A stretch of DNA of 64,000 bases from Flavobacteriales bacterium (GTDB taxonomy: Bacteria; Bacteroidota; Bacteroidia; Flavobacteriales_C; GCA-002722245), in the NCBI GenBank assembly GCA_002717515.1, contig PBEC01000018.1, positions 198,630-262,629 on the forward strand, written 5' to 3'. Below are positions 1-64,000 of this stretch, one piece after another; within the stretch, counting starts at the first letter, position 1, and the number at the start of each line of letters is the position of its first letter. The position numbers and the translations under genes were made by a program. The notes beneath the pieces are model-generated. The model made no database searches. It was not told the origin of the DNA and worked only from the letters and a program-made list of their open reading frames with translations.

Positions 1-648
1 GTAGGAACCAATAGAACAAAAGAGTTAATGAAAGAATTGGCGCCTAAAATCGAAAATATATTTTCGGAAAAGAAATTTAGCTATTCTTTCACAGGAATAG
101 GTGTAATTGTGGCTAAAGGAGTTGAGACGTTAATTTCTAATTTAATCATGTCTTTGTTACTAACTGTACTTATTATTTCTGTTCTGATGGGGTTAATGTT
201 TAGAAACATTCGAATGGTTTTAATCAGTTTATTACCGAATATTTTACCTCTTTTTATAACAGCTGCAATTATGGGATATTGTGGTATAAACCTAAAGCCT
301 TCTACCATTTTGGTATTTAGTATTGCTTTCGGAATATCTATTGACGATACAATTCATTTTTTAGTAAAATATAGACAAGAACTTGCTAGTAACCAGGGTG
401 CTATAAAAACATCGGTAATAAATGCTTTAAAAGAAACTGGTTTAAGTATGTTTTATACTTCGGTTGTACTCTTTTTTGGATTTGGAATTTTTATAGCTTC
501 AGATTTTGGAGGTACTATAGCACTCGGTGTTCTAGTTGCATTAACTCTTTTGGTAGCCATGTTATCCAATTTAATTTTATTACCTTGCTTACTGTTAACT
601 TTAGATAAACTCATAACAATTAAAGCCGAGAAGGCCATTAAAAATTAG
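1..648 (+). CDS. RND/MMPL-family (SSD-type) transporter, C-terminal portion; 5' end truncated by the window edge (reading frame is open from base 1)
   Basis: Frame open from position 1 to the stop at 646-648. The translation is a cluster of hydrophobic TM helices ([43 protein letters not shown]) typical of the last TM bundle of RND/MMPL exporters. Confidence 0.5.
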
Positions 649-652
649 AAGT

Positions 653-1513
653 ATGAAGGGGATTATTCTAGCAGGAGGATCAGGGTCAAGATTACATCCA
701 TTAACACTTTCTGTAAGTAAGCAATTAATGCCTGTATATGACAAACCAATGATTTATTACCCTCTGTCTACATTGCTTTTGGCTGGGATTAATGAAATTT
801 TAATTATTACAACACCTCACGATCAAAAATCTTTTCAGCAATTATTAGGAGATGGGAGTAGAATCGGTTGCCGTTTTAAGTATGTAGTTCAACACGAACC
901 TAACGGTTTGGCTCAAGCATTTGTGCTGGGAGAAGATTTTATAGGTAAAGATAATGCAGCATTGGTTTTAGGGGATAATATATTTTACGGTTCAGGCATG
1001 TCGAGTTTATTGCAATCCAATAACACACCAGATGGCGGTGTTGTTTACGCATATCATGTTTCTGATCCCGAACGATATGGTGTTGTTGAGTTTGATAAAA
1101 ATATGAATGCTATATCTATTGAAGAAAAACCTGAGGTTCCAAAATCCAACTACGCGGTTCCAGGACTTTATTTCTATGATAATGATGTTGTTGAAATCGC
1201 GAAGAATATTAAACCCTCAAGTAGAGGTGAATATGAAATTACCGATGTTAATGCAGAGTATTTAAGAAGAGGAAAGCTTAAGGTTAGTGTTATGAATAGA
1301 GGAACAGCTTGGTTAGATACGGGAACTTTCTCTAGTTTAATGCAAGCAGGTCAATACGTACAGGTTATAGAAGAACGCCAAGGGCTTAAAATTGGTTGTA
1401 TTGAAGAAGTTGCTTATCGAATGGGTTTCATTAACGAGGAGCAATTATTAGAGTTGGCCCAACCGCTTAAAAAGAGTGGGTATGGAATTTATATGGAAAA
1501 TATTGTAAAATGA
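653..1513 (+). CDS. rfbA: glucose-1-phosphate thymidylyltransferase
   Basis: N-terminal [38 protein letters not shown] is the canonical RmlA nucleotidyltransferase signature. Length 286 aa, ending YRMGFI..EQL like RmlA. Confidence 0.9.
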
Positions 1514-2454
1514 CTAGAATATTAGTTACAGGAGGAGCAGGTTTTATAGGAAGTGTATTGGCTGAAAAGCTAATATCAAATAAAGAAAATTTCGTGGTAA
1601 TAGTTGATGATTTGTCTACTGGTAGTTTAGATAAACTTCCGAATCATTTGCCAAATCAAAATTGGCGTTTTGTTAAGGCGGATGTAAATGAATATCGAGA
1701 CATAGCTGAAATTATGTTGGGGAAAAAATTTGACTATGTTTTTCATTACGCAGCATTAGTAGGTGTTCAAAGAACCCAAGAATATCCAGTAAAAGTTTTG
1801 AGAGATATTGAAGGTTTTAAGCATGTTTTAAATCTTTCTAAAAGTACAGGAGTTAAGCGTGTTTTTTTCTCCTCGTCATCTGAAGTTTATGGAGAGCCCG
1901 TTGAATTGCCTCAGCATGAACAAACAACACCGTTAAATTCCAAGGTTCCATATGCAGTTGTTAAAAATATTGGTGAAGCCTTTTTAAGGTCTTACAAACA
2001 AGAATTCGGGTTGGATTACACAATATTCAGGTTTTTCAATACATATGGTCCGAAGCAGAGCGATGACTTTGTTATGTCTAAGTTCTTATATAAGGCTTTG
2101 AGAGGGGAAGATATTACAATATATGGAGATGGATCTCAAACCAGAACATTTTGTTTTTGTGACGACAATGTGGATGCTTGTTTGAAAGCTTTATACGATA
2201 AAAAAGTCATAAACGATGTCATAAATATAGGAGGAGAGCATGAAATTAAAATTATTGACTTGGCTAAAAAAATCATTGAAGCTACAAACTCCACTTCAAA
2301 AATCATTCACCTCCCTCCATTAAAGGATGGCGATATGGCCAGGAGATGTCCCGATAATACAAAAATGAGAAGTTTATTAGGACGTGAACTAATAACGATT
2401 GATGAAGGAATTAAGATTTTATTAGAAAGTCCACAATTTCAAATAAATCAATAA
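1510..2454 (+). CDS. NAD-dependent epimerase/dehydratase (extended SDR family; UDP-sugar epimerase or decarboxylase-like)
   Basis: TGGAGFIGS Rossmann motif, SSSEVYG and YAVVK (YxxxK) catalytic motifs. Overlaps the rfbA stop by 4 nt, consistent with an operon. Confidence 0.75.
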
Positions 2455-2467
2455 AATTAGAGTAGGT

Positions 2468-3430
2468 TTGGAATATCAGGAAATTATTTCTCTCGTTCAG
2501 GACGAGATAGAACAAACCAGTTACAAGGGCTATCCTTCTGAGTTATATGAGCCAATGAATTATATGATTCAATTGGGAGGGAAAAGGCTCCGTCCTGTTA
2601 CTACTCTTTTGGCTACTCAATTGTTTTCTGGAGAAATATCCAGAGCAATACCTGCTGCAAAAGCTATTGAAGTATTTCATAATTTTACTTTAATTCATGA
2701 CGACATCATGGATAAAGCGCCATTACGTAGAGGCAAACAAACTGTTCACGAAAAGTGGAACGATAATATTGCAATTCTTTCTGGAGATACTCTTTTGATT
2801 GAAGTTTATAATCATTTTTTAGAAGGAAACTATTCAAATTTATCTGAAATATTAAAAGTATTTAATCGAACTGCAATTGAGGTTTGTGAAGGTCAGCAAT
2901 TGGACATGAATTTTGAGACTAGAAACGATGTTACAATCGAAGAATATATCAATATGATTCGATTAAAAACATCTGTCTTAGTAGGAGGAGCATTTAAAAT
3001 AGGAGCTCTGGTTGCTAATGCGAATGAACTTGATTCAAATTTAATTTATGAATTTGGAGTCAACCTTGGAATAGCATTTCAGTTGCAGGACGATTATTTA
3101 GATTGTTTTGGTGATCCTCAAAAATTTGGGAAACAAGTAGGTGGAGATATCATATCGAATAAAAAAACATTTATGATGTTGAAGGCTCTTGAGATTGATT
3201 CAACAGGAGAATTACGCAATAGGATTTCAGAAAAAGAATTTGATTCGCAGGAAAAGGTAGATTCGGTTAAAGAACTTTATAAAAAGCTAAAAGTTGATCA
3301 AAAGGCATTTGAGCTAATGAATCAGTATTATGCTAAGGGAATTCAAAGTTTAAATCAAATTCAATCATTAGATGATGCAAAAAACAAAATCATTAGGTTT
3401 GCTGAAGATTTAATGAAAAGATCATCATAA
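2468..3430 (+). CDS. polyprenyl diphosphate synthase (trans-isoprenyl diphosphate synthase family). The start is likely the TTG at 2468 or the ATG of MNYMIQ further downstream.
   Basis: Two aspartate-rich motifs, LIHDDIMD (FARM) and QLQDDYLD (SARM), plus GKRLRP. Confidence 0.8.
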   Translation: MEYQEIISLVQDEIEQTSYKGYPSELYEPMNYMIQLGGKRLRPVTTLLATQLFSGEISRAIPAAKAIEVFHNFTLIHDDIMDKAPLRRGKQTVHEKWNDNIAILSGDTLLIEVYNHFLEGNYSNLSEILKVFNRTAIEVCEGQQLDMNFETRNDVTIEEYINMIRLKTSVLVGGAFKIGALVANANELDSNLIYEFGVNLGIAFQLQDDYLDCFGDPQKFGKQVGGDIISNKKTFMMLKALEIDSTGELRNRISEKEFDSQEKVDSVKELYKKLKVDQKAFELMNQYYAKGIQSLNQIQSLDDAKNKIIRFAEDLMKRSS

Positions 3431-3780
3431 TGACTATCATTCAAAGAAACGATAGATTATATTTGAGTCAAGAGAGTTATTTTGAAAAGGTAAAGAGTCA
3501 ATTGATTAATGATATAAATGATATTCATTTTGAAAAAAAAATAAAATTAATATCATTCAACCAAAGGGAACTTCTAGCGAGCACAGTTACGGTTTATTTA
3601 CAAAAAACATTTACCAAGAGTTCTTCTTTGTTTTATCAATTGATGTATAAAATTGATATTCCTGAAACAACACTAGAATCCAAAATTGTCAATTTCTCAA
3701 TTGATTTTTCAGTTTTGTCGGATTTAGTTTTGAAAAGAGAATTAATGAAAGTACTTACAAGGGAAAAATATTCACGCTAA
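3430..3780 (+). CDS. hypothetical protein (116 aa), translationally coupled (TAATG) to the upstream polyprenyl synthase
   Basis: ORF with ATG overlapping the upstream stop. No recognisable motif. Lys/Ser-rich. Confidence 0.35.
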   Translation: MTIIQRNDRLYLSQESYFEKVKSQLINDINDIHFEKKIKLISFNQRELLASTVTVYLQKTFTKSSSLFYQLMYKIDIPETTLESKIVNFSIDFSVLSDLVLKRELMKVLTREKYSR

Positions 3781-3789
3781 TGGGGTTTA

Positions 3790-5043
3790 CTACTTTTCTT
3801 CAGGATATTTGATGTTGGATAATTCAGCAGTTACCTTTTCTTTTATCTCTATATACATTTTTAAGTTAGCTTGACTTATTGGTTTTGATTTAGGTAGTTT
3901 CTGTTTGTAAGGATCAACTTGACGTCCATTTTTCCAAAATCGGTAACATACATGAGGTCCCGTAGCTAAGCCTGTTGATCCGACAAATCCAATTACATCA
4001 CCTTGATTCACTTTAACACCTGGACGAATACCTTTTTTTATTTTATTCATATGTAAATATTGGGTAGTGTATACAGAATTGTGTTTTATTTTAACATAAT
4101 TCCCGTTATATCGGTTGTATTTTGCATGAGTTATTACTCCTTTAGCTGTGGCATAAATAGGAGTTCCTTTTGGTGCTGCATAATCTGTTCCCAAATGAGG
4201 TTTGTTTCTTTTCTGTACAGGATGATAGCGTCTCATAGAAAATCTTGAAGAAATTCTTGAGAATTTTACAGGGGCTTTTAGAAATTGCCGTCTTAGACCT
4301 CTATTTTCATGATCATAATACTCTGGTTCTCCATTTTGAGAGAACTGAATAGCATAGAATGGTTTTTTGAAATGTTCAAAATATGCGGCCTTTATTCTTT
4401 TTACCCCAATACTTTCTCCGTCTACAACGGTTTCTTCATAAATTACTTTAAATCGATCTCCTTTCTGAATGCGATAAAAGTCGATACTCCATGCATATAC
4501 TTCAGACAAGGCAATAGCTAATTCTGGATTATATCCTTGTTTTTCAAGCGATAAGTAAAGTGAGTTATTTATAATTCCAGAAGCTTCTTTGGTCACAATT
4601 TTTACAGGTTTTTTATCGCGATATATTTTTAAAGAATCTCTTAAATCGTATACGATGTAATTTATTTTGTCGATTTCATAAACTAAAATTTGAGCCTTTT
4701 CTGAGGAGTCATTTTTTTCAAAAACAGTATAATGTCTTCCGGCTCTTAATTTTCTTACATTAAATAGTTTTTTTCCTTCATATGCCATTTTATTCATTGT
4801 GGCATAACTAATACCGTGACTGGTTACTAAATCGCTAAAAAATTGATTTTTTTTCACTTTATCTCCCACAACTTTAAAGGAATCAACGTGAAATCCATAA
4901 AGCATTTGCGGTTCTTTGATAATGGTATCGATTTGATCTGGATTTTTGGTTGTTGAACTGTTTATTTCAGATTCACCACAATTAGTAGTTAATATTAGAA
5001 GTAAAAGGAGTGTAAAAAATAGACTTATTTTAGTTTTAAACAT
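3790..5043 (-). CDS. M23-family metallopeptidase lipoprotein
   Basis: Lipoprotein signal (LLLLILTTNCG). C-terminal HLGTDYAAPKGTPIYA...GSTGLATGPHVCYRF matches the M23/LytM HxxxD...HxH peptidase core. Confidence 0.8.
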   Translation of the reverse strand: MFKTKISLFFTLLLLLILTTNCGESEINSSTTKNPDQIDTIIKEPQMLYGFHVDSFKVVGDKVKKNQFFSDLVTSHGISYATMNKMAYEGKKLFNVRKLRAGRHYTVFEKNDSSEKAQILVYEIDKINYIVYDLRDSLKIYRDKKPVKIVTKEASGIINNSLYLSLEKQGYNPELAIALSEVYAWSIDFYRIQKGDRFKVIYEETVVDGESIGVKRIKAAYFEHFKKPFYAIQFSQNGEPEYYDHENRGLRRQFLKAPVKFSRISSRFSMRRYHPVQKRNKPHLGTDYAAPKGTPIYATAKGVITHAKYNRYNGNYVKIKHNSVYTTQYLHMNKIKKGIRPGVKVNQGDVIGFVGSTGLATGPHVCYRFWKNGRQVDPYKQKLPKSKPISQANLKMYIEIKEKVTAELSNIKYPEEK

Positions 5044-5140
5044 AAGGTAAAATTAATTTATGAAAGGTTGCTTGAAAAGAGAGAATTTGTTAAAAAGTCA
5101 AACAAAGGTCGTTTATTATGTAAAAACGTAAGAAGTAAAG

Positions 5141-7159
5141 TTATAAGTTTCGTCCCAATGCAAGAGATAAAGTAAGTTTTGCCTGGTTGAGTATACTAAG
5201 GTGCATGAGTAAATCATTGATTTCTTCTGAAGATGTAAATGATTTTAACTTTTCGTTTACTTCCTTTATTTCAGACTTTATTCTTCCAAGTTTCAACCTG
5301 TTTAGAGCTACTGTTATGGCAAGCTTTATTTTATCTTGTTCAGTGGTCACATAAATGGAATGTTTTTTCCAATTATTTAACCGATGTCTTTCCTCAGTGA
5401 TGTTAATCACCTGCTTCACCAAATTGGCTTCATTACTTCTCAAAAAGAATTTTTCGGTAGGGATTTCTCCCTCATAAAATTTATTCTTAAACACCTCCCA
5501 TATGGACTTATGTTGTGAGTTTTTAAATTCAATTTCATCATGCGAAATGTCTTCAATTACCATTTGAGCAACAGTTATTTGATGTTGTTTTTTTGCATCC
5601 ATGATGTCTTTGTTGAGTTCATCATTTTGGTTCGAGTTGTTTACTGAAATTTCATAATGACCATATTTGAGCAGAAGTCTTAAAAGATATGCCTCATTAT
5701 AGTTGTTTTCTTGATTCAGTTTTTTCTGTTGTTCATCTTTAGGTAAATTACTTTTTTCTAACGATTTACCTTCAATGTCTTGAGTAATTGAATTTTGTGA
5801 GAGACTATCGAATTTAGTGGGGTTAGAATTTCCTTTTATTTTTTGTTCTTTTTCAAAATTCAATCTTCGTGCTTTATTAAGCTCATTAACAAGGGTTTGC
5901 TCGGCAATATTAAGAAGTTTGGATGCGTCTTGGGTATATACCGAGCGTACAATCATATCGGGTATTATAGAAATGGATTGGACAACCTCTTTTATGAGCC
6001 CTGCTCTTTTTATAGGATCATTTTTAGCTTCTTTTAAAAGTGTTGAAGCTTTAAAGCTTATAAAATCTTGTTTCTTTTCTTCGATGTATTCCTCCAGTTC
6101 AACAAGTGTATTTGATCGAGCAAAACTGTCAGGGTCTTCGCCGTTTGGAAAAGTAACCACTTTAACATTCATACCTTCACTTAAAATTAAGTCAATTCCT
6201 CTGAAAGATGCTTTAATTCCGGCCTCATCACCATCGTAAAGAACGGTTATGTTAGGGGTAAAACGTTTAATTAGTTTTATTTGTCCTTTGGTTAATGATG
6301 TGCCACTAGAGGCAACTACGTTTTCAATTCCTTTCTGGTGCAGAGATATGACGTCTGTATATCCTTCTACCAAAAAACAGTTGTCGTTTTGAATCATAGC
6401 TCGTTTTGCTAAATACAAACCATATAGAACATCACTTTTATGATAAATAGGTGTCTCAGGAGAGTTGAGGTATTTCGCTGATTTTTTGTTGGATTGAAGA
6501 ATACGAGCTCCAAAACCAATTGTTCTTCCTGAGAGGTTATGAATGGGGAATATTATTCTTCCAAAGAATCGATCGAATAATTTATTGTTTCTTTCTGAGG
6601 TCAGCCCCGAATCAAGTAAAAGGTCTTTTTTATACCCTTTATCGAGTGCTATTTTTGTAAAATGATTCCTTTCTTCAAATGAATACCCCAATCCAAATTT
6701 ATCTATCATTTCATCAGAAATACCTCTACTTTTAAAGTATCCTAAACCAACAGATTTACCTTCATCTGTTTCAGAAAGATTTTTTCTAAATTGCTCTTTT
6801 GCGAATTGAGAAATTAAAAATAAAGATTCTCTCTTGTTTATTTTTAACTTTTCATCTGGACTGATTTCTTTTTCCTCTACAGTAATATTGTATTTTTTTG
6901 CCAGATATTTTAAGGCTTCTGGATAGGACATTTGTTCATGTTCCATAACAAAGTTTACAGCATTCCCTGAAACTCCGCATCCGAAGCATTTATAAATTCC
7001 TTTGGCAGGAGAGACTGTGAATGAAGGTGTTTTTTCATTGTGAAAAGGACAGTTTCCAAGTAAATTGACACCTCTTTTTTTTAAAGCAACGAAATCACTA
7101 ATTACCTCTTCAATTCGAGATTCGTCGATTATTTTATCTACAGTCTCCTTTGGAATCAT
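5141..7159 (-). CDS. dnaG: DNA primase
   Basis: CHC2 zinc finger CPFHNEKTPSFTVSPAKGIYKCFGCGVSGNAVNFV. TOPRIM EGYTDVISLHQ..YDGDEAG. 672 aa. Confidence 0.9.
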   Translation of the reverse strand: MIPKETVDKIIDESRIEEVISDFVALKKRGVNLLGNCPFHNEKTPSFTVSPAKGIYKCFGCGVSGNAVNFVMEHEQMSYPEALKYLAKKYNITVEEKEISPDEKLKINKRESLFLISQFAKEQFRKNLSETDEGKSVGLGYFKSRGISDEMIDKFGLGYSFEERNHFTKIALDKGYKKDLLLDSGLTSERNNKLFDRFFGRIIFPIHNLSGRTIGFGARILQSNKKSAKYLNSPETPIYHKSDVLYGLYLAKRAMIQNDNCFLVEGYTDVISLHQKGIENVVASSGTSLTKGQIKLIKRFTPNITVLYDGDEAGIKASFRGIDLILSEGMNVKVVTFPNGEDPDSFARSNTLVELEEYIEEKKQDFISFKASTLLKEAKNDPIKRAGLIKEVVQSISIIPDMIVRSVYTQDASKLLNIAEQTLVNELNKARRLNFEKEQKIKGNSNPTKFDSLSQNSITQDIEGKSLEKSNLPKDEQQKKLNQENNYNEAYLLRLLLKYGHYEISVNNSNQNDELNKDIMDAKKQHQITVAQMVIEDISHDEIEFKNSQHKSIWEVFKNKFYEGEIPTEKFFLRSNEANLVKQVINITEERHRLNNWKKHSIYVTTEQDKIKLAITVALNRLKLGRIKSEIKEVNEKLKSFTSSEEINDLLMHLSILNQAKLTLSLALGRNL

Positions 7160-7162
7160 TAA

Positions 7163-7492
7163 TTATTTTGTTAGGATTTCCATTTCTTTTCCAATTTGCA
7201 TACCGAATTCACGAATCTTGTCGGCTACAACATTCTCTTTAGTTGAACGTTCCAAAGAATCCGCTAAAGTCATTAGCGTTTGAAAATGAAAATACTTCAT
7301 TTCGTCAACTCTCATTTCTTTCGTCCATAAATCAACCCGTTTAGCAACTTTTTCCTTTCCGTCCCAGACCGAAATCATTAATGCTTTAATTTCTTCTTCC
7401 GAAACCCCTCCTCCTTCAGAAGCTGTCCAATCTAATTTTTCAGGGATGAGGTTTTCATCTAAAGTAACAGTAAACTTAATTTCTTTTTTCAT
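7163..7492 (-). CDS. gldC: gliding-motility-associated protein GldC-like (109 aa)
   Basis: Size, position immediately downstream of a GldB-like lipoprotein gene, and the MKKEIKFTV..LDEN N-terminus recalled from the GldC family. Not verifiable without a search. Confidence 0.45.
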   Translation of the reverse strand: MKKEIKFTVTLDENLIPEKLDWTASEGGGVSEEEIKALMISVWDGKEKVAKRVDLWTKEMRVDEMKYFHFQTLMTLADSLERSTKENVVADKIREFGMQIGKEMEILTK

Positions 7493-7498
7493 ATTATT

Positions 7499-8479
7499 CT
7501 AAGGGTTATATTTTGAGTCTCTAAAAATAGTTGTAAAATCCTTATTTGTCATCAATTCATTCAAAGTTACCTCTGGGTTGTTGTCCATATACTCTTTAAT
7601 TATTCTATAACCAATAAAAATACCAGCTCTTCCTGGGGATTCTCTTTCTACTGAAGATACAAATGGTCCGTGTTGTATGAATTTTTTATAGTTTCTATAA
7701 TCTTTAGAGAATAAATGCTCCTTTAATGCGAGATGTTTCCAAAAGGACTTTTCATGGCTGTAGCACCATATCATCTGACGTGTTGTAAATTGAAAACGTA
7801 TTGAGTCCATTACATTTGGCATCATTGCTTCTACAAAATATTCAAGTTTTCCGAGTCCAATCATATTTTCAAGGAGTGTTTCACCATGTATACTTTCTGA
7901 ATATTTATTTTTTGCAAAAGACCTTATTACAATTGGAGTTATGTATTCTTTTTTGTAGTTCTTTGAAAGATATTTCGGAATACGATCTTGGCTATATATT
8001 TCATAATCTTCTCCATAAAACAAATCGATTCCAATTAAAATTTCGTTGTTTTTTACAACAACTGGCGTTGTATAGTTTACACTTGATATATAAGTGTAAA
8101 TAACTGGTAATGAGTCTTTTGGGAAGTAGTGTTTGTAGTGAGAAAAAGCATGGTTTAATTTTTCTTTGATTTTATCGTAGCTGCCGATTTTGGAGTTCCA
8201 GTCGCTAAACAGTTTAATATTGAGTTCATTGTTCAAATAATCATTAAGCTCTAAAAGTTTGGTAGGGTCTTTGTACTCACCGTTTATAAATACAGGATAT
8301 TTAGGAGCTAGTTGATCCAATGAAGTTTCTAAATTTTCAGTATTAATATTGAATAAATCTTGTTCATAGTGACGAAAATCTAATTTTGATTTGCTTTTAG
8401 AAACATCAATTATTAGAGACGGTTCAGAACAAGAAATAAAAAGAATAATAAATAAAAAGAAAATAACAACGTTCTTCAT
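7499..8479 (-). CDS. gldB: gliding-motility lipoprotein GldB-like (326 aa)
   Basis: Lipoprotein signal peptide with Cys (FISCSEPS). Size (~37 kDa) and gldB-gldC tandem context. Assignment by context and recall only. Confidence 0.45.
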   Translation of the reverse strand: MKNVVIFFLFIILFISCSEPSLIIDVSKSKSKLDFRHYEQDLFNINTENLETSLDQLAPKYPVFINGEYKDPTKLLELNDYLNNELNIKLFSDWNSKIGSYDKIKEKLNHAFSHYKHYFPKDSLPVIYTYISSVNYTTPVVVKNNEILIGIDLFYGEDYEIYSQDRIPKYLSKNYKKEYITPIVIRSFAKNKYSESIHGETLLENMIGLGKLEYFVEAMMPNVMDSIRFQFTTRQMIWCYSHEKSFWKHLALKEHLFSKDYRNYKKFIQHGPFVSSVERESPGRAGIFIGYRIIKEYMDNNPEVTLNELMTNKDFTTIFRDSKYNP

Positions 8480-8586
8480 AAAACTATCGACTGCTTTACT
8501 TAATTTCGTAAAGTTAGTTATTGATTGAATAATTAACTTTTAATTATTCACTTTATTTGAAATATTTTTTAATAAAACTCAATACA

Positions 8587-9360
8587 ATGAAAAAAATTAT
8601 CACTTCACTAATTATATTTATACTTAGTTCAAATGTTTATGGTCAAGATATTTCAACTGGTCCTGAATTTAGGAAACATCGTTTTGGATTAAAAGGAACC
8701 CCGGGAGTTGCATATTTTAAGGTTAATAAAACCGGAAAGAAAAATAAAGGTTTGGGATACCATATTGGGGGTGGATTGAATTATGAGTATTCTTTGAGCA
8801 GAAATGTTGCCATTGCTTCAGGTTTGATTTTTTCGCAAACTAATGGAAAAGTTGAGTATACGGATTCTCTGGGATTGGATTATGTAAGTATATCAAACGG
8901 GACTGAAAATAGTGAAAGAGCATACCGGCTTCATTCAAGATCTTATGTCTTTAAGTCTGTTGACATTCCTTTGAAATTTAAATTCAGGACTCCTGAACTA
9001 GGATATTTGACTTACTACCTTGAATTTGGATCTACAGTGAATATAATTTCAGGTGCTTTTGCTCGTAAGAATCTTGTAACACTTAACGAGGGGAATACAC
9101 AGTCTTTACTATCCGGTAATGAGTCTAGTCTGGATGTCGGTAAAGAAGTTGTTTTTCTAAGAGGAGGTGTTAATTTTGGGGGCGGTGTAGAATGGAATGT
9201 TGCGGGGAATACATCTTTGCTTTTTGGTTTAAATGGTAATTTTGGATTCACGAATATTTTAAAGAAAAATTCATCAACTATTTCCTACGATCATGGAGGT
9301 TCTTTTAAAAGAGCAACAAATTTAAATTACATTGCCCTTCAGGTTGGAGTTCAGTTTTAA
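8587..9360 (+). CDS. outer-membrane beta-barrel protein (OMP_b-brl/PorT-like family). The likely start is the internal MKKIITSL.
   Basis: Signal peptide (IIFILSSNVYGQ). Alternating hydrophobic beta-strand pattern. Gly/aromatic-rich. Terminal ..QVGVQF aromatic residue typical of OM barrels. Confidence 0.5.
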   Translation: MKKIITSLIIFILSSNVYGQDISTGPEFRKHRFGLKGTPGVAYFKVNKTGKKNKGLGYHIGGGLNYEYSLSRNVAIASGLIFSQTNGKVEYTDSLGLDYVSISNGTENSERAYRLHSRSYVFKSVDIPLKFKFRTPELGYLTYYLEFGSTVNIISGAFARKNLVTLNEGNTQSLLSGNESSLDVGKEVVFLRGGVNFGGGVEWNVAGNTSLLFGLNGNFGFTNILKKNSSTISYDHGGSFKRATNLNYIALQVGVQF

Positions 9361-9433
9361 AAGTTTTCAAATAAGAGTATTGAGCTTTATTTTTATTTGT
9401 GCATACTAATAACTTCTATTCTATCTTTGTAGT

Positions 9434-11065
9434 ATGAAAATTGCAGCAGCTCAACTTAACTTTCATGTTGGGAATTTTGAATTCAATCGTAAAAAAATAA
9501 TTGATTACATACGGTCAGCCGTTCAAAAGAAAATAGATCTTTTGGTTTTTCCTGAACTGGCCATTTGTGGGTATCCTCCACGTGATTTTTTAGAATTCAA
9601 TGATTTTGTTGAAAAATGTATTGCTAGTATTGAGTCTATTGCTTTGGAAACAAAAGACATTGCTGTTGTCATTGGAGGTCCAAGTAAAAATAACACAGGT
9701 AAAGGTAAGTCTCTATTTAATTCTGCCTATGTTCTTGTAAATGGAAGGGTCAAAGAAATAATAAAAAAAACACTATTACCTACTTATGATGTGTTTGATG
9801 AATATCGTTATTTTGAACAATCTAGAGTTTTCAATGTAATAGAAATAAAAGGGAAAAATATTGGTATAGCGATTTGTGAAGATCTTTGGAATGTTGGGAA
9901 CAACCCATTATATACACAAACACCGGCTTTAGAATTGAAAGAGTTGGGAGCTGAAATAATTGTTAATATTTCTGCTTCTCCATTTTCATATTTGCAGGAT
10001 TCAAATCGGAAAGAAGTTCTAAAAGAAAATACTGAAAAAACTAACATTCCTATTGTTTATTGTAATCATGTTGGGGCTCAAACCGAATTGATTTTTGATG
10101 GGGGATCTTTTTTTATGAATTCAGATGGAAAGGTCGTTAAACAAAGTCCTTTTTTTAGTGAAGATTTGTTGATTTCAGAATTAATAAATGGTCAATTCTT
10201 AAAAGGAAATGTGCAATCGGGAAGTAAAATTCAGTTGATTCATGATGCTTTAATTATGGGCATAAAGGATTATTTTAAAAAGTTAGGCTTTAATAAGGCA
10301 GTTATTGGGTTAAGCGGTGGTATTGATTCAGCGGTTACTTTTGCTTTAGCAGTCCGAGCACTAGGGAATAATAATGTTTTTGGAGTATTAATGCCTTCTC
10401 AATATTCTTCCAATCATTCTATTGATGATGCAAAAAAATTAAGTGAGAATCTTGGTGCTCCATATAAAATAGTGTCTATTGAGGAGATATATTCGGTATA
10501 CAATGAAAAATTGAAGCCTCTTTTTAAGGATTTACCCTTTGGACTGGCCGAAGAAAATTTACAGGCGAGAGCACGAGGGGTTTTATTAATGGCAATATCC
10601 AATAAATTTGGATACATTGTCTTGAATACATCAAATAAAAGTGAAGCAGCTGTTGGCTATGGAACCTTATATGGGGACATGTGTGGGGGATTATCTGTAC
10701 TGGGAGATGTTTATAAAACAGAGGTTTTCGAATTGGCTAGATACATCAATAAGGATGCTGAGGTTATACCTGAAAATTCTATTTTAAAACCGCCTTCAGC
10801 AGAGCTTCGCCCAGACCAAAAAGATTCTGACTCCTTACCAGATTATGATGTTTTGGATAAAGTTTTATTTGAATACATAGAAAATAGAAAAGGGCCAAAA
10901 GAGCTTTTAAAAATGGGGATCGATGAAACTGTTGTCAATCGAGTGCTAAGAATGGTAAACTCTAACGAGTACAAACGATACCAAACACCACCGGTTTTAC
11001 GGATAAGTCATAAGGCTTTTGGTATGGGTAGAAGGATGCCTATAGTAGCAAAATATCTTTTGTGA
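9434..11065 (+). CDS. nadE: glutamine-dependent NAD+ synthetase
   Basis: N-terminal CN-hydrolase domain (KIAAAQLN..FPELAICGY). C-terminal NAD synthetase PP-loop GLSGGIDSAV. 543 aa. Confidence 0.9.
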   Translation: MKIAAAQLNFHVGNFEFNRKKIIDYIRSAVQKKIDLLVFPELAICGYPPRDFLEFNDFVEKCIASIESIALETKDIAVVIGGPSKNNTGKGKSLFNSAYVLVNGRVKEIIKKTLLPTYDVFDEYRYFEQSRVFNVIEIKGKNIGIAICEDLWNVGNNPLYTQTPALELKELGAEIIVNISASPFSYLQDSNRKEVLKENTEKTNIPIVYCNHVGAQTELIFDGGSFFMNSDGKVVKQSPFFSEDLLISELINGQFLKGNVQSGSKIQLIHDALIMGIKDYFKKLGFNKAVIGLSGGIDSAVTFALAVRALGNNNVFGVLMPSQYSSNHSIDDAKKLSENLGAPYKIVSIEEIYSVYNEKLKPLFKDLPFGLAEENLQARARGVLLMAISNKFGYIVLNTSNKSEAAVGYGTLYGDMCGGLSVLGDVYKTEVFELARYINKDAEVIPENSILKPPSAELRPDQKDSDSLPDYDVLDKVLFEYIENRKGPKELLKMGIDETVVNRVLRMVNSNEYKRYQTPPVLRISHKAFGMGRRMPIVAKYLL

Positions 11066-12039
11066 TGTTTCGGAAAACAATTCCTATAGTTTTGTTCGGA
11101 GGCATTCATTTGATGTTTCTATTGGGTATTGTGTTTAATATTTTTGGCTTATTGTCGGTACTTGGTTTTGTACCTTTATCTGCTTACATTTTTTTTAAGT
11201 ATACACCCGTTAAATTTAATTTCAAAGAGTATTTATTCACATTGATATTATTCGGGGTTGGTTATGTGCTGACCACTCAAGCAATTGATGTTTTTTCAGT
11301 AACCTCAGTTTATGCATCGGCTTTAGTAGGGGCTGTTTTTTCTTTTTTTCATTTAAAATATTTTCCATTATTTTCTTCTGTTATTTACTCCGGATCCTTT
11401 GCTGGAATGGTTTCAGATTTTCATATCGAAGAGATTTATGTTGAATGTTTAATTATAATTCTAGGGGGGAATTTATTTTACTTTTTGAAAGATAATTTCA
11501 ATGGTCTGGGAGGGAAATTGGGGTCAATTGGATTTGGCGCTATGTTATTTCCTGTAATCCTTGGAAGAGAAAAATCATTTTTAAATGAGGTATTTGATGA
11601 ATGTATTTCAATTAATCCGATAGGTGAATTATCGTCTAACAAAACGCTGCTGTTCATTGTAATTACTTCTCTTTTTGGAACAATATTAACCTATTGGTTA
11701 AATAACAAAAAGGGATATGGGCCTATTAAAGCATCTGCTATCCCTGCTTTTATTGTAGCTATACCGCTTCAATTAATTCCAATCTCGGGGTTTATGGCAT
11801 TAGTTCCCGTAGTTTTTTTTGGAGCTTCATTTGTCGGAATGTCCAATGACAAAACTTTAGGGTGGTTTCCAATTGTTGTTTCTAGTTTATTTTATGCTGT
11901 ATTGTTCCACTTTATTCATCCTCATTTCAATGGTTATGGCGGTTCATTGGGAGCCACGGCATGTTTGAGTTGTTTATTTGGACTGCTACTTCAGAAAACT
12001 TTCCAACGCAAGTCGGTAAGAATCCAGTCCAAACCCTAG
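11062..12039 (+). CDS. multi-pass integral membrane protein of unknown function; start (GTG 11062 / ATG 11065) overlaps or abuts the nadE stop
   Basis: About 9-10 predicted hydrophobic helices throughout. No catalytic motif recognised. Confidence 0.4.
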   Translation: MMFRKTIPIVLFGGIHLMFLLGIVFNIFGLLSVLGFVPLSAYIFFKYTPVKFNFKEYLFTLILFGVGYVLTTQAIDVFSVTSVYASALVGAVFSFFHLKYFPLFSSVIYSGSFAGMVSDFHIEEIYVECLIIILGGNLFYFLKDNFNGLGGKLGSIGFGAMLFPVILGREKSFLNEVFDECISINPIGELSSNKTLLFIVITSLFGTILTYWLNNKKGYGPIKASAIPAFIVAIPLQLIPISGFMALVPVVFFGASFVGMSNDKTLGWFPIVVSSLFYAVLFHFIHPHFNGYGGSLGATACLSCLFGLLLQKTFQRKSVRIQSKP

Positions 12040-12402
12040 AATAACCCCTTGACAAACAGGAGAGATGTAAGAGTGATGACGAAATTTTTCTCTTTGGTGA
12101 GTATTCGAGATGTGAACCTCAATTACAGGTGTTTCAATTCCTGAAATGGCATCTCTAAGGGCCACAGAGGTATGAGTGTATGCTCCTGCATTGATGACAA
12201 TCCCATCGTAAGTAAATCCAACCTTATGAATTTTGTTAATTAACTCACCTTCAACATTACTTTGAAAAAATTCTAAATTCAGAGTGTTGAATTTGGACTT
12301 TAGTTTTTTAAAATAGTCTTCGAAGGTTGTGGAGCCATAAACCTCGGGTTCTCTTTTCCCTAATAAGTTTAGATTTGGTCCATTGATGATTAAGATTTTC
12401 AT
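11986..12402 (-). CDS. aroQ: 3-dehydroquinate dehydratase, type II
   Basis: MKILIINGPNLNLLGKREPEVYG..HISN..R is the canonical type II DHQase. 138 aa. Confidence 0.9.
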   Translation of the reverse strand: MKILIINGPNLNLLGKREPEVYGSTTFEDYFKKLKSKFNTLNLEFFQSNVEGELINKIHKVGFTYDGIVINAGAYTHTSVALRDAISGIETPVIEVHISNTHQREKFRHHSYISPVCQGVILGFGLDSYRLALESFLK

Positions 12403-12424
12403 ATTTCAAAAGTACAAAAAATGA

Positions 12425-12877
12425 TTATTCTTTGTTTTTAGTATCAATATTGATGGTAACAGGTCCCTCGTTCACAAGAGAAATTTTCATTTCTGCTCCA
12501 AACTTACCTGTTGCGATCTTCTTTCCAGTTTTCTTTTCTAAATCAATTATAAATTCCTTGTACATTTTTTTGGCGAAATGTGGTTCACCCGATTGCGTAA
12601 AACTGGGACGATTTCCTTTTTTAGTTTTCGCAAAGAGAGTAAATTGACTTACCACAATTATATCTCCGCAAACATCCATAACACTTTTGTTCATTGATGC
12701 ATTTTCATCGGGAAAAATTCTTAAGTTGCTAATTTTACTAGTAAGCCAGTTGATGTCCTCAAATGTATCCTCATTCTCTATTCCAATTAGAACAAGAAGA
12801 CCTCTTCTAATTTCTCCTGCCACAACCTTATTAATTATAACTGATGCCTCAGAAACTCTTTGAATCGTAACTCTCAT
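12425..12877 (-). CDS. dtd: D-aminoacyl-tRNA deacylase
   Basis: MRVTIQRVSEASV...SQFTLFA...NEGPVT motifs of Dtd. 150 aa. Confidence 0.9.
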   Translation of the reverse strand: MRVTIQRVSEASVIINKVVAGEIRRGLLVLIGIENEDTFEDINWLTSKISNLRIFPDENASMNKSVMDVCGDIIVVSQFTLFAKTKKGNRPSFTQSGEPHFAKKMYKEFIIDLEKKTGKKIATGKFGAEMKISLVNEGPVTINIDTKNKE

Positions 12878-13803
12878 TATCGATAATTTTCTCTCTTATT
12901 GTCGTTAAAAATACTGAGGTAGCTGTTGTATCGCGAAAACGACAAATCCCCTTGTTCTAAAGCTGTTTTTACGGCACAATTTGGCTCGTTAATATGAACG
13001 CAATTATTGAATTTACAATGAGATTTTAGTCGTAAAAACTCCGGAAAAAAATTGCTTAATTCATCGGGTGCAATATCAACAACACCTATCCCACGGATTC
13101 CGGGCGTATCAATCAAACGACCACCACCAGATAAATCGTACATTTCAGCAAATGTGGTAGTGTGGACACCTTGCTTGTGTATTTCTGAAATTTCTTTTAT
13201 TGAAATTTCTTCATTCGGAAGAAGTTTCTTTAGAAGACTACTTTTACCTACTCCGCTATTTCCGGAAAGAACGGTGGTTTTATCACGGAATAGATCCTTT
13301 ACCTCATCCAAATTGGTTCCTTTTTCAACACTGATTGGCAGAATCTTGTAGTCAGCATTATTGTAAATGGTTTCCCATTCAGCAAGCTGTTTTAATTGAG
13401 CATCTTTACAAAGGTCAATTTTATTTACAAGTATGACGGCAGGTATACCGTAAGCGGTAACACTTACAAGGAAACGATCGATAAATTCATTCAGTGTTTC
13501 AGGTTGAGTTATTGTGGCAATTAAAACAGCTTGGTCAATATTGGAAGCAATAATGTGGTATTGTTTAGATAGGTTTACGGATTTTCGAATTAAGTAATTT
13601 TTACGAGTGTTAATTTTAGAAATGATTCCTGTTTTTTTTTGGGGTTCCATTTCAAAATCTACAACATCGCCTACTGAAACAGGGTTTGTAACTTTTAATC
13701 CCTTGACCCTTAGTTTTCCTTTCAATCTGCACACGATGATGTTACCATCATTATTTTTAACCTTATACCAACTCCCGGTAGACTTGTATACAATACCTTT
13801 CAT
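12877..13803 (-). CDS. rsgA: ribosome small-subunit-dependent GTPase A
   Basis: OB-fold N-terminus. Circularly permuted GTPase motifs (NKIDL, GNSGVGKSSLL) and C-terminal zinc knuckle CKFNNCVHINEPNCAV. 1-nt overlap with dtd. Confidence 0.9.
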   Translation of the reverse strand: MKGIVYKSTGSWYKVKNNDGNIIVCRLKGKLRVKGLKVTNPVSVGDVVDFEMEPQKKTGIISKINTRKNYLIRKSVNLSKQYHIIASNIDQAVLIATITQPETLNEFIDRFLVSVTAYGIPAVILVNKIDLCKDAQLKQLAEWETIYNNADYKILPISVEKGTNLDEVKDLFRDKTTVLSGNSGVGKSSLLKKLLPNEEISIKEISEIHKQGVHTTTFAEMYDLSGGGRLIDTPGIRGIGVVDIAPDELSNFFPEFLRLKSHCKFNNCVHINEPNCAVKTALEQGDLSFSRYNSYLSIFNDNKRENYR

Positions 13804-13866
13804 TTTTGTAAAAATAGAGTTTTTGGGTGACTCGATTAAGAATACGTATTATGTTGTTATAAATGT

Positions 13867-14805
13867 TTGTTAAATTTAAATTCAACTCATAAAATTAGTG
13901 CTATGTCGATATCGGTAAATCAAATAACAAAAACTTATGGAAAGCAAAAAGTGCTCGACAATGTAAGCTTTGAAATAGATGCAGGTGAGGTTGTTGGTTT
14001 TTTAGGACCAAATGGAGCGGGAAAATCTACGATGATGAAAATCTTAACCGGGTATGTTACACAAAGTGAAGGAGAGGTTTGCGTATGTGGAATTAATGTT
14101 CTTCACAATTCAATTGAATCAAGAAAAAAAATAGGATATCTTCCTGAGCACAATCCATTGTATTTAGATATGTACGTAAAAGAATTTCTTTCTTTTATTG
14201 CAGACATCCATAAGTTGAAAAATAAAAAAGAAAGAATTCTTGAAATGATTGAACTAACCGGCTTGGTTCCTGAAAAAACAAAAAAAATTCGACAATTGTC
14301 AAAAGGGTATCGTCAAAGGGTAGGTCTAGCCGCAGCCCTGATACATGATCCTGAAGTTTTGATTTTAGATGAACCTACAACCGGATTAGACCCTAATCAG
14401 CTAAAAGAAATCAGATCGTTAATTAAATCAATTGCAGAGAAAAAAACCATTATGCTGTCAACTCATATTATGCAAGAAGTAGAGGCTATCTGTGACCGCG
14501 CTATTATTATAACAAAGGGACAAATTGTAGCGGATGATAAAATTGAAATCCTTCAAAATAAAGAATCAGAAATTATTGAAGTTGAATTTCAAAATCCAAT
14601 TTCAATAGAAACATTGGAAAATATAAAAGGCGTGAAGCATGTTCTTGAAAAATCTGATACTCGATTTGATTTGGTATCCATGAATTCAACTGATATCAGA
14701 CCTTTAATTTCTCAGTTTGCTATTAACAATTCTAATCTTGTTTTAAGTATGCAAAAGAGAGAGCAAAAGATGGAAGATATTTTTCAAAACCTTACCAAAG
14801 AATAA
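13867..14805 (+). CDS. ABC transporter ATP-binding protein (GldA-like ABC ATPase of Bacteroidetes)
   Basis: Walker A GPNGAGKSTMMKIL, signature LSKGYRQRVGLA, Walker B LILDEPTTGLD. The N-terminus resembles GldA as recalled. No permease gene adjacent. Confidence 0.7.
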   Translation: MLNLNSTHKISAMSISVNQITKTYGKQKVLDNVSFEIDAGEVVGFLGPNGAGKSTMMKILTGYVTQSEGEVCVCGINVLHNSIESRKKIGYLPEHNPLYLDMYVKEFLSFIADIHKLKNKKERILEMIELTGLVPEKTKKIRQLSKGYRQRVGLAAALIHDPEVLILDEPTTGLDPNQLKEIRSLIKSIAEKKTIMLSTHIMQEVEAICDRAIIITKGQIVADDKIEILQNKESEIIEVEFQNPISIETLENIKGVKHVLEKSDTRFDLVSMNSTDIRPLISQFAINNSNLVLSMQKREQKMEDIFQNLTKE

Positions 14806-14844
14806 CATTTAAATAATTACATTTGTTTTTCAAAAATAAGTTCT

Positions 14845-16101
14845 ATGGCTAATTATTTATTTACATCTGAGTCCGTTTCAGAAGGACATCCCGATAAAGT
14901 TGCTGATCAAATTTCAGATGCTTTGATTGATAACTTTCTTGCTTTTGACTCACAGTCCAAAGTGGCTTGTGAAACATTAGTAACAACAGGTCAAGTTGTA
15001 TTGGCAGGTGAAGTAAAATCAAAAACCTATTTAGATGTTCAAAAAATTGCTCGAGATGTTATTCAAAAGGTTGGATATACTAAATCCGAGTATATGTTTG
15101 AAGCAAACTCTTGTGGTGTTTTGTCAGCCATTCATGAGCAATCCCCTGACATCAATCAGGGCGTTGACAGGGAGAGTCCTGAGGAGCAGGGAGCAGGAGA
15201 TCAAGGTATGATGTTTGGTTATGCGACTAAAGAGACAGAAAACTATATGCCGCTTGCGTTAGATCTCTCTCACAAAATATTAATTGAACATGCAAGGTTG
15301 AGAAGAGAAGGCAATTTGATTCCTTATTTAAGGCCAGATGCTAAATCTCAGGTTACTATTGAATATTCTGAAGATAACGTTCCATTGAGAATCGATTCAA
15401 TAGTTGTTTCGACACAGCACGATGATTTTGATACGGAAGAGACGATGTTGGAGAAAATTAAGGAGGATATTATAAATATATTGATACCTCGTGTAGTTGA
15501 ACAGCTTCCTGCAAATATTAAACTATTATTCAACAATGATATTGTTTACCATATTAATCCTACTGGAAAATTTGTTATTGGAGGTCCACACGGAGATACC
15601 GGTTTGACAGGTAGGAAAATTATTGTAGACACATACGGGGGAAAAGGAGCGCATGGAGGCGGTGCTTTTTCGGGAAAAGATCCTTCAAAAGTAGATCGCT
15701 CTGCAGCATACGCTACACGTCACATTGCAAAAAATCTAGTAGCCGCAGGAGTTTGTGACGAAGTTTTAGTTCAGGTTTCATACGCAATTGGAGTTGTAAA
15801 ACCGATGGCCATATTTATAAATACCTACGGTACATCGAAAGTTAACATGGACGATGGAGAAATAGCGAAAATTGTCGAAGAGGTTTTTGATATGCGTCCT
15901 TATGCTATAGAACAACGATTAAAATTAAGAAATCCAATATACTTTGAAACAGCTGCATACGGACACATGGGAAGAAAAAACCGGTTGGTTAAAAAAACTT
16001 TCATTGGTGCAGATGGAACTAGAAAACAGGTTGAAGTGGAATTGTTTACTTGGGAAAAGTTAGATTTTGTTGATAAAATTAAATTGGCCTTTTCTCTGTA
16101 A
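14845..16101 (+). CDS. metK: S-adenosylmethionine synthetase
   Basis: [33 protein letters not shown] and GGGAFSGKD are hallmark MetK motifs. Confidence 0.95.
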
Positions 16102-16149
16102 TCTTTAATAAGGGTTTAAGTAAAATCTACTTTTAACGATAGCATGAAT

Positions 16150-16929
16150 TTATCGGATTATATAGTTTTCTTTTTTATGCCTTTTATCGAAGAAAATTAT
16201 TCCAATCCAAAAAATATCAACTGCACAAGTAACGGATGGATGTGATTGAATGTGTTTCCATGCTTCTTCCATTTCTTTACTCCAATGAATATCATCGAAT
16301 ATGAAAATTGAATTCTCATGTGCCTTTTCAAGGCACATGTCGAAGTATTCTATTGTAGGTTTCTTCTGGTGATTTCCATCGAAAAAAACGTAATCCAGTT
16401 CATCGTAATTGTGTATCACCTCAGAAAGTGTTTCAGAAAAATGCCCTACTTTAATTTGTACATTTGGTGCCTTGAAATTCGATAAAACTTTTTCTGCAAT
16501 TTTTGCTGTTTCAGGACATCCTTCCATGGTTGTAAAGTTTGCTTTTTTATTTGCGCCAATTTGGTAGCAGGCAGAAATCCCAAGTGAAGTTCCCAACTCA
16601 AGCATGTTGTTGGGTTGGAACTTATTGACGAGTCGAAATAAAATTTCACCAAGCCAGGGCGCCTTTGCTGAGTTGGTTGCTAAATCAGAAATTTTTCGCT
16701 CTTTAGAAGTGTTTATAGAACTTCCCGCCCCGAAGTCAGTAATTTTTATTTTGGAGTTGTTTTTCTTTAGAACGGTTCGAATTCCTTCAATTTCTTTGAA
16801 TGCATAAAATTTCTGATTGGAACGCAATACATCGAGAATTAAACTGTTTACAAATTCTGATTTTGTAATGTTTTTAGCATAAAGCCAATATTTGAAGTAC
16901 CTTCCTACGAATTGAAGTTTTTTAAGCAT
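16150..16929 (-). CDS. class I SAM-dependent methyltransferase (O-methyltransferase-like)
   Basis: Motif I LELGTSLGISACY and acidic VFFDGNH / FIFDDIH motifs of Rossmann-fold methyltransferases. Confidence 0.55.
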   Translation of the reverse strand: MLKKLQFVGRYFKYWLYAKNITKSEFVNSLILDVLRSNQKFYAFKEIEGIRTVLKKNNSKIKITDFGAGSSINTSKERKISDLATNSAKAPWLGEILFRLVNKFQPNNMLELGTSLGISACYQIGANKKANFTTMEGCPETAKIAEKVLSNFKAPNVQIKVGHFSETLSEVIHNYDELDYVFFDGNHQKKPTIEYFDMCLEKAHENSIFIFDDIHWSKEMEEAWKHIQSHPSVTCAVDIFWIGIIFFDKRHKKENYIIR

Positions 16930-16974
16930 TCTGCAAAGAAATGATATTTAACTCAAAATGCCCAAAAGCTTCAT

Positions 16975-17006
16975 GATTAAATAAAAGGGCTGATTATTCA
17001 GCCCTT
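16975..17006 (-). terminator. Rho-independent terminator downstream of the GldM-like gene
   Basis: Plus strand AAGGGCTG-ATTATT-CAGCCCTT gives a perfect 8-bp stem, followed on the minus strand by a U-run (TTTTATTT). Confidence 0.6.
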
Positions 17007-17048
17007 TACCTAACATCATATCTTGATTAGAGATATGTCCTGACAATA

Positions 17049-18659
17049 TTATCTGATGGTTATTCTTTGGAAAATTTTATGAGTTATTTTATCAGCTCCT
17101 TTAGCTTTCATTATAATTTCAATTTTATCACCCCTTCTTAATCTACTAATAAGGTTTTCTATTTCTTTATCAATAATTTTTCCATTAACTAGATTTGGAA
17201 GTGGAGTTATATTGTTTCCTTTTCGATATGAAATTTCAGCACTTATAATTTTGGGTGTAGATGAGATGGGAAATGATTTACTATATTTTGGTTTTGCACC
17301 AATTTGTTTTAAAACTGTAGCTAAACTTTCTGCACCAGCTAAACCATTCTTTACTCCGGGTGTGAAAATAAAAGGAGGCGGAAGAGACATGCTTTTCCAT
17401 GTTTGTTTGGAAACAACCTTTTTTTCACCATTAATATTGGCTAAAACTGTAATTTCAATTCTTCCACCTTTTGAAGGAGTAAATGTATATTTTCCATTTC
17501 CCTTTTGAGTAACTTTACATGAATTGCTTGCATTTACCGTTAGGTCTTCAGACTTAATTCCAGGAGCAGAAATACTTATATCATTCTCTAAACCTATATA
17601 CATAATGTTTAATTGATCGGACGAAATTACAGCACTTGGCGCTGCTACTGTATAGTTTTTCACAAATGGGTAGGAGAGGAACTCACCTTTTCTTTTGGGA
17701 TTGGGGTGAGGGACTTTCATTATTCCACCCCATGTGTGGTTTCCAGTCTCATTCGTTTTTATTTTAAACCTTCCCATACCACCATATACAGGGATAGTGT
17801 CGGTTTTATTCGTGAATTTTATTTCTCCCGTTTTTCCGTAATGAGCAATATCGTAATCACCTACAATTACAATTGGGTCTTGCGTGGTGTCTGAGGCGGC
17901 AAGAAATATATCTGCAGAATATTCGTCTCCTTGAAGTACATAGCTTGATTGAGCAATTGAAGTTGCTAATATTTTGTTGACTTTAACTTCATTAATTCCA
18001 ATGTTTTCCAATAAATAATTTATGGCTTGTGATTCAGAATTTCGAACGTAACTTTGAATATTTGTTAGGTTTGCAGTTACTGCAGCAAGAGGTAAATATT
18101 CACAGATACCATTTTCCCAAGGGCTCTCTACATCTTCATAATCAATATGGGGTGGAGTAGCTAAAAGTTTTTCAATACCATTGATTATTGCTGTGTCCTC
18201 GGGTTCAATTAATGCGATTAAGCTTGATTTATAATCATTAATTTTATTTTTAAGTTCTTCTCCAAATCCTTTTACGATTAGATATTCTGCTCCAACATCT
18301 TGGTTGTCTTTTCCAATAGGGATTCCGGTTTCATCATCAATTCCACCACCAAGTTCAATAATATCTGCTTTATATTTTTCAATATCCAAAAATAGCTGAT
18401 TCGACAATTTTTCAATATTCGAAGCGTTTTTTTCCGCTTTTATTGCAACATCAGCCCCGGATGCTGCTGCTGTTGTAATCTTAGAATAAATTGAATTGTT
18501 TGTTGCGTTAAAGTTTTTTGTGGTAATATCAATACCGTCTTCTAAAAAGATAAATGCATCCAATAAATCTTTTGATGCATTCATTGCCAACATTGCCAAC
18601 AGAACAAGGTACATCATACCGATCATTTGTTGGCGTGGGGTTTGTTTTACTCCTGCCAT
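17049..18659 (-). CDS. GldM/PorM-like protein (T9SS / gliding-motility GldM N-terminal domain homologue), orphan copy
   Basis: N-terminus MAGVKQTPRQQMIGMMYLVLLAMLAMNASKD closely matches the conserved GldM N-terminal TM segment (MAGGK..PRQKMINLMYLV..). 536 aa. Beta-rich C-terminal part. No gldK/gldL/gldN neighbours. Confidence 0.5.
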   Translation of the reverse strand: MAGVKQTPRQQMIGMMYLVLLAMLAMNASKDLLDAFIFLEDGIDITTKNFNATNNSIYSKITTAAASGADVAIKAEKNASNIEKLSNQLFLDIEKYKADIIELGGGIDDETGIPIGKDNQDVGAEYLIVKGFGEELKNKINDYKSSLIALIEPEDTAIINGIEKLLATPPHIDYEDVESPWENGICEYLPLAAVTANLTNIQSYVRNSESQAINYLLENIGINEVKVNKILATSIAQSSYVLQGDEYSADIFLAASDTTQDPIVIVGDYDIAHYGKTGEIKFTNKTDTIPVYGGMGRFKIKTNETGNHTWGGIMKVPHPNPKRKGEFLSYPFVKNYTVAAPSAVISSDQLNIMYIGLENDISISAPGIKSEDLTVNASNSCKVTQKGNGKYTFTPSKGGRIEITVLANINGEKKVVSKQTWKSMSLPPPFIFTPGVKNGLAGAESLATVLKQIGAKPKYSKSFPISSTPKIISAEISYRKGNNITPLPNLVNGKIIDKEIENLISRLRRGDKIEIIMKAKGADKITHKIFQRITIR

Positions 18660-18892
18660 TATAAATGTTTTTATTGATTAGATAACCCTTATGGATTAAC
18701 TAGGCGACAACTTGAGCTCTTTGTTGATGCTTCAATGGTTAAATACAGTAAAATAAAATGGTTACACTTTTTATTTATTTCTTTTAAAAGAAGAGCTTAT
18801 AAGCACAGAAAATGCTCTCAGAAACAGGGTTTGAGAGGAATCGGGGTTTCAAATTTGAATTTATTGTTGACTAAAAATGTAGAACTATTAAG

Positions 18893-19252
18893 TTATGCAA
18901 GAGCTACCTCTTGAATTTTTGAATCTAAATGATCATAGTTTATGGGTTTTCTTAAAACTAAATCATTGTCAATTTCATTATCTAAATATTTAATGTATTT
19001 ATCTTTCAAAGAAGTTATAAATAGCATTTTTGTCTGTGTTTTATTTAAGTAATTGAGTGTTTTATACAATTCACTTCCCGTCACATAAGGCATAAGTAAA
19101 TCAGTTATGACTAAATCGGGCTGGTGTTTTAAAATTAATGATAAAGCTTCCATTGCATTGGTTGACTCAATAACCTTATGGCCTTTTTGATTTAAATAAA
19201 AGGAGAGTTTTTTAAGAACAAGTAAGTTGTCGTCAATTATTAAAATGTTCAT
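18893..19252 (-). CDS. single-domain response regulator (CheY-like receiver)
   Basis: MNILIIDDN.. acidic pocket, phospho-acceptor D in DLVITDLLMP, conserved T/S (FITSL) and K (LRKP). Confidence 0.8.
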   Translation of the reverse strand: MNILIIDDNLLVLKKLSFYLNQKGHKVIESTNAMEALSLILKHQPDLVITDLLMPYVTGSELYKTLNYLNKTQTKMLFITSLKDKYIKYLDNEIDNDLVLRKPINYDHLDSKIQEVALA

Positions 19253-19369
19253 GGCATCAAAACTTTAAGGGGTGTTTAGAGTATACGGTACTTAAAAATA
19301 TTTTGTCGTAAATTTATCGATAAAACACCTTAAATAAGCGATTAATAAATGTTTTGTTTCTATAAAAAT

Positions 19370-20422
19370 TTAATAATCAAAGCTTATTTTAATGCTTGGA
19401 CTAAGTACTTTTGCTTGGCAGGACAGCACAGCTCCACTTGAAACTTCATCATCTGAGAGTGCAATGTTGTTTTCCATTTCAACTTTTCCATCTCCTATAA
19501 AGCATTTGCAAACACCACATACTCCACCTTGACATGAAAATGGAATATCGTGTCCTGCTGAAAGCCCCGCTTCCAATATGGATTCATTTTTCTTTACAAC
19601 AAATTCTATTGTCTCTCCATTTAAAGTTGCTGTTGCAGAGCTCGAACCTTTTGATTTTTTGAGTGGTACTGACTTTTCTGTAGTTTTTGCTGTGAAAAGC
19701 TCGTAATGTATTTTAGATGAATTGAAATTAAATTTATTTTCCAGTAGGTCAATTATACTTAATGTCATTTCTTGCGGACCACAAATAAAAATTTCATCAC
19801 ATGAATGAGCCGGTGCAAATTTTTTGAAAAGTTTTTTAAGTTTTCTTCCCTCAAGCCTTCCACTGTGAAACCGACTTTCTCCTTTAGTTTTACTGTATAT
19901 GTAATGAACATTCAGATTGTTATTAAACTGAGTAATCAGTTCGTCAATTTTATTTTTAAATATGGTTAATTCAGGTGATTTGTTTCCATAAAATAAGTTT
20001 ACAGTACTGTTAGGTTCATCATTCAGAATGGTTTTCAAAATTGAAATAATAGGAGTTATTCCACTTCCGGCCGCAATTAAGGTGTAGGATTTTTGGTTTT
20101 GTTTATTGGTTTCAACAAAGAAGTTTCCGGCCGGTTTACCCAATTCAATGTGATCTCCAGTTTTTAGTTTTGTATTGGCGAACGTAGAAAATTTACCGTT
20201 TTGAATCTGTTTGACAACTACTTTTAATTTTCCCGATTTAGGTGTTGAACACAAAGAATATGATCTTCTTAATTCTTCACCATTTACAGTGTGTTTAAGT
20301 GTTAGGAATTGTCCTGACTTGAATGAAAATTCTTCAATAAGGTCAGAGGGCACCTCGAATTCTATGGATACAGATTCTGAGGTTTCTTTTTGAATACCTT
20401 TGATACGTAAGGAGTGGTGCAT
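19370..20422 (-). CDS. ferredoxin-NAD(P)+ reductase-type oxidoreductase with C-terminal plant-type 2Fe-2S ferredoxin domain (PaaE / oxygenase-reductase-like)
   Basis: FAD motif RSYS, NAD motif GSGITPIISI, and C-terminal cysteine cluster CQGGVCGVCKC...C. Confidence 0.75.
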   Translation of the reverse strand: MHHSLRIKGIQKETSESVSIEFEVPSDLIEEFSFKSGQFLTLKHTVNGEELRRSYSLCSTPKSGKLKVVVKQIQNGKFSTFANTKLKTGDHIELGKPAGNFFVETNKQNQKSYTLIAAGSGITPIISILKTILNDEPNSTVNLFYGNKSPELTIFKNKIDELITQFNNNLNVHYIYSKTKGESRFHSGRLEGRKLKKLFKKFAPAHSCDEIFICGPQEMTLSIIDLLENKFNFNSSKIHYELFTAKTTEKSVPLKKSKGSSSATATLNGETIEFVVKKNESILEAGLSAGHDIPFSCQGGVCGVCKCFIGDGKVEMENNIALSDDEVSSGAVLSCQAKVLSPSIKISFDY

Positions 20423-20472
20423 ATTTATAATTTAATAAAAATCCTGACAAATGTAAAAAAGTAATTAGGTTT

Positions 20473-21600
20473 GTGGTACAGAATGTATCTATGGTTTATA
20501 AATTAATACAGTTTATATTAAGGATTTATCTTCCTGTTGTATTTAAGAGGCTTGAGTTTAGGGGGTTGGAGAATGTCCCTCAAGATAAACCAGTAATATT
20601 TGCTGTTAATCATCAAAATGCTTTTTTAGATGGGATTTTGGTAGCTTTAAAATTACGTCGTCCTGTTTTCTTTTTAACCCGGTCAGATGTTTTTAAAGGT
20701 AGGTGGGTTGTTAAAATTTTTAAAATACTTAATCTTGTTCCCATTTTTAGAAGGCAAGATGGAGCTGGAGACATAAAAACAAAAAATCGTGAAACATTCA
20801 AGTATTGTATCAAAGAGCTTGAAAAAAAGAAACCGATTTTAATCTTTCCAGAGGGTGAAAGCGAACCTATTCACCATCTTTTTGATTTGAAAAAAGGAGT
20901 TGCTCGTTTGGCCTTTGAGGCAGAGGCCAAAAATAATTTTAAACTTGGCTTGCATGTTGTCCCAGTAGTAATCAACTACGAAAATCATTTCGTTCCAGGT
21001 AAAAAAGTTTTTGTTAATTACCTTAAGCCAATTTTGATTTCTGAATACAAAAATTTATATGTTGAGAATCAAGTCCGTTCGATGTCTATTTTTTTAAAAA
21101 AATTACAGCAAGCGATGAGAGAGAGTGTAATCCATATTTCTGGTGATTATGTTAAATTTAAAAGGAGATATTGGAGAGGAATCATAAGACAATCTAGAAA
21201 TGATAAAGAAATTATAGCAGCAATTAAGTCGATACCTCAAGATTCAACTCAATTTTCAAAAGAAGGCTATAAATGGCATCGAGAAAAATACAGATACAAT
21301 AAACCAAGACCACTATTAAGTCGGGTTTTTTATTCTTTTATTTGTTTGCCTGGATTTTTCTTATTTCTTCCCACAATTTTCATCACAAAATTAATTTTAG
21401 CAAAAGTTAAAGATGAGTCCTTTTACCTTTCAATCACCGTTTTAAGTTGGTTGTTTTTTGGTTTGATACAAATTGCAATAATGGCTATTTACATATGGAA
21501 CTACACGGATTGGGATATTTTTGTTAGCTCCTTACTTGTAATTTTCACCTTAGGTTATATTACGATACGTAATTTTTATAAGCCAATAAAGTCCAGATAA
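20473..21600 (+). CDS. lysophospholipid / 1-acyl-sn-glycerol-3-phosphate acyltransferase family protein (PlsC-like) with C-terminal membrane anchor
   Basis: HX4D acyltransferase motif (VNHQNAFLDG), FPEGE motif. Two C-terminal TM helices. Confidence 0.7.
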   Translation: MVQNVSMVYKLIQFILRIYLPVVFKRLEFRGLENVPQDKPVIFAVNHQNAFLDGILVALKLRRPVFFLTRSDVFKGRWVVKIFKILNLVPIFRRQDGAGDIKTKNRETFKYCIKELEKKKPILIFPEGESEPIHHLFDLKKGVARLAFEAEAKNNFKLGLHVVPVVINYENHFVPGKKVFVNYLKPILISEYKNLYVENQVRSMSIFLKKLQQAMRESVIHISGDYVKFKRRYWRGIIRQSRNDKEIIAAIKSIPQDSTQFSKEGYKWHREKYRYNKPRPLLSRVFYSFICLPGFFLFLPTIFITKLILAKVKDESFYLSITVLSWLFFGLIQIAIMAIYIWNYTDWDIFVSSLLVIFTLGYITIRNFYKPIKSR

Positions 21601-21602
21601 TA

Positions 21603-22337
21603 TCATATTGTTTTTTCTAATTCAGGAGCTTGTGAATTAATATAATTTGTAAACTTCCATATTTCTATGATTTCCTCAACGTTTACTTCATATGGTTCAT
21701 AAAAAGTGTTAGTAGAGCAAAGAAGAAACGTTTTATTTTTCTTAAGTTGATTGTATAAAATTTTAAAGACAATACCTTCGTCTTTAGTAATAACAATATA
21801 GGGGTAGCCGTTTTTAATATAGTTCCAATTTTGAACGAATTCTCCTGTTACGAAACTTCCATCTGAAACGGGAGGCATAGAATCACCAGATATAGGGAAA
21901 GTTCTGTATTTGCGGTCTTTTGCCAAAAAAGGAAGTTGAAAAGTAGGTAGTACTTTAATGTATTCGGGGTCATAGAGCCCTTGAGTGTAACCAGCTTGTG
22001 CTTTTACAGGAACCAGCTCAATATTTTCCTCGTCCTGATGATTAACGGTTGTTGTCAATACCCTTAGTTTTCTTCCGCTTACGTCGACATTAAACCCATT
22101 TTCGAGGTTGGTAAGTCTTAATTCTGAAAATTCATGTAAATCTTCTTTTAAAAACACATCGATAGGAAGACTAAAATATTTTGATATTTTCATAAGTGTA
22201 TCGAAGTTTGGCTCGGCGGCTTCGTTTTCATATGCACTCCAAGTGGAACGAGTTATTTGAAGTGTATTGGACACGTCTGCTTGGGATCGAGAACGTCTTT
22301 TTCTTAGTAATTTTAAATTTCTTCCGAAATAACTCAT
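21603..22337 (-). CDS. LexA-like repressor (XRE-family HTH + S24 peptidase domain). The probable ATG start is at 22337; the ORF-track start at 22343 is a TTG.
   Basis: N-terminal HTH (LKLLRKRRSRSQADVSNTLQITRSTWSAYE). C-terminal S24 catalytic Ser in ISGDSMPP and downstream Lys. Confidence 0.65.
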   Translation of the reverse strand: MSYFGRNLKLLRKRRSRSQADVSNTLQITRSTWSAYENEAAEPNFDTLMKISKYFSLPIDVFLKEDLHEFSELRLTNLENGFNVDVSGRKLRVLTTTVNHQDEENIELVPVKAQAGYTQGLYDPEYIKVLPTFQLPFLAKDRKYRTFPISGDSMPPVSDGSFVTGEFVQNWNYIKNGYPYIVITKDEGIVFKILYNQLKKNKTFLLCSTNTFYEPYEVNVEEIIEIWKFTNYINSQAPELEKTI

Positions 22338-22354
22338 TGACAATTTTTTTGTCA
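22338..22354 (-). promoter_or_regulatory. palindromic candidate operator TGACA-N7-TGTCA abutting the start codon of the LexA-like gene
   Basis: Perfect 5-bp inverted repeat with a 7-nt A/T spacer directly 5' of the ATG. Seen in the sequence. Function inferred. Confidence 0.35.
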
Positions 22355-22434
22355 GAAGATAAAAAGGATTTTAAGTATTTGCAAATGTTGGACCTCGAAA
22401 TTAATTAATAACACTCATGGGTAATTAAAAAAAA

Positions 22435-25400
22435 TTATGAAACAGTATCATTCAATTTTTTTAAGGTTTCAAAAGCTTCCTCTATTGATGATATTTTATT
22501 AAATGTAATTGTTAACTTTCCTTTGATTTCCTTCATTTTACATGTTGTTAAATTCTTTTGAACAAACAATAAAATCTTCCCAAATTTTTCCGTTTGAAAA
22601 TAATTGCTCTCAGGATTTGAAATGAAATAGCCTCTGAGTATTCTGTTTTTTAAATACAGTTTTTCAAAACCAATTTTTTGAGCTAACCATTTTAAACGCA
22701 TTATCGATATTAGTTCTTGAGTTTGATGTGGTAATTCGCCAAAACGATCTCTTAAATTCTTTGAAAAGATTTGAAGGTCTTCTTCTGTTTTTAAGTCGTT
22801 GAGTTGTTTATAAAGTCGTAATCTTTCATCGACAGCATTCACGTAGGTTGTAGGCATTAAAATTTCCATATCGGTTTCTATGACACAATCCTTAACAAAA
22901 ATTCGATTTTCCTCTTTAAGTTCTTCTGCGTATAATTCTTTGAATTCTCCCTCCTTTAATTCTTGAATCGCCTCATCAAGTATTTTTTGATAGGTGTCAT
23001 AGCCTATATCGGAGATAAAACCGGATTGCTCTGCTCCAAGCATATCTCCTGCTCCTCTAATATCCAGATCTCTCATTGCAATATTAAATCCACTACCCAA
23101 ATCTCCAAATTCTTCAAGAGCTCTTAAGCGTTTTCTCGCTTCTGGTGTTAGAGTACTTTGTGGAGGGGCTACTAAATAACAAAATGCCTTTTTGTTTGAT
23201 CGTCCAACCCTTCCTCTCATTTGATGCAAATCACTCAATCCGAAGTTTTGAGCTTGATTAATTATGATGGTATTTGCATTCGGAATATCTAATCCTGATT
23301 CAATAATAGTTGTAGCTACCAATACGTCAAAGTCACCATGCATAAAATCCATCATTATTGATTCTAATTTTTTTCCGTCCATTTGTCCATGACCGACTCG
23401 GATTTTTGCATTGGGAACCAATCTTTGAATAGTTCCTGCAACCTCTTTGATATTCTCGACACGATTATGTATAAAGTAAACTTGACCATTTCTTGCTAAC
23501 TCATAGGATACAGCATCTCTTAAAACTTCTTCATTAAACCCGGTAACGGAAGTTTCCACTGGATAGCGATTAGGGGGGGGGGTATTGATTACGCTTAAGT
23601 CTCTTGCACCGAGAAGTGAGAACTGAAGTGTTCTTGGTATTGGAGTAGCTGTTAAAGTAAGAGTGTCTAAATTAGCCTTTAGAGTTTTGAGTTTGTCTTT
23701 TACCGATACTCCAAACTTTTGTTCTTCGTCAATAATTAATAGTCCTAAGTCATTATATTTAACATCTTTCCCTGCTAATCTGTGTGTTCCAATAATAATG
23801 TCAATTTTTCCTTCTTCTAATTTTTTTAAGGTATCCTTTTGTTGTTTTGTGCTTCTGAAACGATTGATGTAATCTACAGTGACGGGATAATCTTTTAATC
23901 GTTTTGAAAAGGTTTGATGGTGTTGAAATGCCAATATTGTAGTTGGAACCAAAACAGCGACTTGTTTTCCATCAACGGCGGCTTTAAAAGCGGCTCTGAC
24001 AGCAATTTCTGTCTTTCCAAAACCAACATCCCCACAAATTAATCGGTCCATAGGGAAGGGTTTCTCCATATCTCTTTTAACGGCAGCTGTTGAGGTTACT
24101 TGATCGGGAGTGTCTTCGAAAATAAAAGATGCTTCAAGTTCTGTTTGCATATAAGAGTCTTCGCTGTAGGAAAAACCTGTTGTAGCTTTTCTTTTGGCGT
24201 AAAGCTTAATTAGATCGTAAGCTATTTTTTTAACTTTCTTTTTTGTATTCGCCTTTTTTGTTTTCCAAGTAGAAGTTCCAAGCTTATTCAACAATGGAAT
24301 CTTACCCTCTTTTCCTGAATATTTCGCTATTCGATGAAGAGATTGGATTCCCACATATAGTACGTCTTTATCCTTGTATAGTAATCGAATAGATTCTGTT
24401 TTTTTTTCGCCTTGATTAATGATTTCTAAACCGTCAAACACTCCAATTCCATAATCAATATGGGTAACATAGTCTCCTTTCTGAAGTCCGGTTAGTTCTT
24501 TTATTGTCAAAGATTGATTGCTCTTTTTTAAAGAGTCCTTAATTCTAAATCGATGGTAGCGATCGAAAATCTGATGGTCCGTGTAAACGACCGTTTTTGT
24601 TGTTTGATCGATAAAACCTTCATGTAGTGTGAAATAACGAGGGGAAAACTTTATATTTTTACCAATTAATTGGCCTTCTAATTCGTAATCGTCTAGAATT
24701 TTTCTGATTCGGTCAATTTGTTTTGTGTTGTCGCTGATGATATTAATTTCGTATTTTTCGGCTGCCTTTTGTTTTAAATCTTCAATCAAAAGTTGAAAAT
24801 TTTTGTTGAAGTTAGGTTGCCTCATTACGTCAAATTCTAAAACCTCAGAATTTTTATAAAAGTCTTTGCCTCCAAATTCAATAACTTTACTTTTTTCCAG
24901 ACTTTTTATAAGTCCGTTTTTGTTAATGTATAATTCGTTTGGAGGGAGTTGTAATGTATTCTTTTTTATTTTACACCAAGCATCAATAGTTTTTTGATAA
25001 TTATCTTCAACCTTATCCAGTGTAAACTGGACGTCTCTAATCCATATTACAGAGGAGGGACCAATATATTCTATGAGTGATATTTTCTCCTCTTGTACTA
25101 CTATTTCTTTGATGTTTGGTACAATAGTTATATTGTTGTAGGATGCTTTTGAAAGTTGATCGGCAGGATCGAATGAGCGTATGCTATCGATTTCATCGCC
25201 GAAGAAATCTATTCTAAAAGGTTTATCGTAGGAGTATGACCAAACGTCCATTAAGCCACCGCGAACTGCAAATTGTCCGGGTTCAATTACAAATTGTTCT
25301 CTCGAAAATTCGTATTCAAAGAGTACTTCAATTAAAAAGTCCATTGACAGGGTGTCACCAACTTTAATGGTGTGACTGTTTTTTGAGAGTTCTTTTTTTG

Positions 25401-25794
25401 TGATTATTTTTTCATGTAATGCTTCAGGATAAGATATAATGAGCTTTTTCTTATTGTTATTTAGTTCAGAAAGCACTTCAGCTCTCTGCACAATGTTTGC
25501 GTTTTGAGTTCGACTTGCTTGATAAGGTTGAGTTGATGAAGATGGATAATAAAGAGCTTTAGTTTCTCCTAAAAGATTTTGAATATCATTATAAATGTAT
25601 GCAGCGTCTTCTTTATCGTTAGCTATAATTAACTGACAAATTGCATTTTTGGCTTGCATGGAGGCCAGCAAAACGTTTAGGAATGAACCTTTATTTTCTT
25701 TTAAGACTAATTTTTCGTTTGTAATGAAGGAATCTTGTAAGACAGAAAACAGAGGATGTTTTTCAAATGTTACTAACCATTCTTTAGAGTTCAT
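22435..25794 (-). CDS. mfd: transcription-repair coupling factor
   Basis: 1119 aa. UvrB-homology N-terminus, RNAP-interaction domain, and superfamily-2 helicase motifs (GDVGFGKTE, DEEQKFG, TATPIPRTL, QMRGRVGRS). Confidence 0.95.
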   Translation of the reverse strand: MNSKEWLVTFEKHPLFSVLQDSFITNEKLVLKENKGSFLNVLLASMQAKNAICQLIIANDKEDAAYIYNDIQNLLGETKALYYPSSSTQPYQASRTQNANIVQRAEVLSELNNNKKKLIISYPEALHEKIITKKELSKNSHTIKVGDTLSMDFLIEVLFEYEFSREQFVIEPGQFAVRGGLMDVWSYSYDKPFRIDFFGDEIDSIRSFDPADQLSKASYNNITIVPNIKEIVVQEEKISLIEYIGPSSVIWIRDVQFTLDKVEDNYQKTIDAWCKIKKNTLQLPPNELYINKNGLIKSLEKSKVIEFGGKDFYKNSEVLEFDVMRQPNFNKNFQLLIEDLKQKAAEKYEINIISDNTKQIDRIRKILDDYELEGQLIGKNIKFSPRYFTLHEGFIDQTTKTVVYTDHQIFDRYHRFRIKDSLKKSNQSLTIKELTGLQKGDYVTHIDYGIGVFDGLEIINQGEKKTESIRLLYKDKDVLYVGIQSLHRIAKYSGKEGKIPLLNKLGTSTWKTKKANTKKKVKKIAYDLIKLYAKRKATTGFSYSEDSYMQTELEASFIFEDTPDQVTSTAAVKRDMEKPFPMDRLICGDVGFGKTEIAVRAAFKAAVDGKQVAVLVPTTILAFQHHQTFSKRLKDYPVTVDYINRFRSTKQQKDTLKKLEEGKIDIIIGTHRLAGKDVKYNDLGLLIIDEEQKFGVSVKDKLKTLKANLDTLTLTATPIPRTLQFSLLGARDLSVINTPPPNRYPVETSVTGFNEEVLRDAVSYELARNGQVYFIHNRVENIKEVAGTIQRLVPNAKIRVGHGQMDGKKLESIMMDFMHGDFDVLVATTIIESGLDIPNANTIIINQAQNFGLSDLHQMRGRVGRSNKKAFCYLVAPPQSTLTPEARKRLRALEEFGDLGSGFNIAMRDLDIRGAGDMLGAEQSGFISDIGYDTYQKILDEAIQELKEGEFKELYAEELKEENRIFVKDCVIETDMEILMPTTYVNAVDERLRLYKQLNDLKTEEDLQIFSKNLRDRFGELPHQTQELISIMRLKWLAQKIGFEKLYLKNRILRGYFISNPESNYFQTEKFGKILLFVQKNLTTCKMKEIKGKLTITFNKISSIEEAFETLKKLNDTVS

Positions 25795-26022
25795 GCAACA
25801 AAATTACTTAAATTGAAAAGAATGTTGTTGTTGGAAACAAAACATTTAAATGAATCGTTGGTAAAGTTAAGTATGACTCGTATTTAATCCAGAAAAGAGC
25901 TTATTTGGTAGTTATTTAACGATTTTTGTTTATTATTCATTCAAAAAAATTTTGATGCTATTCCAAAAAGTATATTTTTGCGGAAAATTGGACATTATTT
26001 TACATTTAAAATTTTTATAAAT

Positions 26023-26244
26023 ATGTATTGGACGTTAGAGCTAGCAAATTACTTAACTGATGCACCTTGGCCTGCTACTAAGGATGAGTTAATTGATTAT
26101 GCCATGAGATCTGGGGCTCCATTAGAGGTTACCGAAAACTTACAGGAGCTGGAGGAGGAAGTTGAGTCATTTGAAAGCATAGAAGAAATTTGGCCAGACT
26201 TCCCGACGAAAGAAGATTTTCTTTTTAATGAAGATGAATACTAA
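26023..26244 (+). CDS. small acidic DUF2795-like protein. The likely start is the internal Met of MYWTLELANYL.
   Basis: LELANYLTDAPWPATKDELIDYA motif typical of DUF2795. Acidic C-terminal tail. Confidence 0.45.
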   Translation: MYWTLELANYLTDAPWPATKDELIDYAMRSGAPLEVTENLQELEEEVESFESIEEIWPDFPTKEDFLFNEDEY

Positions 26245-26254
26245 AGGTCTTTTA

Positions 26255-26280
26255 ATCCCGCTCTAAAGCGGGATTTTTTA
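26255..26280. terminator. bidirectional Rho-independent terminator between convergent genes
   Basis: TCCCGCT-CTAA-AGCGGGA stem-loop followed by TTTTTT. A-rich 5' flank serves the minus-strand gene. Confidence 0.65.
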
Positions 26281-27201
26281 TGCTCTAATCCATTCTAGAC
26301 ATAAGTTACCTTCTTCTACTTGCATTTCAAGCGTTTTTCCAAAAATTAAAGCTCTGTTGTCATTTATGTGTCCGGCTGGAAAATTGCTAAATATAGGGAT
26401 GTTTAGGTCTTTACAAAGGTCAAATATAATCTCTTCAGAATTTTTACCAAATGGGGTGTTGCTATCTTTCATTTCGGTAAAACTCCCAATAATTAATCCT
26501 GATAAGTTTTTAAAGTATCCATTTCGTTTTAAGTTGTAAATCATTCTATCAACGTGATACATGTATTCGGATAAGTCTTCTATAAAAAGGATTTTACCAT
26601 CTGTTTTAACTGAAGATATCGATCCGCAAAGACTATACAGAATAGAAAGGTTTCCGCCAATCAGCTGACCTCTTGCTTTTCCATTTTTGCACAGTTCTTT
26701 GGTTTTAGATTGAATTTGGTAGTTTAAGGTCCCTTTCATAAGGAGTTTCTTCAGTGAACTCAAAGATTTCGGAGTGTTTTTCTTAAAGAAAACCGGCATT
26801 GTTGCATGAATTGTGGGGATATTAAAGTTCGCATTGATGTGTGAGTGAAATACAGTAATATCGCTAAATCCAATTAACCATTTTGGTGATTTTAAAAATG
26901 AAGAAAAATTAATTTCGTCAATAATTCGAACGCAGCCATATCCCCCTCTCGCTGAAATAATTGCTTTTATTTCTTGATTGTCTAACATTTTTTGGATGTC
27001 AGCTCTTCGCTGTTCATCATCACCACTGAATTGATTGAGCTCGGAACCAATAGTGTTTCCAATTACAACATCCAGTCCCCAATTTTGAAAAATTTTAACA
27101 GCGGGCTGAATTTCTTCAATCGTAATTTTTTTTGCAAAAGCAACAATTCCAATTTTGTCGCCAGGGGTTAAAAAATCAGGAGTCATGAAATAAATATACA
27201 A
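26278..27201 (-). CDS. LD-carboxypeptidase (peptidase S66 family, LdcA/MccF-like)
   Basis: 307 aa. N-terminal GDKIGIVAFA substrate-domain start. GFSDITV nucleophile-elbow-like motif. Overall S66 architecture. Confidence 0.65.
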   Translation of the reverse strand: MYIYFMTPDFLTPGDKIGIVAFAKKITIEEIQPAVKIFQNWGLDVVIGNTIGSELNQFSGDDEQRRADIQKMLDNQEIKAIISARGGYGCVRIIDEINFSSFLKSPKWLIGFSDITVFHSHINANFNIPTIHATMPVFFKKNTPKSLSSLKKLLMKGTLNYQIQSKTKELCKNGKARGQLIGGNLSILYSLCGSISSVKTDGKILFIEDLSEYMYHVDRMIYNLKRNGYFKNLSGLIIGSFTEMKDSNTPFGKNSEEIIFDLCKDLNIPIFSNFPAGHINDNRALIFGKTLEMQVEEGNLCLEWIRA

Positions 27202-27313
27202 AACGTAATTTTGTGAATGGAGTTAAATTTATGTTTAGATTATTGAAGCATCTATATTTGATGTTCTTTTTTTGGAACTAATAAACTTTTTGAATTTTAT
27301 TATTCTTTAACGA

Positions 27314-27784
27314 TTATTTTAGTTGTTTTATGAGGTACTCATAGGCAGATTGAAGCTCTTTTTTATTAAAAGTCTTACCTATTCTAATTACCCTTTTTTT
27401 AGTTTGAACAGCAATCATAGCTTTTTTGTAGGCCTTAGTATCTGATTGTACTTGATCAAATGCAGCGAAGGGCATAAAAGCACTAGATCGTTCAGTTTTA
27501 TTTACAAAACCCTGTTGAATTACTTTAAGTTTTAAAACGTTTTTTTTATGAAATTTAAAATTGTCAGTAAGAAGTCTTTTTCTTTCTTTAATTTGGATGA
27601 TATCATTTTCAATACTTAAAGTTGTTGAGTCCATTAACGTCCAAAGAGCAAAAAGTACAAAAAAAGGCAGAAAAAATATTGCGATTAGAATCCATCCTGG
27701 ATTAATAAAGCATAAAGTTAGTAATGTTATAGTTGCAGCACATGAAATAAATTTAGTTGCTACTGCGTAGTGATAAATTTTCAT
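27314..27784 (-). CDS. hypothetical membrane protein (two N-terminal TM helices plus soluble domain), coupled to engB
   Basis: Hydrophobic N-terminus (ATITLLTLCFINPGWILIAIFFLPFFVLFALW). No catalytic motifs. Confidence 0.4.
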   Translation of the reverse strand: MKIYHYAVATKFISCAATITLLTLCFINPGWILIAIFFLPFFVLFALWTLMDSTTLSIENDIIQIKERKRLLTDNFKFHKKNVLKLKVIQQGFVNKTERSSAFMPFAAFDQVQSDTKAYKKAMIAVQTKKRVIRIGKTFNKKELQSAYEYLIKQLK

Positions 27785-27785
27785 T

Positions 27786-28388
27786 TTATTTTTTAAAGAG
27801 GGGGTTTATATTCTCTATATAATCCAAGATCTTTTCTTTTCCCAATTTCTTTTCAGAAGACGTGATAAAGTATGGAGGTAATTCCTCCCAATATTTGTAA
27901 AGCTCTTTCTCGTATGTCTTCACATTAAGGCTGAGTTCTTTTTGCTTTAGTTTATCTGTTTTAGTGAAAATTATTGAGAACGGAACTCCATTTTCTCCAA
28001 GGAAAATCATGAAATCAATATCTATTTTTTGAGGTTTTAATCTAGAGTCGATTAAGACAAAAGTATTTAGTAGGTTTTTACGATTAAGAATATAGCCTTT
28101 TATCATTTTACTCCATTCTTCTCTGGATTTTTTACTGACTTTAGCGTAGCCATAACCGGGTAAGTCACACAAATACCATTTTTCATTGATTAAAAAGTGA
28201 TTAATTAGCTGTGTTTTTCCAGGAGTAGAAGATGTTTTAGCTAGTCCTTTTTTTTCACAAAGTGTATTTATTAAGGAGCTTTTTCCCACATTAGACCTAC
28301 CAATAAAAGCATACTCAGGAAAATTGGGGGCTGGGCATTCTTTCCAGTGCGGTTTGCTAATTATGAATTTTGAAGACGTGATTTTCAT
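27786..28388 (-). CDS. engB: ribosome biogenesis GTP-binding protein YsxC/EngB
   Basis: G1 [13 protein letters not shown]3 DLPGYG, G4 TKTDK. 200 aa. Confidence 0.85.
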
Positions 28389-28432
28389 GCCTTGAAGTTG
28401 ATATTCAAAATACTGGCCAATTTAAAAGATAA

Positions 28433-29248
28433 TTAACTCTTTCTGACGTTTTCCAACCATGGAGTCAAGATAGTGTTGAATTCAATGGGGTGTTCCATCA
28501 TAGGGGCGTGACCGCATTTATCAATCCAGTATAAATCTGAATTTGGCATTAATCTATGGAAGTCTTCAGCAACTTCTGGAGGTGTAACTATGTCTTGTTT
28601 TCCCCAAATTAAGCATACTGGAATTTTAAAATTTGGCAAATCTTTTTCCATGTTATGTCGAATCGCACTCTTGGCAAGAGCGAGAATTTTAATCAATTTA
28701 CTTCTATCGCCGATAATGCCTAAAACTTCATCTACTAATTCATCAGTTGCTAATGCGGGATCGTAAAATGTTTTAGCTGTTTTTTCACGAATATATTCTT
28801 TGTCTCCTTTTCTCGGGTATTGATTTCCAAACGCATTTTCATATAATCCAGAAGAACCTGTGAGAACCATTGAGTGCACTTTTTCTGGCCAATTTGCATA
28901 GTATACCAAAGAAACATGACCTCCGAGAGAATTACCCAAAAGAGTAACGTTTTCGTACCCTTTGTGGTCGATGAACTTTTTAACAAATTTTGCTAAAGAT
29001 TTTACCCCGGTGGTTGCTATGGGCATATCATATAAAGGAAGCATTGGAATAACTACTTTGTAATTCCCTTTAAAATGCTCAAATAAATCTTTAAAGTTTG
29101 ATAGAGCTCCAAATAAACCGTGCAAAAGCACAATAACTTCTCCTTCTCCTTCTTCTAAATATTTAAACTTACCGTCTTCTTTGATTTTATAATCCATATT
29201 TCCGTCAGTCGATATGAACAAATATAGTAAAAGGGTTGTGGGGTTCAA
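28433..29248 (-). CDS. alpha/beta-fold hydrolase
   Basis: HGLFG oxyanion region, nucleophile elbow GNSLGG, and C-terminal His (CGHAPM). Confidence 0.75.
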   Translation of the reverse strand: MNPTTLLLYLFISTDGNMDYKIKEDGKFKYLEEGEGEVIVLLHGLFGALSNFKDLFEHFKGNYKVVIPMLPLYDMPIATTGVKSLAKFVKKFIDHKGYENVTLLGNSLGGHVSLVYYANWPEKVHSMVLTGSSGLYENAFGNQYPRKGDKEYIREKTAKTFYDPALATDELVDEVLGIIGDRSKLIKILALAKSAIRHNMEKDLPNFKIPVCLIWGKQDIVTPPEVAEDFHRLMPNSDLYWIDKCGHAPMMEHPIEFNTILTPWLENVRKS

Positions 29249-29476
29249 ATTGTAAAAGAGAAAAATATAAATTCTGTTGGTTTAAGTGTTTTATAGCTCT
29301 ATGTTTTTCATTCAAGAGTTTTAAACCGCTAATTAAGTGACATAACTTATTAACAAATAAATTCCTGCCCACTAATTCCCACGTATTAAGATTCTGCTCA
29401 AATAGCCGTAAAATATATTGTTTTTAGTTTATTTGAAACAAACTTTATGTATATTCGTTCTTAAGTTATCAACAAG

Positions 29477-29506
29477 GTGGTAAAAGGTGGTAAATCGTGG
29501 TGAAAA
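29477..29506 (+). promoter_or_regulatory. candidate MraZ operator: three tandem 10-bp direct repeats (GGTGGTAAAA / GGTGGTAAAT / CGTGGTGAAA) upstream of mraZ, followed by a TAcaTTTA -7-like box at 29513-29520
   Basis: Direct repeats with exact 10-bp periodicity and a GTGG core lie 33-62 nt upstream of the mraZ ATG. This resembles the spaced TGGGN direct-repeat MraZ operators known from E. coli, Bacillus and mollicutes. Confidence 0.5.
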
Positions 29507-29538
29507 ACTTCTTACATTTATAGTACCTGTAAAATGTT

Positions 29539-29997
29539 ATGACAAATTTGATTGGAGAATATGAGTGCAAGATTGACGCGAAGGGACGACTTTTGGTTCC
29601 TTCTGGGTTGAGGAAGCAATTTTCTCCAGAAGCTGAAGGAAAATTGTTTGTCAAGCGAGGTATAGAGAATTGTTTGGAGTTGTATCAAAAACATGATTGG
29701 GAATCTGTTTCTGAGAAAGTAAGTAGTCTGAACCAGTTTGTTAAAAAGAACAGGGTATTTGCCCGTAAGTTCATCAGTGGTGCAACGCAATTAGAATTAG
29801 ATAGTGTTGGGAGGATCAATCTCCCGAAAATTTTGTTGGATTATGCAGGTGTAAAAAAGACTTTGATTCTTTTTGCCTATGGCAACAAAATTGAGATTTG
29901 GGATAAAGCGGTGTACGATGCAGAGCTAGATATGAGTGATGATGATTTTGCTGGTCTTGCTGAGGAAGTTATGGGGGATTTTAACCTGGACGAGTAA
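29539..29997 (+). CDS. mraZ: division/cell wall cluster transcriptional regulator MraZ
   Basis: Duplicated DXXXR-type MraZ halves (EYECKIDAKGRLLVP and LELDSVGRINLP). 152 aa. First gene of the dcw cluster. Confidence 0.9.
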   Translation: MTNLIGEYECKIDAKGRLLVPSGLRKQFSPEAEGKLFVKRGIENCLELYQKHDWESVSEKVSSLNQFVKKNRVFARKFISGATQLELDSVGRINLPKILLDYAGVKKTLILFAYGNKIEIWDKAVYDAELDMSDDDFAGLAEEVMGDFNLDE

Positions 29998-30894
29998 ATG
30001 CAATATCACAAATCTGTACTGTTAAAAGAAAGCATCGATGCACTTGAGGTTTCAAACGGGGGTGTTTATGTTGATACGACTTTCGGAGGAGGAGGGCATT
30101 CTAGAGAGATTTTAAGTAGGGTTCAAAATTGCTCTTTGTATTCTTTTGATCAAGATGAAGATGCACTGGAAAATGAATTGGATGATGAAAGGTTGACGTT
30201 AATTCATTCAAATTTCTCTGAATTGGAAAATTCATTAAAGCTTTATCGAGTTGATAAAGTTGATGGTGTTCTGGCTGATTTGGGCGTCTCTTCTCATCAG
30301 TTTGATTCTGAACAAAGAGGGTTCTCTATTCGGTTTGATGGTCCTTTGGATATGAGGATGGGGAAGGAGATTCAAAAAACAGCCTCTGATATTATTTGTG
30401 AGTATTCTTGGGAGGAATTGTCGGAAATGTTGAGAAGTTATTCCGACTTAAAAGGAACGGGAAGAATCGCCAGAAGAATAAAAGAAGTTAGTGAGTTAAG
30501 TCCGTTGCGAAGTACTTCGGAATTGGTTGAGGTTTTAAAAAAGATGGCTCCGGCCAATAAACATAATAAGTTTTTGGCTCAAGTTTTTCAGGCTTTTAGA
30601 ATTGAGGTAAACGATGAGATGCAGGTTTTAAAGGATATGTTAAATCAAACTATAGATGTTTTGAAGCCTGGAGGTAAATTGGTTGTGATTTCTTACCATT
30701 CAATTGAAGATCGTTTAGTAAAAAACTTCATGAGGTCAGGAAGTTTTAATGGAGAAGAAGAAAAAGATTTTTTTGGCAATTCATTGTCACCATTTAATAT
30801 GATTACAAGAAAGCCTATTGTTCCAAGTAGTTCTGAAATAGATGAAAACAATAGGGCCAGAAGTGCAAAATTAAGAGTAGCAAAAAAAGTTTGA
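29998..30894 (+). CDS. rsmH: 16S rRNA (cytosine1402-N4)-methyltransferase
   Basis: HKSVLL..DTTFGGGGHS..DLGVSSHQ..ISYHSIEDR motifs. Confidence 0.95.
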   Translation: MQYHKSVLLKESIDALEVSNGGVYVDTTFGGGGHSREILSRVQNCSLYSFDQDEDALENELDDERLTLIHSNFSELENSLKLYRVDKVDGVLADLGVSSHQFDSEQRGFSIRFDGPLDMRMGKEIQKTASDIICEYSWEELSEMLRSYSDLKGTGRIARRIKEVSELSPLRSTSELVEVLKKMAPANKHNKFLAQVFQAFRIEVNDEMQVLKDMLNQTIDVLKPGGKLVVISYHSIEDRLVKNFMRSGSFNGEEEKDFFGNSLSPFNMITRKPIVPSSSEIDENNRARSAKLRVAKKV

Positions 30895-30895
30895 T

Positions 30896-31219
30896 TTGAA
30901 AGAGCGAATGAAAATAAAAAATATGTTTGGATTGAATGATAAGGGGTTTTTTAAAAACTTACCCTTTATCCTCTTTCTTTCATTATTGGGCTTTTTGTAC
31001 ATAACAAACTCTTACTCTTTTGACGAAACGGTTCGCGAAATGGATGCTATTAAGAACGAAATTAACGATCAAAACAATGAGTTTGTTATTACCAAGACTC
31101 AGGTTAGTATAAAAGGACAAAGAAACGAAGTGGTTAATAAAGTTGAGCAGTTGGGTTTAAAAGAGAGTAAGAAGCCGCCTTTTCAGTTGAAAAAAGAAAA
31201 TGAAAAAATAGATAAATAA
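30896..31219 (+). CDS. ftsL: FtsL-like cell division protein (bitopic)
   Basis: Position between rsmH and ftsI. Single TM (LPFILFLSLLGFLYI). Coiled-coil-like periplasmic part. 107 aa. Confidence 0.55.
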   Translation: MKERMKIKNMFGLNDKGFFKNLPFILFLSLLGFLYITNSYSFDETVREMDAIKNEINDQNNEFVITKTQVSIKGQRNEVVNKVEQLGLKESKKPPFQLKKENEKIDK

Positions 31220-33301
31220 TTGGATTCAAAAACAAACATACTAAAGAGAGTATATTTTTTCTTTTTTGGATTAGTAGCTTTTGGAGTGTTGATTCTATTG
31301 GCTACAATAAATATTCAGTTTCTAAAAACTGATAAGGTAGTCGAAAATGTTAAAACTACTACTGTTAAGAAGAGAACTTTTCCTGCAAAGAGAGGAGATC
31401 TTTATGCGAAAGACGGGAGTTTGCTGGCAACATCTTTAACCTATTATGAAGTTGGTTTGGATCTTACCTCTCCTGCTATAGTTGAAGATACATTAAATAA
31501 ATACGTGAAGAGTTTATCAGATTCTTTAGAGGCTTTAACTGGTATAAAATCATCCAATGAATATTATAAGGATATTTTAGAAGCATACAAGGATTCTGTT
31601 CGATGGTATTTATTGAGTAGAGGTCTCAATTATCCTGATTTTCAAAAACTAAAAACGTTTCCTTTTATTAACCAGGGAAGATTAAAAAGTGGTTTGGCGT
31701 ACAGGAAGTATACAAAAAGAAAAAAACCTTTTGGTGTTTTGGCCTCCAGGACCATTGGTTCCAGGGCTCCATTTGGTTTAGAGGGAGCATACGATGCATA
31801 TCTCATGGGGGTAGACGGAGAGCAGTTGCAAAGAAGGAAGTCCAATGTTTGGGTTCCGGTAAATAACTCAAATATTAAGGAGTCGATAGATGGATCAGAT
31901 GTCTATTCTACCATTGATATAAATATTCAAGAAGTGGCTGAAAATGCATTAAAAGATCAATTGTTTTATAATAAAGCAGATTATGGTTGTGCTGTAGTTA
32001 TGGAGGTTGAAACGGGTAAAGTAAGAGCTATTGCCAATCTTTTGATCGATACGGCAACAGGAGAGTTTACAGAAGCTAGAAATTTCGCTGTTGCTGATGC
32101 TGAGGAGCCAGGTTCAACCATTAAGTTGGCAAGTTTTATGGCTGTTCTGGAAAAAAAACAGTTGGATTTAGATGATAAAAATATAAAAATTGGTAACGGA
32201 AAGTATAAAGTTTATGATAGAGTCGTAAAGGACTCTCATGTTACAAATTCAAAGCTCTCTGCTCGTGAGGTTTTTGAAAGATCTTCGAATGTTGGAACCG
32301 TTAAACTGGTAGAAAAATATTACAAAAAGAATCCTGAGGAATATATTGAAAGATTATACAGTTTTGGTCTGTTGGATAAGTTAAATCTTGATATAATAGG
32401 TGAGGCAGATCCAATGATAAAATCTCCTTCCGATGAGGATTGGTATGGTACAACGCTTGCCTGGACTTCTCATGGCTATGAGTCTAAGCTAACGCCTTTA
32501 CAGATACTTGCTTTTTATAATTCGGTTGCGAATAACGGGAAATTAGTAAAACCTATTTTTATTGAGAAGATTATTAATCAAGACAAGAAGGAAACTTTGT
32601 TTAGTCCTCACATCATAAAATCTTCAATTTGCTCTAAAGAATCTATTGAAAAACTTCAAGGCTTATTGGAGGGCGTTGTCTCCAATGGAACGGCTAAAAG
32701 ACCATTCAAAGGTTCCCTTTATAAAGTAGCAGGCAAAACGGGAACAGCTGTTACAAATTACAGTGATTCGGGAATAAAAAAGAAAAAATACAGAAGCTCT
32801 TTTGTGGGGTATTTTCCCGCAGATAATCCGAGATATTCTTGTATTGTTGTTGTTACAAACCCAAGAGAAAATGGTATTTATGGAAGTAGTACAGCAGCCC
32901 CGGTTTTTCGAAAAATATCAGACCGAGTTTTTGCTCTAGATAAAGAATTGAGAACAGAATTGGCATCAAAAAATACTTCGGTAGATGTAAGGTCAAAAAA
33001 TGGTCGAGAAAACGAAATAGTAACTGTTGCAGAAAATCTTAATATGGTAACTGATGCAGGAGAATCTAATAAATATGTGTCGGCAAAAATCATAAAAAAT
33101 AAAATGCGAGTAAAACCTTTGAAAGAAGCAATTGAAAATGTTCCAAATGTAAAGGGTTTAACGGCAAAAGATGCCTTGTATATTTTGGAGGGAAAGGGCT
33201 TAAAAGTGATAATTTCTGGTAAGGGAAGAGTTTTGAAACAAAGTTTACCCCCTGGAAGCAAAGTAATAAAAGGAAAACCTATAGAAATCATATTAGGATA
33301 A
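31220..33301 (+). CDS. ftsI: peptidoglycan D,D-transpeptidase FtsI (class B PBP3) with C-terminal PASTA domain; TTG start
   Basis: N-terminal TM. SXXK (STIK), SXN (SSN), KTG(T) (KTGTA) motifs. C-terminal PASTA-like KGLTAKDALYILEGKGLKV. Confidence 0.9.
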   Translation: MDSKTNILKRVYFFFFGLVAFGVLILLATINIQFLKTDKVVENVKTTTVKKRTFPAKRGDLYAKDGSLLATSLTYYEVGLDLTSPAIVEDTLNKYVKSLSDSLEALTGIKSSNEYYKDILEAYKDSVRWYLLSRGLNYPDFQKLKTFPFINQGRLKSGLAYRKYTKRKKPFGVLASRTIGSRAPFGLEGAYDAYLMGVDGEQLQRRKSNVWVPVNNSNIKESIDGSDVYSTIDINIQEVAENALKDQLFYNKADYGCAVVMEVETGKVRAIANLLIDTATGEFTEARNFAVADAEEPGSTIKLASFMAVLEKKQLDLDDKNIKIGNGKYKVYDRVVKDSHVTNSKLSAREVFERSSNVGTVKLVEKYYKKNPEEYIERLYSFGLLDKLNLDIIGEADPMIKSPSDEDWYGTTLAWTSHGYESKLTPLQILAFYNSVANNGKLVKPIFIEKIINQDKKETLFSPHIIKSSICSKESIEKLQGLLEGVVSNGTAKRPFKGSLYKVAGKTGTAVTNYSDSGIKKKKYRSSFVGYFPADNPRYSCIVVVTNPRENGIYGSSTAAPVFRKISDRVFALDKELRTELASKNTSVDVRSKNGRENEIVTVAENLNMVTDAGESNKYVSAKIIKNKMRVKPLKEAIENVPNVKGLTAKDALYILEGKGLKVIISGKGRVLKQSLPPGSKVIKGKPIEIILG

Positions 33302-34764
33302 TGAAGTTACTGTCCGACATATTATATAAATCTGGTATTGAGGAGGTTATTGGAGACATTAGTCGTTCAATTGACTCAATATGTTTTGATTCGCGTAAAG
33401 TAACCAGTAATTCTTTATTTATTGCCACTAGAGGAACTCATGTTGATGGACATGAATTCATAAATTCAGCCATAGATAATGGGGCTGTTACTGTTATTTG
33501 TGAAAAATTTCCAAGTCAAATTTCAAGTCAAATCACTTACGTTAAGGTAAAAGATTCTTCTTATGCACTTGGTGTAGTTGCCTCTAATTTTTATGGAAAC
33601 CCTTCTGATAAACTTAAACTAATAGGTGTAACGGGTACAAATGGTAAAACTACCGTAGTAACCTTGTTGTACTTGCTGTATTCTCAATTGGGAAAAAAAG
33701 CAGGTCTTTTGTCCACAGTTCGAAATAAGATAATATCGGAAACTATTCCCTCTACACATACTACACCTGATGCCATAGCAATCAATCAACTTTTAGCACA
33801 AATGGTGGAAAAAGGGTGCACACATTGTTTTATGGAGGTCAGTTCACATTCCATACAACAAAATCGAATATCTGGTTTGGATTTTGACTTGGCTCTGTTT
33901 ACTAATCTGACGCATGACCATCTGGATTATCATAAAACTTTTGAAGCTTACATAAATGCAAAAAAACAATTTTTCGATGGACTTTCATCAGGTTCCATAG
34001 CGCTTACTAATGCTGATGAGCGGCATGGAAACACAATGGTTTTAAATACAAAAGCCGTAGTGAAAAAGTATGGGTTGAAGGCTATGGCAGATTATAAGTG
34101 TAGATTAGTAGAAAATTCTTTTGAAGGTCTTCAGCTCAACATTGATGGACAAGATGTTTGGACAAGATTAGTGGGCTCTTTTAATGCATACAATTTACTC
34201 GCGGTATACTCAGCTGCATTGGAGCTTGATGAAGATAAAATAGCTGTTCTAACAGCTCTGAGTAGTTTATCGGCTGTTGAGGGAAGATTTCAACATTTTA
34301 GATCAAGTAATGGTGTAATTGCAATTGTTGATTATGCTCACACACCTGATGCACTTAAAAAAGTATTAAATACGATTAAAGATATACGCTCAGGAAATGA
34401 ACAATTAATTACGGTTGTGGGCTGTGGGGGAGATAGAGATAGAGAAAAAAGACCTCTTATGGCTCGAATAGCAGCTAATTTGAGTGATCGTGTTTTTGCT
34501 ACCTCAGACAATCCAAGATCGGAAAATCCCGAAACAATAATCAAAGAAATGAAAACAGGATTGGATCCTGTTGAGTTGGCTAAAATTTTATCTATTTCTG
34601 ATAGAGCTGAAGCCATAAAAACAGCTTGTACCCTTGCTCAACCTGGCGACATTGTTTTGGTAGCAGGCAAGGGTCATGAGAAATATCAAGAAATAAATGG
34701 GGTTAAGCATCCATTTGATGATGTTGAAATGTTAGAAAATTCATTTAAAATATTGAAAAAGTAA
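33301..34764 (+). CDS. murE: UDP-N-acetylmuramoyl-L-alanyl-D-glutamate--2,6-diaminopimelate ligase
   Basis: Mur ligase P-loop [14 protein letters not shown] motif (SDNPRSENP) of MurE. Confidence 0.95.
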
Positions 34765-35996
34765 TGTTGTACTACGTATTTGAATATTTAAACGATCTAA
34801 ATTTTCCTGGTGCAGGGGCGTTTCAGTACATTACAACAAGAGCTGCATCTGCCATAATATTGTCTCTAATCATATCAATGATTTTTGGGAAAAAAATTAT
34901 TAAGATGTTGCATCGTTTGCAGGTTGGTGAAACAGTTAGAGATTTGGGATTAGAAGGCCAGGTTGAGAAAACAGGGACGCCAACAATGGGAGGACTTTTA
35001 ATTCTTGGAGCAATCCTCATACCAACCTTACTTTTTGCAAAGCTGGATAATATATACATATTAATGCTTTTACTATCAACGGTTTGGTTAGGACTTATTG
35101 GTTTTTTAGATGATTACATAAAAGTATTTAAAAAGAATAAAGAAGGTTTAAAAGGGAAGATGAAAATTGTTGGTCAAGTTGGCATAGGTATAATTGTTGG
35201 CGCAACTCTTTTTTTTAGTGATGAGGTGACAATAGCTGAAGAGTCTCCAAATTCACCCAATCCAACAGTAACTGTTGATGGAAAGATAATAAAGAACACA
35301 ATCTGGGAAGAAAGTAAATCTTTATCGACAACAATTCCGTTTTTTAAAGACAATGAACTTGATTATGGTTATGCTGTTGAATTATTTGGGTTAGATGCTG
35401 AAAAATGGGGTTGGTTAGTTTTTATACCAATTGTAATTATAATTATTACTGCAGTTTCGAATGGAGCTAATTTAACTGACGGTATCGATGGTCTTGCAAC
35501 AGGTACTTCTGCAATAATAGGGGTTGCACTTGGAGTTTTGGCTTATGTTTCAGGAAACGCTTTTTTTGCAGATTATTTGAACATAATGTATATTCCAGAT
35601 TCTGGAGAGCTCGTAGTTTTTATGGGAGCTTTTGTTGGAGCATGTATTGGATTTTTGTGGTACAACGCTTATCCCGCTCAAGTCTTTATGGGAGATACAG
35701 GGAGTTTAGCCTTAGGAGGAATTATAGGAACATTTGCAATTGCAATACGAAAAGAGTTGTTAATTCCGGTCTTATGTGGAATTTTTTTAGTGGAGAATTT
35801 AAGTGTAATTCTTCAGGTTGCTTATTTCAAATACACAAAAAACAAATTTGGTGTTGGTAAAAGGGTTTTTAAAATGGCGCCTTTACATCATCATTATCAA
35901 AAATTAGGATATCATGAAGCTAAAATTGTGGGAAGGTTCTGGATAGTGGGGATTTTACTGGCAATTTTTGCTATTGCAACGTTAAAGTTAAGATAA
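34764..35996 (+). CDS. mraY: phospho-N-acetylmuramoyl-pentapeptide transferase
   Basis: Ten-TM protein with [15 protein letters not shown] and HHHY motifs. Confidence 0.95.
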
Positions 35997-35999
35997 AAC

Positions 36000-37340
36000 T
36001 TGAGTCAAAAATTAGTCATATTAGGTGCAGGAGAGAGTGGAGTTGGAGCTGCTGTCTTGGGAAAACAAAAACAGTACGATGTTTTTGTTTCAGATATCGG
36101 CGCTATTGACCCTAACTATAAGAGAATACTTATTGATGAAGGAATATTTTTCGAGGAGGGTGTGCACACAGAAAAGGAGATATTTAATGCTGATGTTGTT
36201 GTAAAGAGTCCAGGAATACCAGATTCGATTTCTTTAATTAAGGATTTGATGGAGAAAGGTGTTCAGGTTGTTTCTGAAATAGAATTTGCAAGTTGGTTCA
36301 CAAATGCAACATTAATTGGGATTACTGGAAGTAATGGGAAAACTACAACAACATCCTTAATGCATCATATTCTTAAATGTTCTGGATTAAATGTTGGTAT
36401 AGCGGGTAATATTGGAAAAAGCTTTGCCATGCAGATAGCGAAATGTAACTATGATTTTTATGTTTTGGAATTAAGTAGTTTTCAATTGGATGGTATTGAC
36501 AAATTAAAATTAGATGTTTCAGTTTTATTGAACATTACTCCCGATCATTTGGATCGTTATAATAATAGTTTTGAACAGTATACTAATTCGAAATTTCAAA
36601 TTATAAGAAATTCTGATAAAAACTCTGTTTTTGTATACAATGGAGATGATCCTACTATTGTGCAGAAAATTAAGCATTTAAACTTAAAAGTCAATTCCTA
36701 TTCGTTTACAAAAGAACCTATAAAAAATAAAGGTGCAGGTATCGAAAATGAAAGTATATGTATAGATATCAACAATCCAATGAGGATATCTGGGGATGAC
36801 ATTTCCTTGAAGGGCAAACATAATTCATATAATATTATGGCATCTGCTATAGTTGCATGTTTGTTCGATTTGTCTGAGAATGCTATTGTATCAGCAATAA
36901 AAAGCTTTCAGCCTATTGAGCACAGAATGGAACGAGTTATGAAAATAAATGGCGTAGAATATATTAATGATTCAAAAGCAACAAATGTTGATAGTGCTTT
37001 CTACGCGCTAGAAAGCATTCAAAATAAAGTGATTTGGATAGCTGGAGGTATTGATAAAGGAAACGATTATACCAAATTGGTTCCTTTGGTTAAATCTAAA
37101 GTCAAAGGCATGGTATGTCTGGGAAAAGACAATAAAAAATTACACGACACCTTTAAAGATCTTGTAGAACAAATAGCCGACGCATCTAGTGCAAATGAAG
37201 CAGTAGAGAAAGCTTCAGCAATGGCCAAGGATGGTTATACTGTATTGCTTTCTCCTGCATGTGCAAGCTTTGATTTGTTCAAAAATTATCAAGATAGAGG
37301 AGAAAAATTTAAACAAGGAATAATTAAACTAAACCAATAA
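36000..37340 (+). CDS. murD: UDP-N-acetylmuramoylalanine--D-glutamate ligase (TTG start)
   Basis: ILGAGESG Rossmann N-domain, P-loop GITGSNGKTT, C-terminal domain with INDSKATN. Confidence 0.95.
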   Translation: MSQKLVILGAGESGVGAAVLGKQKQYDVFVSDIGAIDPNYKRILIDEGIFFEEGVHTEKEIFNADVVVKSPGIPDSISLIKDLMEKGVQVVSEIEFASWFTNATLIGITGSNGKTTTTSLMHHILKCSGLNVGIAGNIGKSFAMQIAKCNYDFYVLELSSFQLDGIDKLKLDVSVLLNITPDHLDRYNNSFEQYTNSKFQIIRNSDKNSVFVYNGDDPTIVQKIKHLNLKVNSYSFTKEPIKNKGAGIENESICIDINNPMRISGDDISLKGKHNSYNIMASAIVACLFDLSENAIVSAIKSFQPIEHRMERVMKINGVEYINDSKATNVDSAFYALESIQNKVIWIAGGIDKGNDYTKLVPLVKSKVKGMVCLGKDNKKLHDTFKDLVEQIADASSANEAVEKASAMAKDGYTVLLSPACASFDLFKNYQDRGEKFKQGIIKLNQ

Positions 37341-37353
37341 ATTTAATTAAATC

Positions 37354-37902
37354 ATGACAAAGGGCAATTTTGAATTTCAGAGTAAGTTAAGCGTTGGTGA
37401 TACAATGGCTGAAAACTTAAAAGAAAATGTTGAAAACTTAAGAAAGGATAGCTTAAGAGAAAAATTTAGTGACTTCGAGAATGTTGAACATCGCTTGGAA
37501 TTTGTTGCTAATGTGCACGGTATTGAGTACATTAATGACTCAAAAGCCACCAATGTAAATTCCACTTGGTATGCTTTGGAAAGAATGAAAAGGCAAACCG
37601 TTTGGATTGTTGGAGGCGTTGATAAAACAATTGATTATTCATCACTTCAAGAATTATCTAAGGAAAAAGTTAGAGCGATTGTGTATATTGGTACCAACAA
37701 ATCTAAAATATTTGAAAACTTTTTGGATAAGGTTGATATGATTGTAGACGCTGGATCAATGGAAGAAGCTGTGCAAATGGCATATTATATAGCAGATAAA
37801 GGAGAAACAGTTTTGTTGTCACCAGCTTCTGCGAGTTTTAATATGTTTGAGAATTTGGAGGAAAGAGGCAATGCCTTTAAACAAGCTGTTAGAAGCTTAT
37901 AA
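37354..37902 (+). CDS. stand-alone MurD C-terminal-domain paralogue (Mur ligase C-terminal domain protein, 182 aa)
   Basis: Residues 45-182 align colinearly, at about 50% identity by eye, with the C-terminal domain of the adjacent MurD. Example: EHRLEFVANVHGIEYINDSKATNVNSTWYALE...TVLLSPASASFNMFENLEERGNAFKQAV versus EHRMERVMKINGVEYINDSKATNVDSAFYALE...TVLLSPACASFDLFKNYQDRGEKFKQGI. Own ATG 14 nt after the murD stop. No frameshifts. Confidence 0.7.
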   Translation: MTKGNFEFQSKLSVGDTMAENLKENVENLRKDSLREKFSDFENVEHRLEFVANVHGIEYINDSKATNVNSTWYALERMKRQTVWIVGGVDKTIDYSSLQELSKEKVRAIVYIGTNKSKIFENFLDKVDMIVDAGSMEEAVQMAYYIADKGETVLLSPASASFNMFENLEERGNAFKQAVRSL

Positions 37903-37914
37903 TTAATTGTTGCT

Positions 37915-38046
37915 ATGGAAGAAGTAAAACCCGATAAAAGTAGAGAGGTAAAACTCCTTGTTACTATTATTGCTTCTAGTGTGCTTTTGTTCTTGATTTT
38001 TAGTATTGTTTGGGTGATAAAAAGAGTCAAGGAAGGAGTATCCTAA
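37915..38046 (+). CDS. 43-aa single-TM micro-protein candidate (MEEVKPDKSREVKLLVTIIASSVLLFLIFSIVWVIKRVKEGVS), below the ORF-track size cutoff
   Basis: ATG 13 nt after the upstream stop. Its stop is 4 nt before the ftsW ATG. Charged N-terminus, 22-residue hydrophobic helix, and a positive KR after the helix. Confidence 0.4.
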   Translation: MEEVKPDKSREVKLLVTIIASSVLLFLIFSIVWVIKRVKEGVS

Positions 38047-38050
38047 ATTA

Positions 38051-39202
38051 ATGCAGGAGATTTACAATAAGATATATGGCGATAAAGTCATTTGGGGTGT
38101 AATTATATCCCTCGCTTTGTTGTCGATTCCAATTGTTTATGTTGGTACGGAACAGTTGGCTTTATTAAGAGGAGGAAACTTTTTTTATTTCGTTATAAAA
38201 CACGCAATAATTTTATTAAGCGCCTTTGTCATTGCTTACCAAGTTTCTAAAATCAATCATGGTTATCTCTCCAGAGTTTCTATTATTTTAATGGTTTTTA
38301 CCATTCCACTTCTTTTATATACAATGTTTGCAGGCCATAATGTTGATGATGCCTCCAGGTGGATTAAAATTCCTTTTATAGGATTAAGTTTTCAGACATC
38401 AGATTTTGCCAAAATTTCATTAACAATTTATGTAGCAAGAGTTCTTAGTAGGAAACAAGGAGAACTTCATAGTTTTAAGGTTGTGTTGAAACACTTATTT
38501 ATTCCTATTGTTTTTGTTTGTGCATTGATTGTAAAGAGTGATTTTTCAACCGCATTTTTAATTTTGGGGGGTTGTTTTATTATATTGTTTTTTGGAGGTG
38601 TTAAAATGAGCCATTTTGGAATTATATTATTGATTCTTATTCTTTGTTTTACAATAATATTACTTACAGTGCCAGAATTTCTTCAAAGACTACTTACTTG
38701 GGTGAACAGATTGAAGGCATACAGTGATCCTCTTCATCCGGGAAATTACCAAAAAAATTTAGCGGAAGCTTCGATTTATGATGGTGGTGCTCTTGGGTTA
38801 TGGTTTGATATATTTCCTGGCAAATATGGTCAGCCACCTCAGGCAGCGTCGGATTTTATTTATGCTACAATTTTGAGAAACTATGGAATAATAGGAGGTG
38901 CGTTTACCATTTTAATGTATCTAGTCTTATTTTTTAGAAGTATTAAAATAGCTCGAAAATGCAATAAACTTTTCTCCGTTCTATTAGTAATTGGTCTTTC
39001 TTCTGGACTAATCATTCAAGCATTTAGTAATATGGCAGTTGCAGTTGGGATTTTTCCCGTAACGGGACAACCTTTACCAATGGTAAGTATGGGAGGTACA
39101 TCTTTATGGTTTACTGCAATATCAATTGGAATAATTTTGAGTGTAAGTCGAGAAATAAGTAGCGGTAATAACGATGAAGAAATCGCCAAAAGTAATAATT
39201 AG
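38051..39202 (+). CDS. ftsW: SEDS-family peptidoglycan glycosyltransferase FtsW
   Basis: 10-TM SEDS protein. Conserved PLPMVSMGGTS loop motif. Position between murD and murG. Confidence 0.9.
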   Translation: MQEIYNKIYGDKVIWGVIISLALLSIPIVYVGTEQLALLRGGNFFYFVIKHAIILLSAFVIAYQVSKINHGYLSRVSIILMVFTIPLLLYTMFAGHNVDDASRWIKIPFIGLSFQTSDFAKISLTIYVARVLSRKQGELHSFKVVLKHLFIPIVFVCALIVKSDFSTAFLILGGCFIILFFGGVKMSHFGIILLILILCFTIILLTVPEFLQRLLTWVNRLKAYSDPLHPGNYQKNLAEASIYDGGALGLWFDIFPGKYGQPPQAASDFIYATILRNYGIIGGAFTILMYLVLFFRSIKIARKCNKLFSVLLVIGLSSGLIIQAFSNMAVAVGIFPVTGQPLPMVSMGGTSLWFTAISIGIILSVSREISSGNNDEEIAKSNN

Positions 39203-40283
39203 TGGTGGCGGAACAGGAGGACATATTTTTCCTGCTGTAGCCATAGCAAATGCAATTAAACTAAAATATCCCGATGCAAATATCCTTTTTGTTGGTGCAA
39301 AAGGCAAAATGGAAATGGAAAAAGTCCCCAAAGCGGGATACCCTATTGAAGGCCTTTGGATTAGTGGTATTCAACGAAAACTGACAATTTCCAACCTGTC
39401 TTTTCCTTTCAAACTCATTTCAAGTTTATGGAAATCTCGAAATATAATTAAACGCTTTAATCCTGATTTATGTATAGGCGTTGGAGGGTTTGCAAGTGGA
39501 CCACTTTTAAAGGCTGCTACATGGGCAGGAATTCCAACATTGATTCACGAATCGAACTCTTATCCGGGGATTACTAATAAATTATTGGGTAAAAATGTTA
39601 ATACAGTTTGTGTTGCTTTTCAAGGAATGGAAAAGTTCTTCCCAAAGGCTAAAAAACTGGTAATTACAGGTAACCCTGTTCGTCAAGAAATTTTGAATTT
39701 GGATGGTAAAAAAGAAAAAGGTTTGCGTGATTTTGGTTTGGAAGCAGATAAGCCTGTTGTTTTGTCAATAGGAGGAAGTCAAGGAGCCAGAAGTATTAAT
39801 CAAGCTTTGGATGATGATTTAGAAAAATTTGTGGAAAAAGGGTATCAATTGTTATGGCAAACAGGTAAGTTTTATAAAACAAAATCTCAAGATAGAGTTG
39901 ACAAAATCGGGAGTAATTTAATTCACCCTCATGAGTTTATTTATACTATGGACTTGGCCTATTCAGTTGCTGATGTAGTTGTTTCCAGATCTGGCGCAAT
40001 GTCCGTTACTGAATTGAGTTTAGTTGGAAAGCCTTGTGTGCTTGTCCCTTTTCCTTTTGCTGCTGAAGACCACCAAACTGCAAATGCAATGGCGTTAGTT
40101 AATAATAATGCTGGGGTTTTAGTTAAGGATTCTGAAGTTAAAAATAAACTTTTTCAAGCCGTAGACAGTCTTCTCTCTGATGAAGAAAAAAGAAGAACCT
40201 TAAAACGAAATATTGAGAAGTTAAAAATTGAAAATGCTGCTGATTTAATAATGGCAGAAGTAAATAAACTTTTGGAAAATTGA
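39174..40283 (+). CDS. murG: UDP-N-acetylglucosamine--N-acetylmuramyl-(pentapeptide) pyrophosphoryl-undecaprenol N-acetylglucosamine transferase
   Basis: GGTGGHIFPA N-terminal motif and C-terminal GGSQGA. 369 aa. Confidence 0.9.
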   Translation: MKKSPKVIISGGGTGGHIFPAVAIANAIKLKYPDANILFVGAKGKMEMEKVPKAGYPIEGLWISGIQRKLTISNLSFPFKLISSLWKSRNIIKRFNPDLCIGVGGFASGPLLKAATWAGIPTLIHESNSYPGITNKLLGKNVNTVCVAFQGMEKFFPKAKKLVITGNPVRQEILNLDGKKEKGLRDFGLEADKPVVLSIGGSQGARSINQALDDDLEKFVEKGYQLLWQTGKFYKTKSQDRVDKIGSNLIHPHEFIYTMDLAYSVADVVVSRSGAMSVTELSLVGKPCVLVPFPFAAEDHQTANAMALVNNNAGVLVKDSEVKNKLFQAVDSLLSDEEKRRTLKRNIEKLKIENAADLIMAEVNKLLEN

Positions 40284-41644
40284 CAATAAAAAAAAACATA
40301 TACTTTATTGGTGTTGGCGGTATAGGAATGAGTGCTCTTGCTCGTTATTTTCTGGCATTGGGTTGTAAGGTTTCCGGTTACGATAAAACAGAAACTGCAC
40401 TTACAAAAAAATTGGAAAATGAGGGAGTAAAAATTCATTACGAAGACAATGTTTCGCTAATTGATAAGGAATTCTTGTCCTTGGAAAATACGTTGGTAAT
40501 TTTGACACCTGCGGTTCCCAAGAATCATTCTGAGTGGAATTTTTTTAAACGATCAGGTTTTGAAATTTTAAAAAGAGCCCAAGTATTAGGTAAAATTACT
40601 GAATCAAATAAAAGTATTGGTGTTGCAGGTACTCATGGAAAAACTACAATATCAAGTATGATATCTCATATTTTTAAATTTTGCAACGTTCCTTTTACTG
40701 CATTTTTAGGGGGTATTTCTAAGGATTTAGGAAGTAATTATTATCATGATTTAAATAGTCAAATTACAGTTGTAGAGGCCGATGAGTATGATCGGTCATT
40801 TTTAGAATTAAAACCCACTTTTGCAACAGTTTCTGCAATTGATGCAGATCATTTGGATATTTATGGTACAAAGGAAGAAATGCAAAAAGCTTTCAGACAG
40901 TATTTGGATCAAAATTTACAGAAACAAGGAGTAGCAATCATCCACAGTTCGTTAACTGAAGTTTTAGGCAAAAAGTATAAAACGTATTCAATTGATGATG
41001 AATCAGCAGATTATTATGCTGCTAATTTTAGGGTAGAAAATGCTGATTTTTTTGGAGATTTTAAATGGTCGGGCGGTGAAATAAAAGACGTCAAAATTGG
41101 TTTGCCGGGAATACATAACATGGAAAATGCTTTGCTGGCTTTTGGAATTGCCTTAGAAAACGGAATTGAACCTGTTAAAATTAAGGAGGCAATAGGCAAT
41201 TATAGTGGTGTTGAAAGGAGATTTGACGTTCATATAAAATCAGATAATTTAATTTACATTGATGACTATGCTCATCACCCTGAAGAGATAAAAAAGCTTG
41301 TAACTTCTGTTCGAAAAATGTACCCTGAAAAAAATATTTTAGGTGTTTTTCAACCGCATTTGTTCTCTCGTACTCAAGATTTCGCAGATGAATTTGCAAG
41401 GAGTTTAGAGTTGTTGGATGAATTGTTGCTTTTAGATATTTATCCAGCTCGCGAGTTACCGATTCCTGGGGTCAATTCCAGAATGCTTTTTGATCGAATT
41501 AACATGAATTCAAAAACGCTTTGTTCAAAAAAACAGCTTACACACTATGTTGGTGTATCTAAATGTGACGTAGTTTTAACTATAGGTGCTGGAGATATCG
41601 GTGCTGAAGTTGAAAATTTGAAAGAATTCTTGTTGAAACACTAA
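40280..41644 (+). CDS. murC: UDP-N-acetylmuramate--L-alanine ligase
   Basis: IGVGGIGMSALA N-domain. P-loop GVAGTHGKTT. Confidence 0.95.
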   Translation: MTIKKNIYFIGVGGIGMSALARYFLALGCKVSGYDKTETALTKKLENEGVKIHYEDNVSLIDKEFLSLENTLVILTPAVPKNHSEWNFFKRSGFEILKRAQVLGKITESNKSIGVAGTHGKTTISSMISHIFKFCNVPFTAFLGGISKDLGSNYYHDLNSQITVVEADEYDRSFLELKPTFATVSAIDADHLDIYGTKEEMQKAFRQYLDQNLQKQGVAIIHSSLTEVLGKKYKTYSIDDESADYYAANFRVENADFFGDFKWSGGEIKDVKIGLPGIHNMENALLAFGIALENGIEPVKIKEAIGNYSGVERRFDVHIKSDNLIYIDDYAHHPEEIKKLVTSVRKMYPEKNILGVFQPHLFSRTQDFADEFARSLELLDELLLLDIYPARELPIPGVNSRMLFDRINMNSKTLCSKKQLTHYVGVSKCDVVLTIGAGDIGAEVENLKEFLLKH

Positions 41645-41660
41645 CAAATAAAGCGTTCTA

Positions 41661-42437
41661 ATGGACAATCGTATCAAGAACATAATGGGCTTTTTACTGA
41701 TTTCAGCCTTTCTTGTTTTTGTATCGTTTACAAAAAATGAGCAGGGTAAAAGATCAGTCAAAAGCGTTTTTGTTTCTATTGATGCAACGAAAGGGGATGC
41801 TTTCATGGACAAGGATGATGTTATTGATTTAGTTTATTCAAGGTACGACACCTTGTTGGGGAAATCTTTTCACTCTCTGTGCTTGAATGGAATTGAAAAT
41901 TTATTAAAAAGTCAATCTTCAGTAAAGAGTGCTGAGGTGTATGTTGAACAAAACGGTAGTGTAAAGTTAGATGTCGAATTAAGAAAAGTAATAGCCCGAA
42001 TAAAACCAGATTCAACCCCTGGATTTTACATTGATGAGGAGGGCTTTTCAATGACATGGCAAACAAAATACTCACCGCGTGTATTAACAATAACGGGGCA
42101 TCTAGCCAAGTACAACAGATATTTGAAAGATACTATGGTTGATGAGGATATTGCTACTCATTTTAAATTGGTAAATGATGTTTACGAATTTGCTAAATAT
42201 GTAAATAAAAACTCTTTTTGGAAGGCCCAAATTGGGCAGGTTTACATAAATAAAAATGGAGATGCTGTTCTAATTCCCTTAATTGGAAATGAGGAGTTTG
42301 TATTTGGAGAGCTTACAAATTACAAAGATAAATTTGATAAAATTAATAGGTATTATGATGAAATTGCCCCGAAATTAGGTTGGAACAAGTACAAAGAGGT
42401 GAATGTGAAGTATGATCGGCAAATAGTTTGCAAATAA
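41661..42437 (+). CDS. ftsQ: cell division protein FtsQ (POTRA-containing)
   Basis: Position between murC and ftsA. Single N-terminal TM. 258 aa. Confidence 0.65.
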   Translation: MDNRIKNIMGFLLISAFLVFVSFTKNEQGKRSVKSVFVSIDATKGDAFMDKDDVIDLVYSRYDTLLGKSFHSLCLNGIENLLKSQSSVKSAEVYVEQNGSVKLDVELRKVIARIKPDSTPGFYIDEEGFSMTWQTKYSPRVLTITGHLAKYNRYLKDTMVDEDIATHFKLVNDVYEFAKYVNKNSFWKAQIGQVYINKNGDAVLIPLIGNEEFVFGELTNYKDKFDKINRYYDEIAPKLGWNKYKEVNVKYDRQIVCK

Positions 42438-42447
42438 AGAAATTAGG

Positions 42448-43710
42448 ATGAGTAATTCAGGAAAAAAAGATATAGTTGTAGGGTTAGATATTGGAACTAC
42501 CAAGATTGTTTGTATGGTAGGAAGCAAAAATGAATTTGGGAAAATTGAAATTCTTGGGATGGGTAAGTCTGAGTCTGTAGGGGTTTCTAGAGGAGTAGTT
42601 TCCAATATCGATAAAACGGTAGAGAGTATTAAAACAGCAGTTGCTGAGGCGGAGGCACAATCCGGGGTAAATATTCGCGTTGTAAATGTGGGTATTGCGG
42701 GTCAGCATATTAAGAGTCTACAACATAGAGGAGAAAAGATACGTCATACGGGTGAAGATGAAATAGACCAGAAGGATATTGACGGTCTAATTGATGATAT
42801 GTACAAGTTGGTAACGCTTCCTGGTGAGGAAATAATCCATGTTCTTCCTCAAGAGTATATTGTTGATAATGAACAGGGTATAAAAGAACCTATTGGGATG
42901 GCCGGGACGCGATTGGAGGCTAATTTTCATATTATAACGGGTCAAATTACTGCTGCTAAAAACATACACAAATGCGTTGAAAAGGCAGGACTTCAAGTTG
43001 CCGAATTAATTTTGGAACCTTTAGCTTCCTCAGAAGCCGTTTTAAGTGATGAAGAGAAAGAAGCAGGGATTGCTCTTGTTGATATTGGAGGAGGAACAAC
43101 TGATATAGCTATTTTTCAGGATCAGATTATTCGACATACTGCAGTCATTCCTTTTGGTGGTAATATAGTGACAGAGGATATTAAGGAGGGTTGTACTATC
43201 ATTAAATCTCAAGCTGAGTTATTAAAAGTAAAGTTTGGTTCGGCATTAGCCAATGAAAATCAAGAAAACGAAATAGTGAGTATTCCCGGATTAAGGGGAA
43301 GATCTCCAAAAGAAATCTCGGTTAAAAATTTAGCTCATATTATCCAGGCTAGATTGGAGGAAATTATTGAAAACGTATATTTTGAAATAAAAAATTCAGG
43401 CTTCGAAAAAAAATTAATAGGAGGTATTGTAATTACAGGGGGAGGCTCTCAGCTCAAACACATTTGTCAGCTTGTAGAGTACATGACGGGAATGGATACA
43501 AGAATTGGTTATCCAAACGAACACCTGGCAAGTGGTAATTCTGATGAAATTACGAGTCCTGTATTTGCAACAGGTGTAGGATTAGTCATAAAAGGATTAG
43601 AAAAAAGAACAATAAATCCAGTAACGGGTCATTCTGAAAAAGAAAAAGGAAACTTTTTTGATGTTATATTAAAGCCGGTTAGTGATTTTTTTAAAGATGA
43701 TTCAGAATAA
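42448..43710 (+). CDS. ftsA: cell division protein FtsA
   Basis: Actin-fold phosphate motifs VGLDIGTTKIV and DIGGGTTDIA. 420 aa. Confidence 0.95.
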   Translation: MSNSGKKDIVVGLDIGTTKIVCMVGSKNEFGKIEILGMGKSESVGVSRGVVSNIDKTVESIKTAVAEAEAQSGVNIRVVNVGIAGQHIKSLQHRGEKIRHTGEDEIDQKDIDGLIDDMYKLVTLPGEEIIHVLPQEYIVDNEQGIKEPIGMAGTRLEANFHIITGQITAAKNIHKCVEKAGLQVAELILEPLASSEAVLSDEEKEAGIALVDIGGGTTDIAIFQDQIIRHTAVIPFGGNIVTEDIKEGCTIIKSQAELLKVKFGSALANENQENEIVSIPGLRGRSPKEISVKNLAHIIQARLEEIIENVYFEIKNSGFEKKLIGGIVITGGGSQLKHICQLVEYMTGMDTRIGYPNEHLASGNSDEITSPVFATGVGLVIKGLEKRTINPVTGHSEKEKGNFFDVILKPVSDFFKDDSE

Positions 43711-43733
43711 AAATATTAAAACCAACCAATGTT

Positions 43734-45473
43734 ATGATGCAATTTGAAATTGAAAACTCAGAAAGCTCCATCATCAAGGTATTTGGTGTAGGGGGAGGTG
43801 GGTCCAACGCGGTTAACCACATGTATAATGCCGGTATTAAAGGTGTTGACTTTTTTATATGTAATACTGACGAGCAGTCACTTGAAATGAGTCCTGTTCC
43901 TAATAAAATTCAATTAGGACTTAACTTGACAGGTGGTCGAGGAGCAGGTTCAATTGCTGAAGTAGGAAAAAATGCAGCAATTGAAAATATTGATGAAATA
44001 AAGGAAATCCTGGAAAAGGATACTAAAATGCTTTTCATCACAGCTGGAATGGGAGGAGGAACCGGAACCGGTGCAGCTCCGATTATTGCCAGACTGGCTA
44101 AAGAGTTGGGTATTTTGACCGTAGCAATAGTGACCTATCCCTTTGGATTTGAAGGAAGAAAAAGGTCGAATCAAGCCGATAATGGACTTGAGGAATTGCG
44201 TGACTCTGTCGATACATGTGTAATTATTTGTAACGATAAACTGAGAGAGATATATGGAAACCTTTCTCTTTCCGATGCATTTGCAAAAGCAGACGATATA
44301 CTAACTACCGCTGCGAAAGGAATTGCAGAAATTATAACTCGAACAGGGTATATAAATGTCGATTTTGAAGATGTAAGAACTGTAATGACTGACAGTGGAG
44401 TTGCGATAATGGGATCATCATTAGCCTCCGGAGAAAATAGAGCAATTAAGGCAGCACAAGAAGCTTTAGAGTCTCCCTTATTAAACGACAATAATATTGA
44501 GGGAGCAAATTACATTTTATTAAATATCACATCGGGCAATAATGAAGTGATGATGGACGAGATTTCTCAAATCACGGATTATATTCAAGATGAAGCTGGA
44601 TTATCTGCTGATATAATTTGGGGTACAGGACGAGATGAGGATTTGGGTGATAATATCTCTATTACACTAATCGCTACAGGTTTTGAAGCCAATAAATCAA
44701 TAGGGGGTATTCAAACAGAGAGAAAAAAGGAAAAGCTTGTTCATGATTTAAAATTGGATGATTCTGTTGTTTCGAAAACAACTGATGTTAAAAATACAAT
44801 GCAAAGTCAAGAGAATTCACTTGAGCCTGAATTAAAGACACAAGAAACTCCAAAAGCCGAGCAAATTAAAATGGAATTGGATGTTCCGGTTGTTGAAAAA
44901 GATGGAGATACGATGCAAAATATAAATTCAACGCATATTGAAACTACTCAAAATGCTGTTTCTGAACCTGCATCTTCACCAAAGATAGTTCATAATTTAT
45001 ATGAGGAATCTGATTTGGAGCAATCCTATGAAGAAGTCTCTAAAAGTGATTTAAATTATGAAGGAACTAAGTTTGATTTTACAACTAAACAAGAAGATTC
45101 TAATGAGGGTTCTAATTTCGAACCTAGTTTTAATGAAGTTACTAATTCAGAAGATACAACTTTTATTCATGAAATAAAGTCTTCTCCAGAACAAGCCAAC
45201 ACTACATTTGCAGATGAGTTAGATGCTGAAGAGAGGTTGAAAAGATCTCAAGAGAGGTTAATGAAGTTGAATCACTTGACTTCAAAATTAAAATCTCCTT
45301 CAAGTATAAGTGATTTGGAGGATGAACCGGCATATATAAGAAAAAAAGTTAAGCTTGATAATGTCGAGCATTCATCTGAAAATAAAACTTCGAGATTTAC
45401 ACTTGGGGACGATGGAGACAATAATCCAGAAATTCGTCCAAATAATTCTTTTTTGCACGATAACGTCGATTAA
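43734..45473 (+). CDS. ftsZ: cell division GTPase FtsZ with long (~250 aa) acidic low-complexity C-terminal linker
   Basis: Tubulin signature GGGTGTGAAP. NxDxxD/L-type T7 loop region. 579 aa. Confidence 0.95.
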   Translation: MMQFEIENSESSIIKVFGVGGGGSNAVNHMYNAGIKGVDFFICNTDEQSLEMSPVPNKIQLGLNLTGGRGAGSIAEVGKNAAIENIDEIKEILEKDTKMLFITAGMGGGTGTGAAPIIARLAKELGILTVAIVTYPFGFEGRKRSNQADNGLEELRDSVDTCVIICNDKLREIYGNLSLSDAFAKADDILTTAAKGIAEIITRTGYINVDFEDVRTVMTDSGVAIMGSSLASGENRAIKAAQEALESPLLNDNNIEGANYILLNITSGNNEVMMDEISQITDYIQDEAGLSADIIWGTGRDEDLGDNISITLIATGFEANKSIGGIQTERKKEKLVHDLKLDDSVVSKTTDVKNTMQSQENSLEPELKTQETPKAEQIKMELDVPVVEKDGDTMQNINSTHIETTQNAVSEPASSPKIVHNLYEESDLEQSYEEVSKSDLNYEGTKFDFTTKQEDSNEGSNFEPSFNEVTNSEDTTFIHEIKSSPEQANTTFADELDAEERLKRSQERLMKLNHLTSKLKSPSSISDLEDEPAYIRKKVKLDNVEHSSENKTSRFTLGDDGDNNPEIRPNNSFLHDNVD

Positions 45474-45503
45474 TTTAGGACTTACATAACATTTTGGTTA
45501 AAT

Positions 45504-45534
45504 CGCCCCTACGTATTGTAGGGGCTTTTTATTT
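45504..45534 (+). terminator. Rho-independent terminator of the dcw cluster
   Basis: CGCCCCTAC-GTATT-GTAGGGGC stem-loop followed by TTTTTATTT, 30 nt after the ftsZ stop. Confidence 0.7.
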
Positions 45535-45630
45535 AATTATGAATAAAACTAACACAATGATTCTGAATAAAAACTTTAAACTCTTTCGAAAAATTATAAA
45601 CTTACACCTATTTTAGAAAAAAACAATGCA

Positions 45631-46581
45631 ATGAAATATACGGCTTTGGTGTACGGGGGATTTTCAGGCGAGTCTGAAATTTCAAAAAAAAGTGCAAAAG
45701 AAATATTTAATTCTTTTGACTCCACAATCAATCATCCTGTTTTGGTTCGGATAGTAAATAAAAATTGGATTGCCGAGTATAATGAGGAAGAATATTCGAT
45801 TGATAAAAACGATTTTTCATTTTATGTAAATGGAGAAAAAATACAATTTAGTTCTGTTTTTAATATTATACATGGGACTCCAGGGGAAGATGGTAAATTA
45901 GCTGGTTATTTCGATTTACTCGGTATCCCTTATAATTCATCGGATCTTTTATCAAGTGCACTGACGTTTAATAAGAACTGGTGTAATCGATTTTTGAGTA
46001 CGTATGACATTACTGTTCCAAAGTCCGTTGTTTTTTATAAAGATGAAGATAACTCAGCGCTTTATTCTAAGCTTGATTATCCATGTTTTGTAAAACCGAA
46101 CAATGGAGGTTCATCAATAGGAACTCATAAAGTCGCAAATGAAAAGGATTTGAAAACTGCCTTGCAGGATGCTTTTCATCATGATACAGAAGTCATCGTT
46201 GAGGAATTTATTGAAGGAAGAGAGTTTTCGGTCGGAATTATTAAGCACGAAGATAAAGAGAAGGTAATGCCAATAACGGAAATAATAGTAAATTCAGAGT
46301 TTTTTGATTTTAATCAAAAATATTCTGAACAGGGCGCGAAGGAAATAACTCCTGCAGATTTATCCGAAGAGAAAACCTTGGAATGTCAGAATATTGTTCG
46401 AAAAGTATTCAAGCTTTTACGACTTAACAAAGTGGCAAGAATCGATTTTATTTTGAACAAAGACATCTTTTATTTAATCGAGGTAAATACAATTCCTGGA
46501 ATGAGTTCAAGAAGTATTCTCCCTAAGCAAGCAGAATATGAAAAAATTAGCTTTAAAGATTTAATATGTATTTTATCTTAA
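45631..46581 (+). CDS. ddl: D-alanine--D-alanine ligase
   Basis: MKYTALVYGGFSGESEISKKSA N-terminus, ATP-grasp motifs. Ends ..IPGMS... Confidence 0.9.
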   Translation: MKYTALVYGGFSGESEISKKSAKEIFNSFDSTINHPVLVRIVNKNWIAEYNEEEYSIDKNDFSFYVNGEKIQFSSVFNIIHGTPGEDGKLAGYFDLLGIPYNSSDLLSSALTFNKNWCNRFLSTYDITVPKSVVFYKDEDNSALYSKLDYPCFVKPNNGGSSIGTHKVANEKDLKTALQDAFHHDTEVIVEEFIEGREFSVGIIKHEDKEKVMPITEIIVNSEFFDFNQKYSEQGAKEITPADLSEEKTLECQNIVRKVFKLLRLNKVARIDFILNKDIFYLIEVNTIPGMSSRSILPKQAEYEKISFKDLICILS

Positions 46582-49500
46582 AATAAAAGTTGGACTTGCA
46601 TATTTCCGGTGTGTACGGCCTTAATAGTCTCTGAATTCCTTCCCTCATAATTCAAACTGATTTGAAAATTATTTTTAAATGAGCGTTGATAACTTGCTCT
46701 CCAAGTGTAATTTGTTCCTATTTGAAATCCTTCTAAAAGTTCAAAAAGTAATGGTGAGTTATTCGCTTGTGACCCATCAAATACGGTAGAAATGTAATCT
46801 GTGCCAAGGGTCATTCTGCCTTTAGAAATTAGGTTGTAAGTTATTTCAATTCCTATTTTTTTAAATTCTGCTTTTCCTCCTCCAAAAACATTATTGTTCG
46901 TTTTATCCTTAAATGCGGTAACGATTGAACTTCGAAAGCTTGAACCTTTTTGGTATGTAAATTTAGGTTCTACTACGTAACTTTTAATTTCGTAATTGTT
47001 GTCCTCAGAAAGCTCAGATAATCGTGATTTTGTAATTAACTCCACTTTATTTCTGAACGTGAATTTTTTTGCAATATTCCATCTTAGGTCTATAGAGTTG
47101 GAAGTCAATGATCTGCCTTCAAAACCAGATATTAAAAGAGTTTTATTTTGATTTGTACGTACTGTATAATTCATCCCGATTATTGGGTTAGATCGATTGA
47201 AATATATAGTGTTTCTAATTGAGGATGAAGTAGAAATTAAATTTGTGTCGTTTATTCCATTTTGAAAAGGAATTTGAATTCTTTTTTTTTGGCTCTTAGA
47301 AGTTTTTGTATTTAATTTCATTAAAAACTGATTATTGAAACGAGTAATGAGTTTATTAATTTTCTTATCCCTTTTTAGATATCGAGCAGGATTGATGTTT
47401 AAGGATTGATTAAATTCGTTATTGTACGTTTTTATGAGATCGGAAGTTGGTAAGGATACTTTTATGTAATTATTTTGATCTTGAAAATCAGAAACCACAA
47501 ATTCAGTGAAATCTTGGATAGAATCGTTGTTAAAATCAATCCATGCATAATTTCCCTGTCCTGGATTAACTTCTACGAATTGAAATTGTCTTTTAATTTC
47601 GCTTCCTGAAGCAGTTTCAAAAAACGAAGATGAATTTATCAACCCCTTTAGAAGCTTAAATTTATAATCAAATCGATTCAATAGTGTGTTTTCAGGTTTT
47701 TCATTTACTAAATCATTATTGTCAATAGATAATTCTCGGAATACAGAATTCCAAAGAAATTTTGTTCCTTTCTTATTGAGATAAATAAATTTAGTACCAG
47801 CATTATTGGCTGTAGTAACTTTATTCATCACATTATTTAGTGGTAGGTAGTCTATTCTTTGATTACCAGTAAAGCTTAGGTTAATTGAATTTGATTTTTT
47901 TAAATTCAATTCTGAACCGTAAACGGTGTATCGGAATGAGTTGGATTCAAGAGTGTCGACATTTGAATTATTGACTAAATTATACTCCTCTTCTTCCCAT
48001 ATTTTCAAACTTATACTATTATTGAGTCTATATTTATAGGTTACCAAATGTCTTAAAAATTGACTTTTCTGAGTATTACCCTCTGATTGCAAATAACTAC
48101 CCTTTCCATTTAAAGTTCCTTTTTTTCCAATTTTACTATTGAGATCAACAGCAGACTTAAAACCATAATATTCATTTTGTCTGTTAATGTATGATAAATC
48201 GATACCAAAAACCCTTTTATTTAAATAGATTTTATTCCATTTTAAGCTCAATATTTGTTCGGTATTTTGGGGAGTCGAAGAGCTTAAATTGAAATCTCTA
48301 TTGAACTCTACAGATCTGAAACGTTCTATTGATCTGAAATTTTTATTAATGAGTTGATAGCTAAATTCAGTATTGAAAATCCGAGTTTTTGGGGACTCTT
48401 TGGTATTTTCCTCATTTAATTTTTTAATTTTTTGATTTTTTAAAGTGGTTTTTAAAGCAATTCCCTGATTGTCCTTTTTGTGTTTTTTCGAAAAAAGATT
48501 TTGATTTCTTTTACTAAAAGCAGATTCGAAAAAAAAGGTTGAGTTTTTATGTTTGTAGCTTGATCCAATTGTAAGCATTTGATTTTGTTTGGGAGCAATT
48601 AGTTGATTTATGGGTTCATAACTCCCTTGCATAGTTCCGTTTAATGGTGGTATCCATTCATATACACGGCCATTAATATTGGAACTGGAGAGGGTATAGT
48701 TTCCATTTCCTTGACCAACATTACTAAATCCTAAACTATAAATGGCACTATCGGGATTATTACTGTATTGATAGTAAGTATAGTTGATGGAATCAATTAT
48801 TGTATCGGACTTTTTATACAATATTTGATTAGAATTATATTCAACAGTATCAATTCGAGGTGACACGGCAAACTGTAAACTATCACCAACATCACTTAAC
48901 AGCTGAATCTGATCGTTCGACAAGGACTGGTTTAGCTGCTGAAATTTCATGTCTTGTTCGGTGTAAAAGTTAATGAAAAATTTACCTTTTTGATTGGAAA
49001 TTTCATTTCGTGAAGTAAAAAGAGATCTCCCGTAATTTTGATCTGAATATTGGAACTCTACAATGATTCTTTTGTCTTTTGTTATGATTTGGTTGGTAGT
49101 AAAAGTAATTTCTGCTGAGTTATAATCGATGACATAGTCACCGTCCATTCCTCTGGATAATAATTTACCGTCAATATAAACTCGTTCTGTACCTGAAAGA
49201 ATAATTATAAACCGTTCATTTTCTGCACCAAAAAGTTGATATGGACCCTGATTCCCTTCAATTCCAAGAATACTTTGTCGATTGAATTTTCCACGCGACA
49301 ATGCAACATCTGATTTTGTTGATAAAACAGCCGATTTTTTAAAAAGTTTGGAAGTGTATTTTCCAGAATAACTTATACCCTGAGCTTTTTTATTGAATTT
49401 CAGAAAAACATCATTTGATTCTTTTGTTTGAAAATCTCCTGCAATAAGTCGGTGGTCATCTTTTGAGAATTGAATGAATACTTTATCAAAGTCCTGAAGA

Positions 49501-50078
49501 GTTTGAGTGTTTCCCTGAGGTTGAATAGGTATATTATTATCGGTTACTGAGGCTAAAATCTCTATGCCTTGAAACGTACCCGCAAGTTTCAAGTTCATAT
49601 TAGAATTTACAGATAAATCTCTTGTATTACCTATGTTAATTCCTCTTGAGATACTTCCACTTTTTTGTAATGAATTTGATCCGAAAAGGTCTTCTCTATT
49701 AAGCGTTTTAGGAGTATAGTAATAAGGGTTTTTGGTTAGTATTTTTTTTCTGCCGTTTTCATTTTGATTCTTCAAGCTTCTGTTTTGTACAGTGGAAGTA
49801 AAATTCAATGGATAGGATTTGTAACGAACAAAGATAGAATCGGTGTTTTTTTGTTTAAAAAGAATATATCCTTTAAAATAATTTATGCGATAATAACTAC
49901 TGTCCATATTGATGTAAAAGCTTCCTGGGATAATTGATAAAGAATCAATTTGTACAGAGTCAAGAACTGGAATTTTTTTTGTGGTAAAGTTGCTGAAATT
50001 CTTTTGAGAATATCCCAGATATGAGATCATAATCAATCCTAAAATAGAGCAGTATTTAATCCGGTTATAAAAGTTCAA
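46578..50078 (-). CDS. large (1166 aa) predicted outer-membrane beta-barrel protein of unknown function
   Basis: Signal peptide. Extremely N/S/Y/F/T-rich with alternating beta-strand pattern. C-terminal ..QVQLLF aromatic terminus typical of OM barrels. No TonB box recognised. Confidence 0.4.
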   Translation of the reverse strand: MNFYNRIKYCSILGLIMISYLGYSQKNFSNFTTKKIPVLDSVQIDSLSIIPGSFYINMDSSYYRINYFKGYILFKQKNTDSIFVRYKSYPLNFTSTVQNRSLKNQNENGRKKILTKNPYYYTPKTLNREDLFGSNSLQKSGSISRGINIGNTRDLSVNSNMNLKLAGTFQGIEILASVTDNNIPIQPQGNTQTLQDFDKVFIQFSKDDHRLIAGDFQTKESNDVFLKFNKKAQGISYSGKYTSKLFKKSAVLSTKSDVALSRGKFNRQSILGIEGNQGPYQLFGAENERFIIILSGTERVYIDGKLLSRGMDGDYVIDYNSAEITFTTNQIITKDKRIIVEFQYSDQNYGRSLFTSRNEISNQKGKFFINFYTEQDMKFQQLNQSLSNDQIQLLSDVGDSLQFAVSPRIDTVEYNSNQILYKKSDTIIDSINYTYYQYSNNPDSAIYSLGFSNVGQGNGNYTLSSSNINGRVYEWIPPLNGTMQGSYEPINQLIAPKQNQMLTIGSSYKHKNSTFFFESAFSKRNQNLFSKKHKKDNQGIALKTTLKNQKIKKLNEENTKESPKTRIFNTEFSYQLINKNFRSIERFRSVEFNRDFNLSSSTPQNTEQILSLKWNKIYLNKRVFGIDLSYINRQNEYYGFKSAVDLNSKIGKKGTLNGKGSYLQSEGNTQKSQFLRHLVTYKYRLNNSISLKIWEEEEYNLVNNSNVDTLESNSFRYTVYGSELNLKKSNSINLSFTGNQRIDYLPLNNVMNKVTTANNAGTKFIYLNKKGTKFLWNSVFRELSIDNNDLVNEKPENTLLNRFDYKFKLLKGLINSSSFFETASGSEIKRQFQFVEVNPGQGNYAWIDFNNDSIQDFTEFVVSDFQDQNNYIKVSLPTSDLIKTYNNEFNQSLNINPARYLKRDKKINKLITRFNNQFLMKLNTKTSKSQKKRIQIPFQNGINDTNLISTSSSIRNTIYFNRSNPIIGMNYTVRTNQNKTLLISGFEGRSLTSNSIDLRWNIAKKFTFRNKVELITKSRLSELSEDNNYEIKSYVVEPKFTYQKGSSFRSSIVTAFKDKTNNNVFGGGKAEFKKIGIEITYNLISKGRMTLGTDYISTVFDGSQANNSPLLFELLEGFQIGTNYTWRASYQRSFKNNFQISLNYEGRNSETIKAVHTGNMQVQLLF

Positions 50079-50205
50079 AACCCTTTATTCGTAATAACGA
50101 AAATACGATATCAAAATTTTATTCTTCCATGGTTTATTAAGGAATTGCACAGAATACTGTTAGTAATAAACAACTTTGACAAAATCTTGGCAGTAATTTT
50201 GCCGT

Positions 50206-50213
50206 TACATTTG
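50206..50213 (+). promoter_or_regulatory. candidate Bacteroidetes sigma-A -7 box (TAcaTTTG) for the OmpA-family gene
   Basis: Matches the TAnnTTTG -7 consensus 18 nt upstream of the ATG. The upstream TTG is at a plausible distance. Confidence 0.3.
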
Positions 50214-50230
50214 TAAAAGAGGGATGCCTT

Positions 50231-51256
50231 ATGAAAAATATAGTTAAGATTTTAATCGTTGGAGGAATTTTGGGAACATCAATTTCAAGTTGTGTTCCTA
50301 AACGAAAATTAGATGATGTTACTGCAAATTATAACGCAGAAAAAGCAAAGTCTCAAGAATTACATTCTAAAAATGTACAGTTGGAGTCTGCAAATAGTGA
50401 ACTTGAAAATAAAATGGTTGATATGGATAAACGTATGTCAGCGCTGCAAAATGACACCTCAGTTCAAGGAACATCTCTACGCCAGTTAACAACCAATTAT
50501 GATCAATTGGACAAAACTTACAGAGAATTACTTGCCTTAAAGGATTTGAATAAGAAGAAAGCAGAAGAGTTGGTGATGAGATATATGCAAGAGATTGAGA
50601 ATACAAGAAGCACTCTTCAAGTAAAGGAAGATAAACTTAACGATGCAGAAAGATCTCTGGCAGAGAAAGAAGCCAATTTAAAGCAAAAAACAAAAGAGCT
50701 TAATCAGGCAATGGCTGATATTGAACAGAGAGCAAAAAGGATTGCTGAATTACAATCGGAAATAACAAGAAGAGATTCATTAGCGAAAGCTTTAGAGGAT
50801 AAAATTAGAAAAGCTCTTTTTGGACTAGAAGATGAAGGGATTACAATGGAAATGAGAAATGGAAAAGTATACATTTCACTGGATAATGAACTGTTGTTTA
50901 AACCAGGTAGCTATAAGGCTGATGAAAAAGGAAAACAAGCACTTAAGAAACTAGCGAAAGCCTTAAAGGGAAATAACGATATTAATATCACTGTTGAGGG
51001 TCATACTGATACGGACAAATATCATGGAGGACCTCAATTAAAAGACAATTGGGACTTAAGTGTAATGAGAGGTACAGAAATTGTAAAAGTGTTAGAAAGT
51101 TTTAAAGTAGATCCTAAGCGATTAACAGCTAGTGGAAAAGGACAGCATTCTCCATTAGATCCTGCTAAAACTTCAGAAGCTAAAAAGAAAAACAGAAGAA
51201 CAGATATCGTATTAACGCCGAGGTTGGACGTATTTGAAGAAATATTAAAGAATTAA
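50231..51256 (+). CDS. OmpA-family lipoprotein with long N-terminal coiled coil (OmpA/MotB C-terminal peptidoglycan-binding domain)
   Basis: Lipobox (SISSC). Heptad-rich 200-aa coiled coil. C-terminal OmpA-like domain with TDxxG..N..LS..RA and NRRTDIV. Confidence 0.8.
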   Translation: MKNIVKILIVGGILGTSISSCVPKRKLDDVTANYNAEKAKSQELHSKNVQLESANSELENKMVDMDKRMSALQNDTSVQGTSLRQLTTNYDQLDKTYRELLALKDLNKKKAEELVMRYMQEIENTRSTLQVKEDKLNDAERSLAEKEANLKQKTKELNQAMADIEQRAKRIAELQSEITRRDSLAKALEDKIRKALFGLEDEGITMEMRNGKVYISLDNELLFKPGSYKADEKGKQALKKLAKALKGNNDINITVEGHTDTDKYHGGPQLKDNWDLSVMRGTEIVKVLESFKVDPKRLTASGKGQHSPLDPAKTSEAKKKNRRTDIVLTPRLDVFEEILKN

Positions 51257-51303
51257 AATTCTCTTTCTACAAGGTTGGTTTCCAACCCTGATTTTGCTAA
51301 GTG

Positions 51304-51336
51304 AAGTGGTGCGTGAGCACCACTTCTTTCTTTTAA
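51304..51336 (+). terminator. Rho-independent terminator after the OmpA-family gene. A second hairpin, GGTTGG-TTT-CCAACC at 51273-51287, may serve the convergent greA-like gene.
   Basis: GAAGTGGTGC-GTGA-GCACCACTTC 10-bp perfect stem followed by TTTCTTTT. Confidence 0.6.
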
Positions 51337-51785
51337 TATACTTTAAGAATTTTCCATTTTTTACTGTTAAACTCAATACAATCTCCAGTTTTTTTGTTTT
51401 GAAGAGCTTTTCCTATCGGAGAAACTAAAGAAACAATCATAACTTCTTGTTCATTTATAACTAAATTTCCGAATGGAATCGAAATGTATAGCCATCCATA
51501 ATTAGTTTGGATCAATGAGCCTAAAGTAATGTGTGTGTCTTTTTTTTGAAGATTAATTTTACCTGAAAGTTTTTTGAGTACAAAAAGTTGATCTAATTGT
51601 CGGTTTAATTTTTCCTCTTCAATGTGCATCATGGCTCTAGATGTATTATGCTTATCTCCAGCCGTAGATTCAGATGCTGTTTTTAAACTTTCTTTTTGGA
51701 TTTTAAGCGCTCGCTGAACATTTTCTATTCTGACATCAAGCTGTTTAGTCATTTTTTCGTGAATGACCTCTTTTTTCATAATCAT
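51333..51785 (-). CDS. GreA/GreB-family transcript-cleavage-factor-like protein
   Basis: C-terminal FKBP-like motif VSLVSPIGKALQNKKTGDCIEF. N-terminal helical region. 150 aa. Confidence 0.55.
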   Translation of the reverse strand: MIMKKEVIHEKMTKQLDVRIENVQRALKIQKESLKTASESTAGDKHNTSRAMMHIEEEKLNRQLDQLFVLKKLSGKINLQKKDTHITLGSLIQTNYGWLYISIPFGNLVINEQEVMIVSLVSPIGKALQNKKTGDCIEFNSKKWKILKVY

Positions 51786-51802
51786 AAAAAAATAATAAAT
51801 GA

Positions 51803-53632
51803 TTATTTAACTTCAATAGGACTTTGTTGAAAATCTCCTCTTAACAATCGGTATTTTTTTCTTGCTTCAAATGCATAATAACTGTCCTGATGCTTCACTA
51901 TAATTTCTTCAAAGCAAAGTAAAGCCTTATCGGGGTTTTTAAGAATTTTATTATAAATTATTCCCATTTCATATAGTGCATCATCTTTTAATAAATCATC
52001 ATAATCTATCGCTTTTTGATATCGATCGATTGCATCTGCCCATCTTTTATTTTTGGCATGTATTTTTGCTTGCATAAAATATACATCATCCAGAAGAGTT
52101 AAATTATCTGGGAATTGATTTAATATACTGTCGTAATAGATATAGGCCAAAGAGTCATTGTTTTGATAGTAATATAAATCTGCTTTAGCATATAATTTTA
52201 GCGGGGCTGTTGCTGTGTCCAAAGCTAAATTATCAGAAATTAGAATAGAAAGCTGCATTGCATCATTTGCAATTAATTTCGTTGTACTTGCTTTAAGTAC
52301 ATCCAGTTGTGTTTTCGCCCATTCAAAATCACCTCCATAAAAGTAAGTTTTAGCTGCTTTTAGTTTGGCCTCATGTCCAATAATATCTTCGCTAAAATCA
52401 TGATTTACTTGACCATACAATAACGCGGCCTCCCAAATGTTGTCTTCTTTAACATAAATATCTGCCAATGTTATTTTACATTTTGCCAATTCTGTATTTT
52501 TAGCTCTCGATTGCTTTAAAGCTGTTTTTAATTCTTCTTTAGCTTTTTCAGTTTCGTTATAATTAAATGCGAGTAAGAGAGCATAACCTCGTATTAAGTC
52601 CATTGTATAGTTGTTTCTACCAAGTTCTTCCAATGCGCTTTCATAATTTTTTTTCAACGAATTAATGTCTTCTGATGTTGAGTTGGGGTCTTCCTTAATT
52701 TTTTTATTTAAGACCTCAACCGTTTTCATCCTTGCTGTTCTGTAGAAATAAGAATCATCCTTTTTATCTAAAAGGTATTTGTATGCTTTTAGTGCTACAT
52801 CATAAGCTTTATTTTGAACAAAGATTTCGGCAATTTTTATAATTCTATTTCCAAATTCTTGGTTTCTTTTGTCAAGTGCGACAGCATGAGTTAAAGCTGA
52901 AGAAAATTTCTTTTCTTGTAGAAAAAACCAAATTAATAGTTCCGTGTAGCTGCTTTGAGAGGGATGTTTTTGTACAAACTCTAAGAGAACTTCTTTAAAA
53001 ACACGTCTTTTTTTTCCATTTGAATCATCATAAAAGTAAGTAGATAAAGCTCCTTTTACCGATTCTATGTAGTCTTCTCCAAATTCCAGAACACCGATTA
53101 AGGATTTAGAGACATAAGTTAAGTTTCCTTTCGCTTCATATACTTTTGCAAGCTCAAAGGCAAAAGGATAGTCTCCGTTTATGAGTTTTGAACCCCTTTT
53201 GTAAGCTTTAATTGCATAATCGTATTTTCCTTTCTGATAAAATTTATTTCCGACGGATAAAATGGAGTTTACATTACCGACCATCGATTTCAGTGTTTGA
53301 TCATATACTTGTAAGGCCTTAGTTTGTTTACCCCAAGCTTCTAAAACATATCCATGGTCAATCCCTAATTCAATTCTACCCGGATGTTTTTTTATGTGAT
53401 TTTTAGTTAGTTTTTCTGCTTCTTTGAAACGCTCTAAAAAAATGAATGATTGCAACAAAGGTTCATAATACTCTTTTTTTTGCTCTTTTTTGTAAAGACT
53501 TTTGTAAAGTATGATTGCTTTTTCATATTGCTTTTCAGCAAAGTATTGGTAGGCTATTTTTTCATTTTGAGATTGGCTAAATCCAAATATTGTTATGAGT
53601 GAGAAACAAATTGTGAATGTCCACTTATACAT
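51803..53632 (-). CDS. secreted tetratricopeptide-repeat protein
   Basis: Signal peptide. Multiple 34-residue repeats with the A..Y..A pattern (e.g. AIKAYKRGSKL, ALKAYKYLLDK). Confidence 0.7.
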   Translation of the reverse strand: MYKWTFTICFSLITIFGFSQSQNEKIAYQYFAEKQYEKAIILYKSLYKKEQKKEYYEPLLQSFIFLERFKEAEKLTKNHIKKHPGRIELGIDHGYVLEAWGKQTKALQVYDQTLKSMVGNVNSILSVGNKFYQKGKYDYAIKAYKRGSKLINGDYPFAFELAKVYEAKGNLTYVSKSLIGVLEFGEDYIESVKGALSTYFYDDSNGKKRRVFKEVLLEFVQKHPSQSSYTELLIWFFLQEKKFSSALTHAVALDKRNQEFGNRIIKIAEIFVQNKAYDVALKAYKYLLDKKDDSYFYRTARMKTVEVLNKKIKEDPNSTSEDINSLKKNYESALEELGRNNYTMDLIRGYALLLAFNYNETEKAKEELKTALKQSRAKNTELAKCKITLADIYVKEDNIWEAALLYGQVNHDFSEDIIGHEAKLKAAKTYFYGGDFEWAKTQLDVLKASTTKLIANDAMQLSILISDNLALDTATAPLKLYAKADLYYYQNNDSLAYIYYDSILNQFPDNLTLLDDVYFMQAKIHAKNKRWADAIDRYQKAIDYDDLLKDDALYEMGIIYNKILKNPDKALLCFEEIIVKHQDSYYAFEARKKYRLLRGDFQQSPIEVK

Positions 53633-53852
53633 TATGTTAAATTACGTTGTAAAATTTAAACTTCAAATTAATTTTTGTAACGATAAATTTTAAAAATTAT
53701 TACCGTCGGATTTTATAAATATGTTGAAGTTTATACCTATTTATCATTGGTTTAAATTTCAATCAAATTTTGGTTTGTCCTCTTTTGAACTAATCAGTTT
53801 TCGAGAAAGAGAAAAAACGAATTACATCTTATTAAAAAGTTATTTTTCTCGA

Positions 53853-56570
53853 TTAGTAGTTTAAGATTGGACCTAACCATTTTTCTATGTATTCAATAGT
53901 TTCTCCCTTTCTTTGTGCATAATCCTCTACTTGATCTTTTTCTATTTTACCGATCCCAAAATATTTTGAATCAGGATGAGCAAAATACCATCCTGAAACT
54001 GATGCTGTTGGATACATCGCCATACTTTCTGTCAAGGAAACTCCAGTTAATTCCTCGGCATTTAAAAGCTTGAAAAGTGTAGGTTTTTCTAAATGGTCTG
54101 GACAAGCTGGATATCCTGGTGCCGGTCGAATTCCCTTATATGATTCTTTAATTAAATCTTCATTTTCAAAATTCTCTTCGGCTGCATACCCCCAAATTTC
54201 TTTTCTTACTTTTTCATGCATTAACTCAGTGAAAGCCTCTGCGCATCGATCTGCTAATGCTTTTAACATAATCGAATTGTAATCGTCGTGATCAGATTCA
54301 AACCTTTCAATATGTTTTTCAATCCCAATTCCGGCCGTTACTACAAATCCTCCGATGTAATCTTTTACTCCCGATTCTTTTGGAGCAATAAAATCTACTA
54401 GTGAATGATTTGGTAATCCTTCCTTTTTCTTCTGTTGTTGGCGAATGGTAAAGAATTTTTCGGCTACTTCATTTCTGGATTCATTTGTATAAACCTCAAT
54501 ATCTTCCTCTACTGAATTTGCAGGCCAAATTCCTACAACAGCTTTATTGCATATCCATTTTTCTGCGATAATATCATCGAGCATTTTTAGTGCATCTATC
54601 AGTAGTTTTTTAGCCTCTTTTCCTACGATTTTGTCTTCTAAAATATTCGGATATCTACCATGCAAATCCCATGTTTGAAAGAAGGGGGTCCAATCAATGT
54701 ATTTCTTTATTTCTTCTAAAGAGATGTCATCAAACAACTTTACTCCAATGAAATTTGGAGTTTTCACCTCATATTGGTTCCATTCCGTTTTCTGTCTATT
54801 TGCTTTTGCTTTTTTCCATGAAACTTTTTCTTTTGACGCTCTTCTTTTTTTATGATGTTCTCGCATTCTTGAATATTCGCTTTGAATATCCTTTATATAT
54901 TCATTTTTTTCTTTCCCAAGCAAGTTACTTGCTACTGTAACAGATCTTGAGGCATCCAATACGTAAACGGTTTGTCCTCCTTTATAGTGTTCTTCAATTT
55001 TAACTGCAGTATGGATTTTGGAAGTAGTCGCTCCACCAATTAATAAAGGAATATTCATACCACTTTTCTCCATTTCTTTAGCTACGGTAATCATTTCATC
55101 TAAAGATGGAGTAATTAATCCACTCAAACCTATTATGTCAACATTATGTTCTATGGCTGCTTCAATAATTTTATCGGGAGGTACCATTACTCCAATGTCG
55201 ATGATTTCGTAACCATTACAACCCAATACAACACCTACTATGTTTTTTCCGATATCGTGAACATCACCTTTTACCGTGGCTAGTAAAATTTTACCTGCTG
55301 AACTTCCTTCTTCTTTTTCATCCTCTAAAAAGGGTAAAAGATAGGCAACAGCTTTTTTCATTACCCTTGCTGATTTAACAACTTGAGGTAAAAACATTTT
55401 TCCCGATCCAAATAAGTCCCCAACTACATTCATTCCATCCATCAGAGGCCCTTCAATAACGTGAAGAGGTTTTTCGTGCGATAGCCTTGCCTCTTCTACA
55501 TCTTCATCTATGTAGTCGGTAATTCCTTTGACGAGAGAATGTTCCAACCTTTTTGCAACCGATTCTTCACGCCACTTAGTATCCGTTTTTTTCTCTTTTG
55601 CTGTCTCTACTACCGTTTCAGCAAATTCTAAAAGTTTTTCAGTAGCATCGTCTTTTCTATCAAGAAGAACATCCTCCACTTTTTCCAATAAATCTTTAGG
55701 AATGTCATCATAAACTTCTAACATTGCTGGATTTACAATTCCCATATCCATACCTTCTTTAATGGCATGATATAAAAAAGCTGAATGCATAGCTTCTCGA
55801 ACGGGATTATTACCCCTAAAAGAAAAAGATACATTGGATACCCCTCCGCTAACATGTGCTCCCGGTAGATTCTCTCTCACCCAGCGAGTTGCCTGTATAA
55901 AATCAATAGCATTTTTTCTATGTTCTTCAATTCCTGTAGCGACAGGAAAAACGTTCAAATCAAAAATAATATCTTGGGGAGAAAAATTCACTTTGGGTCC
56001 AGTAAGAATGGAATAGCTTCTTTCAACAATTTCTATTCTTCTTTCATACGTGTCTGCTTGTCCAACTTCATCAAATGCCATGACAATTGTTGCTGCACCA
56101 AACCTTTTAATTTTTTTTGCTTGTTCAATAAACTCTTCCTCTCCGCCTTTTAAGGAAATTGAATTTACAATTGATTTTCCTTGAACACATTTTAATCCTG
56201 CTTCAATTATTTCCCATTTAGAAGAGTCAATCATTATTGGAACTCTTGCAATATCGGGCTCGGCAGCAATTAGATTTAAGAATTTGGTCATAGATGAAAC
56301 ACCATCAATCATTCCCTCATCCATATTGATATCGATTACTTGAGCACCATTTTCAACTTGATCTCGAGCAATAGAAAGAGCCTCATCAAAAAGTTCTTCT
56401 TTGATGAGACGCAAAAATTTTCTTGAACCGGTAACATTTGTTCGTTCACCTACATTAACAAAATTAAGTTCAGGAGTAACAACCAAAGGTTCTAAACCAC
56501 TCAACCGCATAAAGGGAAGATCATTCCATTTGTATTCATATTGACCCTGATAGTCAGGATGTAAACTCAT
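53853..56570 (-). CDS. metH: methionine synthase large subunit (pterin-binding, cobalamin-binding and AdoMet-activation domains); split MetH
   Basis: Pterin-binding region (NVTGSRKF..). B12 motif [14 protein letters not shown] (DxHxxG). Reactivation-domain ending. 4-nt ATGA overlap with the upstream Hcy-domain gene. Confidence 0.9.
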
Positions 56571-57571
56571 TGTTCTTGTATTTTTCTCGGTTTGTATTTT
56601 TCGGACAAAATTACCATTTCCTTAATATGTTCAGGAGTGGTTCCGCAACATCCTCCAATAATATTGATAATATTATTTTCTAGATACTCTTTAATCTGAC
56701 TTGACATATCTTCAGGAGTCTCGTCGTATTCACCAAATTCATTTGGTAAGCCTGCATTTGGATGAGCACTAACATAAAATTCAGTGTTTTTTGATATGAC
56801 TTCTAGGTAGGGTTTCATCATTTTAGCCCCAAGTGCACAATTAAATCCAACAGATAATAGGTTTAAATGAGAAACGGATGTTAAAAAGGCCTCAGCTGTT
56901 TGTCCACTGAGGGTTCTTCCTGATGCATCGGTAATTGTCCCGGAAACCATTATGGGAAGATCTATATTTTTTTCCTCAAAAATTTCATCGATAGCATACA
57001 AACAGGCTTTGGCATTTAATGTGTCAAAAATGGTCTCAACCAATAAAATATCAACACCACCATCGATTAAAGCTGAAGTTTGTTCTTTATAGGCCGTCAC
57101 CATTTCATCCCAGGTAATAGCTCTAAACCCTGGGTCATTTACATCTGGAGAAATTGATAATGTACGGTTTGTTGGCCCTATTGCACCTGCTACGTATCTT
57201 GGTTTATTGGGCGTTTTTAGAGTGTATTCATCAGCGATTTCTTTGGCAACCCTAGCGGAATGAAAATTAATATCATATACCGCTTCTTCCAATGCATAAT
57301 CTGCTTGAGCTATGGTTGTTCCAGAAAACGTATTAGTTTCTAAAATATCTGCACCGGCTTCCAGGTATTGAGCGTGTATCTCCTTTAAAACGTCAGGCCG
57401 TACTATAGCCAATAGATCGTTGTTGCCTTTAAGAGGATGCGAGTGATTTTTGAATCTTTCGCCTCTAAAATCTTCTTCTTCTAATTTATAGGTTTGAATT
57501 AATGAACCCATGGCGCCATCAAGCACGAGAATTCTTTTTTTCAGTATGTCTTTTATTTTTGGTTTAACCAT
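56567..57571 (-). CDS. homocysteine S-methyltransferase domain protein (N-terminal module of split MetH)
   Basis: [14 protein letters not shown]-terminus. Zn-ligand cysteines ([15 protein letters not shown]). 334 aa. Confidence 0.9.
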
Positions 57572-57653
57572 TATTTTTTTTATTGTAACAATAAACCTAT
57601 CGGAAAAATGAGATTAAATAAGAGAGTGATTTTTGACCTACAATTGTTTTCAT

Positions 57654-57752
57654 TTTATCTTTCCCATTGGGTTTTGGGTTGGACGTAGCACCTTCCAAAT
57701 CTTGGATTTGCCAAGGTTTCATAGGGCCATTCCCTTCACCTTTTATGATAAG
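57654..57752 (-). promoter_or_regulatory. SAM-I (S-box) riboswitch in the 5' leader of the split metH operon
   Basis: Minus-strand RNA CUUAUCA..AAGGUGAAGGGAAUGGCCCUAUGAAACCUUGGCAA..GGUGCUACGUCCAAC..GGGAAAGAUAA matches the SAM-I consensus: P1 CUUAUC/GAUAAG, GGUGGAGGGAcUGGCCCgAUGAAaCCcGGCAACC, GGUGCuAAuUCC. Confidence 0.8.
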
Positions 57753-57774
57753 CGATTAAAAAGAACTTTGGAAT

Positions 57775-58008
57775 TTACGAATTTACGAAATTCTTTAATC
57801 CTGCTCTAATTTTCCCTTTAAAACCAAGCAAAACAATTGCAATTAAAAGAAGATAGGGTGGAATCATAAGAAAAAGTATGCCTGAATTGAGTCCATTGGC
57901 CCATCCACCATCATTTTCTTCGGCTATTGCTTTACATTGTGAGCACATTGCAAAAGCAGATTGCGAAAATAAAAAACCCACTAAAAATAAGACCAAAGAT
58001 CTAAACAT
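57775..58008 (-). CDS. small secreted/membrane protein (77 aa; start trimmed to MFRSLV.. to remove overlap with DUF420 gene)
   Basis: Signal peptide plus C-terminal TM helix. Last gene of the oxidase-accessory operon. Confidence 0.3.
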   Translation of the reverse strand: MFRSLVLFLVGFLFSQSAFAMCSQCKAIAEENDGGWANGLNSGILFLMIPPYLLLIAIVLLGFKGKIRAGLKNFVNS

Positions 58009-58043
58009 ATTGCAAAGATACGAATTTGTATAATGAAGGTCAA

Positions 58044-58604
58044 TTACTTGCCGTAATATGGAGAAAGCATCAAATAAACTATTGGGCCCGTTAAAGCCAC
58101 ATATAGCCATACAGGGTAAGCCCATTTAACCAGCTTTTTATGACCTGAAACATCTCCTATAAATGCTCTGTAATATGAAAATAAAATAAAGGGTAATGAA
58201 ATTCCCGATAAGACAATGTGAGTTGAAAGTATGAAGTAGTATAAACCAACCAAATCTCCTTCATATGATGTTTCCTTATTGGTAATGTGGTAAAGAACAT
58301 AACTCAACAAAAAGAAAACAGATAAAATCATAGCGAATGTATTCAACCGCATATGCATGGTTACATTTTTTCGTTTAATCATGATAAATGAAACGATTAA
58401 TGTAACAAAACATGAAAAGTTAATTATTGCATTTACTGCAGGTAAAGCTTTTGTGAATTCTGGTGCTTCATTGGGCCTTGGGAAATCTTTTGACCCCATT
58501 AATGTAACCAATAAAAAAACAACACCAGTGAATAACCATATTGCTATTTTTACGCCTCTTTTTTGATTGAATTTATCGGGGTTGTTTATTGTTTCACTAG
58601 CCAT
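58044..58604 (-). CDS. DUF420-family membrane protein (cytochrome-oxidase-associated)
   Basis: Four TM helices. Conserved context next to SCO1 and CoxIII/IV in caa3 clusters. Confidence 0.6.
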   Translation of the reverse strand: MASETINNPDKFNQKRGVKIAIWLFTGVVFLLVTLMGSKDFPRPNEAPEFTKALPAVNAIINFSCFVTLIVSFIMIKRKNVTMHMRLNTFAMILSVFFLLSYVLYHITNKETSYEGDLVGLYYFILSTHIVLSGISLPFILFSYYRAFIGDVSGHKKLVKWAYPVWLYVALTGPIVYLMLSPYYGK

Positions 58605-59206
58605 TTTATGTCTTCAATTAAATTATTAACTTCAGTAGTGTCTGTTCCATCATACAGTCCTCTTATTCTGTTTTTTTTGTCTACAAGTACCAAAAATTCA
58701 CTGTGTACAAACGGAATGGGCTGAGAGGTATCTTTTATTGCAGTTAATTGATAAGTTGCCGCCTGCCTGTATATTTTTTGAGCTTCACCTGTTACAAAGT
58801 CCCAATTACTAAGGTCGGCACCCATTTTCTGAGCATAATCTAATAATACATCAGTGGTGTCGTATTCAGGATTAACGGTATGAGAAAGTATAGAAAAGTT
58901 TATTCCATTCAATTTCCTTTGAACACGACTTAACTGATTTGTCATAACCGGACAAATTGTTTGACATGTTGTGAAAAAGAAATCGGTAACATAAACCTGG
59001 TTTTTATACTTATCAAGAGTTATTATTTGGTTGTTTTGATTTACAAATTTAAAATCAGATACAGTGTAATCAATTTCCTCTCCTGACTCATTGATTTGTT
59101 TCGGACCATAAACGGGAAGAGGTTGTTTGGGTGAACTACATGCGACAATTATTAAAAGTAGAAGACTACTTTTTAATTTGTTTGATATCCAGTTTCCTTG
59201 GAACAT
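58586..59206 (-). CDS. SCO1/SenC copper chaperone (thioredoxin fold)
   Basis: Lipoprotein signal (IVACSSP). Cu-binding CxxxC in FFFTTCQTICPVM. Conserved distal His (SHTVNPE). Confidence 0.75.
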   Translation of the reverse strand: MFQGNWISNKLKSSLLLLIIVACSSPKQPLPVYGPKQINESGEEIDYTVSDFKFVNQNNQIITLDKYKNQVYVTDFFFTTCQTICPVMTNQLSRVQRKLNGINFSILSHTVNPEYDTTDVLLDYAQKMGADLSNWDFVTGEAQKIYRQAATYQLTAIKDTSQPIPFVHSEFLVLVDKKNRIRGLYDGTDTTEVNNLIEDIKWLVKQ

Positions 59207-59837
59207 ACTGATTGTTTAGTAATTTGAACATTTTTGGAATATCTCTCGCCTTCTTAGCATCGTTAATTGGACAATATGCTCTAATGTGTTCTTCTTTATC
59301 AACCAGTACATAATCGTAGATATTTGTACTGTCGTTTAGAGATAATTTTAAATTATTCTTTATTTCTGAAAATTGTTTTTTAGATGCGTGCGCTAAATAC
59401 CATTTATCAGAAATCGATGCAACATATTCGTTAGGAGATTCTTTCCATTTTGTCATTTCAGGATCGTCTTCGAAAACAGATATAACTTTGATGTTGTTTG
59501 CTCTCTTAATTATTTTGCTTCCTATGTATAAAACGTGTTTTTCCCATTCTTTCGAATTTCCTTTGTGAAAGAGAGTAATCATATATAATGTTGAATCTTC
59601 ATGACTGAAGTGAATTGTGTCTCCAGTAAAGGTTGGAAGAGAAAATTCTGGTATTGTATAGTAGGGAGGAGGGTTTTTATATTTCAATTGAACAAATTTC
59701 CCTTCAAGATTCATTATGGGTAGAGTTCCCAGACCTTTAGAGTAATATATTAAGGCCATTGCAATGAGAAATGGAACTATAAACAGTCCTACATACAATA
59801 TTCTGTTCCTAGGAGACCATGTTTTTTTTTCTCCCAT
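59166..59837 (-). CDS. Sco-like thioredoxin-fold membrane protein lacking the CxxxC copper site
   Basis: N-terminal TM. FSLPTFTGDTIHFSH and YDYVLVDKEEHIR segments resemble Sco strands but no cysteine pair. An A9 tract sits at codons 3-6. Confidence 0.35.
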   Translation of the reverse strand: MGEKKTWSPRNRILYVGLFIVPFLIAMALIYYSKGLGTLPIMNLEGKFVQLKYKNPPPYYTIPEFSLPTFTGDTIHFSHEDSTLYMITLFHKGNSKEWEKHVLYIGSKIIKRANNIKVISVFEDDPEMTKWKESPNEYVASISDKWYLAHASKKQFSEIKNNLKLSLNDSTNIYDYVLVDKEEHIRAYCPINDAKKARDIPKMFKLLNNQYVPRKLDIKQIKK

Positions 59838-59848
59838 AACTTCATTTA

Positions 59849-60229
59849 TTAATTGAGAGGAAAGTTGGAATCACTTACCGCCAAGGCCTCTGTTACTGAA
59901 ATGAAAATAAGATAGAGAACAAAAACTATGTAAGGAACTAAAACGGTTAATTTCATACCTTTTCTTTCATGACCAAGGTGCATGAACTCCATAACAATGT
60001 AGCCTGCTTTAATAAGAGTTAATACAATATATCCATATTTAATCATTGCCCAGGCCCAATCAGAAACGTTTGGATTACTTCTTGAAAACAGTATTCCAAC
60101 AATTACTTCAACCGCAGTTATGATTGTTAGAAGAATAGTTACTTTAACAATATTCTTTCTTATTTTTCTTCCTTCTTCTTCAGAGTGCTGTGCTCCCAAA
60201 GAATATTCTTTTATATCGTCTCTTTCCAT
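59849..60229 (-). CDS. prokaryotic cytochrome c oxidase subunit IV (CoxIV/CyoD-like)
   Basis: Three TM helices. MEFMHLGHERKGMK motif. Position next to coxIII. Confidence 0.55.
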   Translation of the reverse strand: MERDDIKEYSLGAQHSEEEGRKIRKNIVKVTILLTIITAVEVIVGILFSRSNPNVSDWAWAMIKYGYIVLTLIKAGYIVMEFMHLGHERKGMKLTVLVPYIVFVLYLIFISVTEALAVSDSNFPLN

Positions 60230-60250
60230 GAGATATATTAATTTTCTTTT

Positions 60251-60955
60251 TTATAATAGGTAATAGAAAGTAAATACAAATACCCAAACCAAATCTACAA
60301 AGTGCCAATAAAGACCAACTTTTTCGACCATTTCGTAATGACCACGTCTCTCGTAAGTTCCTCCGATTGAGTTGATTAATATTATTATGTTAATTACCAC
60401 ACCGGAGAATACGTGAAATCCGTGAAAACCAGTCACACAGAAGAAAAATTGAGCATACTGAGGCGGACCATACCCATCGAGTCCATAAGGGTTGGATGTA
60501 AGTGTTGCGTTGTCTCCCCAAGTACTTAATAATCCGTCTGTTCCAGCAATGAAAGTTGACCACTCCCATACCTGAGAACCTAAGAAAATAAAACCACCAA
60601 TGATTGTAGCAATCATCCATTTCACTACTCCTGCTTTATCGTTTCTGTGTCCGGCTTCAACAGCAAGAACCATTGTTACAGAGGATATGATTAAGACAAA
60701 TGTCATAAATGCCACATAGGCAAGTGGGAAGTTTCCGTGGACAAGTGGAATGTGAAAGAAAACTTGATCAGAAACGGGCCAGTCTGGATATACATATCTA
60801 AACCATCCCAAAGAAACAATAAACGCACCGAATGTTAATGCATCAGAAATTAAGAAGAGCCACATCATTAATTTACCATAGCTCATACTGAAAGGAGAAC
60901 GTCCTCCTTCCCAAAGTTCTTTAGCTGGAATCGCTTTACTTACCTCTCCTGCCAT
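60251..60955 (-). CDS. cytochrome c oxidase subunit III
   Basis: 7-TM protein with the C-terminal YWHFVDLVWVFVF signature. Confidence 0.8.
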   Translation of the reverse strand: MAGEVSKAIPAKELWEGGRSPFSMSYGKLMMWLFLISDALTFGAFIVSLGWFRYVYPDWPVSDQVFFHIPLVHGNFPLAYVAFMTFVLIISSVTMVLAVEAGHRNDKAGVVKWMIATIIGGFIFLGSQVWEWSTFIAGTDGLLSTWGDNATLTSNPYGLDGYGPPQYAQFFFCVTGFHGFHVFSGVVINIIILINSIGGTYERRGHYEMVEKVGLYWHFVDLVWVFVFTFYYLL

Positions 60956-60980
60956 TTTCTAAGATTTAAATTTTTCTCAA

Positions 60981-61718
60981 TTAGCCTACAAAATATAATA
61001 GGAGCAACAAAGATAACCACAAAAAATCTAAAAAGTGCCAATAAATTGAACTAACTTGAATTCCAACGATATCATTTTCGTTGTATTTTTTTAGTAAACT
61101 CTTGATTGTCACTACAATTAGAGAAATTATCCCTCCGAGAAGATGGACGAGATGTAAGCCGGTTAACATGTACATCCAGCTGCTTGCAACGTTATCAGCT
61201 CCAACACTGGGATAAAGTGGGATTGAATTGTATTCATCTCTTTTGTCGTAAAAAACACCGTCTACGTATTTAAGCTCATTATCATTCATAAAAACAGTGT
61301 AATCTACTCCGTATTCAACATCTTTGTTGTTGATTAATCCATCAATTTTTACGGCATCGCTTAAATACATTCCTTTCGATTTCATATACTTCCATCCGTC
61401 TCTCTGAAATTTCACAAACAATAAGCCAAGAATTAGTGTAATTATCATAAAGACAGGAAGCAGTTGAAATTTTCCTTTTTTTGCAAATCTTAAGGCAATA
61501 AAGAATGTAATACTACTTAAAATTATTATTCCTGTACTGATGAAAAATTCTTCTGGGACGTTAATGGAAACCCATACAGGACCTGTTTTTGCGATGTAAT
61601 AACCACTTGACAAACCTAGAAAGAGCATAATCATTGAACCTATGGCCAAATAGATCATATTTTTATTTGTCTTCTTTTTAATTTCTAATCTTTCTTCTTT
61701 TGAAATACTACTTCTCAT
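60981..61718 (-). CDS. cytochrome c oxidase subunit III-family protein (second, divergent copy with periplasmic insertion)
   Basis: C-terminal YWHFLDFLWLSLL motif. TM bundle. About 80-aa hydrophilic insertion. Confidence 0.55.
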   Translation of the reverse strand: MRSSISKEERLEIKKKTNKNMIYLAIGSMIMLFLGLSSGYYIAKTGPVWVSINVPEEFFISTGIIILSSITFFIALRFAKKGKFQLLPVFMIITLILGLLFVKFQRDGWKYMKSKGMYLSDAVKIDGLINNKDVEYGVDYTVFMNDNELKYVDGVFYDKRDEYNSIPLYPSVGADNVASSWMYMLTGLHLVHLLGGIISLIVVTIKSLLKKYNENDIVGIQVSSIYWHFLDFLWLSLLLLLYFVG

Positions 61719-61721
61719 AAC

Positions 61722-62633
61722 TTAATAAAATTGATCGGTTAAAAATGTAATAAGTACTAGCGGTAGATATATAAAAGAGGCGAACATTAATTTTGTCGCC
61801 CATTTTTCATTCAAAGTTTTCATTAACATAAAGGCAGGATATAACATTATTATGCCCAGAGATAAAACTATTATACTGGAAATAAAACCTGCAACGCCAA
61901 TTTGTGAATGACAGGGAAGCATTGCTATAGGTATCATAAACAATGTATACAATAGAATTTGAAATGCACTTTTGAAGTCCTTTCCACCAGGCGAAGGTAA
62001 AAGTTGAAAACCTCCTTTTTTATAATCATCATGACATTTCCAGGCTATAGCCCAAAAGTGCGGGAATTGCCACATAAATTGAATGCAGAAAACAGATAGA
62101 GCAGCTGGTGAAATGGCTATTTTATCAGACGCTTCGAATGCAGTCCAACCAATCAAAGGAGGTGCAGCTCCTGGAAAAGCACCTATAAAAACGGCCCATG
62201 GTGTTTTTTGCTTCATGGGCGTATAAATAAAGGAGTATATTGCCAAACTTGATAAACCTAAAATTCCTGTAAGAGGGTTGAGTTTAAACCACAAAATCAG
62301 AGTGCCTAAAACACCTGAAATCAAAGTTATTGACCATGCAGTTTTTAAAGACATTCTTTTTGTTGGTAAAGGCCGGTTTTGCGTTCTAGACATTAATTTA
62401 TCCAGGTCTTTTTCAAAGATTTGATTGAAACCGTTTGAACTTATTGTAACCAACATTCCTCCGAAACATAACCAAATTACAGAATACCAATCAATATCAT
62501 GGTTTCTGTATTTAACAGCTGTTATGTAAGTTATGAACGCAGAAAAGACGACTAAAAGAGCAAGACGAAGTTTGACAAACTCTTTTAAATCATAAGCTAA
62601 ACTGTAATTTTTATCTTTTATTATGCTTTCCAA
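61722..62633 (-). CDS. ctaB: protoheme IX farnesyltransferase (heme O synthase)
   Basis: UbiA-family motifs. MSRTQNRPLP region. 9 TM. Adjacent to the cox genes. Confidence 0.85.
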   Translation of the reverse strand: MESIIKDKNYSLAYDLKEFVKLRLALLVVFSAFITYITAVKYRNHDIDWYSVIWLCFGGMLVTISSNGFNQIFEKDLDKLMSRTQNRPLPTKRMSLKTAWSITLISGVLGTLILWFKLNPLTGILGLSSLAIYSFIYTPMKQKTPWAVFIGAFPGAAPPLIGWTAFEASDKIAISPAALSVFCIQFMWQFPHFWAIAWKCHDDYKKGGFQLLPSPGGKDFKSAFQILLYTLFMIPIAMLPCHSQIGVAGFISSIIVLSLGIIMLYPAFMLMKTLNEKWATKLMFASFIYLPLVLITFLTDQFY

Positions 62634-62702
62634 AACAAATAGAATATACTACAAAGATAGGCCATTTCAAATCAATCAAAAAGCATTATTTATCGAGGTT
62701 CT

Positions 62703-63416
62703 CTATCGCATTCCTGCGGTTGCATACCCACCGAGAACAAAAATCATTTTAATTTGAGGAATTTTTCTCTTATTCAATGATTTATAGTACCACTGTAAAT
62801 GCAATCCACCCCATTTGTAGGCTTTTGAATAGAGTTGCTTTTTATTTTCAGATTCCAGTTTCTTAAGTATTTTTTTTGCAAAACTATGATAATCAAGAGG
62901 TTCAATCTCTTTTCTAACCGGATTAACTTCACTTTTCCTTGGTTTTTTACCATAGAATAATTTGAATTCAGATTTTTTGTTGTTTTTGCTGTAAAAGTAT
63001 TCAGATTTTCCATCATAATCCAACGCTTCATATTCTCCTACAATAGGAACAACTAAACCGCCATCAAACCCCTCGTTTTTTGTTTTAATATACAATGAAC
63101 GATTAATTTTTCTTTCGATGGAGGAAGGGTTTGAAAAACGTTTCAATTCTAATTTGTCTTGAAATTCCAATGATACTTTGTTCAAAGCTGAGTTGAAGCG
63201 AAGGGAGTCAAGTCCCTTTTTTCTTCTTTTATCGTTGACCAATTGAAAAACAGTCTTGTTCAATAAAATATTGTCGAAGGATCTTACACTGATTTTTTTG
63301 GATTTAGCATTTGAGTAGTTTGTTTTTGTTTGACTTTTTATTCTTTTATTAATTTCATCATTATCGAATGTTGCCAGGGAAAAGAGAATTAAAATAGAAA
63401 GAATAGATTTTATCAT
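62703..63416 (-). CDS. hypothetical secreted Lys-rich protein (possibly CAP/SCP-like)
   Basis: Signal peptide. No secure motif. Confidence 0.35.
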   Translation of the reverse strand: MIKSILSILILFSLATFDNDEINKRIKSQTKTNYSNAKSKKISVRSFDNILLNKTVFQLVNDKRRKKGLDSLRFNSALNKVSLEFQDKLELKRFSNPSSIERKINRSLYIKTKNEGFDGGLVVPIVGEYEALDYDGKSEYFYSKNNKKSEFKLFYGKKPRKSEVNPVRKEIEPLDYHSFAKKILKKLESENKKQLYSKAYKWGGLHLQWYYKSLNKRKIPQIKMIFVLGGYATAGMR

Positions 63417-63820
63417 TTTGCTTTAACTTTTTCAAATTTTACTTTGTTGTTTATTCCCCATAAACCTGAATACAAGGTGTCGTTTAAAACTGTGCTAATT
63501 TTATAAATTCCCCTTTCTTTAATGATTTCTTTTGGATTGGACCAAAAATTATATCCCTTTGATACATTCGAAACAAGAACTTTTTGAGGGTGAAACCTTT
63601 TTCCATTTATGTAATAAATTGGTTTTTTAGTCACACCTTTATTAATGAGTAGAGGAGTAGCCATTTGATACAAACCAGGTTTATATATCTTCAAAACTTG
63701 CCGAGATGTTTCACTTTTGTTTACGTTTTTAATTGAATAAAGAGCTTTCGTATTATATATTCTAAAGGCTTCTAAATTCGCCTCAAAATTTTCATATCGA
63801 TTAATAAATAGAGTGTCCAT
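63413..63820 (-). CDS. hypothetical protein (135 aa), 4-nt overlap with the downstream gene
   Basis: ORF only. Basic. No motif. Confidence 0.3.
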   Translation of the reverse strand: MDTLFINRYENFEANLEAFRIYNTKALYSIKNVNKSETSRQVLKIYKPGLYQMATPLLINKGVTKKPIYYINGKRFHPQKVLVSNVSKGYNFWSNPKEIIKERGIYKISTVLNDTLYSGLWGINNKVKFEKVKAK

Positions 63821-64000
63821 TTTAAGCCATTTTTCTTTGCGCTTTTCCAGTGACTTTTTATATTTTCGATACTTGATTTTGTGCCATCTTTGAATTTTTT
63901 TTGCCTTGTAAACGGTAATAAAAGGTAAAGCCTCAATGGAAAAAGTATCTCTTCCTTGAATAAACTGAATTAAATAATTATCGTCATTAGGATTTGGGAA

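Follow-up and report, generated by a model that had tools for sequence, protein, structure and literature searches.

A gene for a predicted single-helix membrane micro-protein under purifying selection directly upstream of ftsW in the dcw operon of uncultured marine Flavobacteriales

We found that nucleotides 37915–38046 of a 64,000-nucleotide stretch of Flavobacteriales DNA (hereafter the window) are a protein-coding gene under purifying selection, and we regard it as almost certain that this is a real gene for a membrane micro-protein. Translation of the ORF yields MEEVKPDKSREVKLLVTIIASSVLLFLIFSIVWVIKRVKEGVS, one peptide of which is EVKLLVTIIASSVLLFLIFSIVWVIK. Its sequence and spacing were confirmed as given in a preliminary description of this DNA, and so was its location inside the packed dcw operon directly before ftsW, with 12 nt separating its ATG from the stop codon of a 182-aa gene for a stand-alone Mur ligase C-terminal domain (MurD-C) and 4 nt separating its own stop codon from the ftsW ATG. 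The window carries a complete dcw operon on its + strand (Table 1). The DNA between murD and ftsW showed no terminator-like site and matched nothing in Rfam (E ≤ 1), and on these grounds we rejected an attenuator or structured RNA as an explanation of the stretch. Since no terminator-like site or RNA element intervenes, and since the micro-protein stop codon falls 0–8 nt before the ftsW start in the loci compared below, we infer that the micro-protein shares the dcw transcript of FtsW; translational coupling, and with it joint production of the two proteins, is probable.

Table 1. The dcw operon of the window and the parts of the micro-protein gene (window coordinates)
Feature	Position	Strand	Details
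rsmH	29998	+	
FtsL_2-family gene	30896–31219	+	PF19579 (Pfam)
ftsI	31220	+	
murE	33301	+	
mraY	34764	+	
murD, complete, 446 aa	36000–37340	+	TIGR01087, 407.6 bits, model positions 2–437 of 441
Stand-alone Mur_ligase_C protein (MurD-C paralogue), 182 aa	37354–37902	+	PF02875; TIGR01087 positions 287–440
Micro-protein gene, 43 codons + TAA	37915–38046	+	ATG 37915, TAA 38044–38046
N-tail motif K5-P6-D7-x3-E11	37927–37947	+	K5 and E11 invariant, P6 and D7 nearly so (per-column entropy, 24 proteins)
Hydrophobic transmembrane helix L14–I35 (predicted)	37954–38019	+	22 uncharged residues, mean Kyte-Doolittle 2.8
Juxtamembrane basic motif K36-[KR]37-x-K39-x-G41	38020–38037	+	K36, K39 and G41 invariant
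ftsW, 383 aa	38051–39202	+	PF01098, 196 bits; TIGR02614, 224 bits
murG, murC, ftsQ, ftsA, ftsZ			Downstream of ftsW; murG directly after ftsW

Three further observations concern the window itself. A Bacteroidetes-type −7 promoter motif (TATGTTTG) lies at 37842–37849 (+), with a TTG ~33 nt upstream of it, within the 3′ end of the MurD-C gene and 66 nt before the micro-protein ATG. This motif occurs about once per 1.7 kb in the region, so that the copy at 37842–37849, which overlaps the conserved SFNMFEN codons of MurD-C, may be due to chance. The only Rfam match in the window above the gathering threshold was a SAM riboswitch (RF00162) at 57652–57754 (−; 60.3 bits, E = 1.8e-11). Lastly, the start of murC (40280–41644, +) was called differently in identical sequence, giving either 438 aa from an ATG or 454 aa from a TTG that overlaps murG (8414–9730 in locus L001 vs 8366–9730 in locus L002), and its true start is uncertain.

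The length of the ORF carries no weight as evidence for a gene, because the surrounding 16 kb (34% GC) holds about 50 spurious ORFs of at least 43 aa. We therefore turned to conservation across related loci. The exact micro-protein was present on contigs in 36 blocks of a public assembly collection, always in the same operon, and a word-indexed search returned 18 clusters at 84–100% identity to it. Diverged members came from four GTDB species representatives, all of them metagenome-assembled genomes named ‘Flavobacteriales bacterium’, from the genomic contexts of diverged MurD-C proteins, and from the profile search described below; a metagenome scan contributed 24 further loci. The resulting comparison set held 34 loci with 30 distinct DNA sequences and 24 distinct proteins. 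In all of these loci the micro-protein gene sits between a stand-alone MurD-C gene and ftsW wherever the contig reaches, with MurD-C directly upstream in all 34 loci whose contig extends that far. In all 33 loci reaching ftsW, 0–8 nt separate the stop codon of the micro-protein gene from the ftsW ATG, and the distance from the MurD-C stop to the micro-protein ATG is 10–19 nt (values of 10, 11, 12, 13 or 19 nt) with two exceptions (42 and 135 nt).

The reading frame was open in all distinct sequences (30 of 30, from 34 loci), with 42–44 codons and an ATG at the homologous position, whereas each of the five alternative frames contained stops in some members. Pairwise differences at codon positions 1, 2 and 3 were 0.305, 0.159 and 0.474, respectively. 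Median omega (dN/dS, Nei-Gojobori) was 0.24 over 138 unsaturated pairs, compared with 0.75 and 1.40 in the shifted frames, and silent changes likewise dominated in the closest pairs (dN 0.020 and dS 0.61 between the window and locus L006; dN 0 and dS 0.54 between L006 and L007). An intact frame in 30 of 30 sequences, variability spread over the codon positions as in coding DNA (third > first > second) and a dN/dS far below 1 amount to conservation well beyond chance, and we conclude that this is a coding gene. The competing reading, a chance ORF in AT-rich spacer DNA giving no functional product, could appeal to how common ORFs of similar length are here and to the ease with which T-rich DNA encodes hydrophobic stretches, but neither would account for the intact frame, the codon-position pattern, the omega of 0.24 or the 11 residues that stay invariant despite saturated synonymous divergence. 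A chance ORF is thus excluded for practical purposes, with next to no probability left to it. The preliminary description had named codon-level comparison as a check on its claim, and lack of conservation of the ORF or its hydrophobic segment in orthologous regions as grounds for refutation; on both counts the outcome favored a genuine gene. The micro-protein gene is the fastest-evolving of the four genes compared (mean p-distance 0.37 vs 0.23 for FtsW), and the lowest identity to the window across loci is 41% for the micro-protein vs 51% for FtsW.

Public gene calls for this family vary. Many give a protein of 57–59 aa that starts at an upstream ATG overlapping the 3′ end of the MurD-C gene (for example 3820–3996 in L006, 3820–3996 in L007 and 811–984 in L021). 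The upstream extension is absent or closed by stops in other members, while the ATG of the 42–44-aa form is conserved; because the extension is not conserved, we take the shorter form as the one maintained across the family, and the longer calls probably begin at the wrong ATG. In locus L015 (MurD-C paralogue 81% identical, FtsW 54% identical), a homologous 42-codon gene at 3592–3720 (MKAKIDYKKELRFIFVVATSSILLGVIFCTVWVVKKIKEGVL) was missed by the gene finder, and a 174-nt stretch is listed as intergenic.

The protein has the anatomy of a single-pass membrane micro-protein, as had been proposed. An uncharged run of 21–22 residues with a mean Kyte-Doolittle value of 2.3–2.8 is present in all 24 proteins, and AlphaFold2, given an 8-sequence alignment, predicted one continuous helix over residues 7–40 (mean pLDDT 82.8). 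That the helix spans the cytoplasmic membrane once is strongly inferred. It is preceded by 13 residues and followed by 8, and in the window protein KRVK follows directly after L14–I35. The N-terminal flank carries 2–5 K+R (net charge −1 to +3) and the C-terminal flank 3–4 K+R (net +2 to +4). Of the 24 members, 19 have the higher positive charge on the C-terminal flank, 3 are balanced and 2 have it on the N-terminal flank. This charge balance leans weakly toward a cytoplasmic C-terminus, and the orientation is ambiguous by the positive-inside rule because both flanks are basic. The ‘textbook topology’ first ascribed to the protein was in this respect overstated.

Eleven positions are invariant among the 24 proteins (K5, E11, S21, L25, I28, F29, V32, W33, K36, K39 and G41), and the six of these within the helix, S21, L25, I28, F29, V32 and W33, fall on one face. 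The helical conservation moment was 0.266, compared with 0.124 ± 0.063 in 10,000 shuffles, a modest statistic (p = 0.02). Such one-sided conservation would be consistent with a specific helix-helix contact and, equally, with self-association.

We then examined how widely the family occurs. A HMMER profile search of 1.84 billion representative proteins recovered only five genuine clusters at 50% identity (42–58 aa). Two further matches were spurious repeat proteins, and the top non-family match (P0139, 1101 aa) was a translated tandem repeat. Pfam at E ≤ 0.1 returned only sub-threshold matches to DUF4234 (15.1 bits, cut-off 25.3) and EssA (13.9 bits, cut-off 24.1), NCBIfam returned no match to the micro-protein, and among PDB sequences there was no significant match, the best being a transmembrane segment of a BK-channel beta subunit (E = 0.33). 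Our literature search found no description of a small ORF between murD and ftsW. We conclude that the micro-protein is a new small-protein family of narrow distribution that carries no functional annotation. The original label ‘unannotated’ is correct in that the gene has no family or functional annotation and went uncalled in L015, and too strong in that the exact protein and its relatives are present as ‘hypothetical protein’ in IMG, Tara and other catalogues.

Several possible origins of the gene were considered and rejected. A phage origin was set aside on finding no relative in 2.9 million viral contigs. Searching the family HMM against 1192 six-frame ORFs of the window gave nothing above 7.3 bits except the micro-protein itself, so that descent from a duplicated FtsW N-terminus or from another transmembrane segment of the operon is undetectable at that level. 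A split-off piece of FtsW was likewise rejected, as the FtsW N-terminus is complete and collinear with that of relatives lacking the micro-protein gene. Finally, although the gene is in frame with MurD-C in the window, this frame relation is not conserved in relatives, and a read-through product or fusion with MurD-C was discarded.

The gene is confined to one clade of uncultured marine Flavobacteriales, as judged from the loci compared: every lineage that has it carries a MurD-C paralogue with at least 81% identity to that of the window. In L049 (MurD-C 72% identical) a 32-nt spacer and then ftsW follow the paralogue, and in L011/L012 (66% identical) a 16-nt spacer and then ftsW; L018 has a different, 173-aa MurD-C paralogue followed by ftsW, and L010 has a canonical murD, no paralogue, and then ftsW. 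None of these loci has the micro-protein gene, and the expectation that it would be conserved across Bacteroidetes dcw clusters was not borne out. L016, with a MurD-C 82% identical to that of the window, also keeps no micro-protein gene beside MurD-C, and its operon ends in a terminator-like hairpin. There, at 3553–3766, the dcw operon stops after MurD-C with a strong hairpin and T-run (AAAAAGCCCCATTAATGGGGCTTTTTT), and unrelated genes follow on the other strand, so that ftsW, with the division genes downstream of it, must be located in another part of that genome.

A different ORF occupies the MurD-C/ftsW slot in the freshwater loci L013 and L014, whose paralogue is 76% identical to that of the window. 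This 71-aa single-helix ORF (4565–4780) overlaps the ftsW start by 17 nt and belongs to a single database cluster. Comparing L013 with L014, we counted 11 silent vs 4 replacement differences (pN/pS 0.11), and the ORF looks selected. It scored 10.1 bits against the family HMM, compared with 5.1 for the best of 500 shuffles and 7.3 for the best of the 1192 window ORFs. On this marginal evidence of homology, the 71-aa ORF could be either a diverged homologue or an independent invention.

The upstream neighbor of the micro-protein gene is itself unusual. The 182-aa MurD-C shows 44% identity to the C-terminal third of the MurD encoded beside it and can be aligned with domain 3 in solved structures of MurD. 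It has the domain-3 motifs EHR, NDSKATN, GGxDK and SPAxASF in common with the resident MurD, and its N-terminal region of ~27–45 aa is conserved and unrelated. It is ~57% identical to the MurD C-termini of other Flavobacteriales, compared with the 44% to its co-resident MurD. With an omega of 0.01–0.02 and a mean p-distance of 0.097 (vs 0.295 for full MurD and 0.231 for FtsW), it changes at one-third of the rate of MurD and is better conserved than FtsW, a pattern that indicates a functional protein under extreme purifying selection. MurD-C was found in more lineages than the micro-protein and its constraint is extraordinary; of the two, it may be the lead of greater importance. Our literature search on stand-alone Mur ligase C domains found nothing relevant. 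An assignment as the MurL of a MurD2/MurL pathway was not supported, as only murD matched among the NCBIfam models; the only carriers of MurD2/MurL listed in a review are certain genera of proteobacteria and actinobacteria, without mention of Bacteroidetes.

The 182-aa ‘paralogues’ at ~57% identity (P0138 and P0131) proved to be C-terminal fragments of murD genes frameshifted in poor assemblies, and were left out of the paralogue census. Frameshifted murD loci of this kind occur in L010 (3345–4549) and L017 (2354–3549), and a census by length alone would be contaminated by them. On the Flavobacteriales-like contig of L018, the 173-aa MurD-C (566–1087), which lies between murD and ftsW, is 36% identical to that of the window; because so diverged a paralogue exists, retention of a stand-alone MurD domain 3 may be older, or recurrent.

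What the micro-protein does is best approached through its neighbors, and we tentatively favor, at somewhat short of even confidence, a lineage-specific accessory subunit of FtsW, of FtsW-FtsI or of their immediate divisome neighbors. A divisome role of some kind is plausible, and a regulatory role on FtsW is suggested by gene position only. In the mechanism we envisage, the micro-protein would join the septal peptidoglycan synthase (FtsW, possibly FtsW-FtsI) as an accessory subunit, its conserved face (S21, L25, I28, F29, V32, W33) would pack against a partner transmembrane helix, and the invariant KKxKxG and KPDxxxE motifs would each lie at one surface of the membrane; in the manner of KdpF and CydX, the peptide might stabilize or tune the large enzyme of the neighboring gene. 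We favor FtsW as the partner because the tight, invariable junction is the one with ftsW (0–8 nt), because L016, from which ftsW has moved away, keeps no micro-protein gene beside MurD-C, and because a tiny FtsW-binding membrane peptide has precedent in SidA (PMC4211646). The finding that another single-helix ORF, that of 71 aa, fills the same slot before ftsW in the freshwater lineage also speaks for this link. Against it, the gene is just as invariably adjacent to MurD-C, the micro-protein evolves faster than its neighbors, and the helix-face statistic (p = 0.02) would fit self-association as well. Because L049, L011, L018 and L010 do without it, the micro-protein is not a general requirement of Flavobacteriales FtsW.

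The adjacency to MurD-C raises the main alternative, that the micro-protein is a membrane anchor or partner of that protein, one of its short tails (e.g. KPDxxxE) binding soluble MurD-C and holding it near MraY, MurG and FtsW. MurD-C stands upstream in every micro-protein locus that reaches that far, the micro-protein gene is found only within lineages carrying the paralogue, and an omega of 0.01–0.02 marks MurD-C as a functional protein that could need a partner. We nevertheless consider an anchor unlikely, as the paralogue is equally conserved where the micro-protein gene is absent (L011/L012, L049, L016 and L018), L016 among them retaining MurD-C and not the gene; the tails measure just 8 and 13 residues, MurD-C lies at a looser and more variable distance (10–135 nt) than ftsW does, and the reading-frame relation to MurD-C is not conserved, with no read-through fusion. 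Co-evolution was of little help in choosing between the two neighbors. Across 19 complete loci, distance matrices of the micro-protein correlated with those of FtsW (r = 0.74) and MurD-C (r = 0.76), all genes being correlated through their shared phylogeny, and the partial correlations were small, that with MurD-C (0.23) being marginally higher than that with FtsW (0.09); in this mirror-tree and partial-correlation analysis neither protein was separated as the partner. A reading in which both neighbors matter, that MurD-C and the micro-protein form a two-gene module coupling the cytoplasmic precursor pathway to the septal synthase, strikes us as rather improbable. In such a module the micro-protein would tether MurD-C to FtsW, or relay its ligand-bound state, through the membrane, and septal polymerization would be gated by the supply of precursor or of D-glutamate. 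To our knowledge, no regulatory link of this precursor-gating kind has been described for any SEDS protein.

The narrow distribution bears on a further alternative, namely that the gene is a young, lineage-specific membrane peptide that arose from the MurD-C/ftsW spacer and is kept for a generic reason with no specific divisome partner, for instance as a harmless membrane peptide that, in being translated, brings ribosomes to the start of ftsW where initiation is not led by Shine-Dalgarno sequences. Such an origin would sit well with a family of five 50%-identity clusters among 1.84 billion proteins, with sister-lineage spacers of just 16–32 nt, with the fastest evolution among the four genes, with a stop codon 0–8 nt from the ftsW ATG, and with nothing detectably related elsewhere in the window or in viral contigs. 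Coupling alone, however, would not keep 11 invariant residues and an omega of ~0.24, and the helix face and both tail motifs have been conserved although FtsW itself has diverged to 51–67% identity. The invariant residues sit badly with a role as nothing more than a ‘coupling spacer’, and we judge the generic reading as a whole to be a minor possibility.

Small single-helix proteins are routinely missed, yet several are essential tuning subunits of large membrane machines. FtsW and the other SEDS polymerases are central antibiotic-target enzymes whose regulation through the membrane is an open topic. If an accessory role at FtsW is correct, a constitutive, operon-encoded micro-subunit would offer a new handle on SEDS regulation, and would also be a case of a young gene becoming fixed within an operon that ranks among the most conserved in bacteria. 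Its family is narrow and occurs in uncultured marine Flavobacteriales, known only from metagenome-assembled genomes, so that broader conclusions would have to be drawn from reconstitution or heterologous work.

Comparison with known small division proteins separates the micro-protein from each of the examples first cited alongside it. The bitopic divisome proteins FtsL and FtsB (DivIC) are, like it, encoded in or near dcw clusters, but they form a periplasmic coiled coil of several dozen residues that assembles into FtsQLB, for which the micro-protein has no room. It matched none of the FtsL/FtsB profiles (PF19579, PF04977 and PF04999), and the 13 + 8 residues that flank its helix include no such coiled coil; kinship with this class was dismissed. 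MciZ is a soluble peptide that binds FtsZ, not a membrane protein. Being dominated by a 22-residue hydrophobic helix, and having no profile match, the micro-protein does not have MciZ as an analogue. Blr of E. coli, a 41-aa bitopic divisome-associated protein, is closer in its similar length and single membrane helix; it is, however, enterobacterial and its gene lies outside the dcw cluster, and library searches (Pfam, NCBIfam and profile search) revealed no similarity.

SidA of Caulobacter crescentus, a 29-aa inner-membrane protein that binds FtsW (PMC4211646), resembles the micro-protein in its very small size and single-helix membrane anatomy, and demonstrates that even so short a peptide is able to engage the FtsW/FtsI/FtsN subcomplex by way of the membrane. 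A role like that of SidA, in which the micro-protein would bind FtsW and keep the synthase inactive until release, could draw on this likeness in size and anatomy to an FtsW-binding peptide (PMC4211646) and on YneA, a single-pass protein reported to act on FtsW (PMC13396833). Yet known inhibitors of this kind are damage-induced genes outside the dcw operon, SidA itself being an SOS-induced inhibitor, while the micro-protein gene is embedded in the operon only 4 nt ahead of ftsW, shows neither a terminator nor a regulatory region of its own, and lacks the separate stress-induced promoter that marks the SidA type; it would be made whenever FtsW is made, and it shows no sequence relationship to any curated family. 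We accordingly consider a conditional inhibitor highly improbable, and a poorer analogy than KdpF or CydX.

KdpF (kdpFABC) and CydX (cydABX) are proteins of 29–40 residues, each consisting essentially of one transmembrane helix, that annotation long overlooked. Each is encoded, tightly spaced, in the same operon as the large membrane protein that it binds and stabilizes or tunes. Their complexes are a transporter and an oxidase rather than a SEDS glycosyltransferase, and we know of no constitutive micro-subunit described for FtsW or RodA. The micro-protein belongs to none of KdpF, CydX, SidA or Blr, and resembles the last two in size and putative target neighborhood; by an analogy of architecture, not of homology, it would work most like the operon-encoded single-helix subunits that KdpF and CydX represent.
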